DNA from: Geosiphon pyriformis uo1
Lineage: Eukaryota > Fungi > Glomeromycota
Reading direction: 5' to 3'
Assembly (NCBI GenBank): GCA_016748015.1
Contig: JAAOMT010000003.1
Span: 128,373-192,372 of the forward strand
DNA: 64,000 nucleotides
Shown here in pieces: positions 1-64,000 of this stretch (position 1 is the stretch's first letter; each line of letters begins with the position of its first letter). A program made the position numbers and the translations under genes. Under the pieces are notes generated by a model. That model saw only the letters and a program-made list of their open reading frames with translations, was not told the origin of the DNA and searched no databases.

Positions 1-165
1 TTTTTTGATCGAAAACCTATACATAAATCGGGAAAATTTTCCTTTACATTAAAAATATTGATAATTTCAATGAAATCAAAGATTTCAATATTTCATTCAG
101 TCAAAGCCACCATGTTCGAAAGATGATACAGTTCACAGATCATTACTTTTAATACAAATGGTATT

Positions 166-198
166 CCCCCCCCCTCCCCCTCCCCCTCCCCTCACCCC
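166..198 (-). repeat. C-run tract (GGGGGA)n on the minus strand; potential G-quadruplex
   Basis: cccccccc-t-ccccc-t-ccccc-t-cccc-tca-cccc in otherwise AT-rich DNA. Confidence 0.6.
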
Positions 199-930
199 TA
201 GATTTTGAAACAATTTCTTAAGAATCCTCGTAGAATCTGCAAATGAAGTTTTCCATAGAAAAGCTTTACAGATCAAGATTTTTCTCTATGAATATGTATA
301 ATTAACTTGTAGTAGTATTACAACATGTACAGGGTTTTGTAAATTAAGGGATATCTTTTTTGTTTCAAAGGGTATACCTGGAAAGTCCATTTACGCGTAT
401 CACTAAATTTTAAATTACATCCATATTTGAATGATTTTTTTAATTAATCAATCAATCAATTTTAAGTGAGAAATATCTGCATCATAAATTAATTATCATT
501 TATAAAAACATTAATGGTAATTTGCTTTTGATATTGAAAAATAAAAATTTTATGTTTGTAAACAAACAGATAAAATACTTATTTATCCCTCTAAAATAAT
601 GAATGTGAATACAGTTAAATTAACATAATTGATTGACAATTTTATAATGTAAAATTTTTTGTACATCCTATAGATTTTTCAAAGTTCTACTATCCAAAAT
701 GTACAACGGGTAATTCTAGACCCGATTAAAACTACATATTTATTTTACCAGTTTAAAGAAACATATTTAGTTTCCACCGTTTCCAGCCTAGAAAAATTTC
801 TAGAAAAGTTGAAACAAAACATAAAAGTAGGAGAGTAAAATTTTGTACTACAAGGTACCAACATTCAAAAAATGTGTATTGAACCAACTAATTTGGAATT
901 GTAAGAACCTCACCCGATTAAAAAGTATTT

Positions 931-1686
931 TTATTTTTTGAAATTGAAGCTGAAACGGTTTCTGTTTCGGCTAGAATTTGATGGTCTTTTTTTAGGCTTG
1001 GAGGATTTGGATTTGGGTCCGGAAGATGTGGGATTGGAGGATGTGAAATCGGAGGATGTGGTCTCGCTACTAGAGCCTCCAGAGCCTCCCATAGGAGTGG
1101 CAAAATTTTGTGTCCAATAGTTGTTATTAACGCCCATGCCAAAATGGGTATAAGATCCTAAAATGTTTTCTCTATGTCCGGGGGAATTCATCCAACTTTT
1201 AAAATTACAAAAAGAAAAGGGTTTATTAAAGTTTCAATCAATCAATATTATTAAAATCATTATTTTTAATCAAAAATTTCTTTACCCATCCATAACAGCA
1301 TTCTCTGTCGTATAACCAAAAGCAACATTCTCAGCAGCAGCGCTCCATGTAAAGCCATTAGCAGTTATTCGATCACCCATTTCACCCGCAGGGTCGGAAT
1401 GAGTCATCTGATTAATTGAGGCCTGGTAATTGCTATGATCTTGGGCGCAATTATTGAGTTGTCTGTATAAATAAGAAAATTTTTTTTTAATAAAAAAAAA
1501 TACTCCACATTTAAATTATGCAAAAAAATTTTAAAATTCTTACGAGCTAATTTTTAAAGCAGATAAACCATTTTTTGCACGTTCATTATTTACAAGTGCT
1601 AGCATTGAACTCGGACTAGCGAGAACGACACTGGTAACGAAAGCAAAGACGAAAAAGAAAGTGACAAATAAATTTGAAGAAATCAT
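931..1686 (-). CDS. Secreted CAP/SCP (PR-1-like, YkwD-type) domain protein with Ser/Lys-rich C-terminal tail; 3 exons (1686-1544, 1462-1286, 1195-931)
   Basis: Signal peptide MISSNLFVTFFFVFAFVTSVVLA; LVNNERAKNGL, AQDHSNYQ...MTH, AAAENVAFGY, GWMNSPGHRENILGSYTHFGMG..YWTQNF are the CAP motifs; GTAAG..CAG and GTAAA..AAG introns keep the frame. Confidence 0.93.
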
Positions 1687-2709
1687 TTTTTTTTTTAAAA
1701 AAAAAAGAAGCTTTTCGCAGAAGAGCTTTTGAAATGAAAATTTATTGTCAAAAAGGAAAAAAAAAGGAAAAATAAAGGCTTCAAAGCCCAAAATATATTT
1801 TTTGGAAAGGAAGAGAGAAGGTAGAAGTTGATCTAAGGAACAAGAAAGTCTTTTCCATCCCTTTTTATATTCAAAGAATTAAATGTCTTTCTTTACTAAT
1901 TACAATAGTATAGATGGTATATATATTTTTTTGGAAACACAAGCTAAATTCTTAATTGATGTTCATATCTTTAATACCATTTCTAGAATATATTCTGCGA
2001 GTAATGCATTTTGTACCAGAAATTGATCGAACGAATGACAAGATAAGAAACACATGTTTTTTTACTTGATTGATTCGATTTTCCTTTTATGTAAATTCAT
2101 CAACAGTTAACGAGCTAAAGGGATTTATCTGTTTCCTTGAATGGGGTCAGATATTGCAGGACTTTTGTTCCCTGCTGAAAGAATTAAATTATTCAATTTT
2201 CTGATATTAATTTAATAAAATATTCAGCAGTAGCAGCAGCAGCAGCAGTCAATTAACGAGATTTCTAAAATCTAAGATTGGTTAAACATTTGTATTAAAT
2301 TTTTAACAAATAAATCTCTTTAATAACTTGAAACATGGTCATTTAGCTATTCGCTATTCTATTTGTGATCACTTTTTTTAATACTGTAATCTTTATTTGG
2401 GAATATTCATCTGATTTTAGATTGTTAAAAAAAATTTTAATCGCTTTACCAATTTATAAAAAGTATTTAATCGCTTAGCGTTCAAAAACCAACTAATCAG
2501 TTAACTAACTAACTTGAATCAATTTGACGCAAATAGGACTGTACAAGTTTCGTTTATATATTGATTGACAGAGCATTTAGTTTTTTGGGGAAAAGCAAAG
2601 TTTTTTATGAGATAACTTTCATGATTAAAATTTTTGATTTTAGAGCACTGGTCGGTCAGAATGATCGAAAAAAAATTGCTTTCAATTTAATTTTCATGTA
2701 TGATTCTCA

Positions 2710-2710
<1 letters not shown>

Positions 2711-2751
<41 letters not shown>

Positions 2752-2765
2752 CTCTTTCTCTCTCT
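2711..2765 (+). repeat. (TTTC)n/(TC)n microsatellite
   Basis: Direct reading. Confidence 0.9.
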
Positions 2766-4249
2766 TCTACTTCCTAAATTCAATAAAGTAAATACTTTAA
2801 ATCTTTAGCTGATTCTCTGTGTAATCAAGCATTACACATTCCCTTTTTCAATCAACAATTTATTGAATGAAACTGTAAAAATTAGCAAACCTTGTCCCTA
2901 AAAAAGTATGATAAATTGGCTTAAAAAATGATCTTTTTTTTGTTGAACCAAGGTATCTGCGTGCAGATCCAAGATATTATAATTCATATCAGCATTACCC
3001 CCAGAATTCATACATTATTAAAGCTCCTAAAATCGCTTTAGAGACTTGAATATCAAATTAATAAGAAAAGATGACTGTTTCAATCAAGTTGAACAAGGTA
3101 TCACTGCATGATAATTTGCCTCTGAAACAGGCATCAATCCTTTTTAGTTTGTGTGATGAGGTACGTTATGTTCATTAATGAGTAATTCTGCTCATTTAAA
3201 TTTGCAGTTCTGCATTGCAGAATGAGAAGTACGGTAGAACTCTATACATCTTTCTAAACTTTGTAAGGAGTTTAACAATATTGATCCCCATCAAAAATTG
3301 AGGATTTATCTATTTCTCAATATGATAAAAAAATAAAGCTATCTCGATTTTTCATATGAGAACAAGTTAAAAATTTTAAAGTTTTTTATTTTTTAAGCTT
3401 ATTGCTTTGACCAAGTCTGTTTAGAAGCAGACAGGAGCTCTTTGGGTTATATTGAAAATTTTGTGTCCTAACAAGGATCCTGAAAGAACTCATTTTTAAT
3501 GCTTTTCAAAGAAATAATTTTAAAAAAATTGTGACAATTTATTATTAGTAAAAGCAAAACAAATCTCAAAAAGTCAGCCAACCAGCCAACCAGTCATAAA
3601 TTATGACAAGGAAAAAAAGAAATATCTGACTGGGTTGGTTAATTTATTCGATATTAAATCTTTTTTAAGCCAACCAATTGGAACCAAACAATTTATCAAA
3701 TACGATTTTTTCCAGATTGATCGTTTTTTTTTTTTTCAAATACCAGATAATTCTCATCAAAATATCACGCCATTCACAGGTAAAAAATCATTCCAAAAGA
3801 CTTTGGTCAAAAGTTTTCAAGATTTTTTCTTTTTTTAAAATTTTTAGATTTTATTTAATATTATTTAGAATTAACTAATTGTGATTTTTCAACGTGAAAA
3901 AAAAAATCGCCTAGTAAACTAATGAAAGATAATTGAATTTTGAATTTTCACTCACGAGTAAAAAAGTACTATATTAAAATTTTAATATTTTAATAAAAGT
4001 AACTATTTAACATCGATTTCATAAAATATTCTAAAAAATTGAATGAAATTTTTACGCGTTTCGTTTCGAGCAACGAAATAAAATAAAAATTAACGAAAAA
4101 TTTAAGAAACGATAAATTGATTGAGAAAAAGTCGCAGGTTCGTTGTACATTTTTAAAACGCTTTCAGGATCAAAAAAAGAAAAAAGTTCGAAGATAATTT
4201 TGTAAAAAAAATAAAAAGATGGAAATGTCGAATTTTAAAAGAAAAAAAG

Positions 4250-4283
4250 TTTTGTTTGTTTGTTTGTTTGTTTGTTTGTTTGT
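4250..4283 (+). repeat. (TTTG)n microsatellite
   Basis: Direct reading. Confidence 0.9.
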
Positions 4284-4932
4284 TCTTCCGTTTTCTAAAA
4301 TTGTTCGATTTTCAAGGTAATAATGATTATGATGGTTAAAATGGTTAAAATAACCAAAAGGATTTAACTAAACTTTTTTAAAGTATGAGCTTTTTCCAAG
4401 AAGGATTAATTATATATACAGATAGCGAATAATAATAATTTTTATATATATATATATAGAAAAGCAAGGATCAAAGGCACAGGTTCATTTTTTCATGATT
4501 CAAAAAAGTGAGTCCCATAATAGCTAGCTAGAGTGACTAATTATAAGAATGAAAAATTCCGACCGGCGGTTTTTTTCCTTTAAAAAGTAGGTGGGGGTGA
4601 GAGTTAAAAAAAGGTTTTTTGAATAAGTAATCCTATATATAAATACTTTTTTAGTATACTTTTGTCCAAAAGTCCAAAAAGAATTTTTTTAGACAGTTGG
4701 TGGGAAAAAAGAAAAAAAAGTCCTTTTGTTTTTTGCTTATTATAAGGATGAGAAGAAGGGGTTTTTAGAAAATTGAATTTTTGGAATCCTTAAAAGATTG
4801 ATGATGATGATAATTATAAAAAGAATTTTGGGGTTTTAGACTTATGTTTTTAGAGTTTTGGTTTGTTTAAAACAATTGAATATATAAAATGATTATTTGT
4901 GGTTTCCAGTAGAGACATGAATTTTATCGAAA

Positions 4933-5445
4933 CTAGTTAGAGGACTGTAAAACTCGAATTCCATTCACTAACATTTCGTCAAATTCTTCCATTTGTACAA
5001 CCATACATTTAGCTTCTCCCCTTGACCCACGAATTTCTTCGATATCGCAATCAATTTCTTCTAAATCAAAAGCTTCATATTCGGGAAAAGAGATATACGA
5101 AGATTGTTCAGAATCAGTAGAATGAAAACTTTCAGTAGGTGAAGTTGGTAATATGGGTGATAATGGGGGTGAAGTGAGAAGTTGCATGGTTGCATGAATC
5201 AAAATTCGAAGTGTATTTGTTCGTTGTCTCGATTGCTTTTTCAATGTTGTAGAACTGGTTTGCAATGAGAGTTGGGGTGATTGATCTTGTAAAAGATGAA
5301 AATTTGATGATAAGGCGGTTTTTGATGATTGAAATTGATCTAAGGAGTTGCTCGTGTCGTCATTCATCATGATAACTTTTTCATTATTATTATTGTTGTC
5401 GTTGTTATAAGAAACCTGATGATGAACATCAATGAAATAAGTCAT
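4933..5445 (-). CDS. Hypothetical 170-aa low-complexity protein (Asn/Ser/Gln-rich, SP/TP motifs, acidic C-terminus)
   Basis: Single ATG-started 513-bp ORF with coding-like composition in AT-rich flanks; no domain recognised. Confidence 0.7.
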   Translation of the reverse strand: MTYFIDVHHQVSYNNDNNNNNEKVIMMNDDTSNSLDQFQSSKTALSSNFHLLQDQSPQLSLQTSSTTLKKQSRQRTNTLRILIHATMQLLTSPPLSPILPTSPTESFHSTDSEQSSYISFPEYEAFDLEEIDCDIEEIRGSRGEAKCMVVQMEEFDEMLVNGIRVLQSSN

Positions 5446-6481
5446 GATATTGTAGTGATTGATGGGTTATTTGAAAAAATCTGCTTCTCGGTTGTAAAAA
5501 AAAAAAATATCGTGTCTTTGACAAAAGTATTCTGTTTGGCAATTGCTCTGTAATAATAGACGGATCCAAGTTGAATTGTTGATTTTGATTTTGAATCAAG
5601 AGTCAATTTTCAAAACGATTATACTTTTGAAAGCTTGAGTTGTTGTTGTTGTTTGTTGTTTGAAAGAAAATAATGAATTCGTTGATTTCCAAGAATTTCT
5701 TTACCACTTTTTCCTTTTAAAAAAAGCAAAATGAAATTCTATTTTCCTTTTTTTTTTTTTTTTGGGAAAAGAGAAGTCTTTGATGTCGTTAAAAGAGAAG
5801 TCAGGTTTTTTCTTGTCAACTGTTGGGATTTGGGTATCAAGCACTTTTATATTAAAAAAAATTGGATTTTGGTGAGACCAAAGTGTTTCCTCTTACGATA
5901 CTTATGTGTTTGATAGTTGTACACAAAACTGTTCAGTTATCGACAACCGATTGTAAAAATTTGTGTGTGTGTTTAAAAATTAATAATTAAAATGTATTCT
6001 AAACAATAATAAAAAGAGAATATTATTATTAATGTATAGTTATAGTATAGTATGTGATAATTGAAAAAGAACAGCCACACAAATCATATAAAAATCATAA
6101 TATTTTTTTTTGTCAAGTGAGATGCTATATTTGGTATCGGTGGAATAAAAGATGATTGATTGATTATTAGATTGATTGAGTATATCTTATATAGTTTATG
6201 ATTTAGCTTAAACTAAATCGGTAGATGAGTTATTTTTTTTTTTTCTTAATCGGTAAAAATTATGGTTTTTTTTTCTTTTTCGACTTCTTTTCTCTACCCT
6301 AAAGTTCGGTTTGAACCAAAAGAAAAATTTTGGAAAAAAAAACTCTAGAACTTTTAAGTGATAGTAGGAGAAGAAAATAATATTGGTTTTGATCGCTCAA
6401 TTGACAAAAGAAGACGAGCTTAATTAGGAATGGGTCTTTATATAATAATTCAAAAAAAAGTTATTTTCCTTAAGATAAGAC

Positions 6482-7728
6482 TCATCATAATCATCATCAT
6501 AATTATCATCATCATTATCATCATCATCATCACCACCACCACCTCATTTTTGTGTATTTGATTGACAATGTATTATACGATACATATACAGCTGTATTAT
6601 TTTTATTTTTATTATTATTATTATTATTTTTATTGTTTTTCCACACACACACACTTTTAACTTTTTTTTTCCCGAAATTTTTATTTTTTCGGTTTGTTTA
6701 TTGAAAGAGATTCTATACAGCCAGCATACCATTTATCTCTAATTCACTACAGTGTGTAACTGTAGCAAACAAAAATATACAGAATAGAAAAAGTTTAATA
6801 ATTTTAAATTAGTAAAATTTGAACAAGGAGTAGTTTACCGTTGTATTTGGTTTTTGTTGCTGCTCCCTGTCAAAGAAAGAAAGAAAGAAGAAGACACACA
6901 GTCATTAAAATTTTTTCTATTAAAATGATAATAAAAAAATAAATTAAAATTTAGTTTATATATGTATTTATTTATTATATATCGATTCACACGTAATTTA
7001 TTTATCATAATAAAAAATCGACACACCAATCAAATTATCCTATCTATCTATCTATCTATCTATCATAAAAAAAATATGCAACGTACAAACCCGGACCTTA
7101 GCATTACTATCAAAAGTTTAATTCATCATAGAGTGTCAGGTTTTTATAGGTCTTTTTTTTTAGTAAGAGCTATCAAACCTTTCTTTGATACACGTAACTT
7201 GGAATTTTCGGCTATTCATGATTCACAAAAAATTTATCGGCTCGAAGGCTTATCTCCCAGAATATTGGATTTCGATTGATTGAAAATTTTATAATAGTTA
7301 GCCATTAATTAAATTTAAAAAAGAGTTGCAGATAAATTTTACTTTTCACTAAAAAACATGCCTACGCAGGCCATATAATTTTAATTTAATAAAATAATTT
7401 TAAAGAAAAAAGCAAGTTTAAGCAAAACCTACCTTTAATGATGTGGTTTTTTCTTCAAAATTAATTCTATAATTTTTCTCTTCGAATAAAATTACATGAA
7501 TTATTTACTTGCCACAATACAGAAATTAACTTTCATGTTAAAAAAAAACTTAATATATAGTTCTGGTGTCACGTTTAAAAAAATCTGCCAAAAGATTTCT
7601 AAAAGTTGCGTAATTTTCTAAATTCTACCGTTGTTGTTGCTCAACATCTGGATGGTAACATTCTGCGTGCCCCTAAAAAATTAACAGTTAAAAAGCGGGG
7701 TAAAAAGAAAAGAGAGAAAGAAAGAAAG

Positions 7729-7775
<47 letters not shown>

Positions 7776-8508
7776 CCAGCGATTACAAACCAAAATATCG
7801 TCAAAAGAAAAGGAAATTCGGCTTCCTTTGTCCATCCAAAATTTCTTTGCGTTAGGTTATTACATATATTTCCCACAAAGTAAAGATGATCAATGCATTA
7901 TTTTATCACGAATAAAGGTAATGGTAATTAACATACGATGTATTGTTTCTTTACTGAAAACAATTTTCCCCCCGGAAAAAAAAAGGCTCGGGCACCGAAT
8001 ACAATCAAGTTCTCAGAAACTTTCCTGCACCATAGAGACTTTTTCCCGAGTACTTGATATAAATCGACTTTGTTTGTTGTTGTATTTATTCGCTTATTAC
8101 TCGAATCCCGGGAACAAGGAGAGGAAAATGTGGTATCATAGCAGTCAAAAAGATTCTATAGTTAATTTGGTAAAACGATTTCACTAATCAGGATGGTAAT
8201 TGATTCTCACAAGATCCTCTCTCTCTCTCTTTCTCTGTCCCTGTCTCTCTGTCTCTGTCTCTCTATGTATGTAAAAAAAGAAAGGGACAAAAGGAAATCA
8301 CAAACCTATTCATTGTTAAATTTCTTGGGTCCCAGTTCCCGTATCAACACGAGTTATCCCACGAGTTCAAGATAAGAGAAAAATACATGCAACCTGTGTA
8401 TCACAAACTAATAATTATGCAAGCAGAAAAACCATTTTGGCAAAAGAAAAAACCAATCAGCTCAAATATATGCCTTATGTCGAATCTTGGAATACCTTTT
8501 GTTTCCAA

Positions 8509-8558
<50 letters not shown>

Positions 8559-10822
8559 ACATCATCAACATCATTCAAATCACCATCTTATTTTATTTAT
8601 AATTAAAGACAATAGAGAAATATTCTTATTGAAACTCTTTGGTCATGAATCAAATAGTGTGTGCTAATTTTCGGAATTTTCTTTCAACATGCTCGGGTAC
8701 TCAACCTTTTTTGCCATGATTCCTTAAAGGTAATATATTTTTTCTCTTGGGAAGTGTTCGATACAAATCAGATTAGCTTTTTATGCATGATTTATTTTTA
8801 ATTTTTACGTGAATCAAATTTTAAAAGTAAAAAAAGAAAGTGAAGCAGATCTTCCCTTTTTACTTCCCCAAAGTTATACCTGATAGAAATGGTCATTATC
8901 TCATCAAAATCTGATCGCAGTCTGATAACAACAACAACAACAAATAATTTTAAACAAGTTAAAATTCTTTTTTTCAATTAATCATCTTTATAGATTTTCC
9001 TCATGAAATTCAACGTGGCAAATCCTTAAAGAAAAAGTGTTTTCTTTCGAAAAAGCGAAAGATATCTATAATTTCTAAGGTTAGCATCATGGATAAAAGG
9101 CCATGTGCGACAAAAATTCTGGTTAAAAAATATGAATAATGCTACGCTATTCTATCTCATCTTATTATTATCGCATCATATTTGCCAAGATTAAATATTT
9201 CTTAATCTCGAACGCACTATCTAAACTTATCTACTACGCCTCTAGATATGGATAGGGTAAATTACTAGGATTTACCTATTCTGTTTTAGGGCTTTGTGAT
9301 TAAAAGGAAACAAAGTACATGTAATAAATAATTTTTTTTGTAAACTTCAATTCTTTCTTGTCTCTCTCTCTCTCTTTTAATGTAAAAGAATGATTTGTCA
9401 AAGAAAAAAATTGATTGGGAAATACGCATTTTTCTTTGGTCAAATATTTGTATGGTTCATTATCTCCATTTTTTTTCATGCCAAAAAACCATTATTCTCA
9501 ATGATGGCAGCAACAATAGAGTCTGAATATTCTGGTTAAAGCCTGACAGGTATCATCATCAATTATCGGGGGCATTGTACATTGTACAAGAAAGGGTAAA
9601 AAAGTATGTAGGTTTGAGGCTTTAGATGCAATTCAATAACCGTCGTGTTCCTTGGGCTAATAGGATATCAATAGAAGTTTATTATGCATATATCATGATG
9701 CATTGCAGCTTTGTAACAATGTGTGGCGTGTTAAAGAGCGTGTGTTACAACAGGTAAACCTTCAAAAGTACGCTAAACTCTTTTGTCATCTTAAACAAGC
9801 TAGCTCTTTTCCAGATTTACTATGAATCCTTTTTGAAATTTGTTTTTTTATTTTTTATTTTTTATTACTAGATCGGTAAGCTTGTTTTTATCCTTTTGAT
9901 AAATTCTGACATTAAAAAGAGGTTTAGAACTTATTTTTGTTTTAGTGTTAAAAATTGATATTGGTACAAAAAAATTTTTTGTTTTATACAATATGTTAGC
10001 CTCTAATCTCTTTTTAAATGCGGCAAAACTCCTAAGAATTTATTTAATTCGACAATCGAGATAAATGCCTGAATAATTATTTTGGCAAGACTTCATAGGG
10101 CCTTGATTCGTAATCTCTAAAAAGAGAAAAATATGTTAAATGTGCTTTGTAATAATAAAAAAGGGAGATTAGGGAGATGATTAATAGAGAATTTAACGTC
10201 TCAATGACGAAAAAAGTAAATATTACGTATACATTTTGTTAATATTCATTTCTCAATAGAAGTATTAGAATGGAGCACACACACTCACACACAAAAAAAA
10301 AATAAAGATTGAGAGGTTCGAAAAATTTTTTATCATGAACCAATTCAAATTCAATAAATCAAAGGGTCTGCCTAATATGGTATCGCTCAACCTTTGTTTG
10401 GACGATCGATAATAGAATTTACTTCTTTCTTTGGCAAAAGAAAATGCGTTGTTAAAAAAAAAATTTTTAAATAGTTCTTGCCATTCTAAAATATTTTTCC
10501 CCTCTTTGATTCGTCAATTATTCTATTTTTCGAGTCTCATTCTTTTTAAAATAAATTCTGTCATAACCAATACTTTTAGATTAAATCTCATGAATCTACG
10601 TAAAAACATGCATTTCTTTTTGCGCTTTGAAAACCGTAACGCATTAGTCTTAAATGTTTTAATGTGTTTTTTTCGCAGAAAAACAAGTTTTTCCTTCAAA
10701 CATTTGGGATCTGTGCATGGAAGGTTTAAAATTTTAATGTAACCGCCAAAAAATTTGTTCTTTTAAATTCTGATTATTGTTTTCATATGAAATCCTAAAA
10801 TATTAAACAATCAAGATTCTAG

Positions 10823-10853
<31 letters not shown>

Positions 10854-12050
10854 TGTGATCTAAAAAAATCCCCAGTGACATGAGATCAACGCTAGAAAAA
10901 AAATGAGAGGTCACCCTGACATTGTGTGCAAGGTACCAGGTTAAGGAGTGCCAAACAAACAATCAAAAAAATTGATTTTGAGAATGCTTTTTCAAGATCG
11001 ACGATGTGGCAACCAAAAATCACATTGTTTTTCCAAGTTCATATACTGTGAGAAGAAATGTCACAAACGGTAGTACCCTCGCGAGGGTTCTCGATCCAAA
11101 ACTTGACTGTGAGCAGGACTTTTGATTTTTTTTTTGATTTTTTTTTCCCATTGCACAGAATGGGTAGCATGTTTTTACGATTTCCTAAAAATGAAAAAAA
11201 AAAACTGAATATCACCTTTTGATAGTGACGTAAAACAATTGGGGAAGAATGCTAAAAAGAATTGCGGCCATCACTTTTGAACAATACAAGAGAGAGAGAG
11301 AAATGATAAATTAAGATTATCAGAAAAGCCGAATAAAAACAATAGAATATATTGAAGTCCAAAAATAAGATTCGATTATTTAATAAATGAGCGCCAAACT
11401 TAGTTTTTAAAAAGTTTTCTAAATGTTACGCCATATTTATTTTTTTTATTTTTTTTATTTTTTTTCTCTAAAATGTAGGAGAGCTGTCAACCACTACTCT
11501 ATTTTTATAACTAGGTGGGAAAAGGTTTCAATGAAAATGGAATGTAGCACACACACACACACATAAACAGGCTCGAATTCCCGGTTTTTTCTCCTTTTCA
11601 GCGCCACAATGATAGGCGTAATATTTGTATGCAGCAGCAGCAGCAAAAAATTTCTACCGTTTTTAAGTATGATAATAATAGATGATGATGATGATGATGA
11701 TGATGATGACGACGACGACGACGATGATGATTCCACTGAAAACATGTGTGTGGTATGAAAAGATTTATTTTTGAGTTTTGCATGTGAAATTAAAGAGAAC
11801 AATTTTTTATCTGCCGTGATATCAAACCAATCTAAAATTTTGAATTCACAGAAAAAAAAAAATCTTTTTTGATTTTAAATGGGATCACAGGATTAAATCA
11901 GAATTTTTAAAGATAACCTTGCAATTGAAAGATTGACTTAATTGGGAATATTTTAAAATTCACAAAGAATTTTCGGAGTTCCAAAAGGAAATCAATTCAT
12001 TAAATTGATTGCCTTTTTTTTTTTGGTGTTACAACATTTGATTATCATAC

Positions 12051-12088
<38 letters not shown>

Positions 12089-12703
12089 TTTTGACGTTTT
12101 TTTAAAATTTTCAAAAGAAATATTATCCTCTAATTTTAAATATTTTCTAACAATTTTACAATTGTGCCCCAATTAATTGAAAAAATTTATAGAAATATTT
12201 AACCTAATCTTTAATATTCAACAATCACCAGCACATTAATGACGAACATTACTATTAAAGACAATATAAATGATGTGATGAAATCATTTTTTATATAGAT
12301 TTCATTTTATTAATAATAATGTATTTTCATGTACATTATCAAAAGAATGAGAGAGATAGAGAGAGAGAGAGAAAAGAACCAATCTAGAAAGAGACAAAAT
12401 ATGCAATATTAAATTTTAATTTTATTATTGCGAAAATAATTTCAAATATATGCATATATAAAAGTCTTGGTCTGCAAGTATATCTTTTAAGAAATCTATT
12501 TCATATGTGTGTGTTTAAAGAATCTAAAAATGGTTTTCAGCAAAAAACTTTTCAATTAATTACTTACTTGAACCATAATCATTTGGTTGATGTGACGAAT
12601 TTACTTTTAATATCTTTTTAATATATATATGAATAACCGGGAAAATTTAAATCTTTTTCATTACTACTACTACTACATATACTTACTATTCCTACTACTA
12701 TTC

Positions 12704-12778
<75 letters not shown>

Positions 12779-12789
12779 ACTACTACTAT
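6482..12789. repeat. Microsatellite-dense gene-free region: (CAT)n ~6482-6545 and ~8508-8575, poly-A ~7729-7773, (CAA)n ~10825-10853, (GAT/GAC)n ~11682-11730, (ATT)n ~12052-12087, (TAC)n ~12662-12789
   Basis: Direct reading; the listed ORFs here are translations of these repeats. Confidence 0.85.
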
Positions 12790-13399
12790 CCATGCAACAA
12801 CAGATCTAAGCGTGTGTGCATTGTTCTCATTTTTAACCAGATCGTCTCTAATATTTTCCATTGATAGATTATTATTTTTTTGAGCTTGGGGCACTCGGTG
12901 AATTCTTCACACTGTTTATCAAATTTAGTAGGAGTGACCTTTACATAATAACTTTTTTCTTTCTGAAAGAATTTTCGATTAGACCGTGTTGTGTTGTGTT
13001 GAGATGATGCAAAGTTATAAATCTTCATTATTAAATTTTCCGCTTGTTAAAAAAAACGCGTGCTACCTGATTACCTTATACAAACAATGAGTTCTTTGAC
13101 GAAACACGGAAAACTTTGAAAAATTGCACAAACAAATATATATATATATATACATATGTCATATAATTTATCTAATTAAAGTATTATTTTATTCGTATAT
13201 TCAAAAGTTTAGGTAAAATAGGCTTGGGAATAACCTCTTTTAAGCAATTTGCTATTTAAATGTTCCTCGGTTCATTCCTTAAAAAAATGTAAATTTTCCG
13301 GCTGAGTCTCATCATTTTACTCTGAATAGAAAATTCGGAATTTTCTGGATTCGACCATTGTTAGCCACTCATTTTTTTGAGTAGATAGAAACCTTATAT

Positions 13400-15272
13400 G
13401 GGGCAGACTGCAACAAAACCAGACAAAGTGAACATTCTATTACGTGACATAAATGAGAGGCTGATGTGGCTGAAGTTAAATTAAATTTATGTAGCAAACT
13501 TCCATTACTATCTAAAATTATACGGGATTAATATAGGATTATCTCTATATAAAAAATATAAATATGAAACTAATTTACATCAAATCCACCATGGAACAAA
13601 AAAATTACAGCACTATTCGAAACATTTTAAAGAAAGCTCAAGGAGAAAAATTTGCTCCATATGTTTTTAATATTAATTATACCCAAACTCTCCAGGAATA
13701 TCTAAATAGTAATAAAGAAAAAATTACTATAAAATCTATCAAGAGAAAGGTTTTTTAAAAGAGTAATAGACATTTCCAATCAAGAACCAAGAAAGAAAAG
13801 AAACTTGGCAGAATAAACTGAATAAATTTTAACAAACAAATTACTTTTTCTTTTTAATCTTTTTGCAAATTCAAACAAACAATGCTAGTGCTATTAATAT
13901 CAAACTTATGCTTGCCAGTCGTAATAAAAGATATTGAAATGCCATGCTTGTGGATGGCTTCTAATGCCTTAAGAGCTCTTGAACTTTGCTGTTTCGTTAT
14001 TTTGTGCTTATCCAATGGGGTACCAACAATGGTCAATTCAATAATGAAGCACATCCCTCCTCCAAAATACCCATGACAAACCAATTTTGGAATATATTGT
14101 CCTTGGATATCAGCAAGACTTTCATAGATCTCTACTTCTTTTTGCATTTCTTCTAGAACATATGGTGGTGCTTTTGCCAAGTCGACAGTCTTTAAAGCAA
14201 TTGTTTCACCACGAAATTTGCATTAGAGCGTTTGACCACTTCGGCCTTCATCTAGTATATCCATGAACTTAAAGTCTGTAAAAGCAAAATTATGTAGCTT
14301 GTCTGAAGCGTTGGGCAATTGTTGATATGTGGATGTGCTGGTAGTCGATTTTTGATTTGCTGATTAGGTAGAAGATAATTTTGACTGTGATCGAAGAACA
14401 CATGGATTATTATTTCCATGAGTTGGTACTGGCACCTGATATGGATTAAGGGATTCAGGATTATCCTTTGCTTGTCAAGCCAAATAAGCGTACGCCTTAA
14501 GCACTGGCGGAGATTTTGATTGTAGTGGAAGAGTTTTTGAGATCCAGAGTATTGTGTGCTCTCGGCGTAGAAACCAGTGATTATCGTAGGTGGTTTCAAT
14601 ACCTTATCTACGCTCATTTGCTCCCATATAATCGTAGATTTGTTGGACCACCGTTTTTGCTTTGTCATTATCCTGATAAAACTCGGGAAACGTCCTTCCA
14701 TCAATATCTTCTAACACATGCTTTCTTTTAACTTCGATCACTAAGATTAATAATTCTCCAAGATGACAATTTAAGTCTGGTATACCAGGAGTATGGGGTT
14801 TGAAGCCTTGAGAAATTATAACCTTCTGATATCATAAGCCTATTTAACACTATACAAATGTTGGAATTCAAGGCATCACGAACATCTTCTTCATTAGTCA
14901 TCACTCTATCTTCGCTAAATTGCGGTCTCTCGAATCTCGGTTGTTGATCGAAGCGGAATTGGTTCACTTCCTCGAGAAATTTATCCCAAAGCAGCAATTT
15001 TTTCTCCTTGAGCTTTCTTTAAAATGCTTCGAATAGTGCTGTAATTTTTTTGTTCCATGGTGGATTTGATGTAAATTAGTTTCATATTTATATTTTTTAT
15101 ATAGAGATAATCCTATATTAATCCCGTATAATTTTAGATAGTAATGGAAGTTTGCTACATAAATTTAATTAAAATGCTATTAGTCAAATTAGTTAACTTC
15201 AGCCACATCAGCCTCTCATTTATGTCACGTAATAGAATGTTCAATTTGTCCGGTTTTGTTGCAGTCTGCCCC
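13400..15272. mobile_element. Non-autonomous DNA transposon with ~257-bp TIRs (13400-13656 / 14993-15272) and ATAT flanks, carrying a gene fragment
   Basis: GGGGCAGACTGCAACAAAACC... at left is the reverse complement of ...GGTTTTGTTGCAGTCTGCCCC at right over ~257 bp (23-bp indel in the right arm); ATAT at 13396-13399 and 15273-15276. Confidence 0.88.
13938..14997 (-). pseudogene. PD-(D/E)xK (REase-like) + protein kinase fusion pseudogene, Crinkler/CR-effector-like, truncated at both ends
   Basis: LLWDKFLEEV...GIPDLNCHLGELLILVIEVKRK...VVQQIYDYM...TTYDNHWFLRR, then ILDEGRSGQTL*..IALKTVD..EMQKEVEIYESLADIQGQYIPKL..LEAIHKHGI; in-frame stops and a frameshift; ends before the catalytic HxD loop. Confidence 0.85.
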
Positions 15273-15393
15273 ATATTACAATTAGTCATAATCCTTTAAT
15301 ATTTCATGTTGACCAATCTCAGTTTTTGAATATTTGAGTTATCGAAATAAATGGCCTCTGGAAATTTCTGCAGGATCTCATCTTAGATTAATT

Positions 15394-15394
15394 A

Positions 15395-15453
<59 letters not shown>
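15394..15453 (+). repeat. (ATT)n microsatellite
   Basis: Direct reading. Confidence 0.9.
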
Positions 15454-15455
<2 letters not shown>

Positions 15456-15849
15456 ATTTTATGAATTAACTCGGCTACGAATCGAGCAATGAGCTAATTT
15501 CTCCAGTTATCAAAAAAGATCAGGGTCTTTTTTGTGGTAATAAACTTTAAAATTTCATTTTATATATATAATTAACTAATTAACTAATTAACAAACTCGC
15601 TATGAACTTGTAATCCTACTGATTTCTTTGATTAACTACGGAAAAAAAAAACTTTTCAAAATCAAAATATGTTCAGTACTGCCAATCAAAAAATTATTAA
15701 TAAATCTTTCGCTTGGTAATAATTTAAATATAATAAAATAAAATTATTTCATTAGAAGAATAAACATTCTTTATCACTCTAATAGCAATCATATGAAAAG
15801 TATTAGAATGGGGGATGATATTTAAAATCAAAACAGCGTGATCATAAAA

Positions 15850-15886
15850 TTTCTTTTATTTATATACTTTACATCTTTATTAAATG

Positions 15887-15917
<31 letters not shown>

Positions 15918-17090
15918 CTATAATAATGATTTTGGAATAAGTGAAAAAATTAATAATTTAAACCCAAAATCCAATTTAAGAATAGGTTAAAAGTTAAAAA
16001 TTAAAAATTGCGCATAATTAATTAAAAATTAATTTATGAAAAAATAAAGTATATTCTTAATAAACTAATTAATTTTTCATCACATTGTTATTATAATTTA
16101 TTCTTAAAAAAGTACATAAACTAATCAATAACAATAATATTTAAGGTAAAAATTACTTCAATACAATATAAATAATAAAATAGAAATAATAATTATAAAA
16201 TTTATATATAATTAATAAATAAATAAGATAATTTATAATATATTTTACATAAAAAATAAGATAATTTAAAATAAATAAAAACTTTATTATTATTATTATT
16301 ATTATTATAATATTTTAGAAACTAATATTTTTAAATCTTTTTTTGATGAATAATAATCTATTCTTTACTATTATTTAATATTGTAAATGAAAACAAAATT
16401 TTTTAAATTAAAATTATATTTTTCGCCTATAAATTTCTAACATAAAATTAATTTTTTATTCTAAACCAAATAATATCATTTAATATACTCGAAAAAAAAA
16501 ATTTTATTCATGATAAAAATAAAAACCGTTATTTCTATAATAAATTACTTAAAATAATAATAATCACACAAAAAATAAAATACTTAATATAAATAATTAA
16601 TAATACAAATAACATGTTTAATAATAATTTTATTTAATATAATTAATATAATAATTTATTATGAATTTAAATAATAATTAAAATATAAATATTATATAAA
16701 AATATTACAAAAGATTTTTTATTTATTTTATTTTATTTGTTTTATTTTATTTTAAAATAAATTACAAGTTAATTGATTGAATTGAAATTTATATATATTA
16801 AAACAGACCGTAACTTTTGTTGAATTTATTATTATATTTGTATTATTTTGTATATTTATTTATTTATTTTATTTTTTTATAAAATTTTGCTTTTAAATAA
16901 TTTATTTAAAATCAGAAATGCCTGTTGTATTTTATAATTTTTTTAATAAGTTTTTCTGAATAAAAATATAATACAAGCAGTTAAATGCTTTATTATGAAA
17001 TATTGTTCAACATTACATATATTGTATGTCTTTGTATAAGCAATAATATTAAATTTTTTAGTAGCTCAAAAAAAATTAATCATTGTCAAA
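15850..17090. other. Extremely AT-rich island (probable eroded repeat)
   Basis: e.g. 16201-16260 has only 3 G/C in 60 nt; no ORF. Confidence 0.6.
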
Positions 17091-17530
17091 AAATAAATTA
17101 GATGCCAATTGTGGTTGTAATTGTGCTTGATTATTATTATGACTTTTTATTATGTAAGATGATTGTTTGAAATGGAAAGAGTGAATTTATTATTTAGTAT
17201 TTATGATCAATCATTTACTATAAGAATGTGTTTTACTTCAAAATAACAAAAACTTGTAACGAAACTTTTACTACTACAGAACATCAACTTCTACATACAA
17301 AATTCTATCTTCTTCAATTTTTACAATTTGCCCAGCATTATTTTGATGGATACCATTAAACGAGCATTACCAACCATCATTATATCATTGATAATTTTTT
17401 TTTTTACATCTAATGGCAACAAACAATTTGATTTCTTTAAACATATCATTGATTTCCATCCAAGGTAAGGATTAAATCGTGTGATAACAAATAGTATACA
17501 AATACATTAACAAATGACTCATTCTAAACT

Positions 17531-17697
17531 ACCCAGAAATAAGCACCACCTTCTATTTTACTACGTTGATTTGGGTGGTGCTTATTCCTGAATGAATATG
17601 GTAGATATTCAAGAAAATATTCGGAAATAAACACCACACCCCTATTTTAGAATCCAAAAATGTCAGTCAAGTAGTACTTATTTCTGGGAGAAAACGG
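17531..17697. mobile_element. Terminal relic of a pogo/Tc2-like (Tc1-mariner superfamily) element
   Basis: End reads TA-CCGTTTTCTCCCAGAAATAAG on the minus strand; internal inverted/direct copies CAGAAATAAGCACCACC (17534-17550) / GGTGGTGCTTATTCCTG (17574-17590) / GGAAATAAACACCAC. Confidence 0.5.
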
Positions 17698-20600
17698 TAA
17701 CCAAAGAAAGCAAATAAAAAAAGAAATTGAAAATCCAAAAGTTGAGAACACCAATTTAAAGCAGGAAATCAGAAATTTAAAAGTTATCATTGAATCAGTT
17801 AAAATAATGGTTAGAAAACAATTTAGGCTTCTTGTGATGCATAAAAAACACACCATACTATTGAAATTCTTTGTGTAATAAACAGAAAAGGCACTTTTAA
17901 TATTTTATTTTTGTTAGCCCTTGGTTTTTCTTCAGATGCTTCGATTGAAAAATGAAAATTTTATGCATTATTCAATTTAAGGGAAATTATTAAATAAACA
18001 TTTTTGTTGTTGTTGTTGTTGTTTCAATTTCAAATTGATTAGGCTAACATGAATCAATAACTCTAAATCCATGGATACATGCTAATAGTTAGATTAGATC
18101 ATAATCAATCAATCAGATGGGCTGGCATCTTTTACAAAAGATTTTCCAACAGGAAATATGGTTTCAAAATCTCAAAAGCAAGTTAAGTGTACCATCCTGC
18201 TTTTAAACGAACTATTCCATCCAAAATTAAGTATTTTAAATTCGTTTAATATACTGAACGTTTTCATCATCATATATTATGCATTTGAATATCTTTGCCT
18301 TGGTAAGCTAATTACATTTTAATTATATTTATTTTGTTTATAATTTTTTTTCATGCTATTTCAAGAAACATCTAAAATCAAAGAATTCTAAATGATAGAG
18401 CACTACTACAAAGAAAAACTTTTATGTGATAATATGCACTAAAAAATTCTTGTTTAATTCATGACATTTAAGAAACTCTGCAGGTCTTAGTAATGAAGAA
18501 GTTGATTGAAAAAAAAAGGCATAAACTCTTGAATATTTGACTTTGAAAGGTGGTTCATTTTCACTAAAGAAATTACTTTGAACCAATCTCGAAATCATTG
18601 ATTATATCCACGTGTTTATTGTAACTAATGCGATTAAATATTTATTTTTAATTTATTTTTTGAATTCTCCATTAAGGAAGGAACAATATTATTACATAAG
18701 CTTAAACAAATATTTAAACCATCATATATATTTCATTTGACAGATTTTTTCATGCTCAAAAAGTTTTAATAATATTCTAATCAAAGAGCATTATTTTAAT
18801 TAATTGAGATTTTTTTAGATATTTAAAAGTAATTCAAAACCTATTATAATATTCTATTTGACAAGAGAAAAAGCAAGACAAATATATCATAATATTAAAT
18901 TAATTTAATGATTAACAAGAATAGAAAAATCGGAAACAAAAAATATAATTAAAATTATTTCATCATAAGGCTCAGAAATTTATATCCATGAAGAGGCACT
19001 ATTGATAAAAAATTATAAAACATATCTAACGATGTGAATAATTTATGTTAGATGAAGATTTTAAATTTCAATAAATACAAATGTCGATAATTCTCAACTC
19101 AATTATTATTATATTTTTGTGGTATATAAAAGCATCATAGTAACGATTGTATTAAGAGGTGTGCAATGATTTTGCTGCCATTGAGAGCTCAGTTAGATCA
19201 TGCTATAAATATTTCTTTCATATCTTTAGCAACTTTCATTTCATAATGTATGGTAATGAATTTGTGATTAATATTGTATTTTTTTAATGCTTCTTGAATA
19301 TTGAGCCCATCAGCTTTTATGTTGTGTAATTTAAGGACTAGCGGGACAATTATTGTTCATTAAATTAATTCAAGCAGATTGCAACGAGAACTAGAGCAAA
19401 CAGAAATGAAGTCAAAAAGACTAGCTTGATATTAAAAAATTCCACAATCTAGACAAATAGTATCATTGGAAAAGGAGGCGGTTTATCTTTAGCTTATACT
19501 TTCAAGGAGTTTAAATACAGCGAATTTACGAGTAAATTAGTGAAAATCAACAAGACGTGCGTTTGATGATAGAATAATAAAATGATAATATTATAACCTT
19601 TTTGATGTACATCATTCCGAGATATAATATATGGTGATAGGAAAGGTAACGAAATTGGTTCCAGAAATCTGTGTCACTTTGGGTAGCTTAAAATGTGAAA
19701 AGGTTTCTTAGCCGCTATGACTATACAATAAGTAGAATTAACAACGTTTTTTTTTCAGTTTCCTTTTTCATGATTTTGGACAATTAATCGCTGCGCTTGG
19801 GGAAATTTTATTTTAAATGTCACACAAATTTAAAATGAGACATGTGAGTTACACCATATTGTCATTCGGGCTTAATTGACTCATTATGATCGCCAAAAAC
19901 CAACTTGCAATGATCGCAGTCAAAAGTATCATTTTTATTTTTCAAAGGTTCCCAGGGCCCGGATGCAATCTTCTCACCTGAAGAGGATCGGGACAATAGA
20001 ACTTTGACGAAATCAAAATATTAAGCACGGGCTAGGTCCCCGGTGAATACCTTAATTTTTTTCTACAATTGTGTAAAACAAGAGAAAGCCTAAAGATCCC
20101 TTTTAGTGATTTTCACTTACAAAATTATCAATCATACACAACCTCACATGCATGGTGTAAACCTACTCCTTGGCTCAATATCCCAATCGAGGAATAAGAA
20201 AGAGATCATTAAACTTATATTGGTAATCAATTTTCCAAAGATTTTGTTCTTTCATCTTGCCTAGAAATTTAGGTCTGTTCCCTGATCGAAAAAGGATCGG
20301 GACAATAGTGTTAAAAAGAATGAGATTTGATGATGCTATAATTAATTCAATATTTGCGACTTTGAAGACTAAAAACTAAAGAACAATGTCTTTTAAAATA
20401 CAAGTACTAATTCTCATCAATAAAAAAATTTAGTTAGTGTTACAAATATTAAGACAAGTGTATATTGTTTGCAATTGGACACAATGAATATCGTGCACAC
20501 ACGGTCAGCGGCTTTTTCACCAACTGTACATCATCGAAAATGGAAAAAATTCAATATGGATCTACCAAACACCGAGGAATGAATCTCGCAATAATCTTTC

Positions 20601-21549
20601 AAAATTATTACTTTTAAATGAATGCCAATTAATCTAATGACTAAAATTAGTCAAGAAAGATATTGATTATTTCTCATTTGAAGGGTGAAATTTTGGTATA
20701 AACTTAATTATATTACGTCTGGAAATGTCCTGAGAAATTCCTTTCTACCCATTACATAATAATTTTAAAAATTACAAATCAAAGAGATAAGCCATAAGAG
20801 GATACCATGTCAGATGGCCAATTCGATGAGAAAACTGAACAAATTAGAACAGAGCTAACAAAAAATATGTTTGATCTTTTTTTGTCTTTTTCAAATAATA
20901 TTTTTAAAAATTGAAAAATATTTTCCTCATTGATTTTTGGCGGGGAGTTTTTTTCGAAAAATGACGAAAAGGAAATCAAAAGGAAATTAATGATGTACAT
21001 ATTGTATGCGGTAATTTCGCGAGCTTCTGTTAGTTAAAAAATTTATCGGGGAGTCATAAAATTTTATAATCTAAATATTTATTTTCGGGATCAAGCGAAA
21101 TGAGTCATAATAAAATTTTAATATATTTTCAAGATTTCCAAATTAAAGTAAATTTTCATGGTATTGTAATGCTTTTGCTCTTTTGCTGACAAAATAGATT
21201 TGGCGTCCTATTGTTCCCGGATGATCGAGTTAACGTTTTGCTACCGATACACTTGTCCTTTTTAGGTAAACAATTGTGCTTATCTTGATTGCGCTTTATG
21301 TTTTGGATCACACGATTCAAAAGATTCACCATTCACGCATAAACAGTATAATTAAGGGAAATTTTTTATAAATTGAGAGGTTTGGTTGAAGACCGAACGT
21401 AGGGATGAGATAGAAACTTTGCTAACAGCAATTCAAAAACTAAAAAAGGATACTAATATTTAAGCAAAAAGTTTTAAATATTTCAGAAAAAAAAAACCCT
21501 TTTTTTAGTAAAACTTTAATCATATTCAACCACTTTCTATTAATTCATT

Positions 21550-22119
21550 ATGCCGTCTTTCAATCAATCCTCATCACCCTATTCCTCTACCGAAGTCAAT
21601 TTTGATGTTCTCCAAAACAATAATAGTCATCATCATAGTCATCATCATCATCATCATCATCATCCAAAAAATCAGCATCGCTTAAAATGTAATAAAACTG
21701 CACCATTGCAAAATTCATCTCTTGCTAAAAAAACAATTTTGTTGTCAAAAACAAAAGATTTAAATGTTCATAATGTGAATTCAAAGGATGGTGTTTCATC
21801 TAAAAATCTATCAACCAATCGAATAACTTATGATTGGGAAAAAAGATTAAGAACTCAACAGCATTCTAAAATTCACCAACCATCACCACCACGACAACCA
21901 TCAGGGTTCTTGAAAAATGATAACCGGTTTTGGGAATTCAAAATAAAAGGTGATACGATAACCTATGTCCGATACGGGTATTTGAAAGCTGACGGGAGTT
22001 TAGAAGAACGTGCTATCCAAAAACAAGTCCATACGAACTCGGTCAGTGCGAGACGATTTATTGAGAAATTATTAGATTTGAAAATTAGTACTGGATATGT
22101 TGGATGGACTCATTGGTGA
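21550..22119 (+). CDS. Standalone WGR-domain protein with His-rich disordered N-terminus
   Basis: Intact 189-aa ORF; C-terminal NRFWEFKIKGDTITYVRYGYL...SARRFIEKLLDLKISTGY matches the WGR pattern KFW.I...G....VRWGR.G...A...A.KL...K...GY. Confidence 0.8.
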   Translation: MPSFNQSSSPYSSTEVNFDVLQNNNSHHHSHHHHHHHHPKNQHRLKCNKTAPLQNSSLAKKTILLSKTKDLNVHNVNSKDGVSSKNLSTNRITYDWEKRLRTQQHSKIHQPSPPRQPSGFLKNDNRFWEFKIKGDTITYVRYGYLKADGSLEERAIQKQVHTNSVSARRFIEKLLDLKISTGYVGWTHW

Positions 22120-24130
22120 TTCTTTCAGAGTTAATTGAATTGCGGTTTTAGTCATAAATGATTGCAATTTTTGAACAATTTGACAATTAATTAAAAATTA
22201 GTGGAAATTAAAAGCCACAATATTGTAAATTTCTTGGTAACTTTCCTAGTATTATAATCACCTGTTAATAATTCTGTCCCCATTTTTTTTTTGGTTTGTA
22301 AATAAAAAAAGTTTTCTTCTGATTTTAGTGCCTTTTAATTTGTAGATAATTTAATTTGAATTCTATCATCACACACAATATGCAGTTGGTTTTTCAAGTT
22401 ATGAATTATGCAATAAATTTATGCTTTTAATATTTTGTCTTTTTATTCAGTCAAGCCAAGTTTTAAGGTTTCAAAATATATGAGAAAAATAATTTCTCCT
22501 TTTTAAATTCTATTATGTTAAATTCTATGATTTTTATGCTTTTAATAAATATTATTACTCAATTTTAATTTAGTTTTCATTTTTACTTTTTAAAAAAATA
22601 AAATCCATTTTGATATTTAAATTGATTGGGAATTTTCCTAATTTCATAAAAGTCACGCTGTTTATATGCTTTATAAAATTCAGAACCGAAGTTATATGTG
22701 CGAAAAAAAATTGGGCAAAATTAAATTAAATTCGTTCCAGGAACGCTTTCAAAAATCTTAAGATTCACACTTATGATTTATTGCAGAATACCATTCAGTT
22801 TAAGGTTCTTTCAGGTAAGTCAGCTCAGTTACTGTTCAAAATAATTTTAAAACCATTTTTTCAACTGGCTACGTAATTATTCAAAAAACAAAAAAATTCC
22901 ACTCTGGTATGAGTTTACACAGCTAAAAGCATTGAAAAGATTTTTTTTATATTCACATTGAACAAATAATTGGTAGAGCTGAAACATATCCTAGTGAGGT
23001 TCATATGTGTGTGCGTTCGATTGAAAATCAAGAGTCTGTTTCCAACTGTTGGAAATCACGAAAAGAAATCTAATTCAATTAATAACTCCTTTCATTACTG
23101 AATTTTCAAATAAAAATTTATAACTATGAATAATGCATCTAGAATTGGGTTTTTCTTCAGGTAAATCGATAGTTTTCGAGAGGCTTACAACTAGTAAATT
23201 GCAACCACATTCATCAATCATGTAAACTCAAAAAAAATTTGACTTTTGAAAATACAGAAAAATTTTTTTAGATTTTGTGTTCATGCAAGCAGCATATGAT
23301 TCCAAATAAGAAAATTTTAAATTTTTCTCAAAGAGTAATTTCAAATTTTCTAACCAGTTATATTTTTTTTAATTTATTGTAATGTGAGACAATTCCTAAA
23401 TTTGCTGTAAAATTCACAAAAATTTTTACCAATTTTATTATAACATCTATAAAAATGTTAAATTTTATGAATTTTAATGAAAATTTTGTTCTCAATCTAT
23501 CTTTCGAAAAATATTTGTTTTGATATTTTAATAACCAATTTCAAGATTTGCAATTTTCGGTTTAATAAATTACCAAAATTATTATTTCCAGCTTTAAAAC
23601 AAATTTCAATTTCATTAATTTTTAATTTATTAAAACTTTTTAAATCATAATAATGTAAAAATTAATATTTTACGAATTTATGAATCTTGATATTTTAAAC
23701 TAAATTTCGAAATATATGATATCTTATATAAGTAAAATTTTTATGTTTTATTCTTACTATTGAACTTATTTAAATTTTAAGTTATACATATACTTTAATT
23801 TTGCCTGTTAAATAGTTTTTATAAATTATTTGACTTGCATATATGCTGTAATATTATACACAATAACTTTTATTTTTGAAACCAAATTGCAAAAATAATA
23901 TTAAAAATAAATATCATTTAAGTTTAATATTAAATAAAATACTATTTTGTTTTGCTCATATTTTATGAAACTTGCGAAAACATTTCTATATCCTTTCAAC
24001 TAAAAGTCATTCAACTTGCATAGGAATAAGTTAAATTAAGCAAATATTTGTAAAAATAACCTATTATCAACATTTTAATTGATAAAGTTTATTCACAAAA
24101 AATGAATTTATAAAATCATTATATTTAATT

Positions 24131-26104
24131 TTGTATTACTAAACAAACTACTACTAATAAGTATTTAATAAATTAATACTATTTAATTTAATGTTTTCAA
24201 TGAATTCTTTTTTATAAAAAAACAATATATAGCTTTTTATTATTAATTATTTGACTTAATAACAGATTATTTACTCTTAATATTCAGTTGTAGTTAACTT
24301 GACTCTTATTTATTTATTAATTTTATAAAATTATTACTTTAAGAAAAACCAAATATGATAAAAATATTTTTATAAATCCCAAAGTTTAAATTACTTGGCT
24401 TTAAATCATAAAATTATTTTTTCTGGTTTTCAAAGTAAATTTACAAAACTTAAATGTTCAAAAATATTATTTTTAATTAATTAATTATTTTGTTTATTAT
24501 TATATGTTTAACCTGTTGGGCAACTGGCTATAACACTTATAACTTTGTTTTTTAAAATTAATGATAAAACTAAAATTAACTTGTTTTTTTGAAAACTCAA
24601 CTTCAAAAATTAATTGTAATAAAAAATATTTTTGAGTAGTCTTGTTATCTTAAATAAAATTTAAAAAAACTTGTATATATTTTGCTAATAGTTTATATAT
24701 GCTTTTTTTTAAGAAAAAATTCCCAAAATTAAAATAGACTTGTGTTTTATCAAATATATACTTTGGGCTTTCAAAATCAAACCGTATATAGTGACCTAAG
24801 AGTTTTCATTTAAGATGAGATTTCAGCAGTAACCATCTTTTTGACCATTATTATTTCTTTTTAATTAATCACTATTTTTTTGATTCCAATTGTTTAAGAC
24901 AATTTTAACTCAAGTTTAATTAAATAAAGAAAAAAAATATTATTTTGAATCTTACAAACAACTTGAAACCCTAGCATGCATTGCATATTGTAAGCATCAA
25001 TCCCATCTTTGTTAAATATACCAATCCTAATAAGATCGGTACAAAGATTATAAAAATTATCCGCTTCTTCTTGCACTTTAATCTCCCCATGTCCTCTACT
25101 AGAAACCCAAGATAACTGATCAATAGTGTTTATTATTGCATCAGGTTGTCTTGCCCTGCCTGTTAATTTTCTCGCCTTTGATCCAGGTGCCTCTCTATTT
25201 GACCTGTAATTTTTTTATAGTTTAAAGAGGGTATATATTGAATTTTGGAACGATAATTAATTAAAAAACTTACCAACGCAAAAAGACATCACGATCTGGA
25301 TCTGCGACAATTGAATTCAAAACTGGATCGATATATGTATTACAAAGTTCAAATTCCCCAACTGAACTTTTCGACGTAAATTCAGGAACTTTTTCTATGC
25401 TAATAATAGAAATAAAAAAGGTTATATGATATAAAAACTTTTTGTTTCATAATTCAATACAATCTTACATATTTTTAATGGCTTTTAAAATGGACATTTC
25501 TCCATAAGAACAACCAATTGTAAACGTTTGAAGCTCTTCTATTGCAGTATTTCTTGTAATCTTGCCCTGCTGCAATCGCTGTAAAAAAAAAAATTTTTAT
25601 TATTATAAAAAAACCTTAACTTTAAATAAAATAAATAATACCTTAAAAATTGGTGTAAGCTTTGTTAAAATTTCAGAATTAAATTCTGCTTCTTGTTCAG
25701 TAAATTTCTGCAACATTTCTTTATGCATCATTTCTAATAATTCTAGACCAAAAATTTCAACCATTAATGGACAATATTGTCTTAGTTTTAATAAAAGAAT
25801 GTGCGACACTGACCTATAAAATAAAGTAAATACAATTAGACTTTATAATTACTTAACAAATTAAAAAAATTAAAATACTTACAATATTTGCGGCACGTGA
25901 CTCTTTACAAAAAGCCCTTTTGTCATCGCTAACTTTAATGATTTCTCTTTGAATTGATACCATTTTTCTGAAATATCAATTTTATTTATAACCCATCTAG
26001 ATCCTTGTCGAGGTAAAGATTCCAATTGCAATTCCTCCACATCATTAATTATGATTGGACAATCAAACGACGTAATTTCGGTCTCTGTATCTGCTTCAAT
26101 TATC
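24131..26104 (-). repeat. Left arm of ~2-kb inverted duplication (partner ~34712-36359)
   Basis: Near-identical reverse-complement match over exons, introns and the AT-rich tail on both sides of the gap in the partner. Confidence 0.92.
24745..26104 (-). pseudogene. 5'-truncated multi-exon PD-(D/E)xK nuclease (CR-REase-like) gene, copy 1
   Basis: Spliced exons give ...GEFELCNTYIDPVLNSIVADPDRDVFLRW/SNREAPGSKARK..RARQPDAII...RGHGEIKVQEE...LCTDLIRIGIFNKDGID...LGFQVV, then VTIYGLILKAQSIYLI decaying into AT-rich DNA. Confidence 0.8.
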
Positions 26105-26109
26105 AAATA

Positions 26110-28010
26110 TTTTATATTTAAAAACTTAATTCAATAAGAATATAATATAACTATAATATTAAATTTTAATAAAACAAAGTAATTAATATGTTATATATTT
26201 ATTTGTTAAATAATTTTTTTTATTATATTGGTTTTAAACAAAAGAACCAATAAAATACTTTTCAATTGTTAAATTTTTATTTTTAATTCGAAATTTTCAA
26301 TTTATACTGCTTGTTTTATTATTAAAAAACGTTTATCTTTAATTTATTTTTTTACATATTTTTAGTTAATTTTTATTAAAAAATAAAAAAATTTACTAGA
26401 ATTTTACTTAAAATCTTATATAAAAAATTTTTATATTATTATTTTGTATTAAGTAATTATTATAAGTTTGTTAATACTTAGTTATTGCATTTTTTTAATA
26501 AAATATTGATTTAAAACTTTATAAATTACATAATATAAAACATTTAAATTATTAGATTTAAGACAAAAATGAAAATACTTTTTTTAAAAATTAACTAAAA
26601 AATAGGTTTTAATTGTTACTTTGAAACAATTAAGATAAATTCACTTTAAAATTTATCAAGTATGTAATAATAAAAAAACAATAATAAATATAATTAAAAA
26701 AATTAATTAACTTATTAATAGCTATAACTTAAAATTATAATACTTTTAAAATAATTATTAAATGAAAAAAAGGTTTATTTTTTTCTTAAAAATAACAAAG
26801 CTAAAAATATTAAATTTAACAAATTTTTTAACATATATAGATTTTATAATAGGTTAAATTATAGACTTTATTTTGGAACTTTTGTATTTTTGTTTCAAAA
26901 ATCAACAGATTGTAATTATATTATAATATCTGAATCAAAAAAAGAACTAAAAATTTTTTTGTTAAGAAGTATAAAGTTATTTAAATTAAAAAAAAATAAG
27001 TTTAATTTTATTATGTATTTTTTAAAGATTGTATAATAAAAAATTTTATTGGCAGAATATTTTATAGTCTATTATTTTAAGCCTTAAAATAAAGTTAAAT
27101 AATAGGATTTTTTATTTTAGCATTAGAAATTATAAGTTAATTTAACAAAAAAAAGATATTTTGAATTTTAGATTTTTTTACAGACTAAAACTATAAAACA
27201 CTCTTTTGCTAAATAATATTAAAATATAAGTTTTAATTGCATATTTGTGTTTTTTTGCTAATTAAAGTTAAAAACTTTAGATAGTATTTTGGTTTTTTAA
27301 TATTGATAATATAAAAAATATTTTTAATAATTATTCAACATAAAAGTTTTAAGAGACTTAAAAAAAATAAAAAATTCTTAAACAAAATATAATCTTAGCT
27401 TAAAATAATAAATTTTTAAAAAACAGATTTCTATTAAACATTAAATCATTTTTTGTATATTTAAAACTATCAGTAACATCATATTTTTGCTTTGTTTCAA
27501 AAATCTCATTTTTGTATTTTAGAAATTTTTTTTTGAATTAAATATAACTGAATCAGTAAATTTAATGTTAATATTACAAAAAACAAATACAAAACTATTA
27601 CCTTAATTAAATGAAAGTTATTAAATATTCAATTCATTTAAAGCTTAATATAATAATTATCTATAAAACAATAAATATCTTGGGATGTTAATAGTTAAAT
27701 TATTATATTAAAAAAACTTTATACAAAAAATACATTAAATATTTTATATTATATGTAAGAAAATCTAATTTCATATACAATTAGACATATTTTTTATACA
27801 AATACATATAAAAGTATTATATATATCTCAAAAATTTCTTATATTTTACAATATATTTTAATATACATTATAGTTTTCTGTATATATTTTATTTATTACA
27901 TGTGTAATCTATAATTTTTTAAACAAATACCAAATACCAAATAAAAATTTTATATTTTTTATATATCTTTAATATATTTGAATAAGGTAAATTTTTTTAT
28001 GCAAAATTTA
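26110..28010. other. Extremely AT-rich island (probable eroded repeat)
   Basis: Very few G/C, almost no CpG, no ORFs. Confidence 0.6.
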
Positions 28011-28012
28011 AT

Positions 28013-28290
28013 ATTAAAATACACCTCTATAAGTGCACGCCTTTGGGGCCAACTATATTTATGCATTTAGAGAGAGTATGAATTTAAAGAATAGCCAAGA
28101 ATTGTTTCACAGTAAATGTAAGCTGTGCACTTTTACATGTTACTAGGGACCAAGCCAATCAAAACAATCTGAAACTTCTAGGTTATTATTATACAATCGT
28201 TATGTGCATGCATTTATAGAGAGTATTCTAGTATACTTGAAACTCAGAATCATTTGCACATGCAGATGTGCACTTAGAGAGGTATCACTG
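28013..28290. mobile_element. Tc1-mariner/pogo-type MITE (~280 bp)
   Basis: Right end GTGCACTTAGAGAGGTATCACTG|TA; left end degenerate ...ACACCTCTATAAGTGCAC; internal repeats ATGCATTTA(G/T)AGAGAGTAT; CAGT terminus with TA flank. Confidence 0.7.
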
Positions 28291-28663
28291 TATATATATA
28301 TTAGTGAAATTGAAGATAAAATATGAATTAAAGTTTACTAGTCATACATTATATTGAAATCTAATCAAAACTAAAGATAAAAATATAGATTAAAAAAATT
28401 TTACAATTTCATAATTTATGTTATCTAAGATTTAATCAGATAAAAACCAATGTATTAACCAATTAGAGGAAAGAATTTCATGTAAAAATCTTTTATAGAG
28501 GTTTTCCGTTACGCAAAATAGTAAAAACCCTTTTGCCAATGACGAAACCCTCTTTCGTTTGCCAAGAGGTTTTTCCGACAGCTCTATTATGCACAGGTAA
28601 GTATACTACTCACGTTCGTGCTTTTTAGAAGAATCAGAATCATTAACGGATTTTATTTCTTAG

Positions 28664-28995
28664 AATCTGGCGCAACTTGAAAGTGCATATCAAACAAATA
28701 AGAAAAAAACGAACTGTGGATCAGCATTTGGGAACGATTATTTCGACTGATTGTATCCACAGGTACGAAGTGGTATTTTATCATGTATACTCCAGATGGT
28801 ATATACTCTACAAGTGGCAGCGAGTACCAAATTAATCTGACGAAATCCGCAGTCAAAGAAAATCCTGAATTACTTTTAAGTTACATGAAAAGGGTAATTG
28901 CTATTATTGTTGGGTTGTTAAAGGATCTGGTTAGTGTTGATAATTCTCCGGCTAGCAAGAGTGCTAGAATTAAAAAACCTTATCAAAAAGTTACA
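28664..28995 (+). pseudogene. Crinkler (CRN)/REase-family C-terminal exon relic
   Basis: NLAQLESAYQTNKKKRTVD-AFGNDYFD-IVSTGTKWYFIMYTPDGIYSTSGSEYQINLTK...KRVIAIIVGLLKDLVSVDNSPASKSARIKK with frameshifts; typical of the C-terminus of AM-fungal CRN-like proteins. Confidence 0.72.
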
Positions 28996-29501
28996 GGTAT
29001 CGAAACAGATAGGTGTTGTTTACTTTCGGACAAAGTCCCGATTTTTTGCGTAGTGAGGCACACGCTACCATTGTATTTGATAAAAGTGATCAGCGTTACA
29101 AATTGTAACGCGCACGTGATTTTTAATTTTTTAATATTTAGTGTTATTCAATCATGACATCGGAGCTTGAATTATTTGAAGCTGAGAATGCCGAGATTCC
29201 TGAACTTAACAAGAAGTTGATAAAGTTTACCGATTGAGATTGAGATGGTGAGCTTAAGGCTGATATACACGTTTACCGACAAGTTTTCCGGGATATTTAG
29301 ATGTGGTTGTGAATTCTGCTTAACAACATAGCCGAAATTATTCAATTCAGCTCTTTCTTCATTCAAAAAGAAATTATAATAGGAACGCCAGCCGAAATTG
29401 TTTCGGGGGATTGCAGCCACATTTTTATTCTCATAAAAAGAGGTCATGTTTTATTCTGATAAATTTCAAATTATCGTTAACTTCAAAGGATGAAAGAAAC
29501 C

Positions 29502-29978
29502 ATGAGACGAAATTTTTATTTTGTAGTTATTTTATTAGTTACGATCTCAATGATCAATCCTATTCCACTAGATTTCTATACTTCAGCATCTCCTTCTACC
29601 TCACAATCATTTACTCCTTTGTTTGAACCATGCAATGGTGTTCCTCGGCCCGATTTTATCACTGTAACAACCGAACCTGAAACTTTCGCTGGTGGAGAAA
29701 AAATAAAAATTACTGCTAAGGGAATCGCAGATAAAATTATCAGCTCAGCCACGCTTTATGCTGGATTTTCCGATGCTAAAAATGATGACATAGGTTCTAT
29801 TTCTAAAAATCTTTGTCATCATTTGGAAGGAGGACAAAGTTGTCCGATTGCACCAAGAATAAAATTCAGTGTATCAACACACGTAAGAGCACCACGCTCT
29901 ATTATTGGTACCGCTTTTGTTATTAGTATTGTAGAAGGATCCAAACAATTATTCTGTGCAATAGCTCGTTTGGATTAA
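29502..29978 (+). CDS. Secreted ML (MD-2/NPC2-like lipid-recognition) domain protein
   Basis: Signal peptide MRRNFYFVVILLVTISMINP; FEPC, VTTEPETFAGGEKIKITAKG, NLC...SCPI, LFCA with four Cys; intronless. Confidence 0.88.
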   Translation: MRRNFYFVVILLVTISMINPIPLDFYTSASPSTSQSFTPLFEPCNGVPRPDFITVTTEPETFAGGEKIKITAKGIADKIISSATLYAGFSDAKNDDIGSISKNLCHHLEGGQSCPIAPRIKFSVSTHVRAPRSIIGTAFVISIVEGSKQLFCAIARLD

Positions 29979-31099
29979 ACATAAGAATTTTTAAATGGTT
30001 GAGGGAGTTCGTTTACAATAAGCTTAGTTTGAGTTTTTCCATTCATTAAAAGTCGTCAGATTCATTTTAATAATTTCATTTCTCTTGTTATTTGTTTGTT
30101 TTATTTTTCTCTTATTCCCTTAAATTTATTGTTTGCATCATCTAAAAGTGATATATTCGTAATTTTTATGGGCTCATACACATTGCGAGATTATTTGGAG
30201 TGACCACTTTGGTTTTTAGTAATGCGTGAAATGGGATCTTTATGCATTCATTTTACGTGTTACCAATTATTAATACAAAATAATAATACCTGCTTTCCAC
30301 TCGGTTTTAAAAAAATTTAATAAAACTATTGAACATGGTTTCTTTCTTTTTCAATGAAAGAAAAAGACAAGAAATCTGAAAATCCGGGGCTTTTTTTGGA
30401 TCTTTCAAATTATTCTCAAGCCGACCATTTTTCGAGTTTAAATTTTCTAATGGGACAAATGCTAAAGCTATTATATCACAATACAATTGTATTATAAATC
30501 TATATTACTTTTCAATGCTGTCTAATAAAAAAAATTTTAGATTAAGAAATATACAGTACCAACTTTTCATCTTTCTAGTCTCCTTAACACACAAATAGAT
30601 CAATTGCTCTAGTAATTGACATTTTTGTAACAAAGTATATACGTCATCTGATATAAAAAGCAAAAAGGATAAAAAATAAGTAATTAAAAGTGATTTTGCT
30701 TAATGTTGACATAAGAAAGGAACATAAACAACAGATGAAACAAAACAGAATGTCTGTAGACTTGTTCACTAAAATTTTAATATTCTGGATAATATTATAT
30801 AAAAGACAGCCAAATGTTTAATTTTGCTAAGAACAATATAAATTCATTATGCTTTATTAAAATTACTCATATTTTTTTATACAACATTTATATTGTTTGG
30901 ATAATATTTTATTAATTGTTAGAGTCTTTTAAATTGAATTTCTTAAATGTAACTTTGTTTAAATATATCTTAAAAATGTATAATTTGTGGTATTACATGT
31001 TTGTTTTATTAATATGTTCAATTTACATAATTTACCAAGTATTTACTTTACATGTATTATCTATAATGATAACTAAGATTTTATATTGTGTTTTAATCT

Positions 31100-32700
31100 T
31101 CAAGAATTATGTATAAATCAACAAAATTTCTAAAAAATAATAAATTTAAAAGGCGAAATAAGCTGACTAATTTTTATTTATAACTGAATAAATAATACTA
31201 TTTAATTTTAAAATATTACTTTAATTTTTAATTGTATTTATCTTTTTTTTTAATATTTTTACCTATTTTTGAAGATATTTACCAAACTCAATTTCTGAAA
31301 TATAAGATAAATTATTCTTTTTATTCTTTGTTTTTGTAGATTGTAGATTGTTATTTTTTTTCTTTGAAATTTTATCCATTATTATATTTATAATTTTATT
31401 TGTTATTTTATTTAATAACTTAGTATTATTATTATTATTAAAAATCATTTGAATTAAAATAGTTTTAAAAAAATCAATGATATTTGTAAGTTATATTAGT
31501 TTGTAGTTTGCTTATATTAAATGCTTTTAATGTTAAAAATATATAACTGGTTATTAAAACAATTACTTATTGCCAAATAATTATGTTAATTTGTTTAAAT
31601 AAAATTCATACAACTTTATAATTGTTTAATTAAAACAGTATTATAAATACCAAAAATTTTATATTTTATTAATTTCAACTTATTAGTTAAATTATTAATA
31701 TAATTTTAATAAGTCAAAACATTATTTTTAAATTAATAATAAGTTGTAATATTAAAAGATATTTTTTTAAATAAAAATTATTAAACTTGCAAATAATACA
31801 CTTTGGTTTTTTTTGTCTGTTCATATATAATAATAATAACTTAATTAATTTTTAAAAGTAAAATATTTAATATTAAAAACCATAAATCAAAATTGATTTA
31901 TTTTATATATAAGATAAAAAATTATAAAAAACAATAAAATTAGTTACTTTTATCTATTTAAGTATTATTTAAGTTTTTTTATTAGTTATATTACAAAAAT
32001 ATTATCATAATATAATATTTAAAATAACTTTAATTAAATAAGTTTTATCTTATTAAAATATATTAAATAACATATACCACAAAGTAAAAAGCTTAACTAA
32101 ATATTTAATTTGATTTTAAAATAGATTAAATTTGATAATTTTATAGATTTCTTAATAAATATAATTGTTTTCTGGCTAATATCGAGATTTATTAAAAGAT
32201 AACAAAAATTTTATAGCTAAAATCCAAAAAAATACAATTATAACAGCTTATAAAAATAAAATATAATTTTATAAACTTACTTTAAATGTTTTTTGTGTAC
32301 ACAAAAGAGTAATATATATATAAAATAAACTGTTTTATTTGATTTTTCAACTGTTAAAATTGTATAAATTTTGTAATAAGTTTTAAATTGTTTATTGTAT
32401 AATTAACTAACAAAAAATTGGTTATTGGTATTCTAAAAATATGTAATAACTTTAAATTCTTGGTTAATAATTTTTTTCAATAATATTAATTTTTTAATAA
32501 TATTTATATTATAAAAATTAAAAATTATTATATATTTAAATATAAATATAAATAATATGTAATTGTATACTTATTTTATAGCTGTATAAACATTAATACT
32601 ATTTGTAATAATAAAAACAACTTTGATATTTATTGTTTTTAATTCAGTAATCATACTTTTGTTTTTATTTATAACTTTTTAATGTCTTTTATATTTAGAG
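31100..32700. other. Extremely AT-rich island (probable eroded repeat)
   Basis: Very few G/C; only spurious Asn/Lys/Ile-rich ORFs. Confidence 0.6.
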
Positions 32701-33640
32701 CTAATATAAGCTTTTTAAACATAGGGTTTTTTTAGATAACAATATAATAATTTTCAAAAAATATTTATTCTTAACATTTGTCCATCTATTATATACTTAT
32801 TGGATCTTTTTTCAAAGCAATTTTCATAGATTTATAAGTATCATTAACAACTTTATTCATTTAATTTTTGATGATTAAAAAGTATAAAAAGAGGATTCAA
32901 AAATTTAAAACATTGTTTTGCTTAAAATTATTGACCCAAAACAAAAATCATCCACAAAAAGCTGTTATTTAAAGCAAAAGTTTGTTAAATTGTTTTTTGA
33001 TCTTTATTGTCAATGGCTGGACAATATAATTATTTATTGGATCATAAGATTCTGAATGGACTATTACTTTTTAGGATGAAAGTGAAAAAATATAATACAC
33101 TTAAGGTAAGTCTTTAATTATTAATAACATTTTATTCATATTCAAATTGGTTTATTTGTAGATGATAAAACTATTACTAGCTCATCTATTTTTGCTCGTT
33201 CTTCAGCTTACATTTTTTTAAATGTTGTATAATACGATCTTTTTTGTTAGGAAAAAATTTTTTTTTCTTTCTGGTTTTCCTAAAACATCGATACAACATT
33301 TGCAAAAGGGTTTTAAATATTGGTTTTTACTATATTTTTATTTGATAAAAGAGGTAAAGGTGGCATGATTAGGGTTTTAGTAGCTCAGATCAAGGACATA
33401 AATAAAAAATGGATTTCGCTGGTTTGAAGTTACACACGCAACAATTTATAATTGGACAAAAAAATTTTTTTCGCATTGTAAATCTTTCGCTAATAATAAA
33501 ATAGCATAGCACACGTTAACAGCCTTCAAGAGTAAAATGAAGCTTGACAAAATTATCTTGGGTGACTTAATTGAATCAGGTAATTAGTACTATTAGGTGT
33601 AAAATATCAGTCTGCTCACTATACTCACTTATTGACTTAA

Positions 33641-35508
33641 ATGTCAGAATACTGGACATAAATCCAAAACCCATCCTTACTTTCATATCTAACACACATA
33701 AATTGTGAAAAATCTACCCAAATTTTAGAAAAAGAAAAACTCCATTCAGAATTTATTTCTGAATTAATAAAAATTTCAAAGCATTATGAATACAATGGTA
33801 AGCTGCATAAAACAGCAGTTAATGCTTTACGGGAAGTTACTGTGAGTTTGAAGAGTTAGCGGTCATCCTGTTTGCGATCCTCATGCTGCGGCACCCGCGA
33901 GACCACTCAGGAAAAAACTACAAATGTTATACTGCTTGCATGATATTCCATCAGCTAGTTTGCTGGTTTCGGCTGGCAATATGAAAGGTTTCGTCTCTGC
34001 TGATGGACATTCTGGAAATGCACATTTGTTGTCCTGTTTGCGATCCTCCATGCTACAGCAACTGCGAGAGCCACCATTCAGGAAAAAACTACAAATGCTA
34101 TACTGCTTGTATGATATTCCATCAGCTTCAGCTCTGCTGATGAAATACCACTAACCCCTATCATTTAGATTGATTATTCTAAAATTATTTTTTATTATAA
34201 TAGGTTGACAAGAAATCAAAAGATGTGCAGAAGTTCTGGGAGCTATGAGCAAAATATGAAACTTCAAAAAAAGCGGAAATTTGTTGAGGTAAGATATTAA
34301 ATCTTAATCATTATATTTATTTATTTGATGTTAACTTGAATTTTACTTAAATTTTAGGCAGAAGACAATATCGAATATCTACAAATGGGTAACAAAAGTT
34401 TACATGTTGTGCATAAATCACAAGTGTCTCTTTTGACAGCTTCAGGGAAACGACAAGCCGGGTAAAATGTTTTTTTTAATGAAGTTTTACGATTTTCTAG
34501 TTTAATAATAAAATGAAATATATTTGATCATAGTGAAGAAAGGCTAGAAGAAGATATTTTTGAAGGTCAGTTTAATTCAAAATAGCTAAGATTGTTGAGA
34601 TGTTACTTTTATTTACTAATTTAAAAAATTTACTTTGTTTTAGAAAACCCGTTTTTAACAAAAAATAGCCCTTCTAGTCCTTCGCCAGTTTTACAATCAC
34701 CACCATTTCAAGATAATGAAGCAGATACAGTGACTGAAATTACGTCGTTTGATTGTCCAATCATAATTAATGATGTGGAGGAATTGCAATTGGAACCTTT
34801 ACCTCGACAAGGATCTCGATGGGTTATAAATAAAATTGATACTTCAGAAAAATGGTATCAATTCAAAGAGAAATCATTAAAGTTAGCGATGACAAAAGGG
34901 CTTTTTGTAAAGAGTCACGTGCCGCAAATATTGTAAGTATTTTAATTTTTTTAATTTGTTAAGTAATTATAAAGTCTAATTGTATTTACTTTATTTTATA
35001 GGTCAGTGTCGCACATTCTTTTATTAAAACCAAGAAAATATTGTCCATTAATGGTTGAAATTTTTGGTCTAAAGAAATTTTGCAGAAATTTACTGAACAA
35101 GAAGCAGAATTTAATTCTGAAATTTTAACAAAGCTTACACCAATTGTTAAGGTATTATTTATTTTATTTAAAATTAAGGTTTTTTTATAATAATAATTTT
35201 TTTTTTTTTACAGCGATTGCAGCAGGGCAAGATTACAAGAAATACTGCAATAGAAGAGCTTCAAACGTTTACAATTGGTTGTTCTTATGGAGAAATGTCC
35301 ATTTTAAAAGCCATTAAAAATATGTAAGATTGTATTGAATTATGAAACAAAAAGTTTTTATATCATATAACCTTTTTTATTTCTATTATTAGCATAGAAA
35401 AAGTTCCTGAATTTACGTCGAAAAGTTCAGTTGGGGAATTTGAACTTTGTAATACATATATCGATCCAGTTTTGAATTCAATTGTCGCAGATCCAGATCG
35501 TGATGTCT
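33641..35508 (+). pseudogene. Multi-exon PD-(D/E)xK nuclease (CR-REase-like) gene, copy 2, with its 5' half; runs into the gap
   Basis: Exon 1 MSEYWT*IQNPSLLSYL...ALREVT|GTGAGT; exon 2 VDKKSKDVQKFWEL*; later exons match copy 1; TAA at 33659, TGA stops and a 22-bp deletion near 35070. Confidence 0.78.
33866..34147 (+). ncRNA. Candidate structured RNA, tandem pair (period ~166 nt), in intron 1 of the nuclease gene
   Basis: Two copies of TCCTGTTTGCGATCCTC...CAGGAAAAAACTACAAATG...TTCCATCAGC; several nested stems and a UUCG-capped hairpin; GC-rich relative to other introns. Confidence 0.5.
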
Positions 35509-36359
35509 NNNNNNNNNNNNNNNNNNNNNNNNNNNNNNNNNNNNNNNNNNNNNNNNNNNNNNNNNNNNNNNNNNNNNNNNNNNNNNNNNNNNNNNNNNNN
35601 NNNNNNNNNNNNNNNNNNNNNNNNNNNNNNNNNNNNNNNNNNNNNNNNNNNNNNNNNNNNNNNNNNNNNNNNNNNNNNNNNNNNNNNNNNNNNNNNNNNN
35701 NNNNNNNNNNNNNNNNNNNNNNNNNNNNNNNNNNNNNNNNNNNNNNNNNNNNNNNNNNNNNNNNNNNNNNNNNNNNNNNNNNNNNNNNNNNNNNNNNNNN
35801 NNNNNNNNNNNNNNNNNNNNNNNNNNNNNNNNNNNNNNNNNNNNNNNNNNNNNNNNNNNNNNNNNNNNNNNNNNNNNNNNNNNNNNNNNNNNNNNNNNNN
35901 NNNNNNNNNNNNNNNNNNNNNNNNNNNNNNNNNNNNNNNNNNNNNNNNNNNNNNNNNNNNNNNNNNNNNNNNNNNNNNNNNNNNNNNNNNNNNNNNNNNN
36001 NNNNNNNNNNNNNNNNNNNNNNNNNNNTTGAACATTTAAGTTTTGTAAATTTACTTTGAAAACCAGAAAAAATAATTTTATGATTTAAAGCCAAGTAATT
36101 TAAACTTTGGGATTTATAAAAATATTTTCATCATATTTGGTTTTTCTTAAAGTAATAATTTTATAAAATTAATAAATAAATAAGAGTCAAGTTAACTACA
36201 ACTGAATATTAAGAGTAAATAATCTGTTATTAAGTCAAATAATTAATAATAAAAAGCTATATATTGTTTTTTTATAAAAAAGAATTCATTGAAAACATTA
36301 AATTAAATAGTATTAATTTATTAAATACTTATTAGTATTAGTTTTGTTTAGTAAAACAA
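34712..36359 (+). repeat. Right arm of ~2-kb inverted duplication (contains N gap 35509-36027)
   Basis: Reverse complement of 24131-26104. Confidence 0.92.
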
Positions 36360-36499
36360 TTAAAAAAAATGTTTTGGATTTAGACAGACAATGTTTGATA
36401 TGTATTTATATTTAAAAATAGACTTTTATCTCTTGGCCTGCTTTTTTTGGTGATAAAACTTTAACTTAAGTAGCTGGTAGCATTTTATCTTTTCTTCTT

Positions 36500-39400
36500 T
36501 ATTTTGATGCTTTTTTGGATTCTGGTTTTTTTTGGTTGTTAAATTTCTTTCATTAATGTTTAATGTAATTAAATTAAGATTTGCTAATTTGAAATATAGT
36601 TTCATTGATCTTGTAAAACAAATTTAATAAGTTGGTAAAAAGATTGAATACATTTATGCCATAATTTTTCAGTATTGTCTTGGATGTAAATTATTAATAA
36701 CTATCTTTTGCAAAATTAAGTAAATAATATAACAATAAAAAAAATTTAAATACAATTATTAACAACAAAATTGCTTTAATTTGTGGTTTTTGGATTTTTA
36801 AAACATAATTAGGTTGGAATTAAACATACAGAGTTTATTAAATACAGTTATAAGTTTAATTATTAAGATTAATAATTTTAAAATAACAACAGATTTAAAT
36901 GTTTTCTTCTCAATAACTAATTTTATTTGAAAAATTGCCACATATAATATAAAAAATATAAATTTTTTTGTAAAACAAAATAATATTGTATATTGATATT
37001 TGAATATTAATAATATAGTTTCAATTATTATTTAAATTAAGCTTAAAAATAGTATTAAGTTATAGATTATAAACAAATTTGATAAAATTTAGATCTTTAT
37101 GTTTGGTTTAAATTTAGGTTTTATGAATTTTAAGATTTCTTTAATTATAAACAATTATATAATTAATCATGTTTTAAAAGTTTTGAAAATTTTTGGTTGG
37201 CTTTTTTAATTTAATTACTTTTTAAAAATAATTTATTTATTATATTTATTAGTTTATATATTAATATATCTTTTAAAATTTGATTTAGTTAAGTTTTTAA
37301 AATTGATTTTATATTATATAAGCTATTAACAACAATATATTCGTGACTTTTGATATTAGTTTTAACAAAAATAATATATATTACAGTATTAGTCTAAAGA
37401 AATGTGTTAATTTAAGATTGTTTAACTTTTTTGCCAGTTGTTTGATAATAAAAAGAAAATTTAAAAGAGATATATAAAATGATTGATTATATTTTTATTA
37501 ATAGTTTCTTAATTATTGCTATTACTAATCAAAATTTATATAAAATATCTGAATTTTTTGATATTAATTATATTGCTGTTTTTGTTTTTATTGGTTTAAA
37601 TAAATTATTAAACATATATATTTTTATATTATATAAGTTTGTTAATAAAATCGATAAAAATATAAGATCAAAAATATTTTATTAAATAAAAATATTTTAA
37701 AAACTTTTTTTCTCTTTTGGTTATTATAACTGATTTTTTGGTAAATTTTAATTTATATAATAATTTTGATAATATCTAAAATTGTCAAAAAATTAAAAAA
37801 AAATTGAGTATTAAGCTTAAATACTATATAATTGTTTGGTTGTTTGTTAATAAAAATAAAATATTTATAATTAAAAATATGTTAATTGCTAAATTAAATA
37901 TAATTAATATATATTTAGCTTAATATTTTTCAATTACTTTATAATAATTTGATCTATTTTAATACAAGCAAAAATTACTTGGAGTTTTAAAATACATTAA
38001 CTAATAAAATTATTTTTTTTAATAAATATAACAATATAAGAGAAACTGAATTTTTAAGTTATAGTTTTATTAATACTAAAAATTTTTTTAAATTAAAAAT
38101 AAATTATAATAGTCTAAAAATCAATTAGCAAAAGCAATACCAAATTTTTTAAGAATTTTATTATTATATAATATCTTAAAAAATCAAAAATATTTAAAAT
38201 TGAAATCTTATTTCTGAAATAAAAGACATTCAACAGATTATTTGTTAAAAATAATTCGCAATTCAAAAATATGTTAGTTATATTAAACAAAAAATAATTT
38301 ACAAGATTAATTAACAATTTAACAGAAAATCACAATAGATATTATAATATTTAATTTATAATTTGTAAATTCAATGCTTTATAATTAAAAAGTCTTTTAA
38401 AAATCCTTTTTATATTAGTGTAAACAACTATACTAACTATTTTTTCTTTAATTAAATTTGTTGTTACCAATAGAAATTTGAGCTATTAATTAACATGAAA
38501 TTATTATTATAATTCTTACTATTAATTAGCATATATTATTAGTCAAATTATTACTCATTATCTTATCAAATTATCCAAATTATTATTTAATTAATAATTT
38601 GATTTGTATATAATACAAATATAACTATATTGTAATAATTAAATTATAAAATATTTCGAACTATATAAAATTTAAAAATTTGATAAAATAGTATTAGAAC
38701 AAGTTATATAAAAGAAGAGCTTTTTTTTTCAAAAAAAAAAATCATTATTTAAATTTAATATAACAATTAATTACCACAATTCAATTTAATAAAAACTTAT
38801 CTTAAAAACCCAAAAATTTTTAATTGTTAATTTTGCAGAAATAACCAAATTAAAACTAATATTTGAAATTAATTAGCTATCAATTTTAATAACTGTTAAT
38901 ATTTTTTTTCTTTAGTTTATTTCAAATTTTTTTTTAATTTTTATATTATTGAATAGCTTACAATCAAAACTTGTAGAAAAATTGACTTTTACAGCAAAAT
39001 AATTAAATATTATTAAGGAACTTATACAAAATTTTTGTAAAAAAGTTAACTTTTATTGTAAAGTAACTACATAAAGTAATTGGTATAGAATTGGTTATTC
39101 TATTATAAGCCTAATAATAAATATAGTCTAAAGTACAAAAAATACTTTGGAAAAGAAATTAGTTTACTAAAAATTCACCAACTTTTATCAACAACAGAAT
39201 TAATAACAAAACTGTATTAATAATATTAAGAAATACAAACAAAAAATCTTTAGTTATATTGTTTAAAAGTTTTGAAATTGTATAACAAAGAATAATAAAT
39301 TGTTTTATTAAAAAAATTCTTAAACAAATTATTTTTAGATTCCAACTCATGTCTAATTGTTAAATTTTATTTTATATAGACACTTCTATAAATAAAACTG

Positions 39401-42400
39401 AACTAAATCCTATAATTAATTATAGGTTATAAAACTGTTGAAATTAAATACAAAAATTGTTTATTTAACACAGTTTTTTCAAGACTATTTTTGCAAAAAA
39501 ATTGATATTAAATCCTATTTTTTTAAACTAGACTTAAATAAATTATTAGCTAACAGAAAAATTTCAAAGTATTTATGTATTTTTTCTTTTTTAGCAATAA
39601 ATATAGATGTATTATTAATGCTTAAAAGGATGTTATACATGGTTAAATAATGTATTTTATAAATTTTAGTAAATTTGATTATTTATTTAAAGTATTAAAA
39701 AATTTTTGTTACCATTTGTTATATTTGTTTATTTTTTTATTGTTTTTTAGTTACATGATTATTTTTTTAATCATATTATTATTTCTTCCAATTTTTCTAT
39801 TATTATTTTTAGTTGCATTATTATTTTTTAAATTACATTACCATTATCTGATTGATCATTTTTTTAATTAATTAAATATTTTTCTATTTATATTATTATT
39901 ATTATTTAATTAATTATTTTTTTAATTTAATTAATTATTGTTCTATCTTTTAATTTATATATTTTAATAATTTATTTTATTTTGTTATATTAATTCTGTT
40001 TATTTTGTTTTTAATTATAATTATTTGAGTTTATTCTAATAAAATTCTTACTTTGTAATAATTTGTGAAAAAAAATTAGAAGTCATAAAAAATTGTAAAT
40101 AATTTTAGTTTATTGAAATAAAATGAATTTATAACATATTTCAAGCTCTTTAATTGATTAGCCACAAATTATTTAGTAAAAAGTGGTAGTTTAAATTACA
40201 AAATTTGATTTTATTCCAAAAAAAATTTTTATTTAAATGTAAAATTTTGAAAATCTTTTTATTTTATTTTATTTTATTTTATCTTAATTATAAATTATTA
40301 TATTAAATCAAAAAATCAATTTAATTATAATTTTAAAATAATTAAACGACTTTTATTAACATTCCAGCTTTAATTTTTATCTATTTTTCAATTATTTTTA
40401 TAACCAAAGATTTTTTATAAAGAAAATATAAGTCTTTCAAAAAAATCAATAAAAATTTAACCATTTATATAAAAAAGTTATTACATAAATTTCCATGTTT
40501 AAAAAACTATTCTATCGGTCATCAACTTTTATTTACTGCAAATGATTAGAGTTATTTCAATAAAATAACAAAATGGCAACTACTTAATTAACAACCAAAT
40601 AAATTGAAATCAATATCGTTTTTATTAAAGTAGCATTATTTATTTAAGCTGTTAAACAAAATTTATTTATTATTTATTATTTATCATAATTTATTTAAGA
40701 TTAAGTCGAAAATTGCTAATCCTAAAAACAAAATATAGATATTTTATGAATTTTTACAATAATAAAAAAGCTTAAACATTAATTATAATTGTTTTAGGGA
40801 ATTGCTAAATCGACCCACCCGCAACACGTGATATCCTTTTACGTCATAGTTTCGTATTCAACTATATATGAACATATTATCTTTGTCCACAGCGAAGTGT
40901 TTTTTAATTATAAAACACTATAAATTACTTAAGGCATAATAAAAAATTAATATAATCTATATTCAATTCTATATAAGAAAAAGTTATTCTTTATTTTAAT
41001 TAAACTAATATTTATTAGAATTACTAATAAATAAATATTAAAATTCTATATATATTAATATCACGTGTTGCGGGTGGGTCGATTTAGCAATTCCCTTGTT
41101 TTATTAACTTAATAAAAAATAAACAATTTTATTTCAAAATATTTAATTTACCTGTTAAAATACAATATTATTTGTTATAATATTAAAGATATGTGTAAAA
41201 TTAGTGCTAAAAAATTGATATTTATTACTTTGATTTTCTAATCTAATGAATTAATTAGCAATTATCTCAAAAATTTATTTGTTTAATTCCTAATAATAAT
41301 TAAAAAAAAGTTTTTGCACTTGGAATTAATATTTTAATTATATATTGTTACAGTTTAATTTTCAACTTAAATAAAATAGTTTGTTATATTATTTTTATTT
41401 TTATATTAATCTAATTATTAATTTTAAAAAAAAATTATTAGATTTTTACACTTTTTAAATTGAAATCAACCATATTTCTTTTTTTTTGTGCTTTTGCTAT
41501 TAATTGAATGAAAAACATTTGAAAATAATTTATATCTGTTATTTATTATTAAATAAGTTATAAAGTGATAATAATTGTATTATTTTTTATTAAAAATGAC
41601 CAATTATTTTTATGCTTTCAAACTTATCTTAAAAAGATTAACAACTGTAATTTTGTGATTAATTACATTAATTAACTTACTTACACATTCAATTTGCTTT
41701 TTTTGACAAATTTCTCAAATTAAATTTATATTGTATTTAGTCAGTATATTATTCTAATTAGTAACATAAAAAATAATGAATTCTATAAGATTTTGAATAT
41801 TTGTTTATTATTTATTGAAAACACAATTATACGTTTTGCTACGAAAAAAAGAAATCTATTTTACTGCTTATTTTGAAAACAATTTAAATTAAATTGAAAA
41901 TTATTTTTTATTTGATTTTATTTCAATTAAACAATAATTTAAAAATTGATTTTTTAATAGACATTTGACTAAAATTTATATTGCTTATTTTGAAAGCAAC
42001 AATAAAAAACAATAAGATTAATTAATTACTTTATTTTATATTTAAGAAAATTTTATAGTTTATTAAAAACTATTACACTTAAATTAACTATTTTTATAAA
42101 AAAACTTCAAGCTGTTTTTAGCTAATCAAAATAATATATTACTTTTATTTATTTAAAAAAATGGTTTATTTTTTATTTTTTAACTAGTATAGATTAATTA
42201 TTGAAATTATTGGCTCATTTATAAAAATCAAAAACTTTTAAAAATTTTAATAAAAAGTCTAAAATGATCAAACTATTTTTTGATCTTAGACAACAGAATT
42301 TTAGTTTTTTTTTAATTTTATTATTGTTGTAAAAACACTGGTTATATTTTTGAGTTTGCTTTTTTTTTTTTACTTTTAAAAGTCTTTCAAAATAATAAAT

Positions 42401-44200
42401 TTAGTTAAATTAATTTTAATTTTGGAAAAACTCTTTGACTTAAACTTCAAAATATCTATATTTTAAATTGATAAAAAAACATAGTTAATAAAAACTTATT
42501 TTGTTAACTTATTGCAGTATATATTTAATAAATGTTTAATTAACAACCTAAGAAATTAAATTTTTAACTTTCTTGACAATAATATAAAATGTATTTTATT
42601 TTTTAGAAAGATTTGAGACAGTAATTAGTTTAATACTCAGAAAAAAATAATAATTTTTAATTCAATTTATAATAGTTAAACATAAATTTTTTGTACAAAA
42701 CAAATATAGATATTGAAAACTTAATATCAAAAATAATTTAAAATGTAATTAAATTTAATCAATTTATTAAAGTCTTATTAATGACAAGTTTATTAAAAAG
42801 TAAATAAGTAATAAAGTCAATAAAAAACTTAGATTATACAAAGAATCGAGAATAAATGCAAATTTTTAGCTGTAATTATTTTTTGTATTTATTAGCATTA
42901 ATAAAATTTTATTATTCAATGTAATTTATATCTGTTTTCCCAATTAACAAAATGCTTAATTAATTTAATAGTGGAAATTTTTTTTATTTTGACAGCAAAT
43001 ATAAATGGATTTAAAAGTTGATTTTATGACAAAATATGAAAAAAATTTGAGGTTATAATATTGGATTAACTAATATTTTTTTTATCTTTTAATACTTAAT
43101 AGATAGATTATTCGAACCAATCAATTAAAGCTTTGTTTAATTTATATTCAGAAACTGAAAATAAACACTTTGACCGTTCGCAAAAAGTTTTTGATTTTTT
43201 CAAAAATGTTATATTTTAAATTTTTTTTATTAAATCTTTCTTTCAACAAAAAATTCACTTAATTTTTTGAACATCTTTTTATAAAAATGAAATTTTTCGA
43301 TTGTACCAAACTTGAAAATTTTAAAAACTTAAACAACTAATGAATATAAAAAGATTTTTTATTATTTTTTTTAATCAAATTTTTGAAAAAATATTGGGCA
43401 CTCAATTAACAAAAAGCTTTTAAAATTTTAATGAATATTTATTACTAAACTAATTTTGAAGTAATTTGATCTAAACAAATCTTCTAGTTTTAAATTAAAC
43501 ATTATTGTTATTAGAAACAATTTTTTTATAGTTATTTTATACACTTTGGATTTTGTTTTATTTATTTTTAGCTGAGGCTTTGACATTATTTGCTTGATTA
43601 AGTCGTAACTTGGGTAATTATTTTATATGTAAAAACTTTTTAATTCTTTTTATTATTTCGAAAAATAATATATTAAAATAATATTAAATTAACTAAAATG
43701 CAATTGCTATCATTATTACGATTATTATTATTACCTAAAAAGGTTATTTTTATGTTTGTGATTTTAAAAATTTTAATTATCAGTAATATTAATTTAAGTA
43801 TTAATTTGAAACAATTAACACTTAATGACTTATTGAAATAAATAAATTGTTAAAAGTTGGTATTATTTATTATAATTATCTTTTTTTTGACAAGGAAATT
43901 TCTAATAAGAACAAATTTTTCAAAATTATTTTGGTATTTAATACTGTTTTTATTTATAAAATATAACTACAGTAAGCATTTAATTATAATGCAACAAACA
44001 AAAAATGCAAGACAAAATTAATAATATTATTATTATTATAGTAATTACTTTTATTGTATTAATTAATTCATCTCCAATCTTTAAAAGTCAAATTTTGTTT
44101 TTTTTTGCCAAAGTTTAACCGTTTATTTTGTGTAATTTTCAAAGAATAGCTTTTTGCTTTGTTCATTTGAATAAACTTTTTTTCAAAAAATACATGATAG
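36500..44200. other. Large extremely AT-rich island (nested eroded transposon relics)
   Basis: Sustained G/C depletion with ghost triplet periodicity (e.g. 39760-40020); no credible ORF. Confidence 0.6.
40797..41095. mobile_element. Young 299-bp MITE with perfect 38-bp TIRs and 8-bp TSD (Merlin- or MULE-like)
   Basis: TIR GGGAATTGCTAAATCGACCCACCCGCAACACGTGATAT at 40797-40834 and its exact reverse complement at 41058-41095; TTGTTTTA at 40789-40796 and 41096-41103. Confidence 0.95.
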
Positions 44201-44391
44201 ACTTTAAATAGAAACATTTATTCCTTTGTTGAAGAGTTTCCAGCTTGAATTAATTGAATAATATGTCATTTATATCCGCCTGAATACGAGAACGTTTTCG
44301 AAATATTTAAAATTCAAAAACATTTTATTAGTAGTTACTTTTAAATCTGAATAATTAAAGTAATAATTTTTTTGGTACTCAATTTCTTCTA

Positions 44392-44790
44392 TGGATCTCT
44401 AGACAAATCGGTTGCTTGTGTAAATATATAGATAGCCTCATGCAAAAAAAGTTAAACTCATTGTATAAACTTCAAAACTTAAAGAAATGTAGGTCTCAGC
44501 AACTTAAGAATACAATTTTGTACATGTGGCAAAGTAAAATCCACAGAAAAGTGATCATGTTCTTTACTTACAAGTTTGACGCAATCGTCATCCAGGGATT
44601 TGAGGTGTCGTACATGACAAATCGTAAGGCGAAAAAATTATGCTGTAAAATACTCTCCTGAGCACATTACCATATTCGTCAATACCTGATCACCAAGGTC
44701 AAAAAGTCAAGAATCCGAAAATGAGGCTTATAAATTCAAGATTTGTATCTGGTGTGTGTTCGAATGTACAACTGCCACAATTACGGGTTG
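44392..44790 (+). pseudogene. Decayed Fanzor (eukaryotic TnpB, Fanzor2/IS607-like) fragment: RuvC-II region and Zn finger
   Basis: RQIGCLCKYIDSLMQKK...KIHRKVIMFFTYKFDAIVIQGFEVSYMTNRKAKKL..ILS*AHYHIRQYLITK, then by frameshift NEAYKFKICIWC..SNV/YNCHNYGL, paralleling RLC..LD...HRK...FL...FD.III P.FEVS.M..RK.RK....MLSWAHYRFRQ.L..K...NEAYTSKTCSWCG...YNC..CG. Confidence 0.82.
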
Positions 44791-45707
44791 TATTACTATC
44801 CATCCAGTTTTTAAAAAAAAAATTTATTACCAAGCAAGATTGCCTCATTTTTTGTGGTGAGGGATGGTTTCTTTTTCGTTACTTGCAAAACACGATAATG
44901 AAATATTTTTAATTTAATTTTCTTTCAATTGTAAAATAAAAATTAATTTCGTATATTTAAATACACCTATTATTATGAAGTCAAATTAAATAATGTCAAA
45001 TTATATTATCATTTTTTCTTCTCTTTGGATATTATTTTATTGGAAGAAAATAAGGATAAAATCATAAAATGATGTTTTTTGTTTAATAAGAGGAGACCAG
45101 GAACATAAACAAAATGCTTATAAAAAAATGATTCAATAGAATGAGTATTCTTTTTGAAGCAATTCACCAAATTAAGAATATCCAACATAGATCAATTATT
45201 GGGGCTGGTGAGCCTCACTTTTAATTTGAGGCTTCTCGATAAATTTAAACGTTTTGATTAACTCTCATATGATACGATAACGCTGATATTTCATAAAAAA
45301 CACAAATATTAAAATTTCTCGTCTAAATGTTTACAAGTATTTAGGGTATTTTATGCCGTTGAAAGAAAAATTAATTTAAGATTTCCAGAATAAAATAAAT
45401 TGTTAACAGGCGGAATTTTTCTAAAAACCGGTTAAAAAAATTGAAATCTTTGAATTGTGGATTATTAGAATGTGGCAGAGTTTTACAATTCAAGTTATAT
45501 TCAGGTTTTTCTGGTAATGAGGTTCGGTATTTTGCAAGCATTTGATATGATTTGATGAAAAAGCAATTGGAGAAGCTCTATTGTACCAATCAGATTAAAA
45601 TATCAGTTTCGAATTTTTATAATTATATTTTTATGAAGTATAATACATGTAGTTTCTTTTACAATTTTTTGAAGGATCGAACTACAAACCTGAGGTGAAT
45701 GAAATAT

Positions 45708-47012
45708 TTAAAAACATACAAACCAGCTAAAGCTTATTATAAGTATAACGTTTAAAATAAATCTGTTAAATAAAGTAGTTGTTTCTGATCTTATTGAATT
45801 GCAGCCGGAAGTCAATTTTGGATTATTATTATTCACAGATTTAGTTTGTGAAAAAGGATTCGAGCTGTCACCCGGAGATGTAGGATCGGGAGAGGGATTA
45901 GTTATAGTTATTGCTGTTACAATTGTTGTGGGTATTTCTGTAGTCATTCCATCATTAGTTATTGTTGTTAAAGTAACAATGCTTGTTGTGATTGTTATTG
46001 GGGTATTTGAAATTGCGGAGGCAAATGAATTTGGAGAGTCCAATGAATTTGGAGAGTCAAATGAATTTTGACCATTCTTATATGGTTCGTTACTAGATTT
46101 ATAAAGAAAGAAGTTTGATATTTAAGCTTTTAAATTCTCAAAGTTAAATATTCTTTGTTAAAGATAATTATGAGAACTTACGAAGCTGAAGCTGATGATG
46201 AAATTTGTATAAAAGGATTAGTTGATGAAGCCGAGCTTGTCGTTGTAGTACCTCTTCCAATTGAAGATGATGGATTGATGGTTGGAACTGATGTTGTTTG
46301 TGTTGGAATTAGTGTCAAAGCATTAACTTGTGCAGCTGAGCTTGTTGTTTTAGCTGAACTTGTCGTTGTTCCTCCAATTGAAGGTGATGGAGTGATGAGA
46401 GCATTAGGCACTTTATTGATGTTTCCACCATTCGGGTTACTAAAAGTTGGGCCAGGTTCCGGAGGTCTAAAACTATTAAAATTACCATTACCATTACCAT
46501 TGGAAGGTGGTGGTGGTAGCTTTTATTTTGAATGAAAAATATATTTTGCTTTTAATATTCGACCATTTATTTGACAGTATGACTAAAGCTTTGCTCTTAC
46601 CACAGTTGAAGTTTTTGTATTCGAAGTTGTAGTTGTAGTTGTAGTTGTAGTTGTAGTTGTCGAGGTTGTTTTTGATTGTTCTATCCTTTTCTCTAATGCT
46701 CGAAATTTCGGGGGTATATTCCTCACAAAACGGAATTTTAATGTGTCGTATTTATTTCTTTTATTTAGAGAGGAAAAGTTAATTTTTTAATTTTTTAAAA
46801 GAAAATCCAAATCTATCTGAAAATTTCTAAAAAGTTTATACATACTGATCCAAGGGATTTGATTCGACAGCTTCGACTTTTTTCAATAAACTGATCAAAT
46901 GGCAAAGCATAAAAACGCCTGCTAATATCAATATACGTGAAGATATTTTGATATATTTCTTCTTATTTAATTTATATTTAAGGCATTGCTCTTCAAAAAT
47001 GATTTTTTTCAT
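45708..47012 (-). CDS. Ser/Thr/Pro-rich (mucin-like) cell-surface protein, probable GPI or C-terminal membrane anchor; 4 exons (47012-46846, ~46757-46601, 46519-46182, 46092-45708)
   Basis: N-terminal hydrophobic segment RILILAGVFMLCHLISLL..VEA; LEKR Kex2-like site; T/S runs; TSGCNSI followed by hydrophobic tail; introns keep the frame. Confidence 0.8.
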
Positions 47013-49188
47013 TTTTAATAACAAAATTTATTATTAATTTTTTTTTACTTGAAATTTTAAAATTTGAACGAAAAAATTTCAGGCTTTTATAGTTAAATTT
47101 CAAAAACGTGAGGCGAAGCTCGAGGCTTTTTTTATATATGTTGGTTGATTCCGTAGTCAAAATTTTGTACTACCGTGTGCCTATCCTTGCAGATTCTAAG
47201 TTTGGAAGAAATTTTGTGCACTAACATACATGGACAATTGTCCGAAAATTCATGTTGTACTATGTAAGCTTTTATGTTATATAATAATTGAGAGAACAAG
47301 GGAACTTTTGAAACATATTTAAATACTCGATCTTCTTGGCAAAGTTATCATTTTTTTTTTGTAGTTTTCCTCGGAAACACCTCGAAGCTTCCATTTGTTT
47401 CATGCCAGATATTTGAATCATATTGTTGGCTTAATTTATTACATCTCAAAGAGACTAAAATAAGAAAACCAAAAAAATGTAGTGTAAATATTACAAAGAA
47501 AAAAAAAATATTTTTTTCAATCTTTGAAATATTCAACCTCATAAAATGGAAAGACAGGATAAAGAAAAATTCGACTTTATGAGAATATCATTTTAATATC
47601 ATTTGCGGTGACACAATCCCCTAGGTTATAAGTGATTAGAGATCTCCATTGAGGAATGTGTAAAAGAAAGTTCTATGATTAAAAAAATTAAAAATAAAAT
47701 TTAAACTAATAAAGTATAGCATAAATTTGAAATATTTTACTGTGCAAAACAGTAATAAAAATATTCATTTTCTAAAAATATTTTTTGATTAATCACCTTT
47801 CTATCTTACAAACAACGAATTATTTTTCCCGATTCCAACCCTCTTATTTTTAATATAAAGTTGTCTTTATTTGAGATTTCTTAAGAATCTTCAGTTATCA
47901 ATGTTGAATTGATCTTTGCATCAACTGTAACATAAATGATTTCAAAGTGTTCACAATTCAAATTTTAAATATACCGAATTAATTCGTATTCTTACTCCCA
48001 CTCTTTGAACAAACCGAATTTTAAAAAAGAGTCGACATCCATTAATATAACTTTCAGAAGTTTGTTGATAAACTTTTTAAAATAATGTAGCAGAAAAACA
48101 GTTTAGAAATTTTTACAAAATCCAAAAGAAGCGCAAAATCTTACCTGATAAAATAATTTGTCTTGGTAAACTTCTTAGGGTTGAAATTTTTTAAGAAAGG
48201 AAAATATTAATTCAATTTTTAAATTAAAAAATTTCCAAGACTGAAATAATATATTTTTTAAAGATCAAGTAAAATTAATTTCAAATCATTAAAATTATCA
48301 AAGGTTGAAAAATAAAATTTACAAATGATTCAGAAACTCATGTTTGAATCTAGAAAAAAATTTAATGATCCCTTTGAATAATCTATAATTGCAAGAGAAC
48401 CCAATTTTTGAAGAGTAAATGTAATTTATATTTCATTAAAAATCTTTAAATCGATATTATGACCTTTTTTGTATAGAAAAAAATAGGAGCAAAGGATGAT
48501 GATGTTGTTGTTGCTATTAGTATTCAAAAGACTTGATATTAATATATAATTAAATTTTTCAAAAATATTTTTTAATCTTTAAAAAAATGAGGCAATACAA
48601 AATTGAAGCACGACTAATTTTTTGATCTAATTCAAATATTATCAATTTTTTTCATTGTTAAAAAATTTTTTGACTCATGAACAAACTTATAAACTCAAAA
48701 ACTTGATCAACCGGCCGGTTTAGCCGTTTCTGCTCAATTTTTATATATAAAATATTTAAAATCACAAAAAAATCAACTTTCGTTCAGGTAATAAGAATTC
48801 CCTTAATTAACCATTCAAAAATGTATTCTTATTCCCATTTTTGACCATCATCGAAAATCTCGGGATTTTATAAATGCTTTTTCAGCAGTTATTTATGATC
48901 ATTCCCAAATATTTATTGACAATATCAACTTTTTAATGATTAGGAATTTAGTTAATATCAAACTGAATAAGAGGAGGTAATAACAAGAATTTCGGGAAAA
49001 AATCTTTCGATACTAATAATAATTTGAAAGTAGTATACTATCATCCTCATCCCTTCAACCATGGGAAATTGCCTTTTCAAATTAAGATCATCTAATGATT
49101 TCTTTATTTAAAAAACTATATACATGTAATATAGCCCCCACATAAAATCCTAACTTTTAAAAAAAAATTTGATCCCTTTTTGATTCAA

Positions 49189-50671
49189 ATGAAACGTTCA
49201 TTATTTTCTTTCATGAATTTGCGTCTTATAACTCGCATGCATGACCAAAACAATTATATTTTTCTAATTTTCAGTCTATTAGGCTTGATATTCATAAGCA
49301 TTTCTGTCCCTAAAATTTTCGAACAGCACTCTGGATTAAAAAGATTTTCTACTGCATTCGATAAAATACCAAATTCTCATTACAGAGCGACAAAAAACGA
49401 ATTACAATGGAAATCCATGTTTAAAATAAATTCACTACTTCATCATGCAACACTTAAGCAGAATAGACATTCTTTAATAAGAAAGCTTCCTGAGTCAAAC
49501 CTTAAAGGAAATCTCATCTCAAGCAAGAATAAAAGAGGTACACAAATTGTAGCAATAAATGAATATGGGGCCCCAAATCCTTTAAAGAAGAAAATAGATG
49601 ATCCTGTAATTTTACTTTACTTGAAGAAATTCACTATGATTGCAAACATTCCAAATTGTCTACCAAATAACTCAATTGGTAGATTTCTAAATGATTCGGA
49701 AATAATTTGTAAGTGATGATAAACGGAGTTTAAATAAGGGAGAAAATGTCATAATTGATTAACGATTTACTTATCTGTAAAATCTTTTGTTTCTTTATAA
49801 TAGCAGATTTATTCTTCGACTTGGATACTGGGCAGTTGATATTTTATTTTAAAGGTCGCGAACTAAAGGCAAAGCAATTGGCCTCCAGAGTTTCTCGTTT
49901 AATAATGTTTAGACTTGTTTCAGGGGCGTTAATAGATGAAAAATGGTACACTGATGTGACTTATATGATGCCGGAAATATTTCAAAAGATAGTGCATTAT
50001 ATGAAACCACGAGAGTTCAATGGGATTCGTTTTACTGGGCATGGAATTGGAGGAGGTAAGATTATGTTTTATTAATTAATTGATTCAAATAATTTTTTAG
50101 AAATAAAAATAACCATTCTTAATGATTTCCTTTTATTTCAAAGTATATGCTGTAATTGCAGCACTTATTTTTTCTCTCCGCATAAAGGATACTGAAATAA
50201 GCTCCTATATTGATATAACGGTTGTCACTTTTGGGTCGCCACGAATTGGCAATGGAGTACTGGCAAGCTATATTAACAAAAACCTGAATATCATTCGAGT
50301 TACACATACCAATGACTACGTCCCTCGCTTTCCTTTGAGAGAATTATCTTATAGACATCATGAGCTCGAATATTGGATTGCGTATCCACATTGTGATTGC
50401 TTTAACCCATTTGAACCCTCTTCGACAATTGATTTTCAAGTTTATAGATGTCATGGATTCAATAAATCTATGTCTGATTATGGAGAAAATGGTGTATGTA
50501 TATAACCAAAAGAATATTTTTTTGAGAGTCCCTTCCAAAAATTGATCAAAATTCTAAATGCAACCATTATAGGACTGTAACAATGGTCAAGGTGGTTTCG
50601 TATCAGACTTTATTTCATCACATTATGGACCATATTTTGGAATTTTTATAGGGGATTGTAGTATTTTTTAA
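49189..50671 (+). CDS. Lipase class 3 (alpha/beta-hydrolase) homologue with nucleophile Ser replaced by Gly; 4 exons (49189-49708, ~49804-50055, 50144-50493, 50573-50671)
   Basis: N-terminal TM/signal; LIFYFKG, RFTGHGIGGVYAVIAAL, VVTFGSPRIGN, IRVTHTNDYVPRFP, YRHHELEYWI, HYGPYFG. Confidence 0.88.
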
Positions 50672-52357
50672 TAAAATTCAATAAGCTGATAATTAAAAAG
50701 AAGCAATCAAAAAAGGTATTTTGAAAATAACTATTTCAAAATTTTAAATATCAAATAGTATCGTTTAGGTTCATAAATAAGCAGCGTAAATAAAAATGAT
50801 ATTCCAAAAATTTTGACACCAATTTTTTAGCAAATATGTTAAAAGAGATTCTTGCCTTTATGAAAATGTTCAATATTTTATTCTTGGTTTGTTGACTTTT
50901 GACATATTTCTCGGGAAATTTTTAGGATAATGGGTTTTTTTAAAAAAAAAATTTGTATTTTTATACTTTAAAATATTATATGGCAAGCAAAAGACGAAAC
51001 TTCTCATCAAAGAAAATATTTATTAAAATATCAGTCATTATAAAAAATGATTTTAGAATATTTCAAGATTTTGCAATTTTCTATATACACTGTAAACATC
51101 ATAGATGTGGCAGCATACATTCTAATACTGATATTATTTGTTTTCATGTAAAGATTTAATAATTATTTCTCTAATTACTATGATTTAATGATTGATAATG
51201 ACACAAATTATGAAATGACGCAAAAGATTTTTTGTCAGTAAATTTAATGTCAGAGAATAAACAAATCAAAATCGTTTCTTAACAAATAAAAAACGTTTCT
51301 TTAAACAAATATTATGAGATAAAACAAAAATGTACAAATTATTTAGACCATGTTTTGAAATTTTGATTATTAAATGTTAAATTAATCATTTATCACGATT
51401 TTCTTGAAACAAGAGAACCTGGTAACTTTTCATTTCCAAGTTAAAATTAAACTATCAAAGAATTCGTCTTACATCATGCAGTTATGATAATCATGGCAAA
51501 GAGAAATATTTTAATAAGTCAAAATTGTTGGAAAATTAATTAATTCTTCTTTAATGATCGATGAATAATGCTATAAATTGATTATATAATATTTTGAGCA
51601 ACCCAGACGTGGATCTTGGATTAATAAAGCTTTGAAAGAAACTAACTTTACTATAAATCCTCAAGAAATTCGAATTGAAATTAATAAGCATTGTCCTACA
51701 TTGAATTTTTTCTTGAAAAGCAATCCCCTGAATAATCTAAAATACAAATCAACAACAAATATAGCGTTGCCAAAGTAAATTATGGATGTGTGGAAATTTT
51801 TTTTTTGCCAATTACAGTGAAAAATTAAGTCTGAAATTCTCAAAGTTATTAAATTTCATTTGTCTTTGAAAAGGATAGTGACTTTAATCAAAGTTCTCAA
51901 AGTAATTCAAAAAAAAACCTTGTTCTACTCATGACTTTCTGGGAAAATTTTTAGTAGTTTCTACTCTTAATCCTAACAAAATCAGGTTATTTTATTCATT
52001 AAATAAACAAGTTCTTTTAGAAACTTTTTTTACCTTTGTCACATTTTGTTTATGCTTTTTATTCTAACCGAATTTATATTTAAGGCTTTTGAGAAGAACT
52101 TTTTTTAAAAAAGAGGGACTCTTCAATAAGAAATTCCGATTTATTTGGTCTATTATTCGAATTAAATGTCTTGTGTCAAAAGAAAAGACCGGAGAAGAAT
52201 TCTAGTAACAATTTGTACATTTTCTTTTTCGAACCCAAAAAATATGAATTTTTCTTAGAAATCACTGGTTGATAATTTTTTTTTGATTAAATTGTCTTTG
52301 CTCAATCTTTTAACTATTGTGGTAGATCACATATTTATTTCGGCTACATTATAATTC

Positions 52358-52600
52358 ATGTCTACTACGACCATGTCGAAGTGTGCGAGATCGAGATTAA
52401 TAAATTGGATCTCAGGGCTAGCACAATCTGCCGGGTTTAGGATAAATAAAAACAGTCCCACATGAGAATATCTAATTGCACACACAAACCAAATATTGAA
52501 TAATAATCTGGGATTGGGAAGAGGGCAAAATCCAAGGGAAAAAATTCTACAAAGACAAAACACAATAACTAAATATTATCATAATATTTTAAATTCGTGA
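52358..52600 (+). pseudogene. Small 80-codon ORF interrupted by one in-frame TGA (52463-52465)
   Basis: MSTTTMSKCARSRLINWISGLAQSAGFRINKNSPT*EYLIAHTNQILNNNLGLGRGQNPREKILQRQNTITKYYHNILNS*; locally GC-richer. Confidence 0.35.
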
Positions 52601-53199
52601 CTTAATCTTAAAAGAAATTAGAGGCTGAGTACATAAAAAAAATACATATATTTCTAATGCTTTTTTTTTGACAATAAATGATAATTCTCAAAAAATGTTT
52701 AACATTACACAACAACGCATTACACTTTTTGTTTTCTTAACAACCATGATTTTTGTTTTTTCACCAGTTTCTTCAATTGAAATTCAAAAGTAAGTAGAGA
52801 ATTTGTAAATAAAAACTTGTGTCATTTGCTTTAAAGGGTTAAATTTTCTAAATTTTGAAAAAAATACAGAAAAGTTCCAAATAATGGACATCAATGCCCA
52901 TGTGGTTCGTCAAGTGGTAATAATTATGGCAATAATCTACGTTGTAATGACTGTTGAATAGATAATCTGAACACTTTTATGTTATTTGAACATTAATATT
53001 TTTTACTTGCAATAAGATTTAATGAAAGAGAATTTTTTCAATTTTTAATTAGGATTAAATTTTAATTAGTTAAAGTTTAAAGATTATCTTTAAACCTTCC
53101 ATTCAATTTTTAAATTTTCAAATATTTGTAATTCAAGACCATTTTCTACTACTCAAAATACCCAAATTTAAATATTCGTAATTACCACATTTAAGAATA

Positions 53200-56100
53200 T
53201 TTTCTTGAAAATCAAATTATAATTTTACTTTGTTTTAATTAAAACTAATTCAACACCACTTTATAATCACCTTTAAAATTTTAGAGATAACTTTTTTTTT
53301 TCTGTAAAACAAAAATTTATGCACTTAAAAGGGGTTTTATATAGAATTAATTTTTTGAATAAAATAATTCATGTCAAATATTTGATATTAAAGTGAAAAA
53401 CTTGCAGTATATCTTTTTTTAATTAATACACTAAATAAATTTAAATATGCAAAAAAAATTTTATGCAATAATAAAAATTAAGTCATAAATCGAACGATTT
53501 ACTATTTTTTGTTTAAAGTATATCATTTTTGATACCTTTTATAGTAATTATATTATGTTTAAGAAATTTTTTTAAGAATTAAATAAACTTAAAACTCTAT
53601 TTTCCTGCTCATTTATCAACTTTAACATTGATAAAAATATATTTGACAACATGAAAAAAATAAAATCTGTTTGTTTTGACCAAAAAAGAGATGCCAATTA
53701 TTATTTTTTTATCAAATAAATAAAAATTTTCAAGGTTTGTCATTGATAATTAGTATTATTATATTTAAAAAGTTAAAAACTTTGGGTCACAATTTTTTAT
53801 GAGGTATTTGTTTCAAATAATAATTGGTATTAATAAGTATTTTGTTATGAAATTGACAGTTTTAAAACAAAATATCCAATTTTTTTTATATTACTAAATT
53901 AAAATTAAAAATATAAATTAAAATATTTTGCAAAATAAATATTAGTTAAATAATTATATATTTTTTTGAATTTATGTATTTAAATTGTTTTATAGATAAT
54001 TTTTTTGTTATCTGTTTGATATTAAAAAGGATTGTTTAATTTATAAAATTTTAAAAATAAACAAAACTAATTTTTAAAAAATTCAATTTATTAATAAAAT
54101 AAATAATAGTGTTATGTATATTTTTTAAAAATTAATTAAGTAAATAATAAATATTATTGTTATTAATATATATTAGAAAAAATATTAGAAAATAATTATT
54201 AAAATATTATATAACAATATTTTAAATTTTATTCGAGTTTTATTTTAATGTTTAAATTGTTCAAAAAAATTATAATTCATAAAAATAGTCTATTAAAATA
54301 TTTATAAATTATCAACAAAATTAATTATTTAGCAATTAAAACAGAAATCACTTCACTTTATATTTTAATTAATATTAACAAATTTTTAAAAAGTGTTAAT
54401 CATTAATTACAAATCTCTTAGCAGTAATAATTAATTTTTATTGTTCGAAAAACATTATATGGGCGGTCAATAACCCAAACTTCTGTGTATTACTCCTCCT
54501 CTTATTACGTGATAATATATATACTGCCAATAATATACATTATTAAATAAAAATTAATTGAAATTTTATCAATCAAGGACATGTAAGTAAGAATTTAACT
54601 TAATATTAATTTTGAAATGAATAATTCTTGATTCTAAAAGAACAATTATCAAATATCTTCAAAGATTTAAATTTTCAAGTCAGCTTGTATTAATTTGAAA
54701 GTATTTACATAATACAATAAATAAGTTTACTTAAAATCTATTTTGAAAAAAACTTTTTAAAATATTTTTTAATTAAAGTTTTCAAAAATAGGTTAAGAAA
54801 AATTTTTTTCATAAAGATTATATTATTTTAGATAATTATTTACTATCTAAAAAGAATTAATATTTTATAACTTTGTAGAAAACTACATAAAACAATCTTT
54901 TAAATTTAATTGTTAATATTATTTAATACTAATTTATGTTTCAAATCAATTTTTTTTATTCATTTTTTTAATTAATTAATATTAAACATATATATTATTT
55001 TTATTGTGTTCATTTTTTTAACAATAAATTTTTACTTCTTGACTAATTGTTTTATTAAAATTTTTTTAAACATACTATAAAACTATTTGCAAAAATTTAA
55101 TTTTATTTAATAATAAGGGTTAAGAACAATTAATTATCTATTCTTATAAAACTTTAGAATTTTCATACGTTTTATAAAAATTATTAATTTTGTTATGTTT
55201 TTCAAAAATAATCAGTATCAATACAAAATAAACTGAATTTTAATGTGTTTCATCATTTTATTTCGCATAATATTTTTCGGAGTTCTATGTGAATTTTTGT
55301 TCATTTTGTATTGTACTGATTAAATTTTCGAGTTTATAAAATTTTTTGAATAATCAGTAAATTTTTTGGTTTCAATTATATAAGTTAATTTAATTAAAAT
55401 TTTAGGAAATAAAATAATCTAAAATTTCTATCTTTCAAATATAAACAGTTTTTTGCAAGATTTCAAAATTCAAAGATATTTATTAATTTTTTTGAAAATT
55501 AAAATATTAAAAAATATTTTCATAATTATTAAAAGTAATTATTTAATGAAAAGATTTTTTAAATTGATATTTATGTAAAATTAAATAAAATTATGGATTT
55601 AACCAAAAATAAAGATATGTTATTACAATAAAAAATACTAAATAAATCTACTAAAAAATATTAGAAATGTATATAAATGCTCAATATTTTTTTTCTTTGC
55701 AAATTTTTTTTAAAAGTGACTGGTTTTTATAAAAACTTTTTTAAAAAAAATTATTTAAATAAAAAAATACAACAAATAAATATTTAAAAAATTATTTATT
55801 TTAATTTTAGTTTAATTTATTCAAATTTTAAAAATATATACTATTAAAATAAAAATTTCAAATTATATCTTAAGTACTTTTTTCAATTATACATTTAGAT
55901 AGTAATTTGGCATACTCGTTATCACAAGTTATACATTGATAATTTTTTACATTTTGTAGTTTTTTATTACTAACAATATTTTAATTTGATTGCAATTATA
56001 TTTAACTTGTTTTAAAAAAAATTATTATAATTAATACCAATTATTATCATTTCGTTAATTTTAATTTATATTTTAGATTCTATTTGTACTTAATTTAAAA

Positions 56101-56850
56101 GTTTTTATTGTAATAAAAAACAAGTAAAATGCTAAAAATTTAAAAAAAAATCTATTTTTTAATATTCTATTTAAAACATATTATTTGTAAAATAAGTTGT
56201 TAATTTTTTAAATTGACTATATAAATAATATTTTTAAAAATTAAACGGCAGTAATTTTTTTAAATTATTATTTTAGTATGTTTATAATTTGGTTTTAAAA
56301 AAAAATTTTATTAAAAAATTTTAAATCTCATTAACCAAAACTATATTTATTAAAATTAAGATCTTTAAACCAATTTTCTTTTTAATAACTTATAATTTCT
56401 TTTTTCTTTAATTTTTATTTTGTTTATTGTGTTTTTATTTGATTTGATTTATTAATACGACTTATAAAATATAAAATTTTTTAATTATTAATTTTAAATT
56501 TTAAGCTTTTATTATTTAAACTTGATTTTATTTGCTTACATTTATTTAAAATTTTATGTTTAATTTTTTTTAACTTATTACTTCAATATAAACTATCTTT
56601 TTAATCTATTTTCTTAATTGATATTAATTTAATCAACAATTGAAAATTTTAAACCTAATTTTCTAATAAATATTTTGCAAAAAAAAATTAATTTCACTTT
56701 TTTTTAGATAAAGTTTATGTTAAAATTAATTATAACAATGAATTTTGCTTCATTCTTTAATAATAAGTGTTTTCAACTGCCTTTATTTTTTATTAATCTA
56801 AAATTAAATAATTTTTTTTGAATAATAAAAAATTTTTTCAAGACATTTAA
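53200..56850. other. Extremely AT-rich island (probable eroded repeat)
   Basis: e.g. 55801-55860 has 4 G/C in 60 nt; no ORFs. Confidence 0.6.
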
Positions 56851-57506
56851 AAAAAATACGATTTGCTTCTATTTCATAACAATATAAAAGATGCTATTCT
56901 ATGATTAATGAGTATCCATAATCAATTAATACTAAAAATAATAATAAAAAAGTTTTTAATCCATTATATTACAAAAAAATTATGTGTAATTCTTAATGAA
57001 AAAATAATTATAATTAAGTTGTAACTCATTGTACGATTCTTTAATAAAATTATAACAATTAGAATGCTATTTTAAAATTAATAAAATTTAACACTTTCTT
57101 GATGCAATTGGTTGAAAGACTAATAGACCATTCAATTAAATAATGACTAATATTCATGGTCTAAAAATTAATGAAATATTTACTAAAGCCGATATGAAAA
57201 TAGTAAAGCCAAAAGCTACCACAAAATAAAGAAATCGAGTTTGCACAAACCTGAATTCTTAATTATTATTATACGTATTATTAAGGTTTAAATAAATAAT
57301 TCAAGCAATCAAAAAAGGCAATATCTGCTGATCTATGTTCTTCGAAAAATTATAACTATCACATTGCCAATGGATAGTAGTGCCAAATTTCTTCTCTATT
57401 TAGAATTTGCAGCCACAGCAATGAGTGGCCTCGCGCTTCGCCTCAAATTTGAATTTAACTATAAAAATCTGAATAATTTTCGGTAAAATAAATTTCTTAT
57501 TAAAAA

Positions 57507-58369
57507 ATGAAAAAATATATTTGTGAAGAGCGTTGCCTTAAATATGCATTATATAAGAAGAAATATATCAAAATATCTTCGCGTATATTGATATTAGCAG
57601 GCGTTTTTATGCTTTGCCATTTGATTAGTTTATTGGAAAAAGTCGAAGCTGTCGGATCAAATCCCTTGGATCAGTATGTATAAACTTTTTAGAAATTTTC
57701 AGATAGATTTGGATTTTCTTTTAAAAAATTAAAAAATTAACTTTTCCTCTCTAAATAAAAGAAATAAATACGACACATTAAAATTCCGTTTTGTGAGGAA
57801 TATACCNNNNNNNNNNNNNNNNNNNNCCTAATCCTCCCATCACTCCATCACCTACAATTGGAGTTCCTACAACGACAAGCTCGGCTCCAATAAATACTCC
57901 TTCGACCCTAATCCCAACTGTTACTCCAACTTCGTAAGTTCTCATGCTTTTTCTTTAACAAAGAATATTTAACTTGGAGAATTTTATAGCTTAAATATTA
58001 AAATTTCTTATAAAACCATATAACAAGTATCCTCAAAATCAATTTTTTATATTTTCAAAAATTTCAAAAATACTAATTAAGTTTTTTCTCAAAATAAAAT
58101 CTTTTAATCTTAGATCAAATGCCTCCTCAACTTCAGATACATCGACATCATCAATCGCAACAACAGCAACTAGTGGAACGACTCAAACAACCACCTCGAC
58201 AATTACATTAACCCCTACAACTAATACCCCTCCCAAGTCTACTTCTTCTTCCTTTCCAACAAAAACTTCTGGCTGCAATTCAATAATATTGGAAAAAATT
58301 ACTTTATTGAAAAGATTTATTTTAAAATTTATACTTATAACAAGCTTTAGTTGGTTTATGCGTTATTAA
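57507..58369 (+). CDS. Inverted paralogue of the Ser/Thr-rich surface protein at 45708-47012 (interrupted by gap 57807-57826); missed by the ORF track
   Basis: MKKYICEERCLKYALYKKKYIKISSRILILAGVFMLCHLISLLEKVEAVGSNPLDQ; matching intron positions where visible; last exon ...KTSGCNSIILEKITLLKRFILKFILITSFSWFMRY*. Confidence 0.78.
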
Positions 58370-60719
58370 ATGTTTCATTTAACTTAAGTTTTATAGTTGA
58401 TTCTTCAAATTTCGAAAATAAACTATAATGATTTATAAAGATATAAATTTTGGAATTTTGAGACAGATATTTTCAATCTCATTAGTTGTGAACTAAGTAA
58501 TGAAGTTCCTTTGATTGATTTGATCTATATAACTATAACTCATTCTAATAATTTATACCTCTAAAATTTCAATTAATCAACCGGGTTCGGCCTGCCTTAA
58601 TTTTCAAGTAAGCGAAACAAGAATCGATTTCCAAAAAGTTAGACAGTGGAAGAGATGATGAGTTAAACAACGTGAAACATTTTTTTTAGAAGTATTTTGC
58701 TGATTTTTTTTGCTTTCTCTTATTAAAAAGAAATAAATTATTTTATATAATTTTTTAAAATTTAATTTTAATATAATTTCTTCGTAATTTTGGCTTAATT
58801 TAAGAAATTTACAAAAATTTAGATTAAACATAACAGATAATTCATTTTAGAGATTACATACCTTAAAAACATGCTTTTGATAATAAAAACATTTTTTATA
58901 AGACATATTTAAGAGAAAAAATAATCAACTTTAAAAATTCCTAAAAATGCTTAAAACTATTAAACAAATATGTAATCAGATTAAAAATGGCAACAAATTT
59001 ATGTGTAATATGTAAAGAAAATATTACAATTAATTATAACTACATTTTAATAATTTTTTATTTAAAGCTAAAACTTTTTGTTTGTTTAATTTTTATAAGT
59101 TGGGTATTTTTGAAACCTCAAAATGTTATTTTTAGTGATGAATTTAATAATTAGTCATGATTTTTTGAGACAAGTTATTTGAATTTATGTAATTGTCAAA
59201 TATATTTAATACCGTTTTGATTACACTTGCTGTAATTATTAAAATAAATAAAAATGTAAAAAACTAAATTAAAAAATTTAATATTTATTATAATATCTTT
59301 GGATCCAATACTATGAATGTGATTAATAATATATATCTGTTTTTATTAAATTGTAATGTTTATGTAACTTATGTGAAAATAAAAAGTTTGAAACTGGAGT
59401 ATATTTATTTAAAAAACATACAAATATAACTTTAATTAGTTTATATTGTATGATTTTTTTTCTAAATTGTTTTATGAATGTTTAAATATAAATTAATTTA
59501 TTATTTTCAATTGTAAATTTTGGCTTATTATGAATTATAATTTCAATCATAATTACATAAAAATAAATACATTATTACAATAATTTGATCAAAATTAGAA
59601 GATCAGTATATTTCAACTTCAAAATGTTTAGTAAAAGACCTCAATTTATATTTAACTTAAAAATAATATAAAGCACATTTTCTTGACTATATTATATCTA
59701 CCTTTAAGAATAAATTTTCTCTAAATATATTATTATATTGGTTCAAATTAAATTTAACAGAATAGATTTGTCACCCAAAACCATTTGTCATTTGCTTCAA
59801 CATTTTTATGTCTAATAATTATTTACTTTTCGAAACATATATGTAATATTAGCTTTTTAAAAAAAGAAATTGCTCTTTTTAGCCAAAGAGTTTTTTTAAT
59901 CTTAAGCAAATATTTTAGACGTGAAAGGATTTATTGGACTAAACTGTGATAGTATATGCTATAATGAATCAAGACTATATTACTAATCGCAGATTTCCTA
60001 GTCATTTCAGCATCTGATGACAAAAAAATTGTATGATATATATTTTGAATTTCCAACTTTAAGAACGTATCTAATGCTGACAAATTCTCAAGTAGACAAA
60101 TCATTGTCAATGAGCCTTAGCTTTTATCATTGTAGTTTATGAGGATCAGCATTGACTATCAGAAATTTAAAATTTCTGATTTATTTGTTATTTGGAATTG
60201 GGAAATTCATGGAACAAAAAATTACGATCCAATCTTTCTAATGGGTCTGAACTTACATCAACGAAAACCTAGTGTCATTTTTTCTGTACATGAATGCATC
60301 GTTTGAGAATCTTTTTCAATTATGGTGATTATGTTGAAAACTTCTTTCATTTTTAATAGGAGAATATGGTAAATTAATCATGGTCTTCAAGAGATTAGTA
60401 CAACTTAAATACTGGAAAAGGGAATCCGTCAAGTTGCACTCCAATCTTAAGCGAATATCCTCGTTACTTTTTAATTCTATTTTTTATAATAATATCTTGG
60501 AAAAACCAAAGACTACTTAAAATATGAGATAAAGTTTTAGAATTCAAAAAGTATTAGCTTTTTAAAGATTGCATTTCATTCTGAATCGAATCTTCTTAGG
60601 CTATTATTGTGTAGATATTTTTAATTTACTTTCATTAATATCACTAAACAAAAATATTGCAGTTACTATTAATTATTGGATAAATTTTCTTAAACTTAAC
60701 TCCAATTTTGATAAATATG

Positions 60720-61500
60720 TGACTAAAGATTAATGATCAACCCCTTGATTCTATTGATCTTCTTGGCATGCAAAAACTCCGAAAAATCCGCTTGTGTAGA
60801 AACATACTTTAGCTAAGATAAAAGTTAAGAGTTACATGGAAAAGGTTTTGTAGATACAATCTTTAAGATGTTGATCTTTTTTTTGCCTTAATTATCCTTG
60901 ATATAGAAGGTTCTTTAATGGATAAATAATTAATACAAATTGTAGTAGCTTTTGGGAGGTTAAAGTTTTTTATTTCAGAAAAAGCTTGGTTTACACATGC
61001 AGCACCTGTCTTTATATTACCTTTTAAAGATATCATTAACCAGATTTCCTTCCATTTTCATATCTCCCATTGAAAATTGAAGGTAAATTTTTAAGGCAAC
61101 ACTTTGATTGCTATTCACAATAAAAATTTCTTCTTTAAATAAAGTTCTGTCCGATTATCATAGAAATAGTTAGCGTTCTTTCATTAATCATTGATAAACA
61201 CAGATAGTTATAGAAAAATGGTTTTATGTTTCCTTCAATTGTTAAAAAGAACACACACGGGAATTCAAAGGCGTAAATTTTTACCCCTTGATTCGTTTCT
61301 TTCAGAAGAATGGGAAAGAAAAGAATACTTCCAAATTTAGAGTCCATCCTCTTTCGATGGATTCATTCAGTTTTGTGGGAAACTTTGATTGTGTATCATG
61401 CCATTTTAATATAAATGAACACTGGTTTTGTGGATTATTGTTAAAGTACATAAAGATTCGGAAGCCTGGAAGTCACCTCGTATAATAGAATTGATCGCAT
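60720..61500 (-). pseudogene. Probable decayed protein-coding sequence, family not recognised
   Basis: Coding-like composition; broken frame MYFNNNPQNQCSFILKWHDTQSKFPTKLNESIERGWTLNLEVFFSF/PILLKETNQGVKIYAFEFPCVFFL. Confidence 0.3.
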
Positions 61501-61798
61501 GCTGTAAACAAGAGTTCATAGATAAAAATATTTTTTCCTCAAGATACGCCAAGACGCGTATGGACTTGATCATCACAATCTTAACTTGGATTAAATAATT
61601 TCCTACAAATTCGGGTGATGTTTCGAACTAATCGAGATTACTCCCAATTTTTTGAGTCGAAATCTTAATCCTTGAGAAAAGAGAATTTTTGAAATGATGT
61701 AATAGAAATAGATTCTTTTAATTTCTTTCAATAAATTTAGTCAAAATATACAAATATATATATCTTAAAAGTGTTTCCCAAAGTCAAATATTATATGT

Positions 61799-62896
61799 AT
61801 TTGGGACGTTTGCAAATTTAAATTGCTTAAAGCTTCAGCCTCAATGGAAAAGCATATGAAAAACTACGCTATATGGAGCCATTTCAAAATTTTAAGTTGA
61901 AAAATTTGCAATGGCCCCAAATTTAATATAGTAAAATTGAATTTGGGAGGGTAAACAATTGCTCAAAAAGATGTTGTTAGATCGATAAGTGAAAAAATTA
62001 AATCTTTTAAGTCACAAGTTTTTCCAAGGAATAAAAATGAATTGTAACAGTAACAATAAGAGTATTTACAATTAATTGAGGATATTCAAAGCAAGAAACT
62101 GAGGAATGAAATCAAATCAAATCAAATTGTTTTTTATGAAATTAAATCTTCTCTTGAATTTTTACATTAGAACCTACTGAATTGTTAAATACAAGCCACT
62201 ATAAGTAAAAAATTTATTTTGAACGCCAATCTGAATCAAAATATTAAGAGTTATTTGATCCATTGCAAGATAATCTCCAGGAAGGTAGTCAATTAAATTT
62301 GGTTTATCCCATTGGATCGCTAAGAATTTGGTTTTGGTCAATCAAATAATCCGTTACCAACTGTTAAAGCCAAAATTTTCTTACATATGTGATTTTATAG
62401 AAATATTTCATTTTTTTACACCAGGGCAATACTAATTTTCGACAAATTAAACTCATTAATGATAATTTACACATGAAACATTATAAATCTTTCAATTTTG
62501 ACTATTCAAACCAAATAGGATGAAGTAAAATAGCTCAATATTAATTTGATTTGATTTGATTTGATTTGAGTTCATTCCTCAGTTTCTTGCTTTGAATATC
62601 CTCAATTAATTGTAGATACCGTTACTGTTACTGTTACTGTTATAATTCATTTTTGTTCCTTAGAAAAACTTGTGACTTAGAAGATTTAATTTTTTCACTT
62701 GTCGATCTACCAATAATTGCGTAGCATCTTTTGAATAATTGTTTACCGTCCCAAATTCAATTTTACTATATTAAATTTGGGCCATTGCAAATCTTCCAAC
62801 TTAAAATTTTGAAATGGCCCCTATAGCGCAGCTTTTCATATGCTTTTCCGTTGAGGCTGAAGCTTTAAGCAACCTAAATTTGTAAACGTGCCAAAT
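61799..62896. repeat. Foldback inverted repeat: ~330-350-bp arms (61799-62127 / 62545-62896), ~420-bp spacer
   Basis: e.g. GCTTAAAGCTTCAGCCTCAA and GATATTCAAAGCAAGAAACTGAGGAATGAA have exact reverse complements in the right arm; inner ends finish in (ATCAA)n/(TTGAT)n; no TSD seen. Confidence 0.9.
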
Positions 62897-64000
62897 GAAA
62901 TCAAATTCATCCTGAATTCGATTTCATAAAGTTTGTTGCTCTATTTGGATTCAGTCACAAGATACATTATCTTTGATTAAAAATGTTGAATCATTTATTA
63001 TAGCAATAATCGACGGCCAAAATTATTCACCTGAACATGAAAATTTTCATAGCACATATTCATCAAATATACGATGGATGAACCTGGTACTATTTCTTCG
63101 CGATTATTTGGCTAAGGAAGGGTAAAATTTTGGTCTTTGCCAAAATTAGCAGCTCAAACCGACTTCATGTGACGTTGATTTACCAGTCTATAATGCGAAA
63201 AAATTAAAAATATTTTAGCTTGATGCTTACTTGATAATATTTGATATATTGAGTGAAAGTTTGTTTCAAAATCATTAATTTGCATAAATGAGGAAAATCA
63301 AAAGAAATTTGAATAATTTAATTGTCTCGAAAGTTAACAAATTAGATTTTCAATTTGTCGATTTGCGTCTTTATTATTAGAAATTCGAGCCTTCAATTTT
63401 GAATGTTAAGGGGTAATGTTGATAGGTTATAAAGACTGGAAAATTCAAGGAAAATCAAACCAAAATAACTTTTTTATATTAGTTAATGAAAATCATCAAT
63501 CTGATTTGAAATTCATGATTTTCACCATGGTTTAGAAATCATCAAAACTTTATACACCAGATCCGCCTTCGAAAAGAGAATCTAGATTGTCTTAAACCTG
63601 GTGAAAATTCAAGTTCTTGATAAGCAAACAATTTCTATTCATGGATTATCTCACTTGAATTGTGCTAGTGACTCTAGACCACATCACGATCACAAAATCT
63701 CTATCACCTACTTTTACTCGGGATATTTCGGCATTTCAAATTTGCCGAAATGCACAATGCATCTCCAAATTTAGTTTAAAGAAAATTCTACGTAGATTTA
63801 GTTTAATATTTAGAATTATAGATCGGTCAAAATTTAGGTTTTCTATTATGATTAGTTAAAAGACTAATATCTGTGAAAATCTTTTCTAAAACGGAAAAAT
63901 CCATTTACTAAAACCCGAAATCATCAAAATATTACAAGGCTCACAAATCTTTAATCACTATTCATTATGGCTTTGCTTTTATTCTAACTGACCCAATTGC

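Follow-up and report, generated by a model that had tools for sequence, protein, structure and literature searches.

Intronic minisatellites and satellite arrays of the variable-number type are built of non-coding units set head to tail, with copy numbers that vary between loci, homogenised arrays and truncated copies at the edges, and many satellites have monomers in a size range that includes 164–176 bp. Fungal introner-like elements are multi-copy, long and structured introns, and the fungal intronic TPP riboswitches (RF00059) control alternative splicing. The window, which is the whole stretch of 64,000 nucleotides of the Geosiphon pyriformis genome that was analysed, contains an intron filled by a repeat that shares features with each of these systems. 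All of the listed minisatellite features are present and the monomer is 164–176 bp long. It differs from minisatellites in having very few loci, in being GC-rich within an extremely AT-rich genome, in lying in the corresponding intron of two distantly related paralogues and in having a sense-strand fold rich in G-U pairs. The overlong intron, the predicted secondary structure and the similar copies in other introns recall introner-like elements, but the repeat is found at one homologous position in paralogues plus one non-intronic site and is internally tandem. As whole-genome scans found only about eight loci and no spread among unrelated genes, an identity as an introner-like element was rejected. 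Like the TPP riboswitches it would be a structured RNA in a 5' intron with the potential to influence which splice sites are used; however, it matches neither the TPP model nor any other riboswitch model, has no conserved ligand-binding core and is present in variable tandem copies. GC-rich tandem or hairpin elements also occur in the 5' region of other members of the same gene family, both in this genome and in other arbuscular-mycorrhizal (AM) fungi (L044, L045, L047 and L049). These share the gene family, the general 5' location, the GC-richness and often the tandem arrangement, but their sequences could not be aligned with the window unit by covariance model or nhmmer.

The intron lies on the forward strand at 33842..34203 (362 nt) and, judged by its sequence, is an ordinary spliceosomal GT-AG intron of phase 0, with the donor GTGAGT at 33842 and the acceptor AG at 34202–34203. 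It is preceded by the 3' part of coding exon 1 (33662..33841, forward strand), an open frame with a peptide ending in ...ALREVT, and followed by exon 2 (34204..34288, forward strand), which was placed by alignment with L002 and by a peptide match to the paralogue on C625 (7 of 12 residues identical). The exons were searched separately, and when joined in frame they would give the order found as uninterrupted coding sequence in the relatives P0001 and L046. The initial annotation had described the intron as long and GC-rich, and this was confirmed: neighbouring introns are about 60–100 nt, and the GC content of the repeat interval is 43–45 % compared with 25–30 % in the flanks. Within exon 2 the frame of exon 1 runs into a TGA at 34246–34248, because the window copy is 2 nt shorter than the C485 paralogue after TGG (34237–34239). 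Exon 2 of the window gene probably contains either a frameshift, as in a pseudogene, or an assembly error. Host copies across loci include many that are fragmentary or frameshifted.

Assignment of the gene to a family with a PD-(D/E)xK-like fold, as originally proposed, agrees with homology, the predicted model and Foldseek matches. The family consensus contains KPDF...GEVKPP, and the AlphaFold model of the family domain has a pLDDT of 90. The top Foldseek matches were weak (E = 5e-3 to 6e-2) and were to restriction-endonuclease-like domains, DrdV, NucC and a Holliday-junction resolvase; the Pfam family PDDEXK_7 was matched below threshold in one family member, and when the host domain served as a profile query against solved structures, nothing meaningful was returned. 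Neighbours in the Atlas were 'hypothetical protein' clusters from Mucoromycota only. The nuclease-like domain of the window copy falls in a run of N (about 35,510–35,990) and was assigned from the C485 paralogue. Together these models predict an uncharacterised host family with a PD-(D/E)xK-like fold.

The intron contains a 19-nt leader, one complete 166-nt unit and one truncated unit, or 1.7 copies. The leader (33847..33865, forward strand) lies directly 5' of the first unit, aligns with the leaders on C718 and C625 and is common to three sequence lineages of the repeat. Unit A (33866..34031, forward strand) scored 149.8 bits against the covariance model and unit B (34032..34150, end approximate, forward strand) scored 54 bits. 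The two tandem copies reported in the initial annotation were recovered as a 55-nt block with 95 % identity at offset 171 and a 17-nt block with 100 % identity at offset 166, and the duplication is certainly beyond chance. The first copy had been ended at 34010, a boundary that was moved: the supposed spacer at 34011–34031 is conserved in all lineages, hence the unit ends at 34031. Unit A consists of a hairpin, H1/H2, followed by a domain closed by the long-range helix H3 (33920–33928 with 34022–34029), within which lie H4 (33947–33955 with 33999–34007), H5, H6 and H7. Unit B retains H1 and H4 and has lost H5–H7 and the 3' strand of H3; its GC content is 0.44 across 34032–34160 and 0.37 across the longer cmsearch match at 34032–34194, which includes the AT-rich tail of the intron. 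This tail, delimited by its sequence (34151..34203, forward strand), is not alignable with the tail on C625. A candidate branch point, ACTAAC (34150–34155), lies inside ACCACTAAC (34147–34155), which can pair with GTTAGCGGT of the leader (33855–33863) in 8 of 9 bp, and the minimum-energy fold of the entire intron also pairs leader with tail.

Several of the pairings first proposed are present, including TCCTG/CAGGA (33866–33870 with 33908–33912), TCCATCAGC/GCTGATGGA, which forms H4, and the complementarity of ACATTTGT (34022–34029) to the ACAAATG of each copy. The double change described for the inner hairpin was found to consist of two changes, both at CpG sites: one is compensated (G-C to A-T), the other is not (G-C to A.C). 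The TATAC hairpin did not prove to be conserved: the C718 lineage has a changed version and the 164-bp array variant has lost it by deletion. When unit A was dinucleotide-shuffled 300 times, a perfect 9-bp stem arose in 16 of the shuffled sequences, and the stems of the window units are not clearly above chance.

The proposal of a structured RNA was upheld in so far as a common sense-strand fold, composed of a hairpin and a three-way junction, suits all three lineages. In the consensus fold 92–95 % of cells were paired, compared with 29–46 % in slid controls, and a fold derived without a given lineage and then applied to it retained 37/47, 40/42 and 21/33 pairs. G-U pairs, which can form on the sense strand only, far exceed A-C combinations (12 : 1 in the held-out C718 unit), and variation is lower in paired columns (20–24 %) than in unpaired columns (32–37 %). 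Folding energy, however, was ordinary, with sense-strand z-scores of −0.55 for unit A, −2.06 for unit B and −1.18 for the whole intron and an overall range of −0.01 to −2.06. Robust covariation measures, calculated over only three independent lineages, were not significant, as the observed values were reached in 107/500 and 181/500 shuffles. The alignment revealed no junction core strongly conserved across lineages. Selection on the fold of the unit is suggested at most.

Across the genome, the family numbers 39 units, which are spread over about eight loci, fall into three sequence lineages and have periods of 164–176 bp. The whole-genome covariance-model scan matched these loci only, as did BLAST and pattern scans; a pattern match on C778 lies inside a coding region and was discarded as a chance match. 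Units of the 176- and 164-bp arrays on C625, C607, C693 and C708 are 93–99 % identical. Copy number is 1.7 in the window and on C485 and C718 and about six or more in the C625 and C607 arrays; the longer arrays are interrupted by assembly gaps. The end copies are truncated in every locus, and several loci arose by recent segmental duplication and are flanked by identical pieces of exon. In the 164-bp variant H1 is broken and one junction segment is deleted. Units are thus head to tail and non-coding, variable in number by locus and homogenised within arrays, as expected of a tandem repeat. On C625 the array stands between an exon 1 homologue on its 5' side and an exon 2 homologue on its 3' side. 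Two lineages occupy the matching intron in two paralogues of ancient divergence, and the third is located outside the genes of the family. The two host genes belong to different subfamilies, each with nearer relatives in other species. A link between repeat and gene family, as originally suggested, therefore has some basis, the matching intron of a very distant paralogue being filled by the same repeat. The alternative that the initial annotation had itself allowed for, a minisatellite, largely describes the unit.

Between lineages the units are 70–74 % identical, whereas a codon alignment of the adjacent exon 1 between the host paralogues gave 52 % nucleotide identity, 42 % identity at third codon positions and 32 % amino acid identity (33–36 % amino acid identity with the C625 exon 1 by tblastn). 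The repeat therefore appears to be much younger than the host exons. Polarised changes from GC to AT and from AT to GC numbered 16 : 4 in unit A of the window, 24 : 7 in unit A of C485 and 14 : 2 in C625, so that decay ran predominantly from GC to AT. Units nevertheless have 45–56 % GC compared with 10–20 % in the introns of the genome.

Beyond this genome, neither the family loci of other species nor a pattern scan of metagenomes yielded anything similar. Neither nhmmer nor the covariance model matched a unit at the family loci L044 (which has a 253-bp repeat), L045, L047, L048, L049 and L050, and a 27-base degenerate pattern had no match in the metagenome scan. A metagenome scan seeded with the protein returned two short contigs, neither extending to the intron. 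The leader shares an 11-nt identity with the L047 intron of another species in a marginal local alignment (z = 2.3; 4/200 shuffles), and local alignments to the elements of other species were likewise marginal, with best values of z = 2.3 and 3.1 among 12 comparisons. Collinear blocks with these elements, judged by eye, were not reproduced by MAFFT and were set aside. The homologous intron position was also found in a relative of another species. An exact-protein look-up of two repeat open reading frames, from the window and the C718 locus, gave no record, and literature searches turned up no description of these repeats. On these comparisons, the repeat family appears to be private to the G. 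pyriformis genome.

We favour, at somewhat less than even probability, an intron filled by a new, private minisatellite-like family whose cis role in splicing would be modest at most. The leader and 1.7 head-to-tail copies of a GC-rich non-coding unit of 166–176 nt fill the intron. The module would have entered the paralogue introns, or been made uniform across them, well after the divergence of the paralogues, by ectopic recombination, gene conversion or segmental duplication. The array would then grow and shrink through unequal exchange or replication slippage and erode under the AT-biased mutation of the genome. The unit would be transcribed only within the pre-mRNA and then spliced out, its hairpin and three-way junction probably just compacting an unusually long intron or mildly affecting splice-site use. 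The window copy is probably without present function because its host gene has an apparent frameshift. Counting against this explanation are the shared fold, the excess of G-U pairs, the lower variation of stems than of loops and the GC-rich 5' elements in relatives, whose recurrence in the family hints at a shared requirement. A neutral repeat this rich in GC would also be expected in this genome only if young or selected.

The same observations bear on a functional cis-acting intron RNA, in which the pre-mRNA fold would gate splicing and limit the nuclease-like protein, whether by drawing the two splice sites close to each other or by masking a weak donor or the branch point, with amplification being incidental. 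This is a real possibility, though we consider it doubtful. It would account for the common sense-strand fold with its G-U excess and its stems conserved more than loops, for a unit conserved better than exon 1, for the use of one intron position by two distantly related subfamilies, the donor being a weak GTTTTT in one of them, for the possible leader–tail pairing around ACTAAC and for the repeats or hairpins, likewise GC-rich, that other family members have in their 5' region. Set against it are the ordinary folding z-scores, the non-significant covariation and the small number of independent lineages, as well as the lack of conservation in L047, the closest other-species intron, by covariance model or nhmmer. 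The range in copy number between loci (1.7 to at least 6), the GC-to-AT decay, the copy outside any family gene and the often fragmented or frameshifted host copies also argue against it. A broader form, in which the AM-fungal nuclease-like family retains a modular structured sense-strand RNA within a 5' intron or leader and the unit is one lineage's version of it, swapped among distant paralogues and gating in cis the splicing or expression of a nuclease that may do harm, with the other GC-rich repeats as functional equivalents, we regard as rather unlikely. A mobile or transposon-derived origin of leader and units, for example as an introner-like element or a transposon-carried satellite, seems improbable. 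Their occurrence not only in distant paralogues but also at an unrelated intergenic site, the start of homology a few bases from the donor site, the youth of the repeat relative to the host exons and its high GC relative to the genome are as such an origin would predict; but the loci number only about eight, several being recent segmental duplicates, neither terminal inverted repeats nor target-site duplications were noticed, and the shared homologous position of the intron copies makes independent insertion there unlikely.

The remaining identities concern the product of the unit. Its size (about 170 nt), its tandem arrangement within an intron in sense orientation and a GC content that is high for such an AT-rich genome would suit an intron-encoded small RNA gene, snoRNA-like or from another processed-RNA cluster, and the intergenic lineage could be such a gene standing alone. 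This identity is nonetheless held to be quite improbable, as no Rfam snoRNA matched and neither H/ACA nor C/D boxes are conserved among lineages. Specifically, ANANNA occurs in the window and C718-A linkers and is absent from C625 and C718-B, and ACA does not follow the 3' domain in any lineage, so that an H/ACA snoRNA was rejected. A C/D box snoRNA was rejected as well: AUGAUGC (C625) and AUGAUAU (window) are approximate only, C718 has GUGAGAU, the CUGA of H4 is CUGG in C718, and a terminal stem flanking the boxes is absent. The initial annotation had favoured a ribozyme, a splicing switch or a guide or scaffold RNA of the encoded nuclease. A three-way junction closed by a long-range helix does resemble aptamer architecture, and the gene that contains the element is nuclease-like. 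Rfam 15, including hammerhead, HDV, twister, hairpin, pistol, hatchet, TPP and other riboswitch and snoRNA models, gave no relevant match at E≤10; the three chance-level matches (E = 2.5–8.8; 16–20 bits against thresholds of 39–80) included no ribozyme, riboswitch or snoRNA. Taken with the ordinary folding energy, the non-significant covariation, the lack of a strongly conserved junction core, the variable arrays of near-identical and truncated copies and the absence of the unit from the examined family loci of other species, this makes a self-cleaving ribozyme, riboswitch or guide RNA very improbable, and to our knowledge the PD-(D/E)xK family has no RNA-guided members. Finally, the window and C718 share short open reading frames with C..C..HHSG..KC..AC motifs, as a decayed or unannotated exon for a Cys/His-rich peptide repeat might have. 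The units, however, have lengths (166, 176 and 178 nt) that are not multiples of 3, most frames contain stops, third-position changes are not in excess (p = 0.2–0.5), no Pfam family matched and the peptide sharing merely mirrors nucleotide identity, so a coding origin is scarcely credible.

As a private intronic tandem-repeat family, the element is previously undescribed and ordinary in kind. What sets it apart is that the repeat is far more conserved than the neighbouring coding exon and lies in the homologous intron of two paralogues that split before the sampled AM-fungal lineages, and that family members in other species repeatedly have GC-rich repeats, unrelated to this one, in their 5' region. 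Should a requirement, and not a recombination hot spot, lie behind this pattern, the repeats would indicate an unrecognised control of a large, uncharacterised nuclease-like family in arbuscular-mycorrhizal fungi.

The Geosiphon pyriformis genome (128 Mb, 792 contigs) is very AT-rich. In the window (G000:C787:128373-192372), GC content at 33800-34100, which lies within a gene on the + strand, was 43-45%; the neighbouring exons have 25-30%, and intergenic DNA close by has 10-15%. An extreme AT-rich intergenic spacer of about 2 kb at 30800-32800 (10-15% GC) contained no ORFs of note, and a + strand ORF at 29490-29978 (162 aa, hydrophobic N-terminus) possibly encodes a small secreted protein.

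The initial annotation described a tandem structured-RNA unit in an unusually long intron. The intron borders were confirmed, with GTGAGT from 33842 and AG ending at 34203, and nearby introns were visibly only about 60-100 nt. Exon 1 (33662-33841) and exon 2 (from 34204), each searched separately, had recognisable homologues in the paralogue on contig C625, and the equivalent residues were continuous in other-organism relatives (protein P0001 and the transcript-like contig L046). The phase-0 junction of these exons is therefore supported by homology, and the sequence supports reading 33842-34203 as a phase-0 intron. Two tandem copies were also confirmed: a 55-nt block recurs at offset 171 with 95% identity, and a 17-nt block at offset 166 with 100% identity. 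The supposed spacer between them proved to be part of the unit, so that unit A spans 33866-34031 and is followed by truncated unit B (34032 to about 34150).

The listed stems were found in the sequence, namely TCCTG/CAGGA, the 9-bp stem TCCATCAGC/GCTGATGGA, and ACATTTGT opposite the ACAAATG of either copy. Of the two copy-to-copy changes in the inner hairpin, one was compensated and one was not, both at CpG sites, and the TATAC hairpin was not kept in the other lineages of the unit alignment. Shuffling unit A 300 times produced a perfect 9-bp stem 16 times. Sense-strand folding z-scores were -0.55 for unit A, -2.06 for unit B and -1.18 for the whole intron, whose antisense strand scored -2.84. 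The stems of the unit are thus unremarkable against chance.

Whole-genome searches using DNA, one translated frame, a degenerate pattern and a covariance model from seven units all returned the same few places: the window, C485, C718, three arrays on C625, and arrays on C607, C693 and C708, for a total of 39 units. Tandem Repeats Finder gave a period of 176 bp, and the unit alignment revealed a variant shortened to 164 bp by loss of 12 nt. Units were 93-99% identical within arrays, which were interrupted by runs of N. Three lineages could be told apart, with the window and C485 units forming one, C718 the second and the C625 group the third. Identical exon fragments were common to the C625-group loci, which are judged to be recent segmental duplicates or assembly pieces. 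One C625 array was located between the exon 1 and exon 2 homologues, the same intron as in the window, with a weak donor (GTTTTT). The long C625 arrays (loci L015 2437-3485, L016 and L037) were split by runs of N, one two-unit piece lying between gaps upstream of exon 1, so the lengths and order of these arrays in the assembly may reflect mis-scaffolding. No family exons were present within about 5 kb of the C718 copy. A gene on the opposite strand (L041 1420-4435, - strand, G000:C718), whose motifs (IIIDDGWQ among them) by eye resemble those of a raffinose synthase or an alpha-galactosidase, starts about 100-150 bp from this copy, the repeat being upstream of the gene. A 253-bp GC-rich repeat (3.9 copies, 98% identity) was observed elsewhere on C787 (L044 4329-5314, approximately 1,083,300-1,084,300); local alignment and the covariance model indicated no homology between it and the roughly 170-nt unit.

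Neither a coding nor a snoRNA reading of the unit was supported. Unit lengths were not multiples of three, most frames contained stops, substitutions lacked codon periodicity, and the Cys/His-rich ORFs of the repeat had no Pfam match. Box requirements for H/ACA and for C/D snoRNAs, read from the unit alignment, each failed in at least one lineage. The ribozyme, riboswitch and guide-RNA readings proposed earlier were likewise unsupported, an Rfam scan of the unit returning nothing. No prior description of these repeats was found in the literature.

In locus L045 (GCA_003547095.1, which we take to be Diversispora epigaea), the family gene lacked an intron at the window-intron site, and a tandem pair of GC-rich units, each about 110 nt long, lay at 5700-5900 just before the annotated ATG. 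L049 (GCA_910591835.1) was arranged in a similar way, with its pair of GC-rich units of about 110 nt at 1030-1200, again shortly before the annotated start. Both assemblies are AM-fungal, and the units of these two loci had a common core around CTTTGG...GGAG and differed from the window unit. The closest relative of the window-type gene, on metagenome contig L047, had at this site a roughly 345-nt intron whose sequence was different, apart from an 11-nt identity with the leader (33847-33865) preceding unit A. Neither nhmmer nor the covariance model detected the unit in L045, L047 or L049. Among 12 comparisons by local alignment to the other-species elements, similarity was marginal (z = 2.3 and 3.1), and folding z-scores of these elements were -1.45, -2.59 and -0.41. 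A metagenome pattern scan for the unit returned nothing, and a protein-seeded scan returned contigs too short to reach the intron.

For seven full units, RNAalifold predicted a 5' hairpin (helices H1/H2) and a domain closed by the long-range helix H3 (CAAAUGUU/ACAUUUG); within this domain lie H7 and the 9-bp stem, H4, which carries two small hairpins. This consensus fold is mildly favoured rather than demonstrated. In its favour, 95% of cells pair in the seven units and 92% in 37 distinct units, versus 31-46% and 29-45% in slid controls; G-U pairs, which only the sense strand can form, far exceed A-C (12:1 in the held-out C718 unit); and folds built with one lineage left out still fit the omitted one (37/47, 40/42 and 21/33 pairs). 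Divergence was also lower in paired columns (20-24%) than in unpaired columns (32-37%), which likewise speaks for the fold. Against it, the two measures described by the tool as robust to relatedness were not significant, with 9 pairs changed on both sides versus 7.5 expected (reached in 107 of 500 shuffles) and 31 pair types versus 29.8 (181 of 500). Single-sequence minimum-energy folds also differ between lineages (z-scores -1.06 and -0.01), only three independent lineages lie behind the fold, and H1 is broken in the 164-bp variant.

A 149-aa exon of the C625 paralogue matched 125 cluster representatives, none with a Pfam family and one with a sub-threshold PDDEXK_7 match; Atlas neighbours were uncharacterised clusters confined to Mucoromycota. 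A PD-(D/E)xK-like fold is plausible but not proven for the host family, based on the consensus motif KPDF...GEVKPP, a structure model with pLDDT 90, and best Foldseek matches, at weak E-values, to restriction-endonuclease-like domains, DrdV, NucC and Holliday-junction resolvase. In the window gene, a run of N at about 35,510-35,990, either an assembly gap or a withheld stretch, falls exactly where this domain is expected, and the domain is placed there on the strength of the C485 paralogue, which is 86% identical. Exon 2 of the window gene is 2 nt shorter than in that paralogue (at 34237-34248), creating an in-frame TGA at 34246-34248; the host copy is probably a pseudogene, barring assembly or sequencing error. 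A second family member at 24912-26079 on the - strand (tblastn to P0123, P0105 and P0102 at 37-43% identity) had no GC-rich repeat in its 2 kb upstream (8-17% GC).

Window-type and C625-type genes were very distant; their nuclease domains had no mutual tblastn match, and other species contain closer relatives of each. Between the two, exon 1 identity was 32% for protein and 52% for DNA, with a saturated 42% at third codon positions, and the AT-rich intron tails of the window and C625 were unalignable. Because the units themselves are 70-74% identical between lineages, they either are constrained or arrived or were homogenised long after the host genes diverged. A serious rival, less probable than the reading favoured below, is that the unit is a functional cis-acting intron module. 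Changes in intron copies, polarised by the other two lineages, were GC>AT:AT>GC 16:4 in window unit A, 24:7 in C485 unit A and 14:2 in C625, with no such excess in C718 (4:8), the most GC-rich copy at 56%. The pattern is consistent with erosion of a GC-rich ancestor by the mutational bias of the genome. The best-supported reading is that the intron houses a minisatellite-like tandem-repeat family private to this genome, which recombination or duplication has passed between distant paralogues, which varies in copy number and which is decaying towards AT. The copy in the window is truncated and its host gene apparently carries a frameshift, so this copy is probably inert, and the RNA fold of the repeat may matter a little for splicing.
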